Shown here: positions 1 through 64,000 of the stretch, piece after piece | Numbering within the stretch: position 1 is the first letter of the stretch | Layout of the letters: each line of letters starts with the position of its first letter | Assembly: GCA_038524545.1 (NCBI GenBank) | Contig: JBCBIK010000001.1 | Span: 39,001 to 103,000 of the forward strand | DNA from: Cyanobacteria bacterium J06623_4 | Lineage (GTDB): Bacteria; Cyanobacteriota; Cyanobacteriia; Phormidesmidales; Phormidesmidaceae | Length of the DNA stretch: 64,000 nt | Direction: 5' to 3' | Notes under the pieces: model-generated | What the model was told of the DNA's origin: nothing | The model's input: the letters and a program-made list of their open reading frames with translations, nothing else | Databases searched by the model: none | Position numbers and translations under genes: made by a program

Positions 1-1126
1 TTTTTTCAGCCTCTAGCTGCTGAACGAGGGTGCGGTGACGCGCTGCATCGGGCTTGCCATCAGGTCCTTGGACCTGGAAGGAGACCAGACCTGATGGTGG
101 CGGTGTCTCGCTTAGCAAACAGACTACCTGGGGCAGCTCGCGTAACCCCCGCCAGAGGCGCGCACTCAGAGTGCAAATTCGGTCGTAGCGCACTTGGCTA
201 TTGCCCCACGCGTCTTGCACAGCCATCGCCTGGCGTAGCGCACTCCACAGCCCATAGTCAGACGTTGCCACCTCGTACCGGCGGGCATCTGGCTCCCAGC
301 CTGTGGGATTGGCTTGGGCATCGACTTCCACGCCACGCCATCCGATAAAGGTGGGCGTAGTTTCTTCCAGTCGGTCGGGCCGAGTGTACAGCGCGCCCAG
401 TCCTGCTGGGCCACATAGCCACTTGTGACCCGTGAAGGCGTAATAGTCGACGCCCGTCTCTGACAGCTGTGAACCGGGCTGGTCGAGCGGTAGCGTACCG
501 GCAGACTGGGCCGCATCGACCAGTAGGCGGGTGTGAGGCGAGTGAGTATGGCAAAGATCAGCGAGTTCCCGGAGCGGCAGCACCTGTCCGGTATTCCACA
601 AAATGTGACTCACGATCACCAGCCGGGTCTCTGGGCGCAGCGCCTGTGAAATCACCGCCACCGGGTCTGAGCCCGTCAACAGGCTCGACAGCGCGCAGGT
701 GCTGACACTCACGTCATATCGTCGGCTCAGCTCACGTACAGCCGCTACGACACCGGGGTGCTCACAGTCTCCGAGCAAAATATGGTCACCAGGCTGCCAG
801 GGCAGTCCCCAGAGTGGAATATTGCAGCCAACGGTTACATTTTCGGTCAGCGTAATCGTCTCGGGAGAGGTGCCTAGGGCCAGTGCGATCGCTGCTCGAA
901 TCAGCTGACTCTCTTCCTGCAGCCACTCATACACTGCCCCAGCGAAGGGGCCGTCTTGCTGAATTTTTTGCTGCGCTTCTACCATGGCCGTCATCGCGCT
1001 GTCGGCCATCGGTCCCTGACCGCCATAGTTAAAATAGTGCTTGTTCTTTAATGCTGGAAACTGTGCACGGTGCTGGGCCAGCGTCGACGTCACCGAATCG
1101 ATTTGGCGGTCAATACTTTCAACCAT
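1..1126 (-). CDS. Aminotransferase class V-fold PLP-dependent enzyme (cysteine desulfurase-like); C-terminus runs off the window
   Basis: Absent from the ORF track because there is no stop inside the window. My reverse-strand translation from ATG at 1126 gives MVESIDRQIDS...FNYGGQGPM...YYAFTGHKWLCGPAGLGALY (PLP-lysine motif of the class V fold) and stays open to position 1. Confidence 0.8.
   Translation of the reverse strand, partial: MVESIDRQIDSVTSTLAQHRAQFPALKNKHYFNYGGQGPMADSAMTAMVEAQQKIQQDGPFAGAVYEWLQEESQLIRAAIALALGTSPETITLTENVTVGCNIPLWGLPWQPGDHILLGDCEHPGVVAAVRELSRRYDVSVSTCALSSLLTGSDPVAVISQALRPETRLVIVSHILWNTGQVLPLRELADLCHTHSPHTRLLVDAAQSAGTLPLDQPGSQLSETGVDYYAFTGHKWLCGPAGLGALYTRPDRLEETTPTFIGWRGVEVDAQANPTGWEPDARRYEVATSDYGLWSALRQAMAVQDAWGNSQVRYDRICTLSARLWRGLRELPQVVCLLSETPPPSGLVSFQVQGPDGKPDAARHRTLVQQLEAEK
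885..892. repeat. HIP1 octamer GCGATCGC (one example of many copies across the window)
   Basis: Examples are at 885-892, 1988-1995 and 56633-56640, with many more visible by eye in both genes and spacers. This highly iterated palindrome is typical of cyanobacterial chromosomes. Confidence 0.8.
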
Positions 1127-1277
1127 AAAGAACTCGTTGAGTTGGTATAGTAATCTTCGCTAAGGCCATTTGGCCGGTGCAATCTGGATGCGATTTGGAT
1201 GTATGCAAACAGCCTAGCGCTGCTTAGCTGTGATCGTTTTACAGTATGCCGTGCCCGTACTGCCCGCAAGCTTGTCT

Positions 1278-1814
1278 ATGCCCTCCTTTAAGTCAGTCAT
1301 CGCCCTCAGCACTCTCATTCTTCTTGGCCTTACGAGCTGTAGTGCCAAGGTCTCTCAGTGCAACTCGCTGATCTCCACAATTAACAGTGCGCAAGACTTT
1401 CGAACGGAGTATGAGCAGGCGATGGGCCAGTCGCTTGAGCAAATCTCTAACGCACAAAATTTGGCAGAGACTAAGTCAGCCGCGAGTCAATATGTCGCTG
1501 CCGTCGAAAATGCCAGCGAGAACACTAGTCAGCTTGTGCAGGCCCTTGGCAATCTCAACCTTGACGATGAGCAGCTGGTGGAATATCGCAACCGATACAG
1601 CGCGGTGATCACCCAGTGGACTGAGGCGCTAACCTCTGCCCAAGAAGCGATGCAGCGTCTGGCCACGGCAGACACAGAAGCGGCCTTCCGAGACGATTTT
1701 GACCAGTTTCAAAAGCAAACCAACAGCGCCTACAGCACAATTCAGGCCACTGATGCCGAAGAGAGCAGCCTGATCGAAGGCATCAATGCCTACTGCGATT
1801 CAGCGGCTCAATAA
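1278..1814 (+). CDS. Hypothetical helical lipoprotein
   Basis: ORF 1230..1814. Internal ATG at 1278 gives [21 protein letters not shown], a signal peptide plus lipobox Cys. No recognisable catalytic motif. Confidence 0.6.
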
Positions 1815-1819
1815 GCGGG

Positions 1820-3202
1820 ATGATAAACGGAACGACCCACGGAACTCACACCATGACATTTCTAAAGCTGATCGATCAGCACCCTCACAAAACGCTAGAA
1901 ATTGACGGTAGCCAGAGCGGCCCGCTGACAGGCACTATCACGGTTCCAGGGGATAAATCCATCTCACACAGAGCCCTCATGCTGGGCGCGATCGCCCAGG
2001 GAACCACCAAAATCAAAGGCCTGCTGCTAGGTGAGGACCCTCGCAGCACCGCAGCTTGCTTCAGCGCTATGGGCGCAAAAATATCAGACCTTGAGTCGGA
2101 ATGGGTCACCGTAGAGGGCACTGGCGGTCAGCTACAGGAGCCCGATGGGGTGCTAGATGCAGGCAATTCTGGCACGACGCTCAGACTCATGTTGGGCCTA
2201 TTGGCCTCGCAGCCGGGTCAGTTTTTTGCGGTTACAGGCGATCAGTCGCTGCGATCGCGGCCCATGAAACGAGTGATCGCACCGCTAACCGAAATGGGCG
2301 CCTGCATCGCGGGTAAAGCGCAAAATACCCTCGCCCCGCTCGGCGTGACTGGGCAGCAGCTAAAGCCCTTTCACTACCACTCTCCTATCGCTTCTGCCCA
2401 GGTAAAGTCTTGCCTACTGCTGGCCGGTCTTTCGATCAGCGGCGACACGACCGTGACCGAGCCCAGCCTCTCCCGCGATCACAGCGAGCGCATGCTCCAG
2501 GCCTTCGGCGCAAACCTCTCTATCGAGTCGGAAACCCACAGCGTCACCTTGCACGGCCCGGCAACACTCTCTGGCCAGACGGTGATCGTTCCAGGGGACA
2601 TCAGCTCTGCGGCCTTTTGGCTCGTAGCAGCCGTCATCACTCCTGGGTCAGATCTACTCATTGAAAATGTCGGCATCAACCCTACTCGAACAGGCATTCT
2701 GGATGCGCTCAAAGCGATGGAGGCAGACATCAGCCTAGAAAATGAGCGGGATGTCACTGGCGAACCGGTGGCCGACCTGCGTGTGCGGCACAGCCAGCTC
2801 AAAGGGTGTCATATCGGTGGGGCGCTCATTCCTCGCCTGATTGACGAGGTGCCTATCCTGGCGATCGCAGCGCTCTTTGCCACTGGCAAAACTATCATCA
2901 CAGATGCCGCTGAACTCAGGGTCAAAGAGAGCGATCGCCTGGCGGTAATGGCCGCTGCGATCGCTCAGCTCGGCGGGCACATCATCGAACAGCCCGATGG
3001 CTTAGAAATCAGCGGCATGGGTTCAGATGCTCAGCTCACAGCAGTCCAGCTAGATAGCTACACCGACCACCGAATTGCCATGAGCCTGGCGATCGCCGCC
3101 ACCCGCGCCCCTGGAAAGACGCAAATTCAGCGAGCTGAAGCGGCCGCCGTCTCCTACCCTAGCTTCATCGCAACGCTCGAAACGGCAGCTGCCATGATGT
3201 AA
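1820..3202 (+). CDS. aroA: 3-phosphoshikimate 1-carboxyvinyltransferase (EPSP synthase)
   Basis: 460-aa ORF with [27 protein letters not shown] and RVKESDRL motifs typical of AroA. The true start may be ATG at 1853 (MTFLKL). Confidence 0.95.
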
Positions 3203-3434
3203 CCTTTTCGGTTAACTTGCCTGAGATATTCTTTTTCCTAAGCGATTTGATCGCCGTAGCGTTTTCTCAGACAGTTTTACAACCGTTTCTGCGCACGATT
3301 CCCCTGTGCCGGGCATTCTAAGAACATCCCCACTGCCCCGATCCCCCATCTTTTAGGGCAAATTACCCGACGAAATCGTATCGAATCGTCATTAGGCGGT
3401 CATCGCGTGGTTATCGCACGTGTTTACAAGCTGT

Positions 3435-3470
3435 TTCGTCAATTGATTCGTCAACTTGTTCGTAAATTGA
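3435..3470. repeat. Three tandem 12-bp direct repeats (TTCGTCAATTGA / TTCGTCAACTTG / TTCGTAAATTGA)
   Basis: Read directly from the sequence, about 200 bp upstream of the REC-GGDEF-EAL gene start. Function unknown. Confidence 0.7.
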
Positions 3471-3672
3471 TGTAAACCCTTATCAATACATTTGCGCAGA
3501 GATCCTAACTTAAGGACGCAGGTGCGCTAGTTTGTTGCTAAGTTTATCTACTTACGGACTCATTCAGCCAATCAGGGTACTTTCTTTAGAACAACGACGG
3601 GTGTGTCTCTTGTTTGTTTCCTTTATTAACATCCTTAGGACCCACCAGGGATGCGAGGGCTAAGAATCGTCC

Positions 3673-5421
3673 ATGCAAAAAATCTTAGTCATAGATTCTC
3701 CTGGCCCTAGGCGTACTGACCTAGTGGAGCACCTAGAGTCTGAGGACTTTCTAGTCGACGTAGCAGATGATGGGCCGTCGGGCATTCATGCTGCACGTAG
3801 GCATCGACCTGATGTGATTCTGTGCAGTTGGGCGCTGGCTGCGCCAGATACACCCGGGCTCAATGGTCATCAGGTGCTAGAGGCCATCCGCCAAGACGGT
3901 GAGCTACTGCTCACACCCTTCATACTCATTACCGACGAAACGGAGCGATCGCACACCCGCCGCGCCATGGAATATGGCGCTGACGATTGCTTAGTGCGGC
4001 CAGTCACTCACGCCGACATTTCAAACACGATTGCCGCTCGTATCAACCGGCTACAGGCAACCAATGAGCTATACGTTACGACGCTGCGCAATACTGCCGA
4101 GCAAATAAACCGACTAGCCCACTACGACAGCCTGACTGATTTGCCCAACTACCGGCTGCTACACCAGCGACTAAGTCAGGCCATTGTGGCGGCCCACAGC
4201 AGTCAGCAGACGTTGGCCTTCATGTCTATCAGCCTAGATCGGCTAAGGCTAGTGAATACCGTATTGGGCTACCCAGCCGGTGATGAGCTGCTCAAAGCAT
4301 CTGCCCGGCGTATGGAGGCCTGCCTACCCCAGAGCGCCACCCTAGCCAGGCTCACCGCCAACCAATTTGCCGTCTTCCTTCCCAACTTGGAGCGTCCTCA
4401 GCAGGCGAGAGAAACCGCCGCCAACCTAATGGACGCGCTCAGTCGCCCTTTCTCGCTGCCTGGGCAAGAAGTCTTTGTTACCACCAGCATTGGCATTGCC
4501 TTTTTACTGCACCAGAGCGAAGATCTCTCCACGCTGCTGCGCCAGGCGGATGCCGCCCTAGAATTTGCCAAAAAGCAAAAGAGCAACTATTGCCAGTTTT
4601 ACCGGTCTGACATGCCGGTGGCCTTCAGCGACCAAATCACCATGGAAACCTGGCTGCGCTATGCCCTTGAGCGCAGCGAATTTGAGGTGTACTACCAGCC
4701 ACAGCTGAATGTGAGAAGTGGCAATATTGAGGGCAGTGAAGCGCTTATTCGCTGGCGGCATCCAGAGCATGGCTACATCTCACCGGCCAAATTTGTCCCC
4801 CTTGCAGAAGATACGGGCCTGATTGTAGAAATTGGCCAGTGGGTGCTGAAAACGGCCTGCACCCAGGCCAGACGCTGGATTAGTCAGGACCTGGGCATCA
4901 AGTACGTTTCGATCAATCTGTCTAGCGTTCAGTTCAACCAGCCCAATCTGATCGACTCGGTGAAAAATACGCTGGCAACCACTGGTCTGGCCCCGCAGAA
5001 CTTGGAGCTAGAGGTCACAGAGACTGCCCTCATGCAGGACGCGGAGTCGGCGATCGCTATCCTAACTGAGCTAAAGGCCCTTGGTATTCGTATCGCCATT
5101 GATGACTTTGGTACTGGCTACTCTTCGCTGAGCTATCTCAAGCAGCTCCCCATCGACACCTTAAAAATAGACAACTGCTTCGTGCGTGGGGCTACCCACG
5201 ATCCCAAAAACCAAGCCATCTTGCAGTCCACTATTGAGCTTGCCCATCGCCTCGATCTCAAAGTGGTTGCCGAAGGGGTCGAAAATCAGGCCGAACAGGC
5301 TTTGCTTAGCCAATATCAGTGCGACTATCTGCAGGGCTATTGGGTGGGTAGGCCCATGCCTGCAACCCGCATCGAAGGTGCTTTGAGAGAAGCCAGAGAA
5401 GAACAGGCTTCTTTTGTATAG
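3673..5421 (+). CDS. Multidomain c-di-GMP protein: receiver-like domain + degenerate GGDEF + intact EAL phosphodiesterase
   Basis: EAL motifs are present (EALIRW, SINLS, ELEVTE, DDFGTGYSS, KIDNCF, EGVE, QGY). The GGDEF position reads TANQF. The receiver phospho-acceptor position reads S (PDVILCSWAL). Confidence 0.9.
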   Translation: MQKILVIDSPGPRRTDLVEHLESEDFLVDVADDGPSGIHAARRHRPDVILCSWALAAPDTPGLNGHQVLEAIRQDGELLLTPFILITDETERSHTRRAMEYGADDCLVRPVTHADISNTIAARINRLQATNELYVTTLRNTAEQINRLAHYDSLTDLPNYRLLHQRLSQAIVAAHSSQQTLAFMSISLDRLRLVNTVLGYPAGDELLKASARRMEACLPQSATLARLTANQFAVFLPNLERPQQARETAANLMDALSRPFSLPGQEVFVTTSIGIAFLLHQSEDLSTLLRQADAALEFAKKQKSNYCQFYRSDMPVAFSDQITMETWLRYALERSEFEVYYQPQLNVRSGNIEGSEALIRWRHPEHGYISPAKFVPLAEDTGLIVEIGQWVLKTACTQARRWISQDLGIKYVSINLSSVQFNQPNLIDSVKNTLATTGLAPQNLELEVTETALMQDAESAIAILTELKALGIRIAIDDFGTGYSSLSYLKQLPIDTLKIDNCFVRGATHDPKNQAILQSTIELAHRLDLKVVAEGVENQAEQALLSQYQCDYLQGYWVGRPMPATRIEGALREAREEQASFV

Positions 5422-5664
5422 CCTTTGGCTGTATAGCTTCTGGATAGCGTCTGGATAGGTCCGTGGTGTGACTGACTGATGTGTGAAATTCGCGTTGCAT
5501 TGTGCGTGTGTTGTGCAATGCATCAATGAAAATCAATGAATACCATTGAAGAAATCTCATTATTTCCGTAAGGAGGTGTCAAAAAGCACCGTAATTTCTC
5601 TAGGGTAAGTGGGCATATTAAACACACAACGCCTTAACGGTTTCTTCGGGACCGCGCTTTTTCT

Positions 5665-6126
5665 ATGATGAATCAGCTTAACAACTGGCTTTGCAGCATC
5701 CGTACATATGCTGACCTAAGCCCCGACCTCACCCTTCGCCGCCAGATCAACCAGCAGATGGAAGATCGTGGCCGCGCTTTGCTAGACCTTACGGACTGGT
5801 GTGCGCTTTTCTCTACGGAGATAGCAGACAGACCTGTGCTTGCCTTTGTCTACCGCCAGTTTGGCGACTATTTGGGCATTGAGTTTGGCCGTATCAGACC
5901 TAGCGACCAGCTCATTGCTGACCTGCAGCTACCGCTGGTGTGCTGGCATGACTGGGCGATAGATTTTTGCGAAGACTTTTGCAATCAGTTTCAAGTCGAT
6001 TTGAGCGATCGCTTCGATGAGGCCAACTTCGATACGGTGGGCGAACTCGTTGCGTTTCTGATTGAACAGGCACCCCCACCTGTCTCCACGAAGCAGGAAA
6101 ACCTGGCTATGGCAGGCGTCCGCTAG
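5665..6126 (+). CDS. Hypothetical protein
   Basis: 153-aa ORF in an otherwise gene-free gap. No recognised motif. Confidence 0.5.
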   Translation: MMNQLNNWLCSIRTYADLSPDLTLRRQINQQMEDRGRALLDLTDWCALFSTEIADRPVLAFVYRQFGDYLGIEFGRIRPSDQLIADLQLPLVCWHDWAIDFCEDFCNQFQVDLSDRFDEANFDTVGELVAFLIEQAPPPVSTKQENLAMAGVR

Positions 6127-6279
6127 CCACAGCTGCTTTGTTAGATTATTTAAAAATCCATTACGTTTAGGCGATCATACCCACGACAGTTTGATAGGCT
6201 TTGAAAAAGTTTATTAAGCCGTATCTGAGTCATCCGTCTAAGTTCGGAGATTTCTAGCGAGGCTTCAGAAGAGATTTCA

Positions 6280-6798
6280 ATGCCAAGAACTCAGAAAAAC
6301 GACAACTTCATTGATAAGTCATTTACGGTCATGGCCGACATGATTTTGAAGATGCTGCCTGCCAAGCAGCAGGCAAAAGAAGCGTTTGCCTACTATCGCG
6401 ATGGCATGTCTGCCCAAGCAGACGGAGAATACGCCGAAGCGCTAGAGAACTATCGAGAAGCCCTCACTCTAGAGGAAGACCCCTACGATAAGAGCTACAT
6501 TCTTTACAATATGGGCCTTATCGAAGCGAGCAACGGTGAGCACCAAAAAGCCCTTGAGCTGTATCAGGAAGCGATTGACCTCAATCCTAGGCTGATTCAA
6601 GCACTGAACAATACTGCCGTGATCTATCACTATCAGGGCGAACAGGCAGAAGCGGCTGGCAACAAAACTGAAGCCAACACGCTATACGACGAAGCGGCTC
6701 GCTACTGGATGGAAGCAATTCGGATCGCGCCCAATAACTACATCGAAGCTCAGAACTGGCTTAAAGTAACTGGCCGCATGAAGCTAGACATGATCTAG
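6280..6798 (+). CDS. ycf3: Photosystem I assembly protein Ycf3 (TPR)
   Basis: [24 protein letters not shown]...[24 protein letters not shown]...[10 protein letters not shown] is the characteristic Ycf3 sequence. Length of 172 aa fits. Confidence 0.93.
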
Positions 6799-6931
6799 CC
6801 GGGTGAGCGCGACTTGATTGGGTGACGACTTGATTCGGGGTAGGCGGTAAGCGCCCTGGTATTGGGCAAAAAGTCCGATACTATAAAAAACGTTGCTTAT
6901 TTCTTTTGCCCAGAGCGGTGTTACCCAAGTC

Positions 6932-7222
6932 ATGATCGATATTGAGCAGGTTCGCAAAGTCGCAAATTTGGCCCGTCTGGAGCTGAATGAAGCCGAAGAA
7001 GCACAGTTCACAGAGCAGCTGAACGGCATTTTGGAATATGTGCAGCAGCTGAACGAGCTAGACACTGAGGATGTGCCGCCTACGACGCGGGCCATTGAGG
7101 TGAGCAACATCACGCGCCCAGATCGGCTTGAAGTCTTCACTGATCGGGAGGCCATCTTGGACAGCGCACCGGAAAGGGAGGAAGATTTCTTCAAGGTGCC
7201 TAAGATTCTGGGCGGTGAGTAG
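6932..7222 (+). CDS. gatC: Asp-tRNA(Asn)/Glu-tRNA(Gln) amidotransferase subunit C
   Basis: [45 protein letters not shown] is the typical GatC sequence. The start was moved from the track start 6893 to the ATG at 6932. Confidence 0.9.
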
Positions 7223-7279
7223 CTGCTCGGTCTGTAGTTTGGACTGCGGTTTAGACTGCAGCCCCGATCGCTCTGATTT

Positions 7280-7945
7280 TTACCGGGCTGTGTCCCACAC
7301 GGCGGTTATGAAGACGCCGAGCAGGCCTGTCACGAAAATAAATGGGATTGCGGACTGAATGAGTGGACTCAGGCTTGCCCAGAGGACTTCTGGAGAGAGG
7401 GCGATCGCAGTGAGCGCAGCCAGCATAATACCTGCAACGACAAGCGATAGAAACCTAGGAACAGTACTTAAGGCACGATCCAACCAGCCAGGCCGTAGCC
7501 TTCGAGGGACTACGTAAGTTGTTGAGATATGGTTGAGGTTCGGCTTCAGCCGACGATTTTGTATTTGCTTCTGCTGAGCAGGCTGGGCGGCTACGGTCGC
7601 CGCTAGCTCGCGGCGCCAAGTCTCTTCTAACTGGCTAAGCTCGGAGCGATGGCGCTGCTCTATACGCTTTAGCTGAGAGCGCAGCTTCTGAATTTTTTCG
7701 GCGGAGGCCTGTTGATGGTTGAAGTCAGCGTTGGATGGGTTGGCGTTGGATGGGTGAGAGTTTGATACGCAAGTGTGATGAGGTTGACGGCTGGGTTTGA
7801 CGTAGCCGGGAAATGGGGGCATTGCAAAGGCCTCTTCAGGTGATTGATTCACAGCTTTCTGTCTAGCTTTCTGTCTGAATGGGTTGGCATTTGAAGCCTG
7901 AATAGACGGGGTCTGAGCAGGCTTTGAAAATGTCGACATAACCAA
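7280..7945 (-). CDS. Hypothetical protein with coiled-coil segment and C-terminal transmembrane helices
   Basis: 221-aa ORF with a C-terminal hydrophobic stretch (FLSLVVAGIMLAALTAIAL ... IPFIFVTGLLGVFITAVW). Divergent from the STAND gene. Confidence 0.5.
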   Translation of the reverse strand: MVMSTFSKPAQTPSIQASNANPFRQKARQKAVNQSPEEAFAMPPFPGYVKPSRQPHHTCVSNSHPSNANPSNADFNHQQASAEKIQKLRSQLKRIEQRHRSELSQLEETWRRELAATVAAQPAQQKQIQNRRLKPNLNHISTTYVVPRRLRPGWLDRALSTVPRFLSLVVAGIMLAALTAIALSPEVLWASLSPLIQSAIPFIFVTGLLGVFITAVWDTAR

Positions 7946-8296
7946 TGACTCCTTCTCAGTCGGGGACAGACTGAGGTAGATACCTTGACCTTTTATGCAT
8001 TTCTCCGTGACGCTTAGCTCCTGCAGAACTTCAGTTGCAGAAACTTATTTGTAGAGGCTCTAGCGCTATGAAACTCATCGTTAGAGAGAAGCTCTCACGT
8101 TTTGTGAGTCAATAGCGTTGGTGATCGCCACGAATTAAATCTCACTTACCTCACAATCCAAACTTAGCGGCCTCACATTTTCCTGTCAAGTCTGAAAAAG
8201 TAGGAACAACGTTAACTGTATTGAACGATACAATGTCGGAAGCTGCGAGCCAATCTCGCTAGGGATATAAGTTTTTTGAATCTGAACGGCTAGGGC

Positions 8297-8320
8297 ATCT
8301 CACAATGACTCTTGTGAGAT
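8297..8320. promoter_or_regulatory. Perfect 9-bp inverted repeat ATCTCACAA-N6-TTGTGAGAT (putative operator)
   Basis: Read directly, about 95 bp upstream of the STAND gene start. It is part of a cluster of 8 CTCAC/GTGAG pentamers between 8094 and 8332. Confidence 0.3.
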
Positions 8321-8413
8321 ACACTGTGTGAGTTCTAATGCCTAAGCAATAAGCCTAAGCCGTAGAACGTAGCGATATTACCGGTCTGAAATGTTCTTGA
8401 TGACGACTTGTCT

Positions 8414-11400
8414 ATGTCACATGCCGATTTTTCGTCACATCCCAATCTTTCAGAAGAATTCTTAGCCAAAATTGCCAGTGCTAAGCGTATTTCGAAGGGA
8501 GAGCTGGCTGCGCTGAAGCTGGCGCTTCTCAACCGAAAAAGTAAAGATATCGCCGAACAATTGGGCATTTCAGAGGCGGCAGCGCGTAAACGCCTCGGCG
8601 AAGTGTACAAAAAGTTTGAGATTAAAGGCAGGGGACCTGGCAAGCTTGCCTCTCTGGAGCAATACCTCATCTCACAAGCGACGGATCTGGGCAGTCAGCC
8701 GCTTGATGAGCGGGTGGCTGCTTCTGTGAAGGTGATGAAGCGCTCGAATCGGCAGTTTTCATCAGTTGCGATCGCACCCAAAGACCAAGGCGATGTGCCC
8801 GACCTCACCCAGTGGAGCGAACCCGACGATTTGTCGGGCTGGCCGGGCAAGCTCCCCGACAGTCCTAAGCTTGAAACGCTATATCACTGGCACAATGCCC
8901 CTACGCTGAGCCTGTTTCAGGGCAGGCGGGACGAACTCAAATTTCTCAAGCGTTGGGTTCTAAAAGCGACCCACTCCTACAAGCTGTTGGCCATTTGTGG
9001 TATCGGCGGTATTGGTAAAACCTCTCTGGCGGCCAAATTGGCAGAGTCAGCAGATGGATACTTTCATCAGGTCGTATGGGTCACAGCAAAATCAACGCGA
9101 TCGCCAGCAGACTTTGTCCGTATGCTCCTAGATATTTTGCAGCCAGGGCAGCGTGCTCACGTGTCTGATGCAGATAGCGCGGTTCAATCAGAAGACCCTA
9201 TTCGAGATAGCTCATTTCAACAGCTTCTCCAACAGCTCTTATCCTGTCTTTCTGAGCAGCGCTGTCTGGTTGTGATTGATGGATTTGAGACTGTTTTTAG
9301 AAGCTATCAAGCAATCAGAACAGCGGACGAGGTTATCGATGTTGAAAGCAGCGCTGTAAACAGCACGCTAACAGCTGCAACAGATAATGCGCTAGGCGTG
9401 TCGCCAGCAGAAGACAGACAGGTAAAAGATATACAGATAAAAGATTCGCAACCTGAGAACCTGCAGACGGAAGCGACACCGCTGGGCCGCACGTCAAGGC
9501 TTGCGACTTTGAGAAGTGGCAAAAGAACGCCAACCTTTGAATCGAGCCGACAACAACAGGCTAGCTTGTACAAAAGAGATCTTGAAGGGTATGGCGAATT
9601 GCTGAGAGCGCTTCAACAGCCCGCCCACCGATATCCAGAAGCCGGCGCTAGCTGCGTCGTTCTTACCAGTCGAGAAAAGCCGCGGGAGCTGCTTTCTGTT
9701 CCTGCAGAGAGCTCACTGGCCTACTTGTACACGGTGAACGGGCTGAGAGACCATGAGGCGGCGAGAATGCTGCGAAGCTTTCATCTAGAGGGCAAGGCGG
9801 CAGATTATCAAGACCTGATTGATCGCTACTACGGTCACCCAATGGCGCTGAGGCTGGCGGCCAACGCTGTAAAAGATATTTTTTACGGTCGGATTCGAGA
9901 CTTTTTAGAGCAGGAGATTTCTGTTTTTGACGATCTAAGAGGTGTTATCAAAACCCAGTTTAAGCGGCTTTCTGGGTTGGAAATTGAGGTGATGTATTGG
10001 CTAGCCATTAACAATACTCCCTGCGCTCTAGAAGATTTGCAGGCTGACATTGTCTCTCAAGACCATAAGAAAAATCTGCTGTATACGCTGCAGTCTCTAG
10101 AAAGGCGCTTCTTAGTGGAAGTAAAGCACCATGGCAGTGCGCTTTTTTCGCTGCATCCCATTGTGTCTGAATATGTGTTGACCCGGTTTATTCGTGAGAT
10201 TTTTGAAGATCTCATCCACGGAAATCTGACCCTGTTTAACAACCATGCTCTGTTGAAAGCGGATACGGAAGAATCTTTACGAGAGTTTCAGCGAGATGAG
10301 ATTGTTCGGCCAATTTTAGAGCGGTTGAGAAACTATTGTAAAAGTCTCTATCAGGTGGATGAGTATCTGAGTCATCGACTAGACTTTTTCCGTGATAACA
10401 ATCCCCATCGGCTGGGCTACGCCGGAGGGAATTTTGTGAATTTGATGGTGGAGCTGTCTCAGGGGAAGCTCTCTCGAAAAGACTTTTCTCAGCTGACGAT
10501 TTGGCAAGCGTACTTGCAAGGGGCGCAGCTGCGAGATGTGAACTTCAATAGCTGCGAGCTGAATCGTTCGGTCTTTACAGAAACGTTGAGCGACGTCATG
10601 GCGATCGCGCTCAGCAGCTCACAAAACCCGTCTGATTCACACAAGTCCCCCTTACTCGCCTGCGGTGATACTAACGGCACCGTTCATATTTGGCATACCC
10701 AGCTAGGCGGCACCCATAGCAGCCACAACAGCGGCCAAAAGCGCGCCGAATGGGCTGCCCACAGTGGCTGGGTACGTGCGGTGGCCTTTGTCCCGCATCA
10801 GCCTTTTTTAGTAACTGGGGGTGACGACAGCAAGCTTAAGCTGTGGCATTTACCTCCACTTAGCCAAGCACCGGCTACCCAGGCCAAACAGCTTTGGCAG
10901 CAGTCGTCTAAAGACTGGATTCAGACCATTGCCATCAGCCCAGATGGCCGCATCATCGCCAGTGGCGGAGAATATCAGATTACGCTCTACAAAGCGGGTA
11001 ATGGCCGGGAAATTTGTCGATTTTCTCACCAGGGTGACGGCGCTGAGGTGGGCAGTGCTTCTCAAGCCTATCGATCTTCTCAGCTGACGAAGCAGAGCCA
11101 AGTGCGATCGCTCACCTTTAGTCCGGACGGGCAGTGGCTAGTGAGCAGTGGGGATGACAATATCATCCGCGTGTGGTCGCTCGATACGCTGACCGCACAA
11201 GGGAAAAATCTCGAAAATAGCCAGGAACAACCAGCGCCCCCGGAACCGGCAAAAGAGCTGACCGGCCATACAGACTGGGTGCAGTCGCTGCAATTTACCC
11301 CAGATGGCAAATGGCTGCTGAGCGGCAGTCATGATGAAACTATTCGTGTGTGGGACTGGGCACAAAAAACCTGCGCTAAGGTTCTTCACCAGCCGAACGA

Positions 11401-12745
11401 CCATGTGCGATCGCTTGCGGTCAGTGCTGATAGTCAGTTTTTGGCCAGCGGCGGCGACGACTGTCAGGTCATGCTGTGGAACCTGAACAACTATCAGCTG
11501 CTGCAAACCCTCTCGACCCGCCAAAGCCGTATCTGGTCAGTGGGCTTTCAGCAGCAGCGGGATCGGCTGCTGCTCGCGGCAGGCGGCGACAAGCAAACGC
11601 TCATGCTCTGGCAAATTCACAAAAGTGAGATAAAGCCTGCAGCAGACGCGGCCTCAGATCATTCAGAACCTCCCATCCTGCGAGCGACGCCACGACGGGT
11701 GAAAACCTATCGCGGCTATACCAATGGCATTCGTTCGATTAGCTTTTTGGGTGAGCGCCGAATTATTGGCGGTGGCGACAGCCGCGACCTGTCGGTGTGG
11801 GACAGCCAGAGCGGTGAACTCAAGGCGAACCTGTCCTTGCATCAGGGCCGAATTTGGGCGATCGCAGTCGATTTTCAAAATGCGCGGATTGCCAGTGCCA
11901 GCGACGATCACACCATTCGCCTGTGGGATGCTAACACGGGGCAGTGCCTCACCACGCTGAGCGAGCACACCAGCTGGGTGAGGGCGATCGCCTTTAGCAA
12001 TCGGGGGCGCTTTTTGGCCAGTAGCGGCGACGACTGCACCATTCGCATATGGAATGCTGCCTCCGGCTTTTGCCTGAAGGTGCTGGAATACAGCACCCAC
12101 TGGATTCGGGCGGTTAGCTTCGACCCAAGCAACAGTCGCTATCTGGTCAGCGGTGGCGACGACCAGATTGTGCGGCGCTGGGATAGGAAGGAGGGCATTT
12201 GCCAATCGCTAGCCAGTCACGACCACCGCATTTGCTCGGTGGCTTACAGCCCGGATGGCCGCTACGTGGCCAGCGGTAGCGACGATAATACGGTGATTTT
12301 GTGGGATATGGAAACGGGAGAACAGTGCGATCGCTTCACCCCGAGCGAGCTTGGCATCAAAGCGGTGGCCTTTAGCCCAAATGGCCGGTATTTGGCAGCA
12401 GGCGGCGAAGACCAGATGGTGTACATTTGGGACTTGGCCTCACCCAAGAAATCCTGCTTCCGCCTGCGTCCAAGAGACTACTCCGGCTCAACCGGCGGCA
12501 TTCGCTCAGTTGCCTTCAGCCCCGACAGCCAGTGTGTGATCAGCGGCGGCCTCGATGAAATGATTCGCATCGGCGATCTGAGTGACCTGAAGCCTTCGGG
12601 CGTTTACTTTTTGAGACCGCTAATCCAGCATGATCGCCCTTATGAGAACATCAAAATAGAGTCTGTAAAAGGCCTCAGCGGTCTACAGAAAGCCAATCTG
12701 CTAACCCTGGGCGCCGTTGATAGGACAGCGTCTTTGCTATTGTAG
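8414..12745 (+). CDS. STAND NTPase: N-terminal LuxR/sigma70-r4-like HTH + NB-ARC ATPase + pentapeptide-repeat segment + about 14 WD40 repeats
   Basis: HTH: ELAALKLALLNRKSKDIAEQLGISEAAARKRLGEVYKKF. P-loop GIGGIGKTS, Walker B CLVVIDGF, then VVLTSRE and GHPMALRL. Pentapeptide-like segment LQGAQLRDVNFNSCELNRSVF. I counted 14 WD-type strand endings (HIWH, LKLWH, IRVWS, IRVWD, VMLWN, IRLWD, IRIWN and others). Confidence 0.9.
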   Translation: MSHADFSSHPNLSEEFLAKIASAKRISKGELAALKLALLNRKSKDIAEQLGISEAAARKRLGEVYKKFEIKGRGPGKLASLEQYLISQATDLGSQPLDERVAASVKVMKRSNRQFSSVAIAPKDQGDVPDLTQWSEPDDLSGWPGKLPDSPKLETLYHWHNAPTLSLFQGRRDELKFLKRWVLKATHSYKLLAICGIGGIGKTSLAAKLAESADGYFHQVVWVTAKSTRSPADFVRMLLDILQPGQRAHVSDADSAVQSEDPIRDSSFQQLLQQLLSCLSEQRCLVVIDGFETVFRSYQAIRTADEVIDVESSAVNSTLTAATDNALGVSPAEDRQVKDIQIKDSQPENLQTEATPLGRTSRLATLRSGKRTPTFESSRQQQASLYKRDLEGYGELLRALQQPAHRYPEAGASCVVLTSREKPRELLSVPAESSLAYLYTVNGLRDHEAARMLRSFHLEGKAADYQDLIDRYYGHPMALRLAANAVKDIFYGRIRDFLEQEISVFDDLRGVIKTQFKRLSGLEIEVMYWLAINNTPCALEDLQADIVSQDHKKNLLYTLQSLERRFLVEVKHHGSALFSLHPIVSEYVLTRFIREIFEDLIHGNLTLFNNHALLKADTEESLREFQRDEIVRPILERLRNYCKSLYQVDEYLSHRLDFFRDNNPHRLGYAGGNFVNLMVELSQGKLSRKDFSQLTIWQAYLQGAQLRDVNFNSCELNRSVFTETLSDVMAIALSSSQNPSDSHKSPLLACGDTNGTVHIWHTQLGGTHSSHNSGQKRAEWAAHSGWVRAVAFVPHQPFLVTGGDDSKLKLWHLPPLSQAPATQAKQLWQQSSKDWIQTIAISPDGRIIASGGEYQITLYKAGNGREICRFSHQGDGAEVGSASQAYRSSQLTKQSQVRSLTFSPDGQWLVSSGDDNIIRVWSLDTLTAQGKNLENSQEQPAPPEPAKELTGHTDWVQSLQFTPDGKWLLSGSHDETIRVWDWAQKTCAKVLHQPNDHVRSLAVSADSQFLASGGDDCQVMLWNLNNYQLLQTLSTRQSRIWSVGFQQQRDRLLLAAGGDKQTLMLWQIHKSEIKPAADAASDHSEPPILRATPRRVKTYRGYTNGIRSISFLGERRIIGGGDSRDLSVWDSQSGELKANLSLHQGRIWAIAVDFQNARIASASDDHTIRLWDANTGQCLTTLSEHTSWVRAIAFSNRGRFLASSGDDCTIRIWNAASGFCLKVLEYSTHWIRAVSFDPSNSRYLVSGGDDQIVRRWDRKEGICQSLASHDHRICSVAYSPDGRYVASGSDDNTVILWDMETGEQCDRFTPSELGIKAVAFSPNGRYLAAGGEDQMVYIWDLASPKKSCFRLRPRDYSGSTGGIRSVAFSPDSQCVISGGLDEMIRIGDLSDLKPSGVYFLRPLIQHDRPYENIKIESVKGLSGLQKANLLTLGAVDRTASLLL

Positions 12746-13081
12746 AGCGATTCAACAGATACAAATATAGAAAGAATAGAAAGAACAGCTCTCATTCAAA
12801 CCTTTACAGGGTTTCCTGAAAGGCACGCGATAAGAAGAAAAGACTGTTCAAGAAGAAAGAGAAGGTTCTTGAGAGACTGCGAGCGGCAGAGCTGGTAATC
12901 AAAACAAACAGTTTTCAACAACTCTAGAAAAAGAGACCCATTAGACGCGCTGGTATAAAAATGTTTGTGCACATTTTTCGTCTGCAAGCCTTAGACTGAT
13001 AGTGATTGGGACAGCGGGTGAAGTAGGGTTACTTCGCGATGCCAGTGTGTGTGATGGGTGGAAGATAATCTAGTTATATCC

Positions 13082-13411
13082 ATGAGTTCTGCGATTTTGA
13101 TGACTACTATTCGGGCAGCGTCTGCTTCGCCTTCAGCGGTTAAAGAGCGATCGCGAAGCGTCGTCAAAGAAAGATATCCTGACTACAAAATTATTGTGCT
13201 CAATGACGATTTCAATACCTTTGAGCACGTCGCAAAAACCCTGACCACCTACATTCCTGGTGTCAACAGCGACCAGGCCTGGGAGCTAGCCGATAAAATT
13301 CACAACGAAGGGCAGGCCATTGTGTGGGTGGGGCCGCTAGAGCAGGCCGAGCTGTATCACTCGCAGCTCATTCGAGCTGGATTGACGATGGCCCCTCTGG
13401 AGAAAGCCTAG
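13082..13411 (+). CDS. clpS: ATP-dependent Clp protease adaptor ClpS
   Basis: YKIIVLNDDFNTFEHVAKTL...QAWELADKIHNEGQAIVWVGPLEQAELYHSQL is the typical ClpS core. The ATG at 13082 is preferred over the track start 13058. Confidence 0.9.
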   Translation: MSSAILMTTIRAASASPSAVKERSRSVVKERYPDYKIIVLNDDFNTFEHVAKTLTTYIPGVNSDQAWELADKIHNEGQAIVWVGPLEQAELYHSQLIRAGLTMAPLEKA

Positions 13412-13427
13412 TCGGCTTTGGCAGTGC

Positions 13428-13793
13428 GTGAGGAGAAAGGCCAAAGGAAAAGCAGACAGGAAAAAAGCAGATAGGAAAGCAGACAAAACAGCGAACAGGG
13501 CTGCGAACAAATCGACGGGTGGCCGGGTTGTGATTACTCACTCTACTTACATTCCTGGATTGATTCCCCTACTCGAAAAGCTAGCCAAAATTCCTAAGAT
13601 TAAAACGATTACCCCGGCGGTGATTTCTCGGGTGAAGTCTAACGCGCCAAAGCTGCGGCTGAAGATTTCTGTGCCGATTACGGGTGGGCATAAGCTGATT
13701 GCGCGTCATCGCAAGTCGGCCCAGGAGGTATTTGTCATTACAGAGCTGAGTAAAGCAGAATTAGAAGCTGCGATCGCTCGCATTTTGTCTTAA
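13428..13793 (+). CDS. Hypothetical protein with lysine-rich N-terminus
   Basis: 121-aa ORF with a non-ATG start in the track. Its position and orientation fit the clpS-trm1 gene string. Confidence 0.5.
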   Translation: MRRKAKGKADRKKADRKADKTANRAANKSTGGRVVITHSTYIPGLIPLLEKLAKIPKIKTITPAVISRVKSNAPKLRLKISVPITGGHKLIARHRKSAQEVFVITELSKAELEAAIARILS

Positions 13794-13807
13794 GCTGCAG
13801 TCCACCC

Positions 13808-15016
13808 TTGCTAGAAAATTCCTCTGCTAACACCTGGCATACAGAAGGTGCGGCCCGGTTCTGCATCGGCGACGCATTTTTTCGAACCACGAGCCAGACC
13901 GGACGTGACCTAGCGGTGTTGGCCGCGATCGCACAGAGACACCACCCTGCAAACCCCACAAAAACCCTGCGGATTCTAGATGCCATGACCGGCTGTGGCG
14001 TTCGCCCGCTGCGCTACGTTTTGGAAGCGGAGGCTGATTTTGTCTGGGCCAATGAAGGCAATTGGGACCTGCGCGATCGCCTGCAGCGTAACCTTAGCGA
14101 TAGTCTGCCGAGCGATCGCTACTGCATTACTCACCAAGATGCCAACGCCCTCTTTTTTGACCGGCACCAGCATCAAGACTTCTACGACCTGATAGATATT
14201 GACAGCTTCGGCAGCCCTACCCCCACCCTGTCGAGCAGCCTATGGGCGATTCGGCTCGGCGGCCTACTCTACCTCACCAGCACCGATGGCCGCACCACCA
14301 GCGGACACGCCCCCGACAAAAGCCTGCAGGTTTACAGCGCCTATGCCCGCGCTCACCCAGCTGTCCACGAACAGGGCCTACGGCTACTCATCGGTGCAGC
14401 TGTCCAGCAGGCCGCAGCCAGAGGGCTTGCCGCCCGTCCTGTCTTTTGCTGGTACAGCGGCGAAGTCAACCGGGTCATGGTCCGTGTGACGCGGCAAGTC
14501 GCGTGGCAAACTGAGCACTACGGGTTTGTCGGCTACTGCCACAGCTGCGGTCAGTTCCACACTGTAGGCTGGAAAAAGCTTGGGCAAGGACTGCGCTGTA
14601 GCTGCAAAGCTGAAACCGCCCCTGTCATCAGCGGACCGATGTGGCTAGGTCCCCTACACAGTCTGGGCGATCTCGCCAGCATGGCCAGCATTGCCATAGA
14701 TAAAAGAGAAAAGGCACAACAAAACGCGGCTACCGACAACCCGTCTTACCCTAGGCAGATGATGATGGAAAACCGCTGGGCAACCTGTCACAAGCTACTC
14801 ATGTTGATGCAGGCAGAGGCTCACCAGCCACCCTACTACTATCCCCTCGCTGAAATTGGCAGACGCGGAAAAATGGACATTCCGCCAAAGGCTGCGCTGT
14901 TGGCAGCGCTGACACAGCAGGGATATCAGGCTACTGGCACCCACATCAACCCGCAGGCGATCAAGACGGATGCCCCTTTGGCGGTTTGCCTACAGCTTGC
15001 TCGCCAGCTGTCATAA
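13808..15016 (+). CDS. trm1: tRNA (guanine-N2)-dimethyltransferase, Trm1 family
   Basis: FYDLIDIDSFGSPTP, YLTSTDG and a Cys cluster (CHSCGQFH...RCSC) resemble Trm1-type SAM methyltransferases. The start codon is uncertain (TTG in the track). Confidence 0.75.
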   Translation: MLENSSANTWHTEGAARFCIGDAFFRTTSQTGRDLAVLAAIAQRHHPANPTKTLRILDAMTGCGVRPLRYVLEAEADFVWANEGNWDLRDRLQRNLSDSLPSDRYCITHQDANALFFDRHQHQDFYDLIDIDSFGSPTPTLSSSLWAIRLGGLLYLTSTDGRTTSGHAPDKSLQVYSAYARAHPAVHEQGLRLLIGAAVQQAAARGLAARPVFCWYSGEVNRVMVRVTRQVAWQTEHYGFVGYCHSCGQFHTVGWKKLGQGLRCSCKAETAPVISGPMWLGPLHSLGDLASMASIAIDKREKAQQNAATDNPSYPRQMMMENRWATCHKLLMLMQAEAHQPPYYYPLAEIGRRGKMDIPPKAALLAALTQQGYQATGTHINPQAIKTDAPLAVCLQLARQLS

Positions 15017-15131
15017 TTGGCCAACTGTCATAATTGACAAACACGTCGGAATCGGCAGTTTATACCGTGGAGATCACTTACTAGAGACTGCTCTTTCTCT
15101 AACCTCTCGAAACTTCTCACCCCCTATTGCG

Positions 15132-15878
15132 ATGAAAGCATTCTTAGTTGGACTGACCCTTGTGGCGGCTGCTGTTGGCGGTGGGCTGGGCTATGCCACC
15201 ATGCAAACCAACGGCACGTCTGGCTGGTATGGCACAGAAGATAGTGTGGCTGGAAGCCGCGCAGACACACCTCAGTCATCTACCGATGCACCGACTGCTA
15301 GATTGCCAACAGCTGACGCTACGGCAACAGACGAGTCTACGCAGTCAGTAGCGACTGGCGATAATGGGAACTTGAATAGCACTTATACGCCGTCTAGCAG
15401 TGATGTGGTGATTTCTGCTGGGGAGCTGAACCAGATGGTAACTGAGGCGATCGCAACTCAGCCTTACCTCGCCCCTGCCCTAGGCAATGCCAAGGAGGTG
15501 AAGACCACAATCGCCGACGGCAGGATAGAAAGCGGTATGGTGATGAACCTCTCAGAAATTCCGCTGGAGAGCTTGCCTGCGGAGGGCCAGCAAGCCATCG
15601 AACAAATCAACCAGACCTTTCCCTTCTTGGCGAACCGTGAGGTGTACTTGGGCATTGAGGGTAGCCCTCAAATTGAGAATGGGGCCTTTAGCCTGAGCGA
15701 TACCTATGTTCGCTTTGGTCAGCTAAAGCTACCGGTCGCCAGTGTGGCTAGTCAGCTTGGCATCTCTCAGACGGATATTGAGCAGCAGATTACGGGCGTG
15801 CTGTCCCAGCAGGGGCTGACGCCAGAAGACATCCAAGTTACCGACGGGCGACTTGTCATTACTGGCATGCCTCAATAA
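15132..15878 (+). CDS. Hypothetical membrane-anchored protein
   Basis: The ATG at 15132 (MKAFLVGLTLVAAAVGGGLG) avoids overlap with trm1. It has an N-terminal TM helix followed by a Ser/Thr-rich linker. Confidence 0.55.
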   Translation: MKAFLVGLTLVAAAVGGGLGYATMQTNGTSGWYGTEDSVAGSRADTPQSSTDAPTARLPTADATATDESTQSVATGDNGNLNSTYTPSSSDVVISAGELNQMVTEAIATQPYLAPALGNAKEVKTTIADGRIESGMVMNLSEIPLESLPAEGQQAIEQINQTFPFLANREVYLGIEGSPQIENGAFSLSDTYVRFGQLKLPVASVASQLGISQTDIEQQITGVLSQQGLTPEDIQVTDGRLVITGMPQ

Positions 15879-15926
15879 ACGTTCCTTTATCGGTAAACGT
15901 TTCTTCAAGCGCTCTTCGCTTGTGGT

Positions 15927-16265
15927 CTACTGCTCCTGGACGAGTCGCATGTAGTTTTGCTTGAGCTGAATGTTGCTTTCAGACATTTTGTCTGAGAGTT
16001 CTTTTTCGGCATCGCTGAGGGTTTGCCAGAAGGCGGCAGATCGCTGCGCTGAGATGAATTCTTCCCATAGCTGCTCTAGCAAGGGAGCTGTTGCTGGGCT
16101 GTCGGCCTGCACTTGAGCCAGTAATGCTTCGAACTGCGCAGTTGCCTGGTTGTACTGTTTACCTTCTTTGGCGAGTGCGATCGCGCCAGAAAGCGCCACA
16201 GTCAGCAAGCTAGGTTCCTTTGCTGAGGAGGCAGACGCCTTGGCAGAAGTATCGGAGTCAGACAT
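15927..16265 (-). CDS. Hypothetical protein
   Basis: 112-aa ORF, predicted helical. No recognised motif. Confidence 0.45.
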   Translation of the reverse strand: MSDSDTSAKASASSAKEPSLLTVALSGAIALAKEGKQYNQATAQFEALLAQVQADSPATAPLLEQLWEEFISAQRSAAFWQTLSDAEKELSDKMSESNIQLKQNYMRLVQEQ

Positions 16266-16385
16266 GATAAATCGTTAAGAAAGACCCTTTCATCATGACG
16301 CTGAACGCGCAAAAGTGACTCTGCCAAACTGTCGATCTTCGCTGGGCAGCGCCTTGAGCGGCAGAGCCCTTCAGTCGTAAATACT

Positions 16386-16967
16386 TCAACGGCAGTAGGT
16401 GGTGCATCCCCAGTGCCAGCTGTGAGGCAATCGAGGGCCGTGCCAGCCTCGTTGTCGCAGTTCCTTTGAAATCAGCTTATTGATACCGCCGTGGGCGACC
16501 AGCACCACAGACCCGTTTTGCGTGCCGCCTTCGAGCAGGTCTACGGCGACTTGGGCCCGTTGCCTAGCCCTGGCAAGCGATTCGCACCTTGAAGAGTAAC
16601 CCAGCCGCCACAACGTCAGGGCAATCACCGTCCAAGTCATAGCCGAAAAGCGAAAATGGCGGGGAAAATCTACAGGAAATTCAATTTCTCGAAACTGGGA
16701 ATCGATGATTGGCGTGGTGGACAGGCCTAGCAGCTCCGCAGTATGTGTCGCCCGAGGTCGGTTGCTCACAAAGACCCAGTCCGCCTGGGCCATCACCTGA
16801 CGTGCCAGGCGAGGTGGCTGCGCCTGCCGAGAAATCTTCGCGGCATCGTAGCGCTCTACAAACTGACGAAACTGATGGCCGCGAACCCGTTGGCTCAAAG
16901 ACACCGCAGGTGGGCCGTGGCGAATTAAGGTGATGGATTGTCTAGCTAATGCCATTCTTTTCAGCAC
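16386..16967 (-). CDS. Histidine phosphatase family protein (phosphoglycerate-mutase-like)
   Basis: ITLIRHGPP (RHG motif) and VLVAHGGINK (second catalytic His). Confidence 0.75.
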   Translation of the reverse strand: MLKRMALARQSITLIRHGPPAVSLSQRVRGHQFRQFVERYDAAKISRQAQPPRLARQVMAQADWVFVSNRPRATHTAELLGLSTTPIIDSQFREIEFPVDFPRHFRFSAMTWTVIALTLWRLGYSSRCESLARARQRAQVAVDLLEGGTQNGSVVLVAHGGINKLISKELRQRGWHGPRLPHSWHWGCTTYCR

Positions 16968-17171
16968 ATAGCAGCGCTCTTGAGATCAGTCAATACTCCT
17001 AAAGTATCCGATTCGAACTGGGATCGACATCAGCCATAACACTACCTTTAGGAGTGAAAATACGATATTTTGCGGAAATTTCAGGACAAGACGCAACCGT
17101 ACGATCACGCCGCGTTGTGAGCAATCAGACGTTATGCCGTAAAATTTGCATCAAGAATTTATAGAACATTT

Positions 17172-18218
17172 ATGGTTAGCGCAATTTCTCCTAGCTCCGC
17201 TCCCGCTTTTCAGCAAACAGATCGAACAGCCGCTGCAAAGGCGGATTGGCAAAAATTGGCAGATAAGGCGCTGGCAGGAGAATTGCTATCTCAGTCGGAG
17301 GCGCTAGCCGTGCTACAGGCCCCCGATACGGCCCTACTCGCTCAGCTAGCAGCCGTCTATCGAGTACGCCATCACTACTGGCAAAACCGAGTGCGACTGC
17401 ACTTTTTGCTCAATGCGCAGAGCGGTCTGTGCCCCGAAGACTGCCACTATTGCTCACAGTCCAAAATTTCTGGCGCAGAGATTGAAAAGTATCCCTTGAT
17501 GACGACCGAAAAGATCGTCGCTGCCGCAGGCAGAGCCCATGAGTTGAATGCAGGTACTTTCTGTATGGCGATATCGGGCCGCAGCCCTTCAGAAAAAGTG
17601 TTCGAAGGGGTCCTAGATGCTGTGCGTGCAGTCAAGGCGCAATACCCCATGAAGGTGTGCACCACACTCGGCCTACTCGATGAGCAGCAGGCCCGGCAGC
17701 TCAAGTCTGCAGGCGTCGACCGCATCAATCACAACCTAAATACAGCTGAGGCCCACCACGCTGACATCTGCACCACTCACACCTACCAAGACCGGCTCAC
17801 AACCGTTCAAGCCGTGCAGGCCGCCGGGCTCACGACCTGTTCGGGCGGTATCTTTGGCATGGGAGAATCCGACGCTGAGATTGTAGATCTGGCGCTTTCA
17901 CTGCGCGATCTGAACGTGACGAGCGTGCCACTCAATTTTTTGATCCCGATTCCGAATACGCCATTTGAAGCGCGCAATGAGCTGACACCCCAGCGCTGTT
18001 TGCGAATTTTGTGCCTGTTTCGGCTGTTGCTACCACAGCAGGAGATTCGGATTGCTGGGGGAAGAGAGGTGCATTTGCGATCGCTCCAACCCCTAGGTCT
18101 ATATGCTGCCAACTCTATCTTTGTAGGCGACTACCTGACCACTTCCGGACAGCCAGCACAGAAAGACTTTGATATGATTCGTGATGCGGGGTTTGTGCTT
18201 GAGAAAGCGACGGCTTAG
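17172..18218 (+). CDS. bioB: Biotin synthase
   Basis: Radical-SAM [11 protein letters not shown], plus CTTLGLL and [10 protein letters not shown] typical of BioB. 348 aa. Confidence 0.93.
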
Positions 18219-18618
18219 CCATCCCGTTAGTCATCCTACGCGCCACCTAGAAGATACAAATTAGCAGAACACGGCCAGAAAAGCCGCAACCGGAGAGGCA
18301 CGTAGCGATATAATAGGGCCACCATTTAGGGTTCGTAAAAAAAGACACTACGTAATTCATTGTGTATCGAATCTGTCTACAGTCTGCCCGTGTCGGCATC
18401 AGCTGAGTTCGGCTGCATGTGCAACTAAAAGGCTGACTTAGGCGTCATTGCATACAACTCCGGCGCCGAACATAACTTGTGATGTTCGGCACCTGTTAAA
18501 GCGCCAGTACTGAGGTGGCTGCTCAGTAAGTGTCTTCTCTCAGCAGATCTGCACCTAGCTGCCGCTCATTACAGACCTAGCTTTATCGCGATCGCATATC
18601 ACCCACGTTTCCGCCGCC

Positions 18619-19134
18619 ATGCCAAGCCAACCAAAACGTTTTCTCTCAGTTGCTTTCAGCAGGCGCTTGAGCCTGTCAGCTCTTCGTATTCTCTCAGTAC
18701 CTTTTCTCATTGGTCTGGTCAGCTGTCAAAAAGCCATTGCCCCCAGCGCCGAAGTCGCCCCCTCACCCACCGTCCTCAATACGGCTGAAGTGTATAGCCC
18801 CAATGAGCTAACCATTATTTCGCCTAAGAATACGCTCCCCGGCAACAGCACCCTCATCCAGGTCGCTGAGAACTCGACCGATGTTATCCAAGTCAGAGCG
18901 CAAGATACGCCGGGCAGCAAGCTCATTTACCGTCTGCAAGATGGCGAAGATATGGACAAATTTATCATTGACAAGGAGACAGGCGACCTTACCTTCAAAG
19001 AAGTGCCAGACTGGGAGCAGCCCGGCGATGCTAACCAAGACAACAACTACATGCTGCTGTGGCAAGTGGTGAGCTCAAGCGGTGGTGCCCGTAGTCAATT
19101 TATGATTGTCAAAGTCACAGACCTCCCTGACTAG
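18619..19134 (+). CDS. Hypothetical lipoprotein (possible cadherin-like beta-sandwich, weak)
   Basis: Signal peptide with lipobox LVSC. The C-terminal part (DKFIIDKETGDLTFKEVPDWEQP...YMLLWQV) loosely resembles a cadherin-like repeat. Confidence 0.55.
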   Translation: MPSQPKRFLSVAFSRRLSLSALRILSVPFLIGLVSCQKAIAPSAEVAPSPTVLNTAEVYSPNELTIISPKNTLPGNSTLIQVAENSTDVIQVRAQDTPGSKLIYRLQDGEDMDKFIIDKETGDLTFKEVPDWEQPGDANQDNNYMLLWQVVSSSGGARSQFMIVKVTDLPD

Positions 19135-19221
19135 CTATCTGCCAGACAGCAACCATATCAAATATGGTGAGTTGGCAGAGCAATTAGGCATAATGAGCGT
19201 ATATCCAGCCGTAGGAAGTGA

Positions 19222-19998
19222 ATGAGTCGTCGCATATTCATAGGAGATGTCCATGGCCATTACAACGGACTCATGCGACTGGTCACTATGATTGCACCGA
19301 CGCAGTCAGACACCTTGCACTTCGTCGGCGACCTCATCGATAGAGGACCCCGCAGTGCCCAAGTTGTTGAATTTGTAAAAACGCACAACTACCCCTGCGT
19401 ACTAGGCAATCACGAGCATCTATTGCTCAACGCCTTTCCAGATGACAACTCCAACATTGCCGCTTTTCAGGGATGGCTTAATAGCGGCGGGCAGCCCACG
19501 CTGACCAGCTATCCCAGCACCGAAGCGCTGTTAGAGCATGTCGCGTGGCTGAGAACCCTTCCTCTCTATCTTGACCTAGGCGATATCTTGCTGGTTCACG
19601 CCGGGCTCCATCCCGATAAAGCGCTAGAGTCGCAAGATCAGATGGACTTCTGCTGGATTCGAGACGTTTTCCATAGCCACCCAGCACCTTACTTCGAAGA
19701 TAAGCAGGTGATCACTGGCCATACCATCACCTTTACTCTGCCCGGCGTTGCTCCTGGCCAGATCGCTCAGGGTCCTGGCTGGCTAGATATTGACACGGGT
19801 GGCTACCACCCCAAGAGCGGCTGGCTCACCGCCATAGATATTGACCATGGATTGGTGTATCAAACCAATACACATACCCGAGAGAGGCGAATGACCTCCC
19901 TGGAGAGCGTGGTGGCAACTGTAGAGCCAAGCGCAGTCAAACAGAGGCGTAGTCGAAAAAAGCAGACAGCGGTGAGCAACCAGGCAAGCCGGGCTTAG
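19222..19998 (+). CDS. Metallophosphoesterase (Ser/Thr phosphatase / ApaH-like)
   Basis: [14 protein letters not shown] and GNHE motifs. Confidence 0.85.
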
Positions 19999-20519
19999 GC
20001 TAAGACCGTCTGACCAGACAGGTAGTCTTGCAGCTGCTGAGTATGGTCGTGGGAGAGCCTCTCTTGTGGCAGGTCGCTAGTCAAAAAAGCTTGTACTGCT
20101 AACACTTCGTCTGGGTCATAAATTTGCAGCTCCCCTTCGGCCTTTGCTTCTAGTGCGATGCAGATAGAGTGAAAACGGGGGTCTCGGGTGGGCGAGGAAT
20201 ATACGCCCACCAATCGGCCTACCGAAACGAGGGTTAATCCGGTTTCTTCGGCTAGCTCGCGCGTAGCTGCCGTTGCCAAATCTTCCCCCCAGTCAACAAT
20301 GCCACCGGGCAAACTCCACAGCCCATTATCTCGCCGACGAATCAGCACAATTCGGCCATCTGGCAGCACCGGAATCACACTCGTGCCGATAATTGGCCGC
20401 TGCAAAAGCAGGCCCAGCAGCGTGCGCACGGGGCGAAAGCCGCGGCGGAGTGAGTCGTTTAACATTTTTGAGATGTTTGCCATGCGTAGGCCCTGTCTTG
20501 TCTGTTGACTATTCAGCAC
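19995..20519 (-). CDS. NUDIX hydrolase
   Basis: Nudix box [24 protein letters not shown]. The start may be the internal ATG at 20483. Confidence 0.85.
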
Positions 20520-20985
20520 CCACTAGCTCATTGACGTCGGCGACCACCTCAGCGACGTGAGGCTCTGGCCTGACCTTACGATAAATTTTTTCAAGCGTCC
20601 CCTCTGGACCAATGATAAAAGAGCTACGGGTAATGCCCATATATTCTTTGCCGTACATTTTTTTTAACCCGTAGCATTCGTAGCGGGTGCCGACTTCGCC
20701 GTCTTCATCTACCAAGAGGGGAAAGGGTAAATTGTGCTTTGCTGCAAACTTTGCATGGGATTTGGCGCTATCTGTGCTGACGCCGAAGACGGCCACGTTC
20801 TGCGCCTGTAGCTCGCTGTAGGCCTCGCGGAAGGCGCAGGCTTCTTTGGTGCAGCCGGGTGTATTGTCACGCGGGTAAAAGAACAGCACTACACGCTGTC
20901 CTTTGAGCGACGATAGGCTTACGGTATTACCATCAGCATCTGGCATTGAAAAGTCTGGTGCGGCATCTCCGGGCGCAAGGGTCAT
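20509..20985 (-). CDS. bcp: Peroxiredoxin (Bcp/PrxQ type)
   Basis: [16 protein letters not shown] active-site motif. 158 aa. Confidence 0.92.
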
Positions 20986-21282
20986 GGCTGTAGGGTTTTT
21001 TGGGGTAGGAAAAGCTATCGGTTGAAAACTGAAATGGTAAAAAGCCAGACTTAGATAAAGTAGTAGACAGATTGGTGATGGACTAGTACTGACTCAACCT
21101 AGATTCAAGTTAAAACCATCGTTAAGGAATTGTATACCGGCAGGTCAGCAAACCGAGAAATACATTACTCCTTAGGATCGCAAGGATCGCAACTAGAAAG
21201 AATGAGTCTAGGCTGATAGAGGAGCCTTTCAGATTTCGTAAGATTCCATATGTAGAATGTCAGACTACTATTTATACAAAAG

Positions 21283-22104
21283 TTGACTTGTACAGTTGAT
21301 TCTCTACACCTCATGGATATCCCTCCGCGACCGTCATTTCATCAACTCCAGCTTTCAAGAAAATACGATGGCTTCAGCGCAATAGAAAGAAGATGCATGC
21401 CCCATCATGGCCAAAGCAATAGCCAGAGCAATAGCCAAAGTGATGGCCTAGGCAGCGGCCAAGGCAATAAAAAGAGCATTCGAACAGCCACAGCGATGAT
21501 TGCCATTGTGGCTTTGGCGGGCTGCCACAGTGGCACGCGTCCCGAAGCATCGGTGTCAGCAAACGACAAACCGGCTACCGACCACTCAGCAACATCGCCT
21601 ACCAAGCCTCAATCTGTCGTCTCTGATTCGACCACAGCGCCACAGCCGGAAACCTTATTAGAAGGGAAATCTGAAAACACCGACCGTCGTGATACGACGC
21701 TCCCAAGTATGAGCGCCTATACCCTTCAAAAGACGCAGGGTAGTCAGACGACTGGCCTGCAGGAGGCTCCTCTGGCGGCTGCACCCGCAGAGACTGAACA
21801 GTACTGCTTTCGAAAATCTACGGAAAACAGCTGGCTCAGTATTCGCTTAGAACTTGCCGCCGACCAGAAACTTTTTGGGGAGAGTGTTGGCACTATTAGC
21901 CATCCGCAGAAGGGAGAGATGCGCTATCAGCAGACGTTTGTGGGTAAGTTGGCAGATACTCAGGCCTTGGTAGATGTAACTACTTATATTGCGGGTCTGA
22001 CAGACCAGCAAGAGGAGTCCTGGCAACTGGACAGCCAGCAGCTAGATATGGGCCGGGTTGTGCTGAGCGGGGTTCCCTGTATGGATGTGGTTGCCGACTT
22101 TTAG
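21283..22104 (+). CDS. Hypothetical lipoprotein
   Basis: Lipobox ALAGC after a hydrophobic stretch, with an SNSQSNSQS low-complexity segment. The start is uncertain; the track uses a non-ATG start. Confidence 0.5.
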   Translation: MTCTVDSLHLMDIPPRPSFHQLQLSRKYDGFSAIERRCMPHHGQSNSQSNSQSDGLGSGQGNKKSIRTATAMIAIVALAGCHSGTRPEASVSANDKPATDHSATSPTKPQSVVSDSTTAPQPETLLEGKSENTDRRDTTLPSMSAYTLQKTQGSQTTGLQEAPLAAAPAETEQYCFRKSTENSWLSIRLELAADQKLFGESVGTISHPQKGEMRYQQTFVGKLADTQALVDVTTYIAGLTDQQEESWQLDSQQLDMGRVVLSGVPCMDVVADF

Positions 22105-22237
22105 GGCAGTCGTGTGTGTGTAGCACGGGGTTGGGGTGAAAGTGCTTTCTGTGCGATCGCCCACATCAGCCAAGCAATAGGAAACTACGGTTTGACGGGA
22201 ATAGTAGAGGAAAAGACAGCCTCTACCGAGAATTGCC

Positions 22238-24787
22238 GTGAAAATCAGCCTACCGCCGAGTATTAGGACCGTCTTTCCCGTCGTGCTCAATGCGGCCTTC
22301 TCACTGATGGTGTTTGTTGCCGCGCCCAATCAGGCCAGCGCGCAAATTATTACTGACGAGAGCGTGAATACGCAATACGCCGGGGGTGCGGTGACTGGAG
22401 GGCTATTGACTTCTCAAGACGGTCAGCAAAACCTCTTTCACAGCTTTGCGGCCTTTTCGCTGACGCCTGCTGATACGGTTACTTTCCTGGCAACCCCTTC
22501 CATCCAAAACATCATTACTCGGATCACGGGCGATCGCCCGTCAGATATTAACGGCACTCTACAGGTCGCCAATAGTGAGGCCAATTTCTTTTTGATCAAT
22601 CCGGCTGGCATCACCTTTGGTCCCGACGCGCAAACGCAGCTGCTCGGTTCTTTCATGGCCTCTACGGCAGAGTCACTGACTTTTCGCAATGGCAGCGTGT
22701 TTAGCGCGGCTAACTTGGCACAGCCGTCGCTTTTGACTATCAGTGCACCGGTTGGCTTACAGATGGGAGCGTCGCCAAGTGCGATCGCTGTTCACAACAC
22801 CGGCTACAACTTTACTCGCAACAATCCATTTGAAGCGAGCAGTAGTGACTTGTCACCCACGCTGCAAGTCGGCGATACCATCGGCTTGCAGGTTGCTCCT
22901 GGCAAGACGCTGGCGCTGATTGGCTCAGGGCTTCAGTTTGATGGGGGCGTGGTCACAGCCAACAGCGGCAATATCGAACTCGGGAGTCTCGGCGCGGGGA
23001 GCGACATCACGTTGATACCAACCCCAGTTGGGTTCACAGCCGACTATTCTCAGGTCAATCAATTTGAAGACATTCACCTAGCCAATCGCTCAGCAGCCAA
23101 TGTCAGTGGCTTTCCAGTTCAGATTCATCCTAGTTCTCCGGTGCAGATTTCAGCGACAGAGCAAGGCACGTTACAGCTTGTAGGAGACGATATTCACCTC
23201 ACAGAAGCGTCTCTCCTACTCGGACAAAATGGGCCAGCAGCCACTTTCCCAGGCGGGGATATACGTATTCAAGCGACCGGTACGCTGAGTTTGCAAGGTA
23301 GCCAGGTAGACGAGCAAATTCGTGGCGGTATCTTCAGCGGCACGCTAGGAAACACAGACAGCGGTGCTGTTTTTGTAACGGCTGAGAATATTGATATTAC
23401 CGAAGGTGCGGGCATCATCGCGGCAACCTACACCGATGCGGCCAGTGGCATGATCGAACTGACCGTCGGAGACCAGCTGAGAATTCATGGTGCGAGTCCT
23501 GACAATGCCTTTCTCAGCAGCGTTGTGGGCGAAACGGTTGTCGGTGGTACCGGACAATCGGGCGACATTGTGGTGTATGCGCCAACTGTCTTACTCGAAG
23601 AGGGTGGCGGCATTAACTCAATTAACTTTTCCCAAGGTAATTCGGGAGACATACGGGTAATCGCTGACGACATAACGCTGCGGGGACGCATTGAGGCTAG
23701 CGACATTCCCAGTGCCATTTCGGCTTCTAATTTGGGGGCAGGGGGCGCTGGTGTGTTAGATATTCAGACCCGCCGCCTCAGCGTTAGTGAAGAGGCTATT
23801 GTCGCCGCATCTTCTATCTCTAGTGGCGATGCAGGCAGTATTCGCATTACCGCTAGTGAGCAAATTGACTTAGCCCTCCATTCAGAAAACAGTAGGGATA
23901 GTATAAATTCATCGGTTCTACGACCTTCGCTGGTAGAGCAGCATCTGTTAGGTGTTCCAGACGTTGAGCCGACAGGTGATGCCGGCAACATTTTCATCCA
24001 AACCCCGATACTCAACATTGAAGGGCAAACGGGCATTACCGTACAAAATAGCGGAACTGGAAACGGCGGGCAGATAGAGATACAGGCCAATCAGCTGTTT
24101 ATGCGCGATGGCGGGCAGCTTCAAGCCTTCACCGTCAGCGGGGAAGGGGGCGATATCAATCTGCAGCTGACGGATTCACTCATCCTGAGAGGCGGCAGTC
24201 TGCTGAATGTGGAGTCGAAGGGCACAGAAGACGGGGGCAATATCGACATCACAACTCCGCTGCTGATTGCTCTGGAAAATAGCGATATTGTTGCCAACGC
24301 TGTTCAGGGGCGGGGTGGCAATATCGACATCACGAGTCAAAGCGTTTTGGGAACGGCTTTTCGCGATCGCCTCACGCCAGAAAGCGACATCACAGCCAGC
24401 TCAGAATTTGGCATCAACGGCACCGTGGAGATTGACACGCCCCAGGTAGACCCTAGCTCTGGTGCGATCGCACTTCCCACCACCGTCGTTGATCCCGACC
24501 AGCAAGTCGCAGCCGGTTGCGCGGAGACGGAGGGTAGTCAGTTCATCGCCTCTGGTCGTGGCGGGCTGCCGCTAGACCCCCGCGAAACGCTCGCCGCTCC
24601 TACGCTTTGGCAAGACGTCCGACCGGTGGGCACAGCAGGGACAACTGCGGAGAGTAGGCCAGCCACAAGCGCAGAAATTTACCTACGGGAAGCCACCGGC
24701 TGGGCTCGTACGCTGAGCGGAGATGTGCAGCTGTTAGAGGGACAGCAGTCCACTCAGATGTCTGTCGCCTGCTTGAGTGCTAGTTGA
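22238..24787 (+). CDS. Two-partner-secretion exoprotein (filamentous haemagglutinin N-terminal TPS domain, beta-helix repeats)
   Basis: Signal peptide, then NLFHSFAAFSL and FFLINPAGITFG (NPNGI-like), which are TPS domain motifs. A long Gly/Ser/Asp-rich repetitive body follows. GTG start. Confidence 0.85.
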   Translation: MKISLPPSIRTVFPVVLNAAFSLMVFVAAPNQASAQIITDESVNTQYAGGAVTGGLLTSQDGQQNLFHSFAAFSLTPADTVTFLATPSIQNIITRITGDRPSDINGTLQVANSEANFFLINPAGITFGPDAQTQLLGSFMASTAESLTFRNGSVFSAANLAQPSLLTISAPVGLQMGASPSAIAVHNTGYNFTRNNPFEASSSDLSPTLQVGDTIGLQVAPGKTLALIGSGLQFDGGVVTANSGNIELGSLGAGSDITLIPTPVGFTADYSQVNQFEDIHLANRSAANVSGFPVQIHPSSPVQISATEQGTLQLVGDDIHLTEASLLLGQNGPAATFPGGDIRIQATGTLSLQGSQVDEQIRGGIFSGTLGNTDSGAVFVTAENIDITEGAGIIAATYTDAASGMIELTVGDQLRIHGASPDNAFLSSVVGETVVGGTGQSGDIVVYAPTVLLEEGGGINSINFSQGNSGDIRVIADDITLRGRIEASDIPSAISASNLGAGGAGVLDIQTRRLSVSEEAIVAASSISSGDAGSIRITASEQIDLALHSENSRDSINSSVLRPSLVEQHLLGVPDVEPTGDAGNIFIQTPILNIEGQTGITVQNSGTGNGGQIEIQANQLFMRDGGQLQAFTVSGEGGDINLQLTDSLILRGGSLLNVESKGTEDGGNIDITTPLLIALENSDIVANAVQGRGGNIDITSQSVLGTAFRDRLTPESDITASSEFGINGTVEIDTPQVDPSSGAIALPTTVVDPDQQVAAGCAETEGSQFIASGRGGLPLDPRETLAAPTLWQDVRPVGTAGTTAESRPATSAEIYLREATGWARTLSGDVQLLEGQQSTQMSVACLSAS

Positions 24788-24837
24788 GGGCTAATTGAGG
24801 GGTAATGTTAGCGCTTTGTCACAGCTGCACCAGCAGC

Positions 24838-25671
24838 CTACACAATGACGCTAACCAAAGGTTCAAACGTCGACACCAAATCGGGCCGGGTCACCAGCGA
24901 AGGAAAGGGGGTGCTGCTGTAATCTTTACCGACGGTCAGCGGGAAGCCCTCTGTTTTGCCCAGTAGCGTCCAACCTGCGCCAGCCGCCTGGGTAATGGCC
25001 CACACTGCGGCAATATCCCAAATTTTCGGCGTCGCTTCTACCGCGCCTAGGCTCACTCCCGACGCCACCGTCAAAATATTGTAAGTGGCGACGCCTAGCA
25101 TGCGAATCTTGCAGGGAAAGGGCTTGTGCAGAACTTTGATGCTGCGCGCACAGAGGCTAAAGAGGTGGGAGCCCGACGGTGCGTCTGTGGCGACCTGAAT
25201 GCGATCGCCATTGACAAACGCTCCGGTGGGCATCGCCAGACCAGAGTCACCTGGCCAAAATCCATGAAAGTGCTGGTTTACCGGTGGAACGAAGACATGA
25301 CCAAAAACGGGCGTTCCCCGATACAGCAGTCCCAAAGAAATGCCCCATAGCGGCACGCCTCGGGTAAAGTTTGTCGTGCCATCTATCGGGTCGATCACCC
25401 AGCACCAGTCGGTATCTGGAAAGATGTGCTCGGCTTCTTCGCTGAGGAGGCCATGGTCGGGAAAGGCGGTTGAGAGGCGATCGCGCAGTTCAGCGTCGGC
25501 CCACTTGTCGTATTTGGTGACTAGGCTACCGTCTGATTTTTCTTCAGCGGTTGCACTGCCAAAGGCGTTCATTAGCTCTGCGCCGACCCCTTGGGTCACC
25601 TGCTGGGCAAACGCTGTGATTTTCTCCCAAAAGTCGGCTGTCTCTGCCGTCATTGATTCAGTTGTGATCAT
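24838..25671 (-). CDS. Inositol monophosphatase family protein
   Basis: WVIDPIDGTTNF and WDIAA motifs. Confidence 0.88.
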   Translation of the reverse strand: MITTESMTAETADFWEKITAFAQQVTQGVGAELMNAFGSATAEEKSDGSLVTKYDKWADAELRDRLSTAFPDHGLLSEEAEHIFPDTDWCWVIDPIDGTTNFTRGVPLWGISLGLLYRGTPVFGHVFVPPVNQHFHGFWPGDSGLAMPTGAFVNGDRIQVATDAPSGSHLFSLCARSIKVLHKPFPCKIRMLGVATYNILTVASGVSLGAVEATPKIWDIAAVWAITQAAGAGWTLLGKTEGFPLTVGKDYSSTPFPSLVTRPDLVSTFEPLVSVIV

Positions 25672-25698
25672 GTGGTCTTGTCCCTATTACAGACAGCG

Positions 25699-27144
25699 CT
25701 AGTCTAATTCACTCTCTAACGCCGCGCTGATTGCCTGCTTGGCATCTAGCTGAAACTCTTGAATATTTACCCGGCTCACCAGGGCGATCGCCGCCAGCAT
25801 GCCTAACGCCTGCACAAAGAAAACCAGTCCATAGGCAGGCACCAGCTGGGCCAGCGTTTCACCACCTACAACCGACTTACCCAATGAGAGCAGGCCGCCG
25901 CCGACCACCGAGGCAATCCCTTGGGCGACCGCCTGTGCTAGGCCCCAAGCGCCAATAAACGTACCCGCTGTTTCTGCCGCCGTCAAATCTATCATCAGTA
26001 CCGTAGAGCCGGTCGTGAGCACACCCGCTGCCAGGCCAAACAAGCCCACTCCGGCCTGCAGCGCCCAGGGCTCACCCACATAGCCCGCCCCGATCAACAG
26101 CAGCAAAAAGACAGCTGCCGCCAAGCAGCCCACCTTCACCGTGCGCTTTTTGCCCAGTAGCGGCATCAGCACAAAGCCCGTGGAGAGGATGCCAATCAGG
26201 GTGCCAATGCCAAAAAACGCGTTTAGCCCCGTTGTCGCCTTAATCGACATGCCAAACACTTCCTTGCCATAGGGCTCTAGCACCGCATTTTGAATAAACA
26301 GGCTGAGAATGAGCACCAGCAAAAAGCTAAAGAACAGGCTCGTTTGCCGACTCGCGGTGAGCACCTTTAGCGCCTGCGAGAGGGTGATGCTGTCTTCTCG
26401 GTTGCTGGCTTGCGATCGCTGCGATCGCCGCGAATATCGCTTCTCAATACCCGCCGTACTCAAGATCGTAATCAAACACACAATGGCGGGTGCAATGATA
26501 AACAGCCGGTTAATCGGACCGCGCAGCGCCTCAATGGTGTTTGTTTCACCCAGGGAGCCAGTCACTTGAGCCACAATAATCACGCCCACCACAATCCCCA
26601 CCATCAGCATGGACCAGCCGATGCCTACAATCTTGGACTTGGTGCTCTCATCTGATACATCGACCAGCAGCGCCACAAAAGGCGTCGTCGCCGACAGCGC
26701 TAGCCCGTATACGGCAAACATTACCGCCATGAGCGCTACCCACGGGTAGGCACCTACACCCCAGCCAAAGGTGGCAATGTGCTCACCCAACTGCCACATC
26801 ACCTGCACCACCAAGAAACCCGAAATCGCCATCCCGACGATCCCTAGCCAGATGTAGCCCGTTCGGTGATGGCCTAGCAGCGGCGTTGTGTCTGAGCGCT
26901 GGCCAAACCACACCCGCGCAGGCGCCATGAATTGGTAGACCGAAATCGCCCCTGCTGTCACCAGCGCAGGCACCTTCAAGTCGGCAATCATCACCCGATT
27001 TAGCACGCCTAGGAGCAACAGAGACATAATGCTCAGCCCCATGTTAAAAGTCCCTAGCCGAACCATCGTCAGCAGACCAATTGGCGGCACCGACTCAACG
27101 ACTTCAGAGGATGCCGACACCCCAGACATCTCACCACCCGTCAT
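25699..27144 (-). CDS. MFS transporter, PucC/BCD family-like
   Basis: 481 aa with about 12 hydrophobic segments. The N-terminal LGTFNMGLSIMSLLLLGVLNRVMI resembles the PucC/BCD family. Confidence 0.75.
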   Translation of the reverse strand: MTGGEMSGVSASSEVVESVPPIGLLTMVRLGTFNMGLSIMSLLLLGVLNRVMIADLKVPALVTAGAISVYQFMAPARVWFGQRSDTTPLLGHHRTGYIWLGIVGMAISGFLVVQVMWQLGEHIATFGWGVGAYPWVALMAVMFAVYGLALSATTPFVALLVDVSDESTKSKIVGIGWSMLMVGIVVGVIIVAQVTGSLGETNTIEALRGPINRLFIIAPAIVCLITILSTAGIEKRYSRRSQRSQASNREDSITLSQALKVLTASRQTSLFFSFLLVLILSLFIQNAVLEPYGKEVFGMSIKATTGLNAFFGIGTLIGILSTGFVLMPLLGKKRTVKVGCLAAAVFLLLLIGAGYVGEPWALQAGVGLFGLAAGVLTTGSTVLMIDLTAAETAGTFIGAWGLAQAVAQGIASVVGGGLLSLGKSVVGGETLAQLVPAYGLVFFVQALGMLAAIALVSRVNIQEFQLDAKQAISAALESELD

Positions 27145-27229
27145 GGCTAACCCTCAACCCTTTGTTACAACTTCACTTCCTAACAGCATAGGAGATTCTA
27201 GAGACGGGCCTGTAAAAAATCTGCCACGC

Positions 27230-27261
27230 AAAAAAACGGGCAATCACACTGTGATTGCCCG
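27230..27261 (-). terminator. Rho-independent terminator downstream of the Hsp20 gene
   Basis: On the minus strand: CGGGCAATCAC-AGT-GTGATTGCCCG (11-bp perfect stem, 3-nt loop) followed by TTTTTTT. It lies about 155 nt after the hsp stop and before the MFS gene start. Confidence 0.55.
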
Positions 27262-27416
27262 CAGAGGTGTACCTAAAGTTGTCTTCTCAATCAGCTGCCA
27301 AGCGGTCAGCGCTGTCTAGAAAAGAGAGACTTGACCGTTGGCCAGCCGTCTCCAAAAAGCTGGCCGAACGGAAGGATGCGATCTCTGGCAATTAGCCAGC
27401 AATCATTTGACGATGA

Positions 27417-27926
27417 CTACGCCTGAGCAGCTTCTGTAGTAGCGGTGTCTGCAGAACCATTCTCTGTAGCGTCAGCGATCGCAGGCTTCGCACCTGCCAC
27501 GTTGACTTTTACTACACGGTTGCGAACATCTTCTGCTTTGGGTAGATGCAGGGCCAAAACACCTGCTTCGTAGTTGGCAGTCACGGACTTGGGCTCGATG
27601 CCTACTGGCAGAGACACCACGCGACGGAAAGCACCGTAGCGGAACTCATTGCGACGTAGCGTTTCACCTTCGGCTAGCTTGGGAGCAGGGCGAGTACCCG
27701 ATACGGCTACCACTTCACGGCTAGCTTGGATATCAATATCATCGACATTGATACCAGGTAGCTGCACGTGCAGGGTTAGCGCATCTTCACTTTCAACCAA
27801 GGTTGCCGCAGGCGTCCAGGTTGTGGGTGTCGTCTCGATGCCAGCAAAGTCATCAAAGAGCTGATCGAGCTGTTGCTTAACAGCGTTAATTTCAGAAAAA
27901 GGTTGCCAATAGCGACGAACAATCAT
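27417..27926 (-). CDS. Hsp20/alpha-crystallin small heat-shock protein
   Basis: The alpha-crystallin core (LTLHVQLPGINVDDIDIQASREVVAVSG...FRYGAFRRVVSLP...NYEAGVLALHLPK) is recognisable. The ATG at 27926 (MIVRRYWQPF) is preferred over the track start 27995. Confidence 0.88.
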   Translation of the reverse strand: MIVRRYWQPFSEINAVKQQLDQLFDDFAGIETTPTTWTPAATLVESEDALTLHVQLPGINVDDIDIQASREVVAVSGTRPAPKLAEGETLRRNEFRYGAFRRVVSLPVGIEPKSVTANYEAGVLALHLPKAEDVRNRVVKVNVAGAKPAIADATENGSADTATTEAAQA

Positions 27927-28089
27927 GTTTGTGTATCTCCGAATTGCGATGTATTTATGATGGCAATCGGGGGATGCGATCGCGTAGTGCCGCAAACCCT
28001 ACCCACTGGTAGAGGTAGCCGATATTCGGTCAGGGTTCGGCAAATACTCTACTCAGCAGCGATAATGGGCACTAGCTATCCCTCTCTGT

Positions 28090-28890
28090 ATGGCCAAAAC
28101 AGTCCTCATCACCGGTGCTTCGAGCGGAATCGGTCGCGCCTTTGCCCAAGTCTTTGCGCAGCACCACTACACCCTCATTTTGGTGGCTCGCAGCCAAGAT
28201 AAACTCTCAGACCTGCAGCAAACGCTCTCCGCTCAGCACGGCATCACCGTCCTCGCGATTCCTCAAGACCTCACCGAACCCAACGCGGCCCAACAGATTT
28301 TTGACCAGGTGGAGCAGCAGGGGCTCATCGTCGATGTGCTGATTAACAATGCAGGCATCGGCGACTATGGCAAGTTCGCAGCGGGTGACTGGGAAAAGCT
28401 TCAGTGCATGATCTTATTGAATGTGCTGGCGCTGACCCATCTGAGTCACCTGTATTTACCGGGGATGCTTGCCCGCGGTCAGGGGAAGATTCTGAATGTG
28501 GCCTCTACTGCCGCCTTTCAGCCCGGACCGATGATGGCCGTGTACTTTGCAACGAAGGCCTATGTGCTGTCTTTGAGTGAAGCGATCGCAGCTGAAATCG
28601 CAGGCACCGGGGTCACCGTCACCGTCTTGTGCCCAGGCCCCACCCAGTCCAACTTTGCTGAGACTGCGAATATGGGACAGATAGCCGCGATGGAAAACGT
28701 CTCTGCAGACAACTTCCCGACGGCGCTAACCGTGGCGAACTATGGCTATCGCGTGCTGGAGAAAGGGAAAGTCGTCGCTGTCCACGGCCTGCTCAACAAG
28801 CTACTGGCCTTTTCACCACGTATCACACCCCGTAGTCTCATTCGCAACGGCATCATGAAGTTCATGTCTGCTAGCAAGGCAGATGGCTAG
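28090..28890 (+). CDS. SDR family oxidoreductase (classical, intact motifs)
   Basis: TGASSGIG, NNAG and YFATKAY (YxxxK) motifs. Confidence 0.9.
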   Translation: MAKTVLITGASSGIGRAFAQVFAQHHYTLILVARSQDKLSDLQQTLSAQHGITVLAIPQDLTEPNAAQQIFDQVEQQGLIVDVLINNAGIGDYGKFAAGDWEKLQCMILLNVLALTHLSHLYLPGMLARGQGKILNVASTAAFQPGPMMAVYFATKAYVLSLSEAIAAEIAGTGVTVTVLCPGPTQSNFAETANMGQIAAMENVSADNFPTALTVANYGYRVLEKGKVVAVHGLLNKLLAFSPRITPRSLIRNGIMKFMSASKADG

Positions 28891-28930
28891 GTGTCTTGAC
28901 GGTAATTTGGTGCGCAGAAGGGGCCAGTGG

Positions 28931-29269
28931 CTAACGCTTTAGAGGTCTTACTTTGAAGGAGATAGAGTCCTTGTCGGCAAACTTATCTGTACTCTTCTCA
29001 GCGCGCTTCTCGGGCGCAGCAGCAGGCGTCGCATCAGCCTCGGGCGCGATTGAATCATGCTGAGCGTCAGCAACTTGCCCGGCCTTCAGCTGCCCGGCAT
29101 TACTCAGCACCGCTAGCCCCATGCCGCCTAGCACCAGCCACACACCGCCCGGCTCCCAGCTAGCGAGCCCAGCAAACCACTGAAACAGCTCCACCGCAGC
29201 AAAGATTAATACAAAAGCGGCCAGCCAAAATCTCATGACGCCCCATTCCATCGCGTTGCGCATCAGCAT
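28931..29269 (-). CDS. Hypothetical small membrane protein
   Basis: Two hydrophobic helices (FWLAAFVLIFAAVELF, VWLVLGGMGLAVL). No motif recognised. Confidence 0.45.
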   Translation of the reverse strand: MLMRNAMEWGVMRFWLAAFVLIFAAVELFQWFAGLASWEPGGVWLVLGGMGLAVLSNAGQLKAGQVADAQHDSIAPEADATPAAAPEKRAEKSTDKFADKDSISFKVRPLKR

Positions 29270-29397
29270 ACCCGGTTAGCCTGCTTTTTCGCTAGAACGT
29301 ATACAAGCGTCTTTTACAGGCTGACTGAATGTGGGTGTCTTATAAATAAAGGAAAAAATGGCGCTAGAGTAATAGATAAGAATCATTAGAAATACAG

Positions 29398-30231
29398 ATG
29401 TCGCTACCTGCTGTTCTGCAAAAGTCCGATGAGATGCCTTTTAGAGGTATTACGCTGCTCTCTGATCGTGAAATCGAGGCGATGCGCCCTGCTTGTCAGC
29501 TTTCTAGTAAGCTGCTGGACTATCTTGAGCCCTTGGTCGTGCCGGGGGTGAGTACGCTCGAGCTAAATGACGCTGCAGAAGCTTGGACCCAGCAGCACGG
29601 TGCGACTAGTGCGCCCTTAGGCTATCCTGGTGCCCCCGGTGCCATCGACTTCCCAAAGTCGATTTGTACCAGCATCAATGAAGTGGTTTGTCATGGCATT
29701 CCCAGCAAAAATGACATTCTTCAGTCAGGAGACATTATCAATATAGACGTGACGCCGCTGCTCAATAGCTATCACGGCGATAGCTCTCGGACGTTTATGG
29801 TAGGGGACGTCTCGCCGACGGCGCGAAAACTTGTAGAGGTCACGCAAAAGTCTCTCTGGGTTGGCATTGAGGCGGTCAAAGTCGGTGGGCGCATTGGCGA
29901 TATTGGCGCGGCTATCCAGGCCTACGCCGAGTCGGAAGGCTTTTCTGTTGTGCGCGATTTTGTCGGTCATGGTGTGCATCGCACCTTTCACGCTGAGCCT
30001 CAAGTGCCGCACTATGGTGTGCCAGGCAAAGGAAAAAAGATTCGCCCTGGTATGGTCTTCACGATTGAACCGATGCTCAATGAGGGCACTCATGAGGTGC
30101 AGCTGCTAGAGGATAAGTGGACAGCGGTCACAGCCGACCGGAAGCTCTCTGCTCAGTTTGAGCACACCTTGGCGGTGACAAAATCTGGCGTAGAGGTGCT
30201 GACCTACCTACCTGCAGCGGTGGCCGCTTAG
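29398..30231 (+). CDS. map: Type I methionine aminopeptidase
   Basis: VCHGIP, INIDVT, FVGHGV and FTIEP metal-ligand motifs. Confidence 0.93.
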   Translation: MSLPAVLQKSDEMPFRGITLLSDREIEAMRPACQLSSKLLDYLEPLVVPGVSTLELNDAAEAWTQQHGATSAPLGYPGAPGAIDFPKSICTSINEVVCHGIPSKNDILQSGDIINIDVTPLLNSYHGDSSRTFMVGDVSPTARKLVEVTQKSLWVGIEAVKVGGRIGDIGAAIQAYAESEGFSVVRDFVGHGVHRTFHAEPQVPHYGVPGKGKKIRPGMVFTIEPMLNEGTHEVQLLEDKWTAVTADRKLSAQFEHTLAVTKSGVEVLTYLPAAVAA

Positions 30232-30746
30232 TCTTCGTCTGCGCCGAAGTAGTCGGTCTTGACCATCGCGAGCACAAGCATATCCTCGTAGCCATTAGCG
30301 GTTTTGAAGGCTTCTCGCAGTGTGCCTTCTACCACAAACCCCTCGCTCAAATACAGCATGAGGGCGCGCTCGTTGCTCACTACCACATCTAGCCAGAGGC
30401 GATGGTAGCGCATTCGCTCAAAGGTTTGGACCTTCAGCCAGCGAAGGGTTTGTCTGCCATAGCCTGCGCCCTTCGGCAAGATGACAATTCGCCTCAGCAG
30501 GAGAGATTTGTGAGGGTTTTCCATTCCCTCTAGGACCACGTAGCCCACCGCTTTACCAGCTTGCTCCACAATGAAGTGAGCTTCGTCCTCAGAGACGATG
30601 GCTGCTTCGTGCTGAGCTTGCCGCCATTGATTGATATATGTCGCATTTTCGGGATGCTGCTCTGCAGCCATCACGAAGCTCAAATCCAACAAACGCGTCG
30701 GACGCAATTCAATATTTCGCGGTTCAATCTTCAAAGGCTCTATCAA
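30228..30746 (-). CDS. GNAT family N-acetyltransferase
   Basis: RRIVILPKGAGYGRQTLRWL matches the acetyl-CoA binding R/Q-x-x-G-x-G/A motif. 172 aa. Confidence 0.8.
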   Translation of the reverse strand: MIEPLKIEPRNIELRPTRLLDLSFVMAAEQHPENATYINQWRQAQHEAAIVSEDEAHFIVEQAGKAVGYVVLEGMENPHKSLLLRRIVILPKGAGYGRQTLRWLKVQTFERMRYHRLWLDVVVSNERALMLYLSEGFVVEGTLREAFKTANGYEDMLVLAMVKTDYFGADED

Positions 30747-31548
30747 AATCTTTAATCAGCGAAATTACTAAGGGGCATCTTTCCTAAACAGTCGGGTGAA
30801 AAAAGAGAGCCTACCGTATAGAGGAATACATTTTATACGGCTGAATGTCCGTCATTTTGACAGACGCTCAATCCGTCAACGGAGGCGGGCGCATTTATGA
30901 GCATCGGGCAGAATCGAGGAGTTGGTACTATGGCGTAGGCCACTTTGGCGCCAGTTACTTCTGATTTCGGCGTTGCGCCCTGTAGGGACCTTGCGATCGC
31001 TCGCTGTATTGGCTGGCGATCACGCAGGGTTATCTCACACTGGCTGTAGGTAGTCATTCACTGCATAAAAGCGTAATCACTAACGTTTTCAGCAAAGGTA
31101 CGTTGACCCATAACTATATTGGGTATAAATTTTTACTATAAAAAATTATCCGAATCAGCGTGCCATCTGACTGCTAGCCATCTGGCTCAACTGAATAAAT
31201 CGTCCAAAATCGCTGGGTATTGCCTATGAAGCGCTTCTTGGGCTTGCTTTGTGTGCATGCTTTCAGCCATGAGAGGTCATGCCTGTGAAAGTGGCCTAGG
31301 TATGTGCGCTCAGCCCGCAATACTCTTCACATAGTTCCTATGGTCTACGATATCCATTCGTCGTCACTGCAATCGCTTTTTCCGCATCTTTTTTCTCTGC
31401 GACCTGTTTCTCCGCGTGTTCTCTGCCAGCGTCCTAACCGCTGGTTTCAGGGCGAGTACCTTCATCCTCTAGCGTCCGAAGTGCGGACCGGAACCGTGCG
31501 TCTTTTGAGGGATTTCCCGCTGCGTTTTGCCCTTTTCAGTAGTGGGAA

Positions 31549-32343
31549 ATGACCATGCGCCTGAATGAAAAGGTGGCGCTGGTGACCAGCAGCCGTCAGG
31601 GTATCTGTGCGGATACCGCCAAGCAGCTGGCCGGTGCAGGTGCGAGAGTAATGATCTGCGGCCGCAATGCCGCGCAGGGACGAGACACCGTCGCTCAGAT
31701 TCAGCAGCAGGGCGGACGGGCAAGCTTTATTTTGACCGATGTTGCGATCGCTGCCGATGTGCAGGCCGCCATTGATGAGACCATTGCCACTTATGGCCGA
31801 TTAGACATCCTTTTTAATAGTGTTAGTGGCCCCTACCCCCTAGACGGTCCCCTGCTTGATGTCTCAGAAACCACCTGGGATAGAATCACTGAAACGACGC
31901 TAAAAGGGACGTTTCTCTGCTGTCAGTACGCCATGCCCTTCCTGCAAAATGCCGGACAGCCAGACAGCAACAGCACTATCATCAACCTAATAGAACAGAG
32001 CGAATCTGCCCGAAATCGTTCTGTGACCGAAATCTGCCAGGGTGGCATTTTAGCCATGACCCAAGAGATTGCCCAGCAGTTTTCTGAGGGCAACGTTTCT
32101 GCCAACCTGATTTGGTCGGGCCAAGCGCCGCAGCGGCTGAATCGAAACATTCTCAGCTTGCTGACCGATCAGGTCCTCTATGGCCCCGCGAGACCGGACG
32201 ACTCAGACCTGGCTGATAGCCCACAGCGTGCAGCGGTCCCCTTTGCAGATATGGCAGAAGCCATCATGTATTTGGCCACAGAGGGCCACGACCTCCACGG
32301 CTGCATGCTCGTCGTTGATTCATCGGCCAGCTGGGGCCAGTAA
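31549..32343 (+). CDS. SDR-fold protein with degenerate cofactor and catalytic motifs
   Basis: The SDR fold is recognisable (KVALVTSSRQGIC, GRLDILFNSVSG, NVSANLIWSG, MLVVDSS). In my hand alignment the Ser-Tyr-Lys triad positions read E/T/Q. Confidence 0.75.
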   Translation: MTMRLNEKVALVTSSRQGICADTAKQLAGAGARVMICGRNAAQGRDTVAQIQQQGGRASFILTDVAIAADVQAAIDETIATYGRLDILFNSVSGPYPLDGPLLDVSETTWDRITETTLKGTFLCCQYAMPFLQNAGQPDSNSTIINLIEQSESARNRSVTEICQGGILAMTQEIAQQFSEGNVSANLIWSGQAPQRLNRNILSLLTDQVLYGPARPDDSDLADSPQRAAVPFADMAEAIMYLATEGHDLHGCMLVVDSSASWGQ

Positions 32344-32374
32344 GCGTCGGCTAGTGAGGGTCGGTAGGCGAGAC

Positions 32375-32962
32375 CTATCTGTCGCCGTCCTCTTCTAAAA
32401 GCTCATATTCGCCGTCCCATACCGCAGTCAGTAGCGCTAGGCCGTGGCGGGTGAGCGTTACTTCCTCTCCCTCGACTTCAATGTCAGCGGCGTTGCCCCC
32501 GGCCGCATCAATCAGGTCTGCCATCCACAGATAGCAGGGCACAGCAGGCTGTCGCAACAGCTTCTCTAGGCGAGCCTGACGGGCTAACGGCAGCCGACGC
32601 TGCAACAAGGTGTAAAGGGAAACTTGGGTGCGTGCCTCCACGCCGCCGAGCACCTGCTGCAGATACCAGGCCGTCTCAGCAGGGGGCAAGGCTTCCATAC
32701 GCTGCTCAATGCGGGTCAGGATGCGATCTACAAAGTCGACGCCCAGATAGCTATTGAGATATTCAGCCGGGAGGGCCGGGTCTATTTCTACCCGCTCGCA
32801 AATGCTGGCCCAGTCTACTTCGGGGTAGGCCGATTTGAGCTTTTCGAAGGCTTGGTCACTGATTTGGGCCGATTCTGTCTGCAAATCGTAGGAGAAATCT
32901 TCTCCGGGTTTGGCCCCTGCCTCTACCAACATTCGGAATAATCGAATCGCATCGTCTGCCAT
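32375..32962 (-). CDS. Hypothetical protein
   Basis: 195-aa acidic ORF with a GGAGG-like RBS just upstream. No motif recognised. Confidence 0.5.
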   Translation of the reverse strand: MADDAIRLFRMLVEAGAKPGEDFSYDLQTESAQISDQAFEKLKSAYPEVDWASICERVEIDPALPAEYLNSYLGVDFVDRILTRIEQRMEALPPAETAWYLQQVLGGVEARTQVSLYTLLQRRLPLARQARLEKLLRQPAVPCYLWMADLIDAAGGNAADIEVEGEEVTLTRHGLALLTAVWDGEYELLEEDGDR

Positions 32963-33058
32963 TCGCGCTTGCCTCCTACAATCTGTAGCTTGGGCGATCT
33001 GTCGCTTGGGTCGCCGTCGCGACTTGGTTTTTTGTCGTTCGCGGTCTTCGCTAGGGCT

Positions 33059-34000
33059 CTATCCGGCCTGCTGCTTTGCCTCCCGATACGCGGCATGGAC
33101 CGCATTTACGTTGTACCAGTTTAAAAAGACTCGGCTGAGCTCTTGGGAGAGCTGTGGGTAGCCGCGATCTATCAGCCAGCGTAGCGCTGGCCCTAGGGTG
33201 CGCTCATTGAGCAGGCCGCCCAGCGAGAGGGTGCCCCACAGCAGGCGGTGCAGCCAGGTCATTTGAATCATCAGTCTGACATCGAGGGTGGGGTGCTTTT
33301 GGTAAAACACGACACCCATGCGGGCCCGCTGGATTTCTTTGTCAATCAGGTCGGGCAGCTCATCGACTGAGAAAGCGGGGTGCCAGTGATAGCCCACGGC
33401 CTCGGGAGACTTGATTAGGGATAGGCCGTTGTTTTTGAGGCGGACGCCTAGCTCGAGGTCTTCCCAGCCATACTGGGTAAACTGCGCGTCGAACAAACCG
33501 GCTTCGAGCAGCCACTTTTTGGCGATCGCAACATTTCCGGTCGCAAAAAAGGCCCGCGAATAGTCGGTCACCTTGAAGGGCTCCGAGGTGGGTTCATCAA
33601 AGTTGCAGGTATTGACCACTCGCCCGTAGGTAAAGACGCGCTCATTGCCTTGTTTGTAGGCCTTTGCTAGGGCATCGGCGTGGTACTGCAAGAAGCTACC
33701 GAGCACCACTAGGTCGCTATCGATGAAGATGATGGTGTCGCCCTTGGCCTGCTGCACGCCGAAGTTGCGAGCGATCGCTGCCCCTTCATGGTTTTGCTCG
33801 TAGAGCACCACATGGGGAAAGTCGTCCGCGCTGCTTTTGATCCATTCCACCGTGCCGTCGGTTGAGCCATCGTCGACCAGGACGATTTCGTAGCCTTCTA
33901 CAGGTCCATCCGGGCGTAGCACCTGGTTTTCCATAGCTCGCAGGCACTTTTCTAAAATGGGCTTGCGGTTGTAAGTCGGAATGACAACGCTGAAAAACAT
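33059..34000 (-). CDS. Glycosyltransferase family 2
   Basis: FSVVIPTYNR, VDDGSTDGT and IFIDSD (DxD) motifs. Confidence 0.88.
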   Translation of the reverse strand: MFFSVVIPTYNRKPILEKCLRAMENQVLRPDGPVEGYEIVLVDDGSTDGTVEWIKSSADDFPHVVLYEQNHEGAAIARNFGVQQAKGDTIIFIDSDLVVLGSFLQYHADALAKAYKQGNERVFTYGRVVNTCNFDEPTSEPFKVTDYSRAFFATGNVAIAKKWLLEAGLFDAQFTQYGWEDLELGVRLKNNGLSLIKSPEAVGYHWHPAFSVDELPDLIDKEIQRARMGVVFYQKHPTLDVRLMIQMTWLHRLLWGTLSLGGLLNERTLGPALRWLIDRGYPQLSQELSRVFLNWYNVNAVHAAYREAKQQAG

Positions 34001-34174
34001 AGGCTCAAGGGCTAAGGCACTCTAGTGGGCGTCTACTGTCCATACTATTTTATTTTTTGGCCTCCTATTTTTTGGCTCCCTCGTTTTCCCGCGCCGTTAG
34101 CAGTGAACTTCTTTGAAAACGCCCCGACTGCCATAATATGGACCTGATCACTTCACATACGGACAAAATCAGAT

Positions 34175-35374
34175 ATGGGCCGCGCAGATAAAGTTGTTTT
34201 GGCATATTCGGGGGGCGTAGATACGACAGTCTGCATTCCTTACCTCAAAGAAGAATTTGGCGTTAAAGAAGTCATTACGCTCGCCGCCGACCTCGGACAG
34301 GGCGATGAGCTAGAGCCCATTCGTAAAAAGGCCCTCGACTGCGGCGCAGCCGAATCTGTCGTGACCGACGTCACAGAATCGTTCATCGCCGACTACGCCT
34401 TTCCGGCTATTCAGGCCAATGCTCTCTACGAAAATCGCTATCCGCTTTCTACGGCGCTGGCCCGACCGCTGATTGCCAAGCTGCTGGTGGAAACTGCTGA
34501 AAAATATGGTGCCGATGCCGTTGCCCACGGCTGCACAGGCAAGGGGAATGACCAGGTGCGATTTGATGTTGCGATCGCTGCCCTCAATCCCAACCTAAAA
34601 GTGCTCGCACCTGCCCGTGAGTGGGGCATGAGCCGCGAAGAGGCCATGGCCTACGGTGAAAAGTTTGGCCTTACCTTCCCGGTCAAAAAATCTTCTCCCT
34701 ACAGCATTGACCGCAACTTGCTAGGTCGCTCCATCGAAGCTGGCCCCCTAGAAGATCCTTGGAATGAGCCCACTGAAGAAGTCTTTGTGATGACCCGGGC
34801 GATCGCAGACACCCCAGACGAACCAGAATACGTAGAAATCGGCTTTGAGAAAGGCTTGCCCACCAGCCTCAATGGAAACGCCCTAGCCCCCATAGAACTC
34901 ATTACCCAGCTCAACACCCTCGCGGGCAACCACGGCATTGGCCGCATCGACATGATCGAGAACCGGCTGGTTGGCATCAAGTCTCGGGAGATTTACGAAG
35001 CGCCCGCGCTGCTTGTATTGATCGCTGCGCACCGAGATCTCGAAAGCCTCACCCTCACCGGCGATATCACCCAGTACAAGCGCAACATTGAGCAGTCCTA
35101 CAGCCAAATGATTTACAACGGGCTCTGGTATAGCCCGCTCAAAGCTGCCCTTGATGCCTTTATCAGTCAGACTCAGGAGCGGGTTTCGGGCACCGTTCGC
35201 GTCAAGCTGTTTAAGGGGAATGCCGTCCTCGCGGGGCGCAAATCAGCCAATGCCCTATATTCTGAGGAGCTGGCCACCTACAGTGCCGACGACCAGTTCG
35301 ACCATAAGGCCGCTGAGGGCTTTATCTATGTTTGGGGACTACCCACGAGAGTGTGGTCACAAAAGACCCGTTAA
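34175..35374 (+). CDS. argG: Argininosuccinate synthase
   Basis: [27 protein letters not shown] and SIDRNL motifs. 399 aa. Confidence 0.95.
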
Positions 35375-35426
35375 GGAAAGCGAAGAGAACGCGATACAGA
35401 GAAGTCAACACCGAGAAGCCAACAAC

Positions 35427-36185
35427 ATGGTCCAAACAACCCCTGCCCCTACCTTCTCCAAACCGCAGCCCGCACCCACGCTGCAAATCTCTGGCCTCAA
35501 CGTTTACTACGGCGAGAGCCATATTCTGCGCGATGTAGATATGACGATTCCACAGGGCAAGATGGTCTGCCTCATAGGTCGGAACGGGGTCGGTAAAACG
35601 ACCTTACTCAAAACCATCATGGGGTTGCTCACTCCTCGTAGCGGACACATTGATTATCAGGGGCGATCGCTACTGCCGCTGCCCACCAACCGCCGGGCCA
35701 AGCTAGGTATCGGCTATGTGCCCCAGGGCCGAGAGATCATCCCTCGGCTTACCGTCAAAGAAAATCTCCTGATTGGCCTAGAAGCCAATCCTCAAAAAAA
35801 GGGCAACCCGCTCAACTCGGCGATCCCAGAAGATGTTTTGCAGCTTTTTCCGGTGCTGAAGCAGATGCTGTCTCGCATGGGTGGTGACCTGAGTGGCGGT
35901 CAGCAGCAGCAGCTTGCGATCGCCCGCGCCCTAATGGGGCGCCCTCAGCTGCTCGTGCTCGATGAACCCACCGAAGGCATCCAGCCATCGATTATTCTCG
36001 ACATTGAAAACGCCGTTCGCCAAATCGTGGAGACCAGCGGTGTCTCTGTGTTGCTCGTAGAGCAGCACCTGCACTTTGCGCAGCAGGCAGACTATTACTA
36101 CGCCATGCAGAAAGGCGGCATTGTCGACTCGGGAGAAGCCAGCCAGCTCAGCAGTGACGTCATCCAACGCTTCTTGGCAGTTTGA
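35427..36185 (+). CDS. ABC transporter ATP-binding protein, LivF/NatE/UrtE family
   Basis: Walker A GRNGVGKTT, signature LSGGQQQQ and Walker B LLVLDEP. The ATG at 35427 is used because the track start 35151 overlaps argG. Confidence 0.88.
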   Translation: MVQTTPAPTFSKPQPAPTLQISGLNVYYGESHILRDVDMTIPQGKMVCLIGRNGVGKTTLLKTIMGLLTPRSGHIDYQGRSLLPLPTNRRAKLGIGYVPQGREIIPRLTVKENLLIGLEANPQKKGNPLNSAIPEDVLQLFPVLKQMLSRMGGDLSGGQQQQLAIARALMGRPQLLVLDEPTEGIQPSIILDIENAVRQIVETSGVSVLLVEQHLHFAQQADYYYAMQKGGIVDSGEASQLSSDVIQRFLAV

Positions 36186-36642
36186 CCGAGCTACGAGTTG
36201 GTAAGTACCGACTTGGCGCCTAGTCCGAATCAACTCAGCCAGCACTCCACAACAGAAATGTTTCTTACATTTTTGGGGTAGAAATGTTTTTTAACATTTT
36301 CAGTGTATTTGTTACGGCATCTGTTGTTTTTGTTAAGGCAATTATCCGTATCCCCGCTCTTAGTAGACAATAAAAGTCCGATTATCGTTGTAGAACTCGT
36401 GTGCTCTTTTGGAGCGGAGAATGCAATGGTATAGCTGATACGGGCGCTTTTCCACATCATTATTCTCTAATGAGTGGATTTTCTATTTTCTACCGCTCGG
36501 TCCCCACGTTTTGTATCTTGCGTGGCTGAAAAAGATGGGTTGTTCTTGCTTTGGTAAGCTCAACTGCTCTGGGCTCATTTAATTCGAGCTCATCTGCTCC
36601 AAGGCATTCTATTTTCCAGTATTCCTTTCTCGGTCTTTTGCG

Positions 36643-39600
36643 ATGGCTCCCTCCGACCAAACTGTGAACAGTCCCCAAACTCAACTGTCTGCGCCCACTC
36701 GGCAAGGCCTTTACGACCCGCAACATGAACATGACGCCTGTGGCGTTGGCTTCGTGGTGCAAATGAAGGGAAAAGCCTCCCACGATATTGTTCAGCAAGG
36801 TCTTACGATTTTGCTGAATCTGGATCATCGAGGGGCCGTTGGCGCGGAGCCCAATACTGGTGATGGCGCGGGCATTCTAATGCAGATTTCTCACCGCTTT
36901 ATGGCCAAAGTAGCGGCTGCGGAGAGCATTGAGCTGCCGGCAGCGGGTCAGTATGGCGTTGCCATGATTTACGCCAGCCCAGACGCTGAGGCGCGGGAGA
37001 AAGGCCGGGAGGCTTTTGAAAAGGTGGTGGCTGAAGCCGGTTTGGAAGTGCTGGGTTGGCGAGACGTGCCGACAGACAATGCCACGCTGGGGCCTACCGC
37101 GCAGGCTAGTGAGCCTTTTATGCAGCAGGCCTTTATCGGGCGGGGATCCCTGGGTGAAGGGTCCGATGAGCTGGCTCTAGAGCGAAAGTTGTACGTGATT
37201 CGCAAGCTGGCCCACAGAGCGATTCGGGGCGAAAAGATTGACGGCTATTGGTATGTGGCTAGTATTTCCTGCCGCACGATTGTGTATAAGGGCATGTTGA
37301 TGCCTATTCAGGTCGGGCAGTACTACTTGGACCTCAGCGATCCGGATATGGAGAGCGCACTATCGCTGGTGCATTCGCGCTTTAGTACTAATACCTTTCC
37401 GAGCTGGGAGCGATCGCACCCCTATCGCTACATCGCTCACAACGGTGAGATTAACACCCTGCGCGGCAACATCAACTGGATGACCGCTCGCCAGTCGATG
37501 TTCGAATCTGCGCTGTTTGGCGAAGATCTCGAACGGGCGAAGCCGCTGATCAACATCAACGGTAGCGATTCGACGATTTTTGATAACACCTTGGAGCTGC
37601 TGGCTTTGAGTGGGCGATCGCTGCCCCACTCGCTGATGATGATGGTGCCCGAGCCCTGGTCTGGCCATAAGACCATGGACGAGCAGAAAAAAGCTTTTTA
37701 TGAGTACCATGCTTGCTTGATAGAGCCCTGGGATGGCCCGGCTTCTATCGCTTTCACTGACGGCACCCAGATGGGCGCGGTGCTAGATCGCAACGGCCTC
37801 AGACCCGGTCGCTACTACGTCACTAAAGACGACCGCGTGATTATGGCTTCTGAAGCTGGGGTTTTGCCTGTGCCTCCTGAAGACGTGATCGAAAAGGGTC
37901 GCCTAGAGCCTGGCAAAATGTTCTTGGTCGACACGAAGGCCGGAAAGATCGTTTCAGACCAAGAGATAAAGCAACAGATTGCTAGCGAGCAGCCCTACCG
38001 CGATTGGCTGGATCAAAACCTAATTACATTAGATGAGCTGCCCACTAGCCCAGCGGCAGCAGAGTCTAAGCTAGACACTAGCCCCGAAGCCATTACCCGC
38101 AGACAAATGGCGTTTGGCTACACCTTTGAAGAGCTGCGTATGCTGCTCGCGCCCATGGGCAAAAACGGCGTAGAAGCCATTGGCGCGATGGGCACCGATA
38201 CGCCGCTTCCCGTTCTTTCCAATCGCCCGAAGCTGCTTTACAACTATTTTCAGCAGCTGTTTGCCCAGGTGACCAATCCACCTATTGACTCCATTCGAGA
38301 GGCGATTATCACCTCGGCGACCACCACCATCGGCTCAGAGCGAAACCTGCTCGAACCCACTCCCGAAAGCTGCCGGTTGCTACAGCTCAAGACTCCATTT
38401 ATCACGAACGATGAGTTGGCCAAGATTAAGCACAATCAGGCTTTCAAGACAGCTGTGTTGCCCATTTTGTTTGATCCGGATGCGGGTGAAGCTGGGCTGA
38501 GCGGTGCGCTAGAAGCGCTGTGTATGAAGGCTGATGAAGCGATCGCAGCGGGCGACGAGATTTTGATTCTTTCTGATCGGGCGATCGCTCAAAACCGAGC
38601 CCCTATCCCTGCGTTGCTTGCGGTCGCAGGCCTGCATCACCACCTCATTCGCAATGGCACCCGTACCCGTGTTGGCATCGTGCTCGAATCGGGAGAGCCC
38701 AGAGAAGTGCATCACTTCGCCGTTTTGCTGGGCTACGGCTGCGGGGCTATCAATCCCTACATGGCCTTCGAGACATTCCAGCGGATGATCGATGAAAATC
38801 TGCTGCGGGAGGTCTCCTACGCAGAAGCCTGCAAAAACTACATTAAAGCAGCCACTAAAGGCGTGGTAAAAGTCGCCTCGAAGATTGGCATTTCTACCTT
38901 GCAAAGTTACCGAGGCGCGCAGATTTTTGAAGCGATTGGTCTAAACGACACCGTCATTGGCAAGTACTTTACCTGGACGGCTTCTCGCATTCAGGGTGTC
39001 GGCCTAGACGTGCTCGCCCAAGAAGCCATTCAGCGCCATCGCCATGCCTTCCCAGATAGAGTCGAAGCGGGTAGCCACAATGCGGCCACTCTAGATGTGG
39101 GCGGTGAGTATCAGTGGAGAAAAGACGGCGAAGCGCATTTGCTCAGCCCGCAGAGTATTCACCTGCTGCAGCAGGCCACCCGCGATGGCAACTACGACCT
39201 GTTCAAAAAGTATTCTGCGCTCGTCAATGAGCAGGGCAAGCAGTTCTTCCGCCTGCGCGATCTGCTAGAGTTTACGCCGCAGCAGCCGATCCCCATCGAA
39301 GAGGTAGAGCCGATTGAAGCGATTATGAAACGCTTTAAGACGGGGGCGATGAGCTATGGGTCTATTTCTCAGGAGGCCCATGAGACACTGGCGATCGCAA
39401 TGAACCGGATCGGTGGCCGCTCCAATACGGGAGAAGGCGGCGAGGACCCGGCCCGCTACACCTGGACCAACGAACAGGGCGATTCTAAAAACAGCGCCAT
39501 CAAGCAGGTAGCCTCTGGTCGCTTTGGCGTGAGCAGCCTGTACCTGTCCCAGGCCAAAGAAATTCAGATCAAAATGGCGCAGGGGGCAAAGCCTGGAGAA

Positions 39601-41289
39601 GGCGGTCAGCTGCCAGGGCGCAAGGTGTACCCGTGGATTGCCAAAGTGCGAAATTCTACGCCGGGCGTGGGACTGATTTCGCCGCCGCCGCACCACGATA
39701 TCTATTCGATCGAAGACTTGGCGGAGCTAATTCATGACCTGAAGAATGCAAACCGAGCAGCGCGGGTCAGCGTCAAGCTCGTTTCCGAGGTTGGGGTTGG
39801 CACCATTGCAGCAGGCGTCGCCAAGGCCCATGCCGATGTCGTGCTTATTTCTGGCTTTGATGGCGGTACGGGCGCATCACCCCAAACGTCGATTAAGCAT
39901 GCGGGTTTGCCTTGGGAGCTAGGGCTGGCAGAAACCCATCAGACGCTGGTATTGAACAATTTGCGCAGTCGCATTGTGATCGAGACCGATGGGCAGATGA
40001 AGACGGGGAGAGATGTTGCGATCGCAGCGCTCCTCGGGGCCGAAGAATTTGGCTTCAGCACCGCGCCCCTCGTCACCTTGGGCTGCATCATGATGCGCGT
40101 TTGCCACCTCAATACCTGCCCAGTGGGCGTCGCCACCCAAAATCCTGACCTGCGCAGCAAGTTTAACGGTGACCCTGCCTACACCGTGAACTTCATGAAA
40201 TTCATTGCGCAAGAAACCCGCGAAATTATGGCGGCGCTCGGCTTCCGCACCCTTGATGAGATGGTGGGCCGCACCGACATGCTCGCCCCCAAAACGGCCA
40301 TTGATCACTGGAAGGCCAAGGGCATCGACCTCACACCGCTGCTGCATCAGCCCAAAGTCGGGCCAGAAATCGGTCGCTACTGCACACAAGCGCAAGACCA
40401 CGGCCTCGACAAATCCCTTGACATCACTCGCCTGCTCGACATCTGCCAGCCCGCGATTGAAAAAGGCGAGCCGGTTGAGGCGACATTGCCCATTCGCAAT
40501 ATCCACCGCGTGGTGGGCACCATCGTGGGTAACGAAATTACCAAGCGGCACTGGGACGGTCTTCCACCAGACACCGTACAGCTCCACTTCCAGGGCACTG
40601 CCGGACAGAGCTTTGGGGCCTTTATCCCCAAGGGGATGACTCTGACACTCGAGGGCGATGCCAACGACTACTTGGGCAAGGGGCTCAGTGGTGGCAAAAT
40701 TATTCTCTTCCCACCACCGTCTTCACCGCTGGTCGCAGAAGACAATATCGTCACCGGTAATGTCGCCTTCTACGGTGCCACTAGCGGTGAGGCCTACATC
40801 AATGGCCAGGCCGGTGAGCGCTTCTGCGTGAGAAATTCTGGCGTTGAGGCGGTGGTAGAAGGGGTGGGCGACCACGGCTGTGAATATATGACCGGTGGCA
40901 AGGCGATTATCTTAGGTCGCACCGGGCGTAACTTTGCGGCGGGCATGAGCGGCGGCGTTGCCTACGTTCTCGACGAAGCCGGTGACTTTGCGACTCGCTG
41001 CAATACCGAAATGGTCGGGCTAGAGCGCGTCGAAACAGAGGCAGAAAGTAAGCTGCTGAGAGAGAAAATTCAGCGGCATGTGGACTACACCGGTAGCCCC
41101 AAGGCTAAATCTCTCTTGGCCGCTTGGGAAACAACCTTGCCCAAGTTTGTAAAAGTGATGCCCCGCGACTACAAACGCGTACTGCAGCACATTCAAAAAG
41201 CGCTCGATGCTGGCCTCAGTAACGACGAAGCCATGTCAGCCGCCTTCGAAGAAAATGCCAGAGACCTTGCCAGGGTTAGCGGCAGCTAA
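36643..41289 (+). CDS. gltB: Glutamate synthase large subunit
   Basis: 1548 aa. N-terminal amidotransferase Cys ([10 protein letters not shown]), FMN/Fe-S region ([22 protein letters not shown]) and a C-terminal GXGXG-type beta-helix. Confidence 0.95.
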
Positions 41290-41405
41290 GGCCACTAGCC
41301 ACAACAGAGTCGTCTGACAACAATCTCGTTTTATGACACTTACGGACAAATAGGCATCTCTATCACGCATCTGACAACAGCACTCCTCACAACACCAATA
41401 ACAAC

Positions 41406-42890
41406 ATGGGAAAACCAACTGGCTTTATTGAACATTTGCGGGAAGCTCCCTCAGAAATCTCTCCCAAAGATCGCATTCGCAACTGGGATGAGTTTCACCT
41501 GCCCATGCCCGAGGAGAATCTGCAAACCCAGGGCGCACGCTGCATGGACTGCGGCACCCCCTTTTGCCACACGGGTGAACTCATCAGCGGCATGGCCAGC
41601 GGCTGTCCGATCAACAATCTTATTCCCGAGTGGAATGACCTGATCTATCGTGGTCTCTGGAGAGAAGCTCTTGATCGCCTCCATAAAACCAACAACTTTC
41701 CAGAATTTACTGGGCGGGTTTGCCCGGCCCCCTGCGAAGGATCTTGCGTACTGGGCCTCACCAACCCGCCAGTGACGATCAAAAACATTGAATATTCCAT
41801 CATTGAAAAAGGCTGGGCTGAGGGCTGGATAGTCCCTCGCCCACCGGCGAAGAGAACCGGTAAGACCGTTGCTGTCGTAGGCTCTGGCCCGGCAGGCCTA
41901 GCCGCCGCCGACCAGCTAAACAAGGCCGGTCATACGGTGACGGTATACGAGCGGGCCAATCGTCCGGGCGGACTGCTGACCTATGGCATCCCCAACATGA
42001 AGCTCGACAAGCAGGACATCGTGCGACGTCGGCTGGACATTTTGGAAGCGGAAGGGATTACCTTTGTGTGCAACACAGAGGTTGGTCAAGACCTGCCTGC
42101 GGACAAACTGTTGAATGATTTCGATTCGGTTATTCTCTGTACGGGCTCTACCCGGCCAAGAGACTTACCGATTGAAGGCAGAGACCTCAAGGGCATTAAC
42201 TTTGCCATGGAATTTTTGACGGCGAACACCCAGGCGGTGCTGGATGGTCGGCCCGGCGACGACTATATCTCCGTAGCCGGTAAAGATGTGGTGATTATTG
42301 GCGGTGGTGATACGGGCACTGACTGTGTGGGCACTTCCATTCGTCAGGGCTGCAGAAGTATCAATCAGCTAGAGATTATGCCGAAGCCGCCGGAAATTCG
42401 CGCGGCTAGCAATCCTTGGCCTGAGTGGCCCAAAATCTATCGGCTCGACTACGGGCAAGAAGAGGCAAAGGCCCTCTTTGGGGATGACCCGCGTGCCTAT
42501 GTGAGAACTGCGACAAAGTTCGAGGGCGATGGCAATGGTAATGTTGCTGCTGTCCATACCGTAGAGGTGCAGTGGGAACGGGATGAGAACGGGCGGTTTA
42601 CACCTATTCACGTTCCGGGGAGTGAAATTGTAATGCCTGCGCAGCAGGTGCTGCTGGCTATGGGCTTCCTGGGACCTGAGTCGCCTTTGCTCGATGCTTT
42701 GGGCCTAGAGAAAACAAATCGCAGCAACATTAAGGCTGAGCATGAGGACTACAGAACGAACAAACCGGGCGTCTTTGCGGCGGGTGACTGTCGGCGAGGG
42801 CAGAGCCTGATCGTATGGGCGATTAATGAGGGGAGAGGGGTGGCACGGGAGTGTGATCGCTACCTCATGGGTGCAACCGAACTGCCCTAG
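41406..42890 (+). CDS. gltD: Glutamate synthase small subunit (NAD(P)H-dependent)
   Basis: Cys clusters ([18 protein letters not shown]) and dinucleotide folds ([27 protein letters not shown]). Confidence 0.93.
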
Positions 42891-43143
42891 CGCGAAGCTG
42901 TAGTAAAAGCTAATTCACATCCACACAAACACCGATATCTGCAGCTTGTCTGTTGCCTGTTCAGGCGATGTCATCTATGTAGCGTGACCTTTCGCTATCA
43001 CAATCATGTCTATCTATGGAAAGAGAGTGTCTATCCTGCCTGTAGGATAGACTGCCGACAAGCCGCCGAACAAAACTGCCTATAAATTGCCGACTTCAGG
43101 TAGCTGAACTCGGTAGCGACAAGCTAGCGGCTTATCGGAGTAG

Positions 43144-45057
43144 ATGAAACTAAGGGTAAAAATTCTCTCAGGTTACGTCGCCAGTCTAGCGCTCGTTGTG
43201 CTAATCGGGCTGTGGGGCGTTTTTAACCTGTGGCGACTAGGTAAAGCAAGCGAGGAGATTTTACAGGAGAATTATTTCAGCATTCGCGCTGCCGACAGTA
43301 TGGTCGACGCGCTAGAGCGTCAGGATAGTGCCACGTTGCTTTTACTGCTGAGCAGTTCAGCAGATAAGCTTGAGGAAGGTCTTGCACTATTTCGCGACAA
43401 CGAGGTGTCATTTTTGCAGGCACTGGCCAGGGCAAAAGATAACGTCACCACAGCAGAAGAACCTGAAGCCCTGAGAGCCCTAGAGAGTTCATACAAAAGC
43501 TATTTGGCTAGCGTAGATGGCCTGCTATCGGCAACAGATAGCAGCGCAACTGCGGGCCTTAACAAACTTGACCGATATGAACAAACGATCCGGCCAGCTT
43601 TTCAGATAGTGCGTGAGTCGGCTATTCGGTTGAGAGACATCAACCAAACTGCCATGACGGAAGCCTCCAGCCGAACGGCAATAATTTCGCAACGGGCTAT
43701 TCTTTCTGTTGCGATCGCCGGTTTTAGCGCGGCTGTCAGCGGATTTGTGATTAGCTGGATTCTCTCTCGCAATTTGGCTCGCCCCGTGCAGGCCATGCGC
43801 GGCGCAACCGCGCAGATAGCTGATGGTAACTACGATGTTCAGCTGGCGATCGCTTCCCGGGACGAGCTAGGTCAGCTCGCGGAAGAGATCAATGCCATGA
43901 GCAAACGACTTCAGGCTTTCAAAGCCTTGAATTTAGACAAAGTTGTTGCAGAAAAGCAGCGTGGGGAGGCTATTATCCACAGTCTCAGCGATGGTATTGT
44001 TGTTGTTGATGACCAGCTTCATATTATTGCTATTAACCCGGTGGCTGCGGCTATATTTGGTACCAAGCCTGGACTTGCTAAAGGTCGCCATTGTCTAGAA
44101 ATTGTTGAAAATCGTACACTATACCAGCAGATCCAGTCTGCAGCTAGCGAAGAGACAGCAGCTAACGCAAATGCCGCAGACACTGCCCTCTCCGGCAGCG
44201 GCGACCCAGCCGAGCTAAGCCTTGAGCGAGGGAACCGCACAGAGCACTATCAATACTTAGCTACGCCTGTCGTCGCCGCAGATCGCCGTCGATTGGGTGT
44301 TGTGCTGTTACTACAAAACGTCACAAACCTCAAGCAGCTCGACCAGCTCAAGAGCGAATTTGTAATGACCGCTTCTCACGAACTGCGGACGCCGCTCACT
44401 GGCATGGCGATGAGCATTGACCTCCTGATAGAAACCACGCAGGGTAAGCTATCAGAAGACGAACAGGCCCTACTCACTACCGCGCAGGAAGATGTGCAAC
44501 GCCTCAGGGCACTGGTGAACGATCTGTTAGATTTATCCAAAATAGAATCTGGCAAGATTGACATGGCGCAGGCCGCAACCCGGCCTGATGGGTTAGTCAG
44601 TAAGGCCATTGGCTTACTCCAGATTCAGGCCAACAAAAACAATGTTGAACTCGTTGCTCAGCTTTCGAGTAACCTGCCAGAAGTCAATGCCGACGCCAAT
44701 AAAATTACTTGGGTGCTTACCAACCTAATCGCCAATGCGCTGCGCTATGCCCGTAGCCGCATTGACGTGGCTACGCAGTCTCACGGAACTTGGGTCTCTA
44801 TCAGCGTCGTTGACGATGGACCCGGAATCGAGCCGGCCTATCAACGCAAAATATTTGACAAATTTGTGCAAGTCAAAACAGAGAAAGACGTTGGCGGTAC
44901 TGGGCTAGGACTGGCTATTTGTAAAGAAATAGTTCAAGCCCATGGCGGCAGAATTTGGGTTGAGTCAACCCCAGGTTATGGAAGTACCTTCACTTTCACA
45001 CTCCCAATTGTATCCCAGTCGTTCATTAAAAAGGAAACTGCTCATGCAACGCGATAG
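43144..45057 (+). CDS. Sensor histidine kinase (helical periplasmic sensor, HAMP, PAS, HisKA, HATPase_c)
   Basis: Two TM helices flank a helical sensor domain. H-box SHELRTPLT, N-box NLIANALRY and G-boxes DDGPGI and GGTGLGLAI. Confidence 0.9.
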   Translation: MKLRVKILSGYVASLALVVLIGLWGVFNLWRLGKASEEILQENYFSIRAADSMVDALERQDSATLLLLLSSSADKLEEGLALFRDNEVSFLQALARAKDNVTTAEEPEALRALESSYKSYLASVDGLLSATDSSATAGLNKLDRYEQTIRPAFQIVRESAIRLRDINQTAMTEASSRTAIISQRAILSVAIAGFSAAVSGFVISWILSRNLARPVQAMRGATAQIADGNYDVQLAIASRDELGQLAEEINAMSKRLQAFKALNLDKVVAEKQRGEAIIHSLSDGIVVVDDQLHIIAINPVAAAIFGTKPGLAKGRHCLEIVENRTLYQQIQSAASEETAANANAADTALSGSGDPAELSLERGNRTEHYQYLATPVVAADRRRLGVVLLLQNVTNLKQLDQLKSEFVMTASHELRTPLTGMAMSIDLLIETTQGKLSEDEQALLTTAQEDVQRLRALVNDLLDLSKIESGKIDMAQAATRPDGLVSKAIGLLQIQANKNNVELVAQLSSNLPEVNADANKITWVLTNLIANALRYARSRIDVATQSHGTWVSISVVDDGPGIEPAYQRKIFDKFVQVKTEKDVGGTGLGLAICKEIVQAHGGRIWVESTPGYGSTFTFTLPIVSQSFIKKETAHATR

Positions 45058-45709
45058 TACCCCCAACGCCAACATCTTAGTTGCCGATGATGAGAACAGC
45101 ATCCGATTAACAGTTAGCCAGGCGCTGTCTTCTCAAGGCTACGAAGTAATCACCGCCATTGACGGTAACACAGCCCTTGCACAGCTGCAGGATACATCTA
45201 TCGACCTGTTGCTTTTAGATATTCAGATGCCAGGAATGGATGGCATTGAAGTCTTGCAAAAAGCGATGGCTCAACAACCTGCCTTGAAGGTAATAATGAT
45301 TTCGGCTCATGGCTCGGTGGATAATGCTGTTGAAGCAATGAAACTAGGCGCTGTAGACTACTTGCAGAAACCCTTTACTCCCGGCGAACTCAGAGAGCTG
45401 GTCGACCGTGTACTGAGCAGAGAGGCGGTTGGTACAGAGGCGTACGATGAGCAGATTGCCTCTGCTCGGGTCCTAGCTGCAGAGGGCAAGTACGAAGATG
45501 CAAAGGCAGCGGTCAAGCAGTGCATCGGCGACCATCCCGAAAATGCCGCAGGTTTTAACCTACTTGGAGAGCTGTTAGAAGCGATGGGTGAGCAAGCTGA
45601 AGCGCTGAAGAACTATCGAGTGGCACTCGATCTAGATCCTACCTATACAGCTGCCAGCGACAACTTGAGTCGGGCTGCAATAGACCCGAAGTCAACGCCG
45701 AGCTTTTGA
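45044..45709 (+). CDS. Response regulator: receiver + C-terminal TPR, no DNA-binding domain
   Basis: Canonical REC (ILVADDE, LLLLDIQMPGMDG, ISAHG, QKPF) followed by TPR-like EGKYEDAKAAV...GEQAEALKNYRVALDLDP. The start overlaps the kinase stop by 14 nt. Confidence 0.85.
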   Translation: MQRDSTPNANILVADDENSIRLTVSQALSSQGYEVITAIDGNTALAQLQDTSIDLLLLDIQMPGMDGIEVLQKAMAQQPALKVIMISAHGSVDNAVEAMKLGAVDYLQKPFTPGELRELVDRVLSREAVGTEAYDEQIASARVLAAEGKYEDAKAAVKQCIGDHPENAAGFNLLGELLEAMGEQAEALKNYRVALDLDPTYTAASDNLSRAAIDPKSTPSF

Positions 45710-45839
45710 GACATAATACCAACTTTTTGATTTTTCTTAGATGCTTACCAGATACCCTACCCGGTATTGTCTATGTTTTTTTACCCGATGTCTGTCGCAA
45801 TATACGCAATATAAAGGGTCACCCACAGGAGTTTTAAAT

Positions 45840-46298
45840 ATGGTTTCTAATCTTTTGGGCGGCAATGCTAAAGGGGCCCAATACATCATCATTATTGGCT
45901 GCGGGCGGCTAGGCTCGCTTCTCGCAAGTCAGCTAAGCGCCCGGGGCAATAGCGTTGTTGTTATCGACCAGTATCAGGACAGCTTTGACAATCTTTCTGC
46001 CGAGTTTAGTGGATTTCAGCTAACTGGCAATGCAGTTGAGCTAGCAACGCTTCGTAGAGCAAAAGTCGATAGGGCAGACTGCCTTGTCGCTGTCACCCGA
46101 GAAGACAATGTCAACCTAATGGTGGCACAGATTGCCAAAACAGTGTTTGACATTCCTATTGTGCTAGCACGGGTATTTGATCCGGCTCGTGAGGCGATCT
46201 ATAAAGAGTTTGAAATTAATACGATCAGTCCAACGCAGCTGTCTGCTGATTTGTTTTTAAAGACGCTGGACACCCAATTTAAGCAGGTGACGAAATGA
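45840..46298 (+). CDS. RCK/TrkA-N domain protein (N-lobe only, intact GxGxxG)
   Basis: IIIIGCGRLGSLLA Rossmann motif. About 152 aa with no TrkA-C lobe. Confidence 0.8.
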   Translation: MVSNLLGGNAKGAQYIIIIGCGRLGSLLASQLSARGNSVVVIDQYQDSFDNLSAEFSGFQLTGNAVELATLRRAKVDRADCLVAVTREDNVNLMVAQIAKTVFDIPIVLARVFDPAREAIYKEFEINTISPTQLSADLFLKTLDTQFKQVTK

Positions 46299-46957
46299 GA
46301 ATAATTCTAGTGGGAACAGATAAGCTAATTTATTTTCTGGGGCGGCGATTTGTCACCAAAGGAGACTTTGTCACTATCATTACACCGGAACAGTTGGAGG
46401 CAACCTCGCTGTCGCGGCGACTGAAGGCGACGGTTATCGTTGGCGACGGTAGTGACCCTGCCGTGCTGCAGGAAGCAGGTGCTTATCAAGCCGACGCGCT
46501 GCTAGCTCTGACCGACCAAGACCAGGACAATCTTATCGCCTGTCAGATTGCTCAGGACCGCTATGGCGTTCCTCGCACCGTTGCAATTGTTAATGATCCA
46601 GATAATCGAGAGATTTTTGAATCGCTGGGTATCAGTTTGGCCTTCTCAGCTACTGAAATACTGGGATCTTTAATTGAGCAACAAACGGTCCCTTCTGAAA
46701 TCAAAAACCTTGTGCCTGTTACAGAAAGTGACGTTGTGATTACGGAAGTGGTTTTGAAAGTGGGTAGTCCTTCTATTGGTAAAGCGATCAAGGATTTGGG
46801 ACTCAGGGGCGCTACGGTTGCCTGTGTCGTCAGGCGCGGACACGTGCTTAAAGCCAATAGACGAATGTATCTGATGGAGGGCGATCGCATTCTGCTCATT
46901 AGTGAGGATGCTCGCTATGGTCAAGCGCAACAGGCACTCACCGGGGAGGGCTTGTAG
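46295..46957 (+). CDS. RCK/TrkA protein (N-lobe with degenerate Gly motif + TrkA-C lobe)
   Basis: The N-terminus IILVGTDKLIYFLG replaces GxGxxG. The C-terminal TrkA-C-like segment reads ITEVVLKVGSPSIGKAIKDLGL...GDRILLIS. ATGA start/stop overlap with the upstream gene. Confidence 0.8.
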   Translation: MRIILVGTDKLIYFLGRRFVTKGDFVTIITPEQLEATSLSRRLKATVIVGDGSDPAVLQEAGAYQADALLALTDQDQDNLIACQIAQDRYGVPRTVAIVNDPDNREIFESLGISLAFSATEILGSLIEQQTVPSEIKNLVPVTESDVVITEVVLKVGSPSIGKAIKDLGLRGATVACVVRRGHVLKANRRMYLMEGDRILLISEDARYGQAQQALTGEGL

Positions 46958-46960
46958 AAA

Positions 46961-48454
46961 ATGCGCTATCAAAGCTTTTTACGCCAGCGCTATCGAGCCG
47001 TATTAGGCTATACAGGACTAATTAGTGCGATCGCGGGACTGGCCATCCTATCGCCTTTGATTGCGCTGTTTGCCTATCCAGAAGAGGCTAGCTTGGCTTG
47101 GGGATTTCTACTGCCGGGTCTCTTCTTGAGCGGGCTCGGCGTGGTGACTTGGCAGCTCTTTAACCCTGGGAAAGCGGCGTCGCTTACGAAACAAGAGGGC
47201 GCGGTTATTGTGGTGCTCTCTTGGCTGCTGGCTATTTTAGTTGGTACCCTGCCCTTTTTAGCCATTACAGGCTTGACCTTTACGCAAGCTATGTTTGAAT
47301 CAACTAGCGGCTGGACAACTACTGGTCTCTCTGTGGTAGACGTGACGCAGGCCTCTCGGCTGATTTTGCTATATCGAAGCATTATGGAGCTGTTTGGAGG
47401 GGCTGGGTTAGCCATCATTACGCTCAGCGCAATTGCCGGTTCTGTGGGGGCTAGCCTCAGTAGCGCTGAAGGTCGCAGTGAGCAGCTCGCACCCAACGTT
47501 CGTCGATCTTCTAAGCTGGTCTTGATTATTTACAGTGGCTTGTGCGCGGTCGGAACCGTGGCGCTACGCATTTCTGGAGTCGGTTGGTTTGACGCAGTCA
47601 ATCACGCTTTTGCTGCGCTCTCTACTGGTGGTTTCTCTACCCGACCTGACTCTATCGGCTACTGGGATAGTCCCTTTGTTGAAGCGGTTACGATTGTGCT
47701 GATGCTATTCGGTGGACTGAATTTTGTCACCATCTATTTGTTGCTCACCGGTCAGCTAAAATCTGTTATTCGCAACGGGCAGGTACGACTGCAAGCAGTG
47801 CTCATTCCAATCGCAGCGATCGCGATTTTCTTCGGCTCGGCAGTTTCCCTGTATCCCACCTTTAGCAAAGCTGTCCGGGTGTCTATCTTTGAATCAGTGA
47901 CAGCCCTGACCACGACAGGATTTTCAACCGTGGGATACACAGACTGGAACAGCTTGCCTTGGCTAGTAATGATTGTACTGATGCTCGTTGGGGGCGGAGC
48001 CGGATCGACAGCAGGCGGAATTAAGCAGTTAAGGTTGTATATCCTGTATCGTTCTCTACTGTCCGAAACTCAAGAAATGCTGATGCCAAAAGGCGCCATC
48101 TGTGAAACTGAAATTTGGCAGGGAGAGCAACGTCATTTTTTACGGGCTGATCAAATTCGACAAGTGGCGCTGTTTATTTTTCTCTATCTAGCTGTGTTTC
48201 TCTTAGGCGCTTTTGTAATGACTGGCTATGGCTACTCAGTCCAAGAAAGTCTCTTTGAGTATGCCAGTACTATGGGCACAGTAGGCCTATCGATTGGGAT
48301 AACCGCTAGCGACGCGCCTGCTGGCGTTCTGTGGACGCAGATTGTTGGAATGTTTTTAGGTCGGTTAGAGTTCTTTACCGTGCTGATTGGTGTTGCCTGT
48401 GTGCTGAGAGACCTCCGTCCTATGTTGTTGAGCAAAGGAAAACAGGGAACATAA
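46961..48454 (+). CDS. TrkH/KtrB family potassium uptake membrane protein
   Basis: Four selectivity-filter-like segments (SGWTTTGLS, LSTGGFS, LTTTGFS, MGTVGLS) in a polytopic 497-aa protein. Confidence 0.88.
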   Translation: MRYQSFLRQRYRAVLGYTGLISAIAGLAILSPLIALFAYPEEASLAWGFLLPGLFLSGLGVVTWQLFNPGKAASLTKQEGAVIVVLSWLLAILVGTLPFLAITGLTFTQAMFESTSGWTTTGLSVVDVTQASRLILLYRSIMELFGGAGLAIITLSAIAGSVGASLSSAEGRSEQLAPNVRRSSKLVLIIYSGLCAVGTVALRISGVGWFDAVNHAFAALSTGGFSTRPDSIGYWDSPFVEAVTIVLMLFGGLNFVTIYLLLTGQLKSVIRNGQVRLQAVLIPIAAIAIFFGSAVSLYPTFSKAVRVSIFESVTALTTTGFSTVGYTDWNSLPWLVMIVLMLVGGGAGSTAGGIKQLRLYILYRSLLSETQEMLMPKGAICETEIWQGEQRHFLRADQIRQVALFIFLYLAVFLLGAFVMTGYGYSVQESLFEYASTMGTVGLSIGITASDAPAGVLWTQIVGMFLGRLEFFTVLIGVACVLRDLRPMLLSKGKQGT

Positions 48455-48939
48455 CCACAAAAGCTGTGGCTCAAAAGGGTGTTTCTAATACAGGATTTTT
48501 TTGATGCATGGTGGTTTTAATACGGGATGTTTTGAATAGGCTGATTGACGAGGCTACAGATTTTGCTGAATACGGCTCATGCCTTTGAAGGAAACAAAAA
48601 AAGAGAGAAAGCACAAAAAACTACATCTTTTAGTGCCAGTTTATAAATTGACACAGCGTCAATATGTCTGATTTATAACAGCCTGTTTCCGCAATTACTG
48701 GGTTGATAGTGGAATTGTATTAGTGAAAATACGAGCCCATGCTACCCACGCTTCACAATTGAAAAATGTCTTGATTCTCGGCAATTTTGCGGTCTTATGA
48801 TGGGTATAAAAGGGGCTTTCAGAGGGCCTTTTCGCAAGTCTTGAGTAAATATTGTGCGAAGCTTGCATAATCCGCTGCAAGTTGATTGCAAAATCAAACA
48901 AAATTGAACCATGGTGTCATTTACATAGAACATAAACCC

Positions 48940-49332
48940 ATGGTCGAGACGGTTTGCTTAACGATTGACTGGCGGGGGGCTGATAGTGAGCTGCCGGAGT
49001 CGCAGCAAGAGGCCTTTACGCAGACGCTGTACAGAGAGCTGCGATCGCTAGACTCGGTAGAAACGGTAGCCCGCGTGCCCGACCCAGCAGTCCCCGCGGG
49101 AGCGATGGGCGGACAGTGGCTCTGGAACATCCTTACGGCAGAGATTCCGGGCGACGGACTGCGACGGGCTTGCCAAGAAGTTTTTAGTCGGCTGTCGGCG
49201 CGGCAGATGGTGCTGACCATGGAAGTTGATGGACAGTCACAAAAAATCGATGCAAAAAACGTGCGGCCCGATGACTTCGATGAGGTCATCGATAAGCTCG
49301 TGGAGGCCGCGCAAAAAATGAAGTCGACCTAG
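48940..49332 (+). CDS. Small protein resembling effector-associated constant component EACC1
   Basis: The ATG at 48940 (MVETVCLTIDWRGADSELPES...) is preferred over the TTG track start 48886. The pattern of N-terminal beta strand, acidic loop, PAGAMGG, then VLTMEVDGQSQKIDAKNVRPDDFDEVIDKL matches my recollection of EACC1-family proteins. Not verified by search. Confidence 0.5.
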   Translation: MVETVCLTIDWRGADSELPESQQEAFTQTLYRELRSLDSVETVARVPDPAVPAGAMGGQWLWNILTAEIPGDGLRRACQEVFSRLSARQMVLTMEVDGQSQKIDAKNVRPDDFDEVIDKLVEAAQKMKST

Positions 49333-49495
49333 CCACCGGCTGGGTCAATTTGCTGAGTAACGAAGATGGCTGTAGAAGACTCGCTATCGGCATCACTCAT
49401 CTCTATCAAAATGACTCAAAAGCTTTTTCTCCAAGCCTTTTCTCGTTCCTATCGTCGCCCGTTTATCTTCAGTATCTACAGCACGCAGCCGTTCA

Positions 49496-51541
49496 ATGGT
49501 CAGAAAAATTGCATTACTGATTGGAGTTGGTGAGTATGGCACTGGGCTCAAACCGCTTCAGTGTCCGCTTAATGGGGTCGAAGCCATGGGCGCGGTTTTG
49601 GCCAATCCTGAGATTGGTGGATTTGACGAGGTGATTGCGCTGACCAATCCCAACGTGGGAGAAATGCGATCGCGCATATCAGAGATTTTTGCGCAGCTCA
49701 CCAAGCAAGACCTGATTCTCTTTTATTTCACCGGCCATGGTCTCAAAGACATGACGGGCGACTTCTATCTCACAACTAGCCAAACAGAACTCTTTTCGAG
49801 CGGGCGGCCCAATGCTGGAACCGCAGTAGAAGCAGACTTTTTGAGGCGAGAGCTGAGCAATGCCCGGGCTGAGAGAAAGGTGGTCATTTTAGACTGCTGC
49901 TTTGGGGCGGCGTTTGCCGATGGCTTTTTGACGATGAATGACAGCAGCATTGATATTGAAGCGCAGCTTGGCGGCAAGGGCTGGTGTGTGCTGACCGCTT
50001 CTACCTCCGTGCGCTACGCCCTCGAAGAAGACGGAGAGGCGCTCTCTGTGTACACCCGCTACCTAGTAGAAGGGCTTAAGACCGGTGGCGCGGCTCCCGA
50101 TGGGCAAAGTTACATCTCTGCGCAAAACTTGCATGAGTATGTAAAAGCGCAGGTAGAGGTGGCCGCCCCTGCCATGCAGCCCGCTATTTTCAACCGAGAG
50201 CAGGGCTATCAGATTGCGATCGCCAGCGTCCAAATCAACAACGAACAGCGCTATCGCAAGCAAGTACAAAAGAAAGTGCGCAATGGCACCATTGGCCCGG
50301 CAGGTATGGCCGTTCTTAGCCAGTGGCAGCAGCGCCTTGGCCTGTCGGATATTCAGGCAAAAGCCATTGAAGACGAAATTCTCCGGCCCTACAGAGAAAG
50401 GCAAAAGCACCTCGCACTCTACACCAAAGCTCTAGAAGCTGAAAAAACAGTCTCTTATCCTCTCAATGACATCGCCATTCAAGACCTTAAAGATCTTCAG
50501 CGGTTGCTCAGTTTACGAGATGAAGACGTGCAGGCTGTAGAGCAGCAGGTCCTGGGCCACAAGGCTCGGCCAGGCAACAACTCTTCAGCGCCGCCCCAGA
50601 TCGCTATACAGCCTGCTAAAAAGCCCACACGCACTGCAGCCACCCAGCGCTGGGTGCCCTCCGCTAGAGTCAAAGCAACGCCGACTGTTGCCGCGCGGTA
50701 TTCAACGTTTCGCTTCAAAACTGTTCGGGTAAATGCCCAGGGTGAGATTGTCAAAACCTCTCGACATGAGGCCAAAACATTTACTCAAGATCTCGGAAAG
50801 GGCATCTCAATGGAGATGGTACGCGTGCCCGGAGGCACTTTTAGAATGGGCGCGGCCAGAGGAGAAAAAGAAGCCAATGACAACGAGTACCCCCCGCGCG
50901 AAAAGAGAGTGTTTGACTTTTGGATGGGCAAGTACACCGTTACTCAGTCTCAGTGGAAAGCGGTGATGGGGCCAAAAGTGATTGCGCCGCAAGATGCGCC
51001 CTACACGGCCACCCGCATTAAAAAGCCCCTACAGCCGATTGAAAACATCTTTTGGACCGATGCTGTTGAATTTTGCCAGCGGCTCTCTCGGCAGACGGGC
51101 CGCACCTTTCAGCTGCCTAGCAGCAGCCAGTGGGAATATGCCTGCCGGGCCGGGACGACAACGCCATTTTGTTTTGGCGAGACCTTGACCCCGGATCTGG
51201 CCAACTACAATGGCAATTACAGCTACGGCCAAGGACCTAAGGGAAGATACCGAGAGAGCACCACCGAAGTTGGCTGCTTTCCGCCCAATGCCTTCGGCCT
51301 CTACGATATGCATGGCAATGTTTGGGAGTGGTGCCTAGACGGCTGGCAGGCGCTCGATCAAAACAACACGGCCAGTGGCAATATGCAAAGGCTCTCCGGG
51401 CAACAAAAGTCGCTGAGGGGTGGTAGCTGGTTTTATCTGCCGACAAACTGCCGCGCGGCCTATCGACTCACTTACCCATTTCATAATAGAACTGACGACA
51501 TTGGCTTTCGGGTGGTGTGCCTATCGCCGGAAGGTGCGTAG
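49496..51541 (+). CDS. Orthocaspase (peptidase C14) fused to a C-terminal FGE-sulfatase (SUMF1-like) domain
   Basis: Caspase dyad: FYFTGHG (His81, nt 49736-49738) and ILDCCFG (Cys134/135, nt 49895-49900). The central segment has helical LGLS..A..IE repeats. FGE motifs: RVPGGTFRMG, WEYACRAGT, HGNVWEWC, LRGGSW and IGFRVV. Confidence 0.9.
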   Translation: MVRKIALLIGVGEYGTGLKPLQCPLNGVEAMGAVLANPEIGGFDEVIALTNPNVGEMRSRISEIFAQLTKQDLILFYFTGHGLKDMTGDFYLTTSQTELFSSGRPNAGTAVEADFLRRELSNARAERKVVILDCCFGAAFADGFLTMNDSSIDIEAQLGGKGWCVLTASTSVRYALEEDGEALSVYTRYLVEGLKTGGAAPDGQSYISAQNLHEYVKAQVEVAAPAMQPAIFNREQGYQIAIASVQINNEQRYRKQVQKKVRNGTIGPAGMAVLSQWQQRLGLSDIQAKAIEDEILRPYRERQKHLALYTKALEAEKTVSYPLNDIAIQDLKDLQRLLSLRDEDVQAVEQQVLGHKARPGNNSSAPPQIAIQPAKKPTRTAATQRWVPSARVKATPTVAARYSTFRFKTVRVNAQGEIVKTSRHEAKTFTQDLGKGISMEMVRVPGGTFRMGAARGEKEANDNEYPPREKRVFDFWMGKYTVTQSQWKAVMGPKVIAPQDAPYTATRIKKPLQPIENIFWTDAVEFCQRLSRQTGRTFQLPSSSQWEYACRAGTTTPFCFGETLTPDLANYNGNYSYGQGPKGRYRESTTEVGCFPPNAFGLYDMHGNVWEWCLDGWQALDQNNTASGNMQRLSGQQKSLRGGSWFYLPTNCRAAYRLTYPFHNRTDDIGFRVVCLSPEGA

Positions 51542-52297
51542 GGTGAGGAGACTTGCGCCCAGCAGTGCTAGGGGTGCGATCGCACTCGGCTCAGGGACTC
51601 GATTCGCTCTAAACAGCATGGGTAAAGGTCCGGCAGCTGTGCCCGACTGCGCGTCACCAGCCGCAGCTGTGCCAGCTAGGCCGTAGGTACCACCGGGTCC
51701 GCTTGGGTTCCGATCGGTCTGCCAGAAAAAGGTGATTCGCTCGCCGCTGCTCCATTCAGCCAAGGTGGGAATTCGCCAGGCTAAGCCACCCTCCTCAGTT
51801 TCTTCGACGGTCGGTTCATTTTCGCTGCCGAGGGCTGAGTCTGCTTCAGAAAAGCTGTATCCGGCAACGCCGTTGAACCCTGTGGCTGGAAAGGCTAGGC
51901 GAAAGACTTCAGTCTCGCTGAGGGGAAGCACCGTCTCGGGCGCGGGGAAGGGCGGATCGTTTGGAAAATCGACACCGGGGATCACCACGTGAATGTAGGT
52001 GTAGGTGGTGTCAGCGGGGTTTTGGGGTGGCAAGCAGCTCACAAAGCCAGCAGGGCAAGCCACGCTGCTCACCAAGTCACCAATCCCTTCACCCTCCGCG
52101 TTAATAAAAGTAGCCTCGACTTCAGGTCCCACAGGGCCAACAATCTTTGCACCTAGGTTCAATTGATCAAAATCTTGAGGCTCTATGCCTTGGGGTACCA
52201 GCGCGGCGGCCTGCGCAGCCATCGGTAACATGCCAGTAGTGGCAGTAGCGCCAAATCCTACGCTGATTAACACTGTCGAAATTGAACAGATTTTCAT
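51521..52297 (-). CDS. Secreted PEP-CTERM sorting-domain protein
   Basis: N-terminal signal peptide. The C-terminus is VPEPSAIAPLALLGASLLTLRTFRR (PEP motif + TM + basic tail). The 3' end overlaps the caspase gene by 21 bp. Confidence 0.8.
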   Translation of the reverse strand: MKICSISTVLISVGFGATATTGMLPMAAQAAALVPQGIEPQDFDQLNLGAKIVGPVGPEVEATFINAEGEGIGDLVSSVACPAGFVSCLPPQNPADTTYTYIHVVIPGVDFPNDPPFPAPETVLPLSETEVFRLAFPATGFNGVAGYSFSEADSALGSENEPTVEETEEGGLAWRIPTLAEWSSGERITFFWQTDRNPSGPGGTYGLAGTAAAGDAQSGTAAGPLPMLFRANRVPEPSAIAPLALLGASLLTLRTFRR

Positions 52298-52414
52298 AGG
52301 AGAGTGCTCAGAGGTTATTAGCCTGGTGAGGAATCCACAGAATAACTAAGCTAACAGTAAACAGCACCCAATCAATTCAACAGTCGAATTTCTCAATAAT
52401 TCATAAAAACAGTA

Positions 52415-52765
52415 TCACAATACTTTTGCATCTTTGTGAGTGGCAGGCTCTGATGGTGGTTCTGAGGCGTATTTTTTCAAGAAACTTAAGCTACTGCCGA
52501 TGCTCAGCGCCGACAGCACGCTCCCTGCACTCATAAAGCTCAAGATACTGCCTGCGCTGCCAATGCTCAAAATACTGCCCGCACTACAAATGCTCAAAAC
52601 GCTGCCCGCGCTGCCAATACTCAACAAACTACCCACACTTCCTAAGCTCAAAATACTTCGATAGCTGCCCGCGCTCAGCACGCTCTCGGCTGGAGCAAGC
52701 TCGGTAATATGAGCCAGCTGCAGCAGGATAAGTTTGTTGAAAGCTGCTAATTCACCTAGTCGCAT
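52415..52765 (-). CDS. Hypothetical protein made largely of tandem nonapeptide repeats (consensus S-I-G-S-A-G-S-[IV]-L)
   Basis: The ORF lies on the same strand as both neighbours and 30-36 nt downstream of the kinase gene. The coding strand is inferred from context only, because the repeat keeps both strands open. Confidence 0.5.
   Translation of the reverse strand: MRLGELAAFNKLILLQLAHITELAPAESVLSAGSYRSILSLGSVGSLLSIGSAGSVLSICSAGSILSIGSAGSILSFMSAGSVLSALSIGSSLSFLKKYASEPPSEPATHKDAKVL
52538..52672. repeat. Tandem 27-bp (9-codon) repeat array, about 5 clear units
   Basis: Units start at 52538, 52565, 52592, 52619 and 52646 (GCTCAAAATACTGCCCGCGCTGCCAAT-like). More degenerate copies flank these. 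Confidence 0.8.
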
Positions 52766-52800
52766 AGACACTTAGTCACGTAGACACCTAGTAGAGAGTC

Positions 52801-54516
52801 TCAAGCGGTGATGGCTCCCGGATGGGTGTGTTGGTCGCTGCGCTGCCGCCGAAGCACCCAAGATAGAAAAAGACCTTCACATAGCGGGGCCAGCAGCAGC
52901 CAGCCTAACGTGCGAAGCGCACCTTGATTGATCATTTCAAACAAGATAGCGGTTAGCGGTACTGTACACAGGAACCACCAGTGTGCTCGGGGGGTGCGGC
53001 TTCGCAGAGCAGCCCACTGAACGATGCCTATCCATCCGCCCACTAGGGCACCGTTGAGTTCGCTGGTGTAGCCAGTTGCGATCGCCAGTGCAATCATCCA
53101 AAAACCGGCCACCGTCGCGGGTAGCCACCACAGCGCCCCCGGCAGCCACTTTCTAATCGCTAGCCACTGCGTAAACCCCACAAAAAAACCAGCAACCGGC
53201 CAGTGCATCCAATACAGCAGCGTCAAGGCCGAAGACACTTCTGCAGCGGACATGTTTGTCGGATTGGGGTGGGCGGAGAAAGTTAGGCCTGCTGTCATCA
53301 CCGCCGCTACCAAAAAGCCAACGGCCTGACCAATGTAGGAACGTATGCCATAGGTCATCCAGAAGCCAAGACTTACAGGCACTTTATGAATAGGTAACTT
53401 ACCCGGTGAGCGCGCAGGCGAGACCGCCTGAGTTGGGGCTAATTTGGCTGGGTTTTCGGGAGGCTGGCCGTTTGGAGCGTGTTTCTCGGCAGAGTGACTC
53501 TGCGAAGGTCGTTTACCTAGGGAGTGTTTTTCCGAAGTCTGTCCAATCGGAATCGCTGCTAGAGGTACACTACTCGGTCTCTTTTGAGCTGGCGATACGT
53601 TGGCAGAGCGCACAGGTCTCTTTGGAATGACGGGCTGTGGGGATAAGTCTTGCAGGACGGCAGCGGCAGTCGTGTAGCGCTGCTGGTCGTCTACAGCTAG
53701 TAGACGTGTGAGGATGGCGGTGAAGTCGGGGGTGAGCGATCGCTGCACGTATTTAGGCCAGTGCTGCACCCAGCGGTAGCCAGCCAGCGGCACTTCGCCG
53801 GTTTCTAAGGCTTGGCTCAGCAGCTGAAAACAGGTGGCCCCCAGGGCAAAGAGGTCGCTCGCCGGCGTGACTTTGCCCTGGATTTGCTCGGGGGCCGCGT
53901 ATCCGGGTGTGCCAATCGTGGTCGCCGACTTGGAAAAGCCCGACTGCTCTAAAACCTTAGCCACGCCAAAGTCAATCAATACCAGCTCGCCGCTGCGCCG
54001 CCGCATGATGTTATCGGGCTTAATATCGCGATGGATAACGCTGCGGCTATGCACAAACTGCAAAACTGGCAGCAGCCCCTGCAAAATCGCCCTCACTTTG
54101 CCCTCATCGAAGGGTCCTTCTCGCTGCAGCTCGGCCTGTAGCGTTTGCCCCTCGATCACCTCCTGCACTAGGTATAGGTAGCCGCCTTCTTGAAAGTAAG
54201 CCAGTAAGCGCGGAATTTGAGGATGCACAAGCTGATCGAGCCGCTCCGCTTCCTGCTCAAACAGCTGCCGGGCCTTCTCCTGCGACAGCTTATCGGTCCC
54301 TTGATAGGTCAGTCGCTTTACAACGCAGGGCTTGTTGCGATTGTCTAAATCTTCGGCGCGGTAGGTTTTGCCGAAGCCGCCTTGGCCCAAGAGCTGCAGT
54401 ACTTTGAACCGGTTGCGCAGGGTGAGCAGCCTGCCGCAGTACTGGCAGTGAAGGTTACCAGCAGGATTTTGAGGATGTGGACATGCAGGGTTTAGGCAAT
54501 AAATCATCGCAGGCAC
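52801..54516 (-). CDS. Ser/Thr protein kinase with N-terminal 4-Cys zinc-ribbon prefix and C-terminal polytopic membrane domain
   Basis: CLNPACPHP...CQYCG, then GQGGFGKTY, VVKRL, HRDIKPDN, DFGVAK and GTPGYAAPE. After a Pro/Ser-rich linker there are about 6 hydrophobic helices. Confidence 0.9.
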   Translation of the reverse strand: MPAMIYCLNPACPHPQNPAGNLHCQYCGRLLTLRNRFKVLQLLGQGGFGKTYRAEDLDNRNKPCVVKRLTYQGTDKLSQEKARQLFEQEAERLDQLVHPQIPRLLAYFQEGGYLYLVQEVIEGQTLQAELQREGPFDEGKVRAILQGLLPVLQFVHSRSVIHRDIKPDNIMRRRSGELVLIDFGVAKVLEQSGFSKSATTIGTPGYAAPEQIQGKVTPASDLFALGATCFQLLSQALETGEVPLAGYRWVQHWPKYVQRSLTPDFTAILTRLLAVDDQQRYTTAAAVLQDLSPQPVIPKRPVRSANVSPAQKRPSSVPLAAIPIGQTSEKHSLGKRPSQSHSAEKHAPNGQPPENPAKLAPTQAVSPARSPGKLPIHKVPVSLGFWMTYGIRSYIGQAVGFLVAAVMTAGLTFSAHPNPTNMSAAEVSSALTLLYWMHWPVAGFFVGFTQWLAIRKWLPGALWWLPATVAGFWMIALAIATGYTSELNGALVGGWIGIVQWAALRSRTPRAHWWFLCTVPLTAILFEMINQGALRTLGWLLLAPLCEGLFLSWVLRRQRSDQHTHPGAITA

Positions 54517-54829
54517 ACAGGCAGACCGAGGCAGCCATCCGTTTGCTGTGGTGTACCCAATCTAACAGACTGCTCGAATGGGATTGAAGCCCATTGGCAG
54601 AATAGATAAGGTGGTTGATATGCCTGCTGGCCAAGGCCCGCGAGAAGAGGATCTATTCGTCACAATTTTTCCGTGCCAACGTGCGTGGTGGTCGCCTGCA
54701 ATACAAAATTGACTTATGAACAGTTGACGGCTAAATAGTTAGTGTCATTGGTGTCAATTGATAGCGGGCTGAACCCTGCTCAACATTGATTGTAATTCTC
54801 CTGCTTGTACCCCCCCTGAAGGTATCGAT

Positions 54830-56377
54830 ATGGCTACTCCGCTTACTCCGCCTCAGCCCACTTTCGATTGGCAAACGCTGCAAAATGGCTCAGACATTCG
54901 CGGCGTTGCGGTGGAGGGTGTGCCTGGAGAAGCTGTGAACCTGACGGCTGAGGTGGCTTACCGGCTGGGGCAAGGGTTTGTTTGCTGGCTGGCCAAAACG
55001 GTCGATAAAGCAGCTGCAGACCTGACTGTCGCTGTCGGGCGAGATAGCCGAATTTCTGGACCGGCCATAATGACGGCGGTTTCTGAGGGGATGAGAGATT
55101 TGGGGGTGAAAGTGTATGATTTTGCGATCGCCTCCACCCCAGCCATGTTCATGAGCACGGTGACTCCAGGCTACCAGTGCGATGGTGCCATCATGCTCAC
55201 CGCCAGCCATCTCCCTTTTAACCGCAACGGGCTCAAATTTTTTACCGCGCGAGGCGGACTCAACAAACCAGACATTGCTGATATTCTCTCTCTTGCCAGC
55301 CAGAACAACTTTCTCACCGCCGCGACCAAAGGTGAGCTGATCTCACGAGACTTTATCTCAGTGTATGCAGAAGGCTTAGTGCAACAAATCCGCCAGGCTG
55401 TAAACCATCCTGACCACTACGACCAGCCGCTGAAAGGCTTGCATATTGTTGTCGACGCTGGTAATGGTGCGGGCGGATTTTATGCTGATAAGGTTCTCTC
55501 GCCTCTGGGGGCTGACACCACGGGCAGCCAGTTTTTAGACCCGGATGGCACCTTCCCAAACCACATCCCAAACCCTGAGAACAGAGAAGCCATGGCCGCC
55601 ATCCAGCAGGCCGTGCTAAACAACAAAGCCGATTTTGGCATTATCTTTGATACGGATGTGGATCGCTCTGCTGCAGTAGACTCTCAAGGCAAAGAACTGA
55701 ATAGAAATCGCCTGATTGCTCTCATTTCTGCAGTGGTTCTCCGCGAGCACCCTGGCTCTACTATCGTTACCGATTCCATCACATCGGATGGCTTAGCCCA
55801 GTTTATTACCGGCTTGGGCGGCGTGCACCACAGGTTTAAGCGTGGTTATAAAAATGTGATCAACGAAGCTGTTCGACTCAATGAGGCGGGTCAAGAATCA
55901 TGGCTGGCTATTGAGACCTCAGGCCATGGTGCGATGAAGGAAAATTATTTTCTCGATGATGGTGCTTATTTGGTCAGTAAGCTCTTGGTGGAGCTAGCGC
56001 TGGCAAAGCAGTCGGGAAAGGTGATTACAGACTTGATCGCTGAGCTGAAAGAACCTGTAGAGAGTGAAGAATATCGGCTGAAAATTTTAGCAACAGACTT
56101 CAAGGCATATGGCAACAACGTCATTGAAGATTTGCAGGCTTTTTCGGAGGCCCAGGACGGCTGGCAGATCGTGCCGCAAAACTATGAGGGCATTCGGGTG
56201 GCCTGTACTTCTCCCGCCGAAGACGGCTGGTTCCTCGTGCGTCTTTCTCTGCACGACCCTGTGTTGCCGATAAATGTAGAATCTAATGTGGTGGGCGGCG
56301 TAGAAAGTATAACGGCTCGGCTGTTAAGCTTCTTTAAAGATAAGACAGAGCTTGATATCTCTGCGCTAAATGGCTAG
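54830..56377 (+). CDS. Alpha-D-phosphohexomutase (phosphomannomutase/phosphoglucomutase family)
   Basis: Active-site TASHLPFNRNG, metal loop FDTDVDR and sugar loop ETSGH. Confidence 0.9.
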   Translation: MATPLTPPQPTFDWQTLQNGSDIRGVAVEGVPGEAVNLTAEVAYRLGQGFVCWLAKTVDKAAADLTVAVGRDSRISGPAIMTAVSEGMRDLGVKVYDFAIASTPAMFMSTVTPGYQCDGAIMLTASHLPFNRNGLKFFTARGGLNKPDIADILSLASQNNFLTAATKGELISRDFISVYAEGLVQQIRQAVNHPDHYDQPLKGLHIVVDAGNGAGGFYADKVLSPLGADTTGSQFLDPDGTFPNHIPNPENREAMAAIQQAVLNNKADFGIIFDTDVDRSAAVDSQGKELNRNRLIALISAVVLREHPGSTIVTDSITSDGLAQFITGLGGVHHRFKRGYKNVINEAVRLNEAGQESWLAIETSGHGAMKENYFLDDGAYLVSKLLVELALAKQSGKVITDLIAELKEPVESEEYRLKILATDFKAYGNNVIEDLQAFSEAQDGWQIVPQNYEGIRVACTSPAEDGWFLVRLSLHDPVLPINVESNVVGGVESITARLLSFFKDKTELDISALNG

Positions 56378-56526
56378 TAGGGCTATGTACAAAGCCTATA
56401 CTAGAAGCCGCATAAACGCAGAGAACGACTACGGCAGTAGTGGTGAAGCAGCAATATCAATATCTAGAACCGAAGCATCATCCTTATTGGTCATATCGTT
56501 TCATAAATAGTCAACGCGGTCGATCC

Positions 56527-59500
56527 TCATCTCTCTCTTTTTGACGGAAGCTGAATGCAAAACTCAGTGCCCTGTCCCAGCTCAGACTGGACGAGCAAAC
56601 TGCCGCCATGTTTTTCAGTGACGATTTGCCGGGCGATCGCTAATCCTAGCCCGGTTCCTTGACCCACTCCCTTAGTCGTAAATAAGTGCTCAAATATTTT
56701 GGCACTAATGTCTTCAGGCATCCCCTTACCATTATCGGCAATACGAATTTCAATCGTTTTTTTAGAAGCCACTGTTGTTTCAACCGTTGAAATCGTAATG
56801 CGCTGCGGATTGTTTTTGAGTTCTGCGAAGGTGGTCTGTTGTGCAGCTTCATCAAACACATCAATCGCGTTGGCCAAAATGTTCATAAACACCTGGTTGA
56901 GCTGACCGGGAAAACAGTGAATTCTGGGAAGATTACCATATGCCTTAACAACCTCAATGGCAGGTCGCTGTTCATTGGCCTTAAGGCGATGCTTGAGGAT
57001 AAGAATCGTACTGTTCAATCCCTCATGAAGATTAAACTCAGTTTTGTGTTCTTTGTCAGCCCGAGAGAAGGTGCGAAGGCTAGTGCTGATGTTTTTGATG
57101 CGATCAGCGCCCAGATTCATTGAGTTCAATAGGTCGGGTAAATCTTTACGAATAAACTCTAAGTCAATGGTTTCGAGCTCTTCTTCTATTTCTTCACTCA
57201 GCTGTGGTGTTGTTTCCAAAAATAAATCAATGAGCCCTAGCAAGTCACTAATATATGCTTGAGCGGGCTTGATATTGCCCTTGAGGAAGCCGACTGGATT
57301 GTTGATTTCGTGGGCGACGCCAGCGACCAGATTACCCAGGGCTGACATTTTTTCGCTTTGAACGAGCTGTAGCTGTGATTGCTCTAGCTGCTTGGCGTAC
57401 CCTTGGGCCTGCTGATACAGGCGGGCGTTTTCCAGAGAAATAGCTGCTTGAGTACAGAGAAAGTTGAGAATTAGCACCCGCTCTGTTGTAAATATTTCAC
57501 TGGCTAGTTGATTTTTGAGATATAAAACGCCGATCAGCTTGCTATGGCTCAAAATTGGTAAACAGAGTAGACTGCTTGGCCGATTTTGTCTGAGGTAATC
57601 ATCAATCACCGGTAGGTCGGATTCTAAATTGTTGATGATTACCGTTTCCTGAGTGTTTTTAACATATTGAATCAGCTTGATCGGTAGGTTGACATGTTCT
57701 ATCAAAGCTTCTTTGCAGAGTTTTGTTTTTACCGGTGTACGGCTTTTCTCTTGAGAGCGTTCTGCAACCGCGCGCACCTGCCAGTCTCCACTTTCATTGG
57801 GTAATAGCAGCGCGCAGCGATCGCCCCCCGAGTTTTGCAAAATAATTTGAGTGAGCTGACATAGCAACTCATCTAGCTCAATGGTGCTAGAAAGTGCCTG
57901 AGATGCTTTCAAAATACTGGCAAAATCAAATGCCTGGTTGAAGCTAGTGCTGCTAGAACTATGACAACTCCCTGTGTGAATTGAGGCAGGAGTAGCAATA
58001 GTCATCAGCGTAGTCAACATGTTGCTAGAAGATGCGACGGTTGGCTGCAAGATGGGGCGTAACAGCTCAGGGTAGCGAGTTTCCAGGTCAGCAACTTTGG
58101 CCTTCGCGCCCCAGTGAGAATAGCAATAGTAGGCGTCTTGCATATACCCTGCGGCTACTTTCTCTTTGCCCCAGTCCAGGTAAAACTTCGCCGCCAGCTC
58201 ATTGGCCAGTGCCTCTTCTGGAAGATATTGATTCTCTTTTGCGCCAGCGATCGCACGATCATAATAATCAATGGCGTTTGCGTTTTCTCCCAGGACTCGA
58301 CATTTTTCTGCCGCTACCAAGTCATACTTATGCCGAAAGTTCATCGGCGCAGCTTCCGCCCAAGACAGCATTTTCTGCTGATTTGCTTCAGCCGCCGCTA
58401 GATAAGTCTGTTGTGTTGATTCCTCGACATCACTCGATAGAGCAATGAGTGAAAGCGATTTATAGAAATTTTGGAGGCTAATGGGAACCCATCCTCCCAC
58501 AGCAGGGATATACTGCTCAGCTTCTCTCGCTTGTAAGATTGCACCTTCGTAATCGCCCCACAAGTAGAGCAGTAATTCCTTGGCAATGTGCAGCTTGAGC
58601 AATCCCCAGGTGTCGCCTTGTTTAGGTAACTCAGAAAACAAATAACGCTCATCAGCCGCCTCTCCCACTAGCTGCAAGACATCCTCAGAAAGTCCTTGCA
58701 AGTTGAGATTCAGCTGCTTCCAAATGTTCATCAGATGAATCGTGTAGTCAATTTTCTTACGAGCGAGTGCGTCTATATAAGAGCGCTGAGTATCCAATAG
58801 ACTATCTAAATTGAGACCTACTAAAAATGAATTGCTACAGTAATTTGAGGCGCTGTAGCTGGCATACAGTAAGTCTCCATTTTCGAGCCCAATCTGAAAA
58901 GCTTTTGCAGAGGGTTCTAGCGTTGTTCTCAGATGCTTTTTCCAAGGAACAATAAACTGATAGACCATCGTCATTATCTGACAGGCCAGCGTCTTAGTTT
59001 CAAAGATTTCTAGCAGCCTGAGGGCAATCTGCCCCGCCTGATAGCCTTTATCAATTTCTCCCAAATAGCCACACAGCAATGAGCCATACCAGCCGTATGC
59101 AAACGCCGAAAACTCGCAGTAGCCTGCTTCTAAAGAGAGCTGTACCTGCGTGGAAACAATTGGTAGCAACAGCTGTGGTCTGGCAATTGTTGCAGCAGAC
59201 GTTGCCGATAGCAGCAGTCGAATGGTGGCAAGCTGTGAGGGATCAGTTATTCGGTGTCCATGTGCCAAGTCTTCGATTTGTGGCAGCGCAATCTCTTGCT
59301 GACCGTATTGAATAATTTTCTCTTCAGATAGCCCCAGTTTTTCTAGAATTTCTAAGGAGATTTCGAGCGCTGCTTCTGCTTTTTGCTCGGCAATTTTTTG
59401 ATGGATTCTCAGCTCGTGAATTTTTACAGCATCTAATAGCTGAATGTCTTGGTTAAGTGCAGCCTCAGTATAGTCCTCGGCTAGCTGAAATTCTCCATTG

Positions 59501-61956
59501 AGATAGGCACATTCTATAGATTCAATGTATATCGCCAGCGTAGTATCATACTGGGCGTGCCAACTGTCTGTGGCGAGGAGTTTCATCGCATTTTTTAAGT
59601 AGCCTAACGCGGCACCATAGGCCGTTGAAGATTTAGCCTTGTTTGCAGCCTTCAGATTGAGCCTTGTCAGCTCATCTCGTTCAGACGGGTTAGTCACTAA
59701 ACTAATCCCACAGTTTAGGTGACTTACCAAATCAAAAACGCTTATCTGCTTTGCTGTAGAAGAGGCTGCCTGGAGTAAAAGCTGACCGATATGGTAGTGG
59801 GTTGTGTATTTTTGTTCATCGGGAATTAAAGAATAAGCGGCTTGTTGCACGCGATCATGAATAAATCGGTAGTGGACTGTAACTTCGTGAGTCGCTTCAG
59901 CGTGCTCTTCATTAGGCTGAAAAAACTTATAGGCTTCATTCTCTGGAACAATCAGGCCAGACTGTAGCGATGGCCATAAATTTGTCGCCATCCTATCGCT
60001 GGAGCACCCACACACAATGGATAAGGTCTCTAAATCAAACCGATTGCCGATGCAAGCTGCCATTTTCAAAGCATCTTGAGTCTCTACAGGGAATTTCTGC
60101 AAGCGTTCAACCATGAATCCAACGACATCACTCGTCAGGGCTAACTGTTGAACTGAGCTGAGATCGCATTGCCAATATCTGGATGCTTGGTTAAAGGTAA
60201 TCCAGCTATTCTCATAGAGTTCCTGCAAAAATTGCACGGCAAAGAAGGGATTTCCTTGAGTTTTTTGGTACACCAGCTGTGAAAGCGGTGTCGCTAACTT
60301 TACTGAACAGAGCAGAGTTTCGGAGACTAACTGAGTGATATCAGTTTGGGTTAGGGGATGTAGAGATAATGTTGATAGTTTGTTCTCTGTCTTGTCAATT
60401 TCCTTGATGGTCAATGAGAGGGGATGGCCAGGAAATATCTCGTTATCGCGATAAGCACCCAGCAACAGTAGATGATTAGACTCAGGTGCAGATACCAACA
60501 GTGTTAGCAGGTTTAAAGACGCAGCATCTGCCCATTGCAAGTCATCTAAAAAGAGCACCAGTGGATGGTCTGGGCTGGTAAAGACGCCTATAAATTTTTG
60601 AAATAGTGAGTTGAAGCGATTTTGAGCAGCCTGCCCAGAAAATTCGGGGACGGCTGGCTGAGGGCCGATAATGCCTTCCAATTCTGGAATCACCTCAATA
60701 ATAACCTGGCCATTGTCACCCAGCGCTGCCAGTATTTTCTCTCTCCAGATAGCAAGCGCGGCATCAGATTCTCCGAATAACTGCCCGATTAGTCTGCGAA
60801 AGGCTTGAACAAACGCGGAGAAGGGAATGTCTCGATTAAACTGGTCAAACTTGCCCTTAATGAAATATCCTCGCTGCTTAACAATGGGCTTGTGCACCTC
60901 ATTGACGACAGCGGTTTTACCAACCCCAGAGAACCCTGCTACCAGCAATAGTTCTGAGGCACCATTTGCCACGCGGTCAAACGCGTTCAACAGCTGCTGA
61001 ACTTCTCTTTCTCGACCGTAGAGCTTTTCAGGGATGAGGAAGCGATCGCACACATCCTGCTGACCCAGATCAAATGCTTCTATGTGTCCGGTTTCTTTGA
61101 TCTGGTGCAAACACTGAGACAAATCATGCTTGAGACCAATCGCACTCTGATAGCGATCTTCCGCATTTTTGGCCATCAGCTTCAGCACGATTTGAGAGAG
61201 CGTAGAACTGATTTCAGGATTACGCACACACAGCGGCTCTGGGATTTGAGCCATATGCGCATGAACGAGGGCCATCGGGTCATCGAAGACAAACGGCAGC
61301 TCTCCGGTCAGTAGCTCATACAGGGTAATGCCCAAGCTATAGAAATCAGCTCGGTAGTCGATGCCGCGATTCATTCGACCCGTTTGCTCAGGGGCGAGAT
61401 AGGCCAGCGTGCCTTCTAGCTGATTGAGGGTACGAAGCGTCTGAGTTTGCTTTGGTAGCAGGCTAGCAATTGAAAAGTCAATCAGCTGTACTCGTTTGGA
61501 GTCAGACTGGATGATGATGTTGTCTGGCTTGATGTCTTTGTGAATGACTGAATGTTGGCTGAGGTTGCGCAGAATATCAGTGAGTTGCAAGGCAATGCCC
61601 AACACATCTATCACAGGCATGCTGTCCTTAGCGTAGTGCGCTCTGGCATATTGCCGTAGAGAAAGGCCACCAAAATCTTCTATAACCAGAACGTAGCCAT
61701 TTTGCCAGGGGTCAAGCGCAATCGGCCTAGCGACACCAGGAATGTTGAGATTTTGAGCGATCGCATATTGATTGCGAAAGCAGACCAGGTCATCCACGCT
61801 GGGGAAGGTCTGCGACAGTACCTTGAGGATAACTGAGCGCTGTGATGCGGTTTCTATGCCCCGGTAAACGGTTGTATGAGCGCCTGTATACAGCCTTTCT
61901 GAGATTACATATCCAGAAATATTAGGAAAGGTTGTCGGTTTAGTCGGCTGTGTCAT
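56527..61956 (-). CDS. Giant dual sensor kinase (HstK-type): Ser/Thr kinase + AAA/STAND-like ATPase + TPR-like helical region + GAF + HisKA + HATPase_c
   Basis: HKDIKPDNIII, DFSIAS and LAYLAPEQ. P-loop GFSGVGKT, Walker B LFLDDLQWAD. GAF segment, H-box AHEINNP, G-box [10 protein letters not shown]. The ATG at 61956 (MTQPTKP) is preferred over the track start 62034. Confidence 0.9.
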   Translation of the reverse strand: MTQPTKPTTFPNISGYVISERLYTGAHTTVYRGIETASQRSVILKVLSQTFPSVDDLVCFRNQYAIAQNLNIPGVARPIALDPWQNGYVLVIEDFGGLSLRQYARAHYAKDSMPVIDVLGIALQLTDILRNLSQHSVIHKDIKPDNIIIQSDSKRVQLIDFSIASLLPKQTQTLRTLNQLEGTLAYLAPEQTGRMNRGIDYRADFYSLGITLYELLTGELPFVFDDPMALVHAHMAQIPEPLCVRNPEISSTLSQIVLKLMAKNAEDRYQSAIGLKHDLSQCLHQIKETGHIEAFDLGQQDVCDRFLIPEKLYGREREVQQLLNAFDRVANGASELLLVAGFSGVGKTAVVNEVHKPIVKQRGYFIKGKFDQFNRDIPFSAFVQAFRRLIGQLFGESDAALAIWREKILAALGDNGQVIIEVIPELEGIIGPQPAVPEFSGQAAQNRFNSLFQKFIGVFTSPDHPLVLFLDDLQWADAASLNLLTLLVSAPESNHLLLLGAYRDNEIFPGHPLSLTIKEIDKTENKLSTLSLHPLTQTDITQLVSETLLCSVKLATPLSQLVYQKTQGNPFFAVQFLQELYENSWITFNQASRYWQCDLSSVQQLALTSDVVGFMVERLQKFPVETQDALKMAACIGNRFDLETLSIVCGCSSDRMATNLWPSLQSGLIVPENEAYKFFQPNEEHAEATHEVTVHYRFIHDRVQQAAYSLIPDEQKYTTHYHIGQLLLQAASSTAKQISVFDLVSHLNCGISLVTNPSERDELTRLNLKAANKAKSSTAYGAALGYLKNAMKLLATDSWHAQYDTTLAIYIESIECAYLNGEFQLAEDYTEAALNQDIQLLDAVKIHELRIHQKIAEQKAEAALEISLEILEKLGLSEEKIIQYGQQEIALPQIEDLAHGHRITDPSQLATIRLLLSATSAATIARPQLLLPIVSTQVQLSLEAGYCEFSAFAYGWYGSLLCGYLGEIDKGYQAGQIALRLLEIFETKTLACQIMTMVYQFIVPWKKHLRTTLEPSAKAFQIGLENGDLLYASYSASNYCSNSFLVGLNLDSLLDTQRSYIDALARKKIDYTIHLMNIWKQLNLNLQGLSEDVLQLVGEAADERYLFSELPKQGDTWGLLKLHIAKELLLYLWGDYEGAILQAREAEQYIPAVGGWVPISLQNFYKSLSLIALSSDVEESTQQTYLAAAEANQQKMLSWAEAAPMNFRHKYDLVAAEKCRVLGENANAIDYYDRAIAGAKENQYLPEEALANELAAKFYLDWGKEKVAAGYMQDAYYCYSHWGAKAKVADLETRYPELLRPILQPTVASSSNMLTTLMTIATPASIHTGSCHSSSSTSFNQAFDFASILKASQALSSTIELDELLCQLTQIILQNSGGDRCALLLPNESGDWQVRAVAERSQEKSRTPVKTKLCKEALIEHVNLPIKLIQYVKNTQETVIINNLESDLPVIDDYLRQNRPSSLLCLPILSHSKLIGVLYLKNQLASEIFTTERVLILNFLCTQAAISLENARLYQQAQGYAKQLEQSQLQLVQSEKMSALGNLVAGVAHEINNPVGFLKGNIKPAQAYISDLLGLIDLFLETTPQLSEEIEEELETIDLEFIRKDLPDLLNSMNLGADRIKNISTSLRTFSRADKEHKTEFNLHEGLNSTILILKHRLKANEQRPAIEVVKAYGNLPRIHCFPGQLNQVFMNILANAIDVFDEAAQQTTFAELKNNPQRITISTVETTVASKKTIEIRIADNGKGMPEDISAKIFEHLFTTKGVGQGTGLGLAIARQIVTEKHGGSLLVQSELGQGTEFCIQLPSKRER

Positions 61957-62062
61957 AACAAGAAACGTCCACACGTAGATCAGCCTTAAGATGCCCGTAT
62001 AGATTTTTGAAACTAGCGTAAGCGTGGAACACACTTCGCTCTAGAGTGTCACCTCCTTTTGA

Positions 62063-62472
62063 AGCAGCCCGAATTGAGCACACTGGTACACGGTATCACG
62101 CAAGCTCAATCAGGTATTTATGAATATTTTAGCCAACGCCACTGACGTCTTCGACGAAATGGCTCAGGCGTCATCTTTTGCAGAACTCTCTAAGCATCCT
62201 CAACAGATTACGATTCGTACTCATCTTGTCGATGAAAACAACGTGGAAATTTGCATTAAGGATAATGGGAAAGGAATGGAAGATGCTGTAAAAGCTCAGA
62301 TATTCGAGCATTTATTGCCACAAAGGAAGTCGGCAAGGGCACGGGGCTAGGGTTAGCCATCTCTCGCCAGATTGTTGTAGATAAGCATCAAGGCAGTCTG
62401 TCAGTTTCTTCTGAAGTGGGTCAGGGCAGTGAATTTTGTATTGGGCTTTCCATTCAGCCTGATTTGCCCTGA
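62063..62472 (+). pseudogene. Truncated, frameshifted histidine-kinase HATPase_c remnant
   Basis: Only the catalytic domain is present, and the frame opens right after a TGA at 62060. LNQVFMNILANATDVFDE...IKDNGKGM...IFEHL reads on as [20 protein letters not shown]...GQGSEFCI only after a -1 shift near 62322. It is paralogous to the C-terminus of the adjacent giant kinase. Confidence 0.75.
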
Positions 62473-62515
62473 TGGGTAGCTTCAGATATCGCTCAGGGTG
62501 GGATCAAAAGGCTAG

Positions 62516-63436
62516 CTAGTCTGAGGTTTTTAAACGCGCGAGTTCGCTGAGGGAAAGTCCAGTGATTTCGCTAATGGTTTCGGGGGGTAGTTGGCCGAGG
62601 AGCGATCGCGCAATCTCCTCTGACCGTTCTGCTTTGCCCTGCTCAATGCCCTGCTCAATGCCTTGCTCAATGCCTTGCTCCAGTCCTTTCTTGAGGCCGC
62701 TGGCTTCTCCTTCTTGAAAAGACGTATCGATCACATTGTTCATGTCTCGGTAGTACTTCAGACTTTGCTGGTAGCCGTCCTGTTCACTGCGGGAGAAGTT
62801 GGCCAGCTCTGCTACTTCAAACAGCTGTAAAAAGACGGGGTCTTGAAACGGGCGCGGCTGGTCTTTGATATCTGGCAAGTGCCGAAATAGATATAGCCAT
62901 TTGTCCTGTTGGGTTTCGAGCTGTTCGAGAGTTTTGGTGAATTTGGGCAATTCGATGTAGATAAACTTGAGCTTGTCGTAGAACACTTCGCAGTGCTGGT
63001 CTTTGAGTTCGACGGTGTGAATGATGGTGTCGTCGTTTTTATGATCGTCAAAGACAAAGTCGAGGACGCCGATAGAGTAGACAGGGCTTAGCTTAAAGTT
63101 CCATTTGCCCTGCTGGGCCTGCTCTTGAATTGGAAAGCTGGCATAGAAAACGCTTCTATCTTTAAAGAAATTCTGTTTCGCTTTTTGAAGCTCTACGATA
63201 AAGCGATCGCCATTCGCGCCTTGACAGTAGATATCGAATATAGCTTTACGATCTACGGGCGTGTTGCCAAGGTTCTCGGTGCTTTTGTAGGAAAGTGATT
63301 CGATTTGGTGATGGTCGGGCAGCAGCGTATTGAGAAAATCGATTAAGAGCTGCTTGTTCGGCTCCGTGCCGAAGACCCGCTTGAACCCGAAGTCGGTCAG
63401 CAGATTGACGTATTGCTCTTGCAGGTAAAGGGGCAT
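62516..63436 (-). CDS. Rpn family recombination-promoting nuclease / putative transposase (PD-(D/E)XK)
   Basis: YVNLLTDFGFKRVFG...DRKAIFDIYCQGANGDRFIVELQKAKQ...VYSIGVLDF matches the PDDEXK_2/Rpn family pattern. Confidence 0.85.
   Translation of the reverse strand: MPLYLQEQYVNLLTDFGFKRVFGTEPNKQLLIDFLNTLLPDHHQIESLSYKSTENLGNTPVDRKAIFDIYCQGANGDRFIVELQKAKQNFFKDRSVFYASFPIQEQAQQGKWNFKLSPVYSIGVLDFVFDDHKNDDTIIHTVELKDQHCEVFYDKLKFIYIELPKFTKTLEQLETQQDKWLYLFRHLPDIKDQPRPFQDPVFLQLFEVAELANFSRSEQDGYQQSLKYYRDMNNVIDTSFQEGEASGLKKGLEQGIEQGIEQGIEQGKAERSEEIARSLLGQLPPETISEITGLSLSELARLKTSD
62635..62682. repeat. Four tandem 12-bp units (TGCC[CT]TGCTC[AC]A) inside the Rpn-like gene
   Basis: Read directly. Encodes (EQGI)n near the C-terminus. 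Confidence 0.8.
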
Positions 63437-63557
63437 GGCTAAGCCTGGATCGATGGCTGCTTCTATTATAGAAATAACCGGCAGCTCTCAGCACGATAAA
63501 GATCTCCTCGCCAGATCGTGCATAATGTTGACCACATCACATTTTTTTCACAGGGCT

Positions 63558-64000
63558 TTATATTTCTTCTGCCATCATGCGAGAGACTATGCCATCAATC
63601 ATGCGATCGCCCGCCAAAGGCACAATCTCTTCTCCATGCAGCACATACTGAATCAGCAAATAGTGAACTAAAGCCCCCACAAAGATCCGAGCCGTTACCA
63701 TCGGGTCTTTCACCTGTACGTTTGGATGAAACTTCAGGTAGGCAGAAATCTGATCGAACATAGGTTTTTCTATTTCACGCACAAATGTTTTGGCCAACTC
63801 AGGAAAGCGACCAGACTCACCTATGATCAGGCGCATCAAAAGCAAAAGCCGCTGATTGCTAGCAAACTCAGTGACAACTGTACGAGCAATTTGGCGAAAA
63901 ACATCTTCTGGAAAAGCGTGCGGATCGTGGCCAATCGTCAGGCTATCAAGCGGATGCCTCGCCCTAGCCAATATCTGTTCTATCAAAGCGGTAAACAGCC
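63558..64000 (-). CDS. Probable TetR/AcrR-family regulator, C-terminal ligand-binding part; N-terminus beyond the window
   Basis: The frame stays open to position 64000 (..LFTALIEQILARARHPL..). The all-helical sequence resembles a TetR_C domain, but the HTH is not visible, so the call is tentative. Confidence 0.45.
   Translation of the reverse strand, partial: LFTALIEQILARARHPLDSLTIGHDPHAFPEDVFRQIARTVVTEFASNQRLLLLMRLIIGESGRFPELAKTFVREIEKPMFDQISAYLKFHPNVQVKDPMVTARIFVGALVHYLLIQYVLHGEEIVPLAGDRMIDGIVSRMMAEEI

Follow-up and report, generated by a model that had tools for sequence, protein, structure and literature searches.

The EACC1-caspase two-gene conflict system was described as 'System 4' by Kaur, Burroughs, Iyer and Aravind (2020, PMC7159879). 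An EACC1 gene comes first, followed on its 3' side by a gene for a caspase whose C-terminal domain varies, and an NTPase is not necessary. System 4 is over-represented among bacteria that are multicellular or filamentous. It has been reported as prevalent in actinobacteria and as sporadic in proteobacteria. The sole EACC1 system studied by experiment is the KrEACC1-KrAvs12 pair of Ktedonobacter racemifer (Evans et al. 2025, 10.1101/2025.11.14.688446). In this pair, the adjacent caspase cleaves EACC1 at Asp49, which yields a toxic C-terminal fragment; after cleavage the protein makes liposomes permeable. Deletion of EACC1 abolishes toxicity, and the C152A mutant of KrAvs12 is inactive. These results supersede the statement in the initial annotation of the present locus that no experimental characterisation of EACC1 proteins was known. 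Evans et al. also drew a parallel with bacterial gasdermin-protease systems, in which an adjacent protease removes the autoinhibitory part of a small pore-former; the logic is the same if the EACC1 model holds.

A third group of related proteins is formed by the orthocaspase-CLec variable proteins of cyanobacterial DGRs (PMC10907252; PMC7517822), which have the same caspase and CLec/FGE-like architecture as the protein described below. The main text of Dore et al. 2024 (PMC10907252) does not mention EACC1, and the available part of Vallota-Eastman et al. 2020 (PMC7517822) makes no mention of an upstream small gene.

The locus analysed here lies in a 64-kb stretch of cyanobacterial DNA, referred to as the window. 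Like the Ktedonobacter pair, it has a small gene directly upstream of a gene that encodes an N-terminal caspase with GHG and DCCF motifs. In contrast, the sensor of KrAvs12 is a STAND ATPase (Avs12), whereas the window pair carries an ATPase-free C-type-lectin/FGE-like domain. The pair follows the System 4 layout and represents a cyanobacterial branch of it. The findings that are new here concern the sensor tip, which is hypermutated by adjacent DGRs in sister lineages and fixed in the window's clade, and the small protein, in which the hydrophobic segment of canonical EACC1 is missing.

Gene pair and synteny

The small gene encodes 130 aa and lies 163 nt upstream of the 681-aa caspase/FGE-like gene on the same strand, and the coordinates of both were confirmed (Table 1). 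An alternative TTG start at 48886 would give a protein of 148 aa, but the homologues begin at the ATG instead. There are 52 homologues of the 130-aa protein at E <= 1e-31, and public sources label them 'hypothetical protein'. The small gene is under purifying selection, with a dN/dS of 0.06 against its closest relative, L002. Among relatives the spacer is between about 20 and 290 nt long; at the window locus, neither a terminator-like site nor an Rfam match was found in it. An Rfam scan of positions 48400-51800 gave zero matches. The promoter and terminator scan gave counts not above those of shuffled sequence and is uninformative. The two genes are presumably co-transcribed.

Table 1. Features of the gene pair in the window
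Feature	Position	Strand	Basis
Gene for the 130-aa EACC1-family protein, a predicted latent effector	48940-49332	+	ORF from ATG; homologues; dN/dS; AF2
Surface loop between strands 2 and 3, codons 48-59 (DPAVPAGAMGGQ); predicted cleavage region	49081-49116	+	lowest AF2 pLDDT block
163-nt spacer between both genes	49333-49495	no strand	ORF ends
Gene for the 681-aa protein with caspase, helical linker and FGE-like (C-type lectin fold) parts	49496-51541	+	ORF, Pfam, NCBIfam
Caspase (Peptidase_C14) domain, aa 3-223, EACC1-associated type	49502-50164	+	Pfam 3.2e-16; NCBIfam NF047832
Catalytic His81 codon (FTGHG)	49736-49738	+	motif, KrAvs12 alignment
Predicted catalytic Cys135 codon (second Cys of DCCFG, Cys134-Cys135)	49898-49900	+	aligns with KrAvs12 Cys152
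Pair of helical repeats (aa 274-296 and 331-353) that may act as a linker or in oligomerisation	50315-50554	+	local alignment
Predicted ligand sensor (aa 440-674) of the FGE-sulfatase-like / C-type lectin fold	50813-51517	+	Pfam FGE-sulfatase 2e-50
DGR variable region (VR) equivalent, aa 640-674 (LRGGSWFYLPTNCRAAYRLTYPFHNRTDDIGFRVV), fixed in window's clade	51413-51517	+	homologous to L018/L024 VRs

The small gene stands directly upstream of a caspase-linker-FGE gene at locus L001 and at nearly all of the 32 cyanobacterial loci with room for it; the synteny between small gene and caspase is conserved across these loci. The flanks of the pair differ among loci, tandem and decayed copies occur, and some close relatives have downstream genes in common. 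The window pair is surrounded by genes for housekeeping or signalling and does not lie in a defence island. Distant relatives of the small gene lie upstream of a caspase-EAL gene (L034) or a caspase with another tail (L036), and the caspase of L029 has no FGE domain. Across the relatives, a constant small component is combined with diverse caspase C-terminal domains. The initial annotation regarded the absence of an NTPase as the mark of a minimal two-gene variant; according to Kaur et al. (2020, PMC7159879), the two-gene layout is the canonical form of the system.

Assignment of the small protein to the EACC1 family

The pair is a member of the EACC1-caspase system that Kaur et al. (2020) named 'System 4'. 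This assignment was made through homologues, fold, type of partner and synteny because direct scans of the 130-aa protein gave no EACC1 match. The protein itself has no match to Pfam EACC1 (PF19953) at E <= 1, nor was an EACC1 match found in PADLOC and NCBIfam scans. The profile similarity that had been proposed for this ORF was not found in the ORF itself but in its homologues P0029 and P0031, which are 68% identical to it. Both score 28.1 bits on Pfam EACC1 (cutoff 23.6) over model positions 4-105 of 107, level with the characterised KrEACC1 at 28.2 bits. Six of the 34 close homologues match Pfam EACC1, with a best E of 2.1e-6. The small proteins of the cyanobacterial branch mostly fall below the Pfam threshold, a difference from System 4. 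The family profile reaches 90 proteins; a scan of 64 distant ones gave 8 with an EACC1 match (E <= 0.001) and 2 TRADD-N fusions.

Sequence similarity between the small protein and KrEACC1 is not significant on its own. Alignment of the close-family profile with the single KrEACC1 sequence in hhalign gave a probability of 0.3%. The wider profile and the Kr family aligned collinearly but not significantly (probability 1.7%, E 0.029), with a Kr family of 8 proteins only, which is too shallow. Together with the NF047832 match of the caspase described below, the homologue scores and the synteny uphold the earlier proposal that an EACC1-family gene is paired here with a caspase in a conflict or programmed-death module.

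Fold, loop and hydrophobicity of the small protein

AF2 models were obtained for the 130-aa protein (pLDDT 81) and for KrEACC1 (pLDDT 84). Compared by the order of their eight secondary-structure elements only, the two models agree, and both read beta-alpha-beta-loop-beta-alpha-beta-beta-alpha. The 130-aa protein is thus modelled as a two-half fold with an exposed loop between the halves. This loop is of low confidence in both models and coincides with the position at which KrEACC1 is cut. A Foldseek search with the model against the PDB returned only generic ferredoxin-like folds (TM <= 0.52), and fold and family are unrelated to those of the bacterial gasdermin systems.

The loop at aa 48-59 corresponds to loop 42-52 of KrEACC1, which holds the reported cleavage site Asp49. 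P52, G54, M56 and G57 are invariant across the close family. By analogy with KrEACC1, cleavage would take place within this loop. Attempts to place the exact scissile bond by conservation gave ambiguous results. Arg and Lys are absent from the loop, its single Asp (Asp48) is followed by Pro, and Asp49 of KrEACC1 has no clear counterpart. Arg45 is kept in 49 of 57 proteins but sits in strand 2, and position 56 is Lys in most wider relatives and Met in the 130-aa protein.

The small protein also differs from KrEACC1 in hydrophobicity. Over 19 residues, its Kyte-Doolittle value does not exceed 0.65, whereas the strongly hydrophobic segment of KrEACC1 reaches 1.71. The conserved TM helix, with small residues in a central patch, that Kaur et al. 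predicted for EACC1 is not evident in it. Because this segment is missing, membrane insertion by the 130-aa protein may differ or may not occur. A Gly-rich conserved patch (G54-x-M56-G57) lies ahead of an amphipathic strand.

Caspase domain and middle region

The best NCBIfam match of the caspase domain of the 681-aa protein is the curated model NF047832, 'caspase, EACC1-associated type', with 158.5 bits (cutoff 140) over model positions 3-209 of 211. The same model is the best match for the KrAvs12 caspase. It is also passed by the caspases next to distant relatives of the small protein and by those of the relatives with FGE-like tails and of L029. The caspase core is 31% identical to that of KrAvs12, and a phmmer search of the domain against the PDB gave no match at E <= 0.01. 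The intact His/Cys dyad reported earlier is present. Its catalytic cysteine was previously given as Cys134; the alignment with KrAvs12, in which C152A is inactive, points instead to Cys135, and the appropriate control would be Cys135Ala or a change of both cysteines.

The two helical repeats of the middle region also hold up, with a local alignment score of 38 against 22.2 +/- 4.2 for shuffled sequences, of which 1 in 500 reached 38. A Pfam scan of this region found no family. Its first ~130 aa are conserved in relatives, and the remainder is variable in length.

FGE-like domain and its fixed tip

The nearest solved relatives of the C-terminal domain are PvdO, the DGR target TvpA and FGEs. Catalytic FGEs carry two copper-binding cysteines in a GGS-x-x-C-x-x-x-x-C motif. 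In the alignment with the T. curvata and human enzymes, the first of these is replaced by Tyr647, and the second, Cys652, is kept, as in TvpA. A catalytic FGE was rejected on account of the missing cysteine. The description of this region as a complete FGE/SUMF1-like domain is accurate for its length and not for an enzyme.

DGR cassettes composed of Avd, RT and TR lie downstream of the pair in the relatives L018 and L024. In these relatives, 15 of 16 positions that changed from TR to VR are at TR adenines. The hypermutation in sister lineages falls exactly on the tip of the domain, which indirectly supports the earlier proposal that the FGE-like domain is a ligand sensor, since diversification of this kind is the signature of a binding site.

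In the window's clade, the equivalent of this variable region is the most conserved stretch of the FGE-like domain. The tip has a column entropy of 0.33 there and the remainder of the domain one of 0.99, and the relation is reversed in the DGR clade (1.30 against 0.79). In at least 16 genomes the tip is fixed, and strong purifying selection acts on it. Between the window and L012, it has 30 nucleotide differences and 2 amino acid differences. No TR, RT or Avd was found within the 64-kb window, and the VR-equivalent has no match to the TRs of L018 or L024. The 681-aa gene was considered as a local DGR target and rejected, as these three elements were not found in the window. Nor is the tip hypervariable among close relatives. 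The fixed tip and the lack of a retroelement in 64 kb distinguish the locus from the cyanobacterial DGR orthocaspase-CLec proteins.

These data can be read, tentatively and at somewhat less than even confidence, as a clade that is the 'frozen' descendant of a DGR-diversified immune sensor, in which one specificity was settled, the retroelement was lost and purifying selection followed; the nesting of the fixed clade inside the DGR-diversified lineages is taken from a neighbour-joining tree only. The tip motif under this reading is YLPxNCRxAYxLxYPFHxRxDD, and the fixed form would have persisted in many marine filamentous cyanobacteria. The fixed tip and the downstream genes shared by some close relatives also fit recognition of an endogenous signal.

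Proposed mechanism and alternative explanations

The pair is probably an EACC1-caspase abortive-infection or cell-suicide module that works in four steps. First, the 130-aa protein would be a latent toxin, in which the N-terminal beta-alpha-beta half (aa 1-47) keeps the C-terminal half (aa 60-130) inactive and monomeric. Second, the 681-aa protein would act as a sensor-protease whose C-terminal lectin-fold domain binds a specific cytoplasmic ligand, most likely a phage component. Third, binding would bring caspase domains together and render the His81/Cys135 site active. Fourth, the caspase would cut the 130-aa protein in its exposed loop (aa 48-59), and the freed C-terminal fragment would oligomerise and damage the membrane, so that the cell is killed or arrested. 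With its fixed lectin tip, the module would recognise one constant ligand, unlike the modules of the DGR-using sister lineages. Cleavage, toxicity, membrane action and activation by ligand are proposed by homology with the KrEACC1-KrAvs12 pair.

The strongest alternative, which we consider unlikely, is that the same module is not antiviral and serves as a cell-death or stress/differentiation switch of a filamentous cyanobacterium. The fixed lectin domain would then sense a constant endogenous ligand, for example a signal from metabolism or the cell envelope, and selected cells would be lysed by the caspase-EACC1 pair. The strong purifying selection on the tip in at least 16 genomes is consistent with this explanation. 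So are the housekeeping and signalling flanks and the downstream genes common to some close relatives, which suggest vertical inheritance. EACC1-caspase fusions to DnaK-like chaperones suggest stress sensing (Evans et al., 10.1101/2025.11.14.688446), and signalling roles are favoured for orthocaspase-CLec proteins by Vallota-Eastman et al. 2020 (PMC7517822). In contrast, hypermutation of the same tip in sister lineages agrees better with an arms race than with a self ligand that stays constant. The varied genomic contexts with tandem and decayed copies are typical of defence genes, and the only EACC1 system studied by experiment responds to a phage protein (10.1101/2025.11.14.688446).

A role of the small protein as obligate partner or inhibitor, adaptor- or antitoxin-like, with a caspase that acts on other cellular substrates or on itself, is improbable. 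The homologous system needs EACC1 for toxicity, EACC1 is a substrate of its caspase, and the C-terminal fragment is toxic on its own (10.1101/2025.11.14.688446); the 130-aa protein has the secondary-structure order of KrEACC1 and an exposed inter-domain loop. The strict gene pairing would suit a partner role, the weak hydrophobicity of this branch weakens the pore model, and the sole weak Pfam match of the 130-aa protein is a sub-threshold one (0.015) to the adaptor domain EAD1 in its C-terminal half. The role of inhibitor in the initial annotation is less likely than that of protease substrate and death effector, because Ktedonobacter EACC1 is cleaved by the adjacent caspase and yields a toxic C-terminal fragment.

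Least of all is it to be expected that the FGE-like domain is still a DGR target, served in trans from elsewhere in the genome, or that it is no sensor but an enzyme with formylglycine-generating or sulfoxide-synthase-type activity: cyanobacteria are known to have remote DGR targets (PMC7517822), several hypervariable relatives also have no adjacent RT within 6 kb, and the retroelement search covered 64 kb of the genome, but the VR-equivalent is highly conserved with heavy synonymous change and matches neither TR, and Tyr647 occupies one of the two copper-binding Cys positions, as in the non-enzymatic TvpA.

Biological meaning

An experimentally grounded mechanism can be assigned, by homology, to a cyanobacterial pair whose small component is still labelled 'hypothetical protein'. 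The roles within the pair are corrected, with effector or substrate, and not inhibitor, as the probable role of the small protein. The fixed and the DGR-diversified sensors together provide a tractable system for the lectin-fold ligand and for how diversifying receptors become fixed; the contrast between them serves to illustrate and establishes no new principle. Under the 'frozen' reading, the small effector of the clade has also lost the hydrophobic segment of canonical EACC1 and might kill in another way. The clade would then show, in nature, how a receptor of the anticipatory, diversifying kind can turn into an innate receptor fixed in the germline.

Organization of the gene pair and its surroundings

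The module comprises a small gene and a large gene on the same strand, and both ORFs lie where the initial annotation placed them (table below). The small ORF is a real gene, with 52 homologues at E <= 1e-31, 25 invariant columns in an alignment of 34 sequences, and a dN/dS of 0.06 against its closest relative. In the spacer, a hairpin search detected nothing terminator-like, and an Rfam scan gave no match.

Features of the module, its neighbourhood and related loci
Feature	Position	Strand	Remarks
Small gene	48940-49332	+	ORF, 130 aa counted from ATG; start Met common to homologues
Spacer			163 nt
Large gene	49496-51541	+	ORF, 681 aa; caspase/linker/FGE-like
Peptidase_C14	aa 3-223 of large protein		Pfam, 3.2e-16
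Helical repeats	aa 274-296 and 331-353 of large protein		score 38 vs shuffles 22.2 +/- 4.2
FGE-sulfatase	aa 440-674 of large protein		Pfam, 2e-50
5.7-kb block	42890-48628		sensor histidine kinase, response regulator with TPRs, two TrkA genes, TrkH
Overlap of response-regulator ORF and histidine-kinase ORF end	44942-45057		116 nt
258-aa ORF	51521-52297	-	no Pfam match
118-aa ORF	52415-52771	-	mostly SAGSILSIGSAGS-type repeats; no Pfam family
Ser/Thr protein kinase	52801-54516	-	Pfam Pkinase, 2.4e-43
DGR-linked orthologue	L018 6459-8924		821 aa
Two complete pairs in tandem	L027 6001-12129
Fused small gene-caspase	L033 6001-7718		small-gene codon ~51 joined to caspase residue ~118; Avd remnant downstream

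The genes upstream of the pair encode a sensor kinase, a TPR-containing response regulator, and TrkA/TrkA/TrkH. Those downstream lie on the opposite strand and comprise genes for a PEP-CTERM-like protein, a Ser/Thr kinase and phosphomannomutase, as well as the repeat-rich ORF of 118 aa. No defence island was found among these genes. The 5.7-kb block is missing from the same site in L002, a relative of ~90-95% identity whose flanks match window positions 41080-42889 and 48629 onward; this cassette for potassium uptake and two-component signalling was recently inserted or deleted. The receiver domain starts only at aa 45 of the response-regulator ORF, whose true start is therefore probably an internal Met.

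The 258-aa ORF is convergent with the caspase gene, their 3' ends overlapping by 21 nt, and its C-terminus (VPEPS, a hydrophobic stretch, RR) resembles a PEP-CTERM sorting signal by eye. It is kept in L002, L003 and L028, while L002, L003, L006 and L010-L012 keep the 118-aa ORF downstream of the module. The kinase, Cys-rich at its N-terminus and with a long hydrophobic region towards its C-terminus, is kept there in L002, L003, L010 and L012.

Caspase domain and its predicted catalytic cysteine

The caspase domain, the two helical repeats and the FGE-sulfatase domain read from the sequence were all recovered, and the 200-aa middle region has no family match in the Pfam scan. The caspase contains His81 (FTGHG) and Cys134-Cys135 (DCCFG) and scores 158.5 bits on NF047832, the NCBI curated model for 'caspase, EACC1-associated type' (cutoff 140). 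This model is also passed by the caspases of L034 and L036, which lie beside distant relatives of the small protein, and of the retroelement-linked locus L018. KrAvs12, the caspase protein adjoining the Ktedonobacter racemifer EACC1 (KrEACC1), scores 83.2 bits on it. In the alignment, Cys152 of KrAvs12 falls on the latter of the two cysteines in DCC, Cys135, so the catalytic control mutant should be C135A, not the Cys134Ala first suggested.

Placement of the small protein in the EACC1 family

The window small protein alone has no EACC1 match in Pfam and only a sub-threshold EAD1 match (0.015), so the suggested EACC1 likeness was followed through its relatives: Pfam EACC1 is matched by 6 of 34 close homologues. 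P0029 and P0031, which share 68% identity with the window protein, reach 28.1 bits over model positions 4-105 of 107 (cutoff 23.6 bits), and the experimentally studied KrEACC1 reaches 28.2. A family profile searched against 1.84 billion representatives found 90 proteins; among 64 distant relatives scanned, 8 matched EACC1 (E <= 0.001) and 2 carried TRADD-like N-terminal domains. In AlphaFold models, the window protein (pLDDT 81) and KrEACC1 (pLDDT 84) share the order beta-alpha-beta-loop-beta-alpha-beta-beta-alpha, and the least confident block in both is the loop of the reported KrEACC1 cut.

Two results count against membership. A profile-profile comparison with the shallow Kr family was collinear but not significant, and the canonical hydrophobic, TM-like segment is missing from the window protein (KD 0.65 vs 1.71 in KrEACC1). 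Against these stand homologue profiles, distant relatives, the caspase model, the predicted fold and synteny, which assign the pair to the EACC1-caspase system, as the initial annotation had proposed. The expected synteny was found: caspase-linker-FGE directly follows the small gene in L001 and in almost every one of 32 loci from cyanobacterial genomes, while flanking genes vary from locus to locus. Relatives at 24-29% identity lie upstream of a caspase-EAL gene and of a caspase whose tail is different again. This 'constant component, variable caspase tail' arrangement is the defining mark of the system (Kaur et al. 2020, PMC7159879). The same study defines it as a two-gene system that does not require an NTPase; the supposed minimal variant is therefore the standard form.

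Tandem pairs in L027, another small gene after a caspase-FGE gene in L016, L026 and L028, and the decayed, fused copy in L033 indicate duplication and turnover of the pair in relatives.

A fixed tip of the predicted sensor beside diversified sisters

Among solved structures, the FGE-like domain is closest to PvdO, to TvpA (a DGR target of Treponema) and to genuine FGEs. Tyr647 replaces the first of the two copper-binding cysteines, and Cys652 alone is kept, as in TvpA; an enzymatic reading was rejected on this ground, and the domain is a predicted binding domain, not an FGE.

Downstream of the pair, both L018 (Leptolyngbya sp. Heron Island J) and L024 carry genes for an Avd-like protein and a reverse transcriptase, and a template repeat of 123 nt. 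In each, 15 of 16 template-to-target differences fall at template adenines, the signature of an active diversity-generating retroelement (DGR) acting on the last ~35 codons. The L018 orthologue has a stretch of ~140 extra aa, located after the helical linker and before the FGE-like domain, that is absent from the window protein. No template repeat, reverse transcriptase or Avd was found within the 64-kb window. The 25 full-length proteins compared form two groups. Within the window's clade, which comprises 16 loci, no part of the domain is more conserved than the tip (aa 640-674; entropy 0.33 vs 0.99 upstream); in the other group, of 9 loci, no part varies more (1.30 vs 0.79). Between the window and L012, the 105-nt tip region has 30 nucleotide differences and 2 amino-acid differences. 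A neighbour-joining tree of caspase domains, rooted on L034 and L036, recovers a monophyletic fixed clade in 94 of 100 bootstraps and nests it in a paraphyletic grade of hypervariable lineages. This topology suggests a derived state for the fixed tip without proving it. Vallota-Eastman et al. (2020, PMC7517822) already described orthocaspase-CLec variable proteins and non-diversified paralogues, and speculated that lineages lose the retroelement after hitting on a good variant.

Proposed mechanism and significance

The initial annotation held that neither protein had been characterized experimentally and that the small protein is a partner or inhibitor; both views are out of date. KrEACC1 is a toxic effector cut near Asp49 by KrAvs12; toxicity is confined to its C-terminal fragment, the cleaved protein permeabilizes liposomes, and both EACC1 and the catalytic Cys152 are required for toxicity (Evans et al. 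2025, bioRxiv 10.1101/2025.11.14.688446). DGR-linked EACC1-protease modules are also on record there.

By homology, the pair most likely acts through ligand-activated cleavage and membrane damage. A ligand at the lectin-fold tip would bring caspase domains together and activate them; the caspase would cut the small protein within the loop at aa 48-59, and the C-terminal half (aa ~60-130) would self-associate and damage the membrane. The parts, family placement, synteny, selection and DGR contrast are shown by the present analysis; cleavage, toxicity and trigger would follow the homologous system. Conservation gives an ambiguous picture of the scissile bond: Arg45 is kept in 49 of 57 sequences yet located in strand 2, most relatives have Lys at position 56 where the window protein has Met, and Asp48 precedes Pro. 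The main rival to an antiviral function is a non-antiviral cell-death role, which is retained because of the genomic context, where a defence island is absent, and the fixed sensor tip.

The pair is a real, well-conserved EACC1-caspase module of known type. Its additions to the literature consulted are modest: a whole clade with a fixed sensor beside DGR-diversified sisters, a low-hydrophobicity EACC1 branch mostly missed by profile models, and the probable assignment of Cys135 as the catalytic cysteine.
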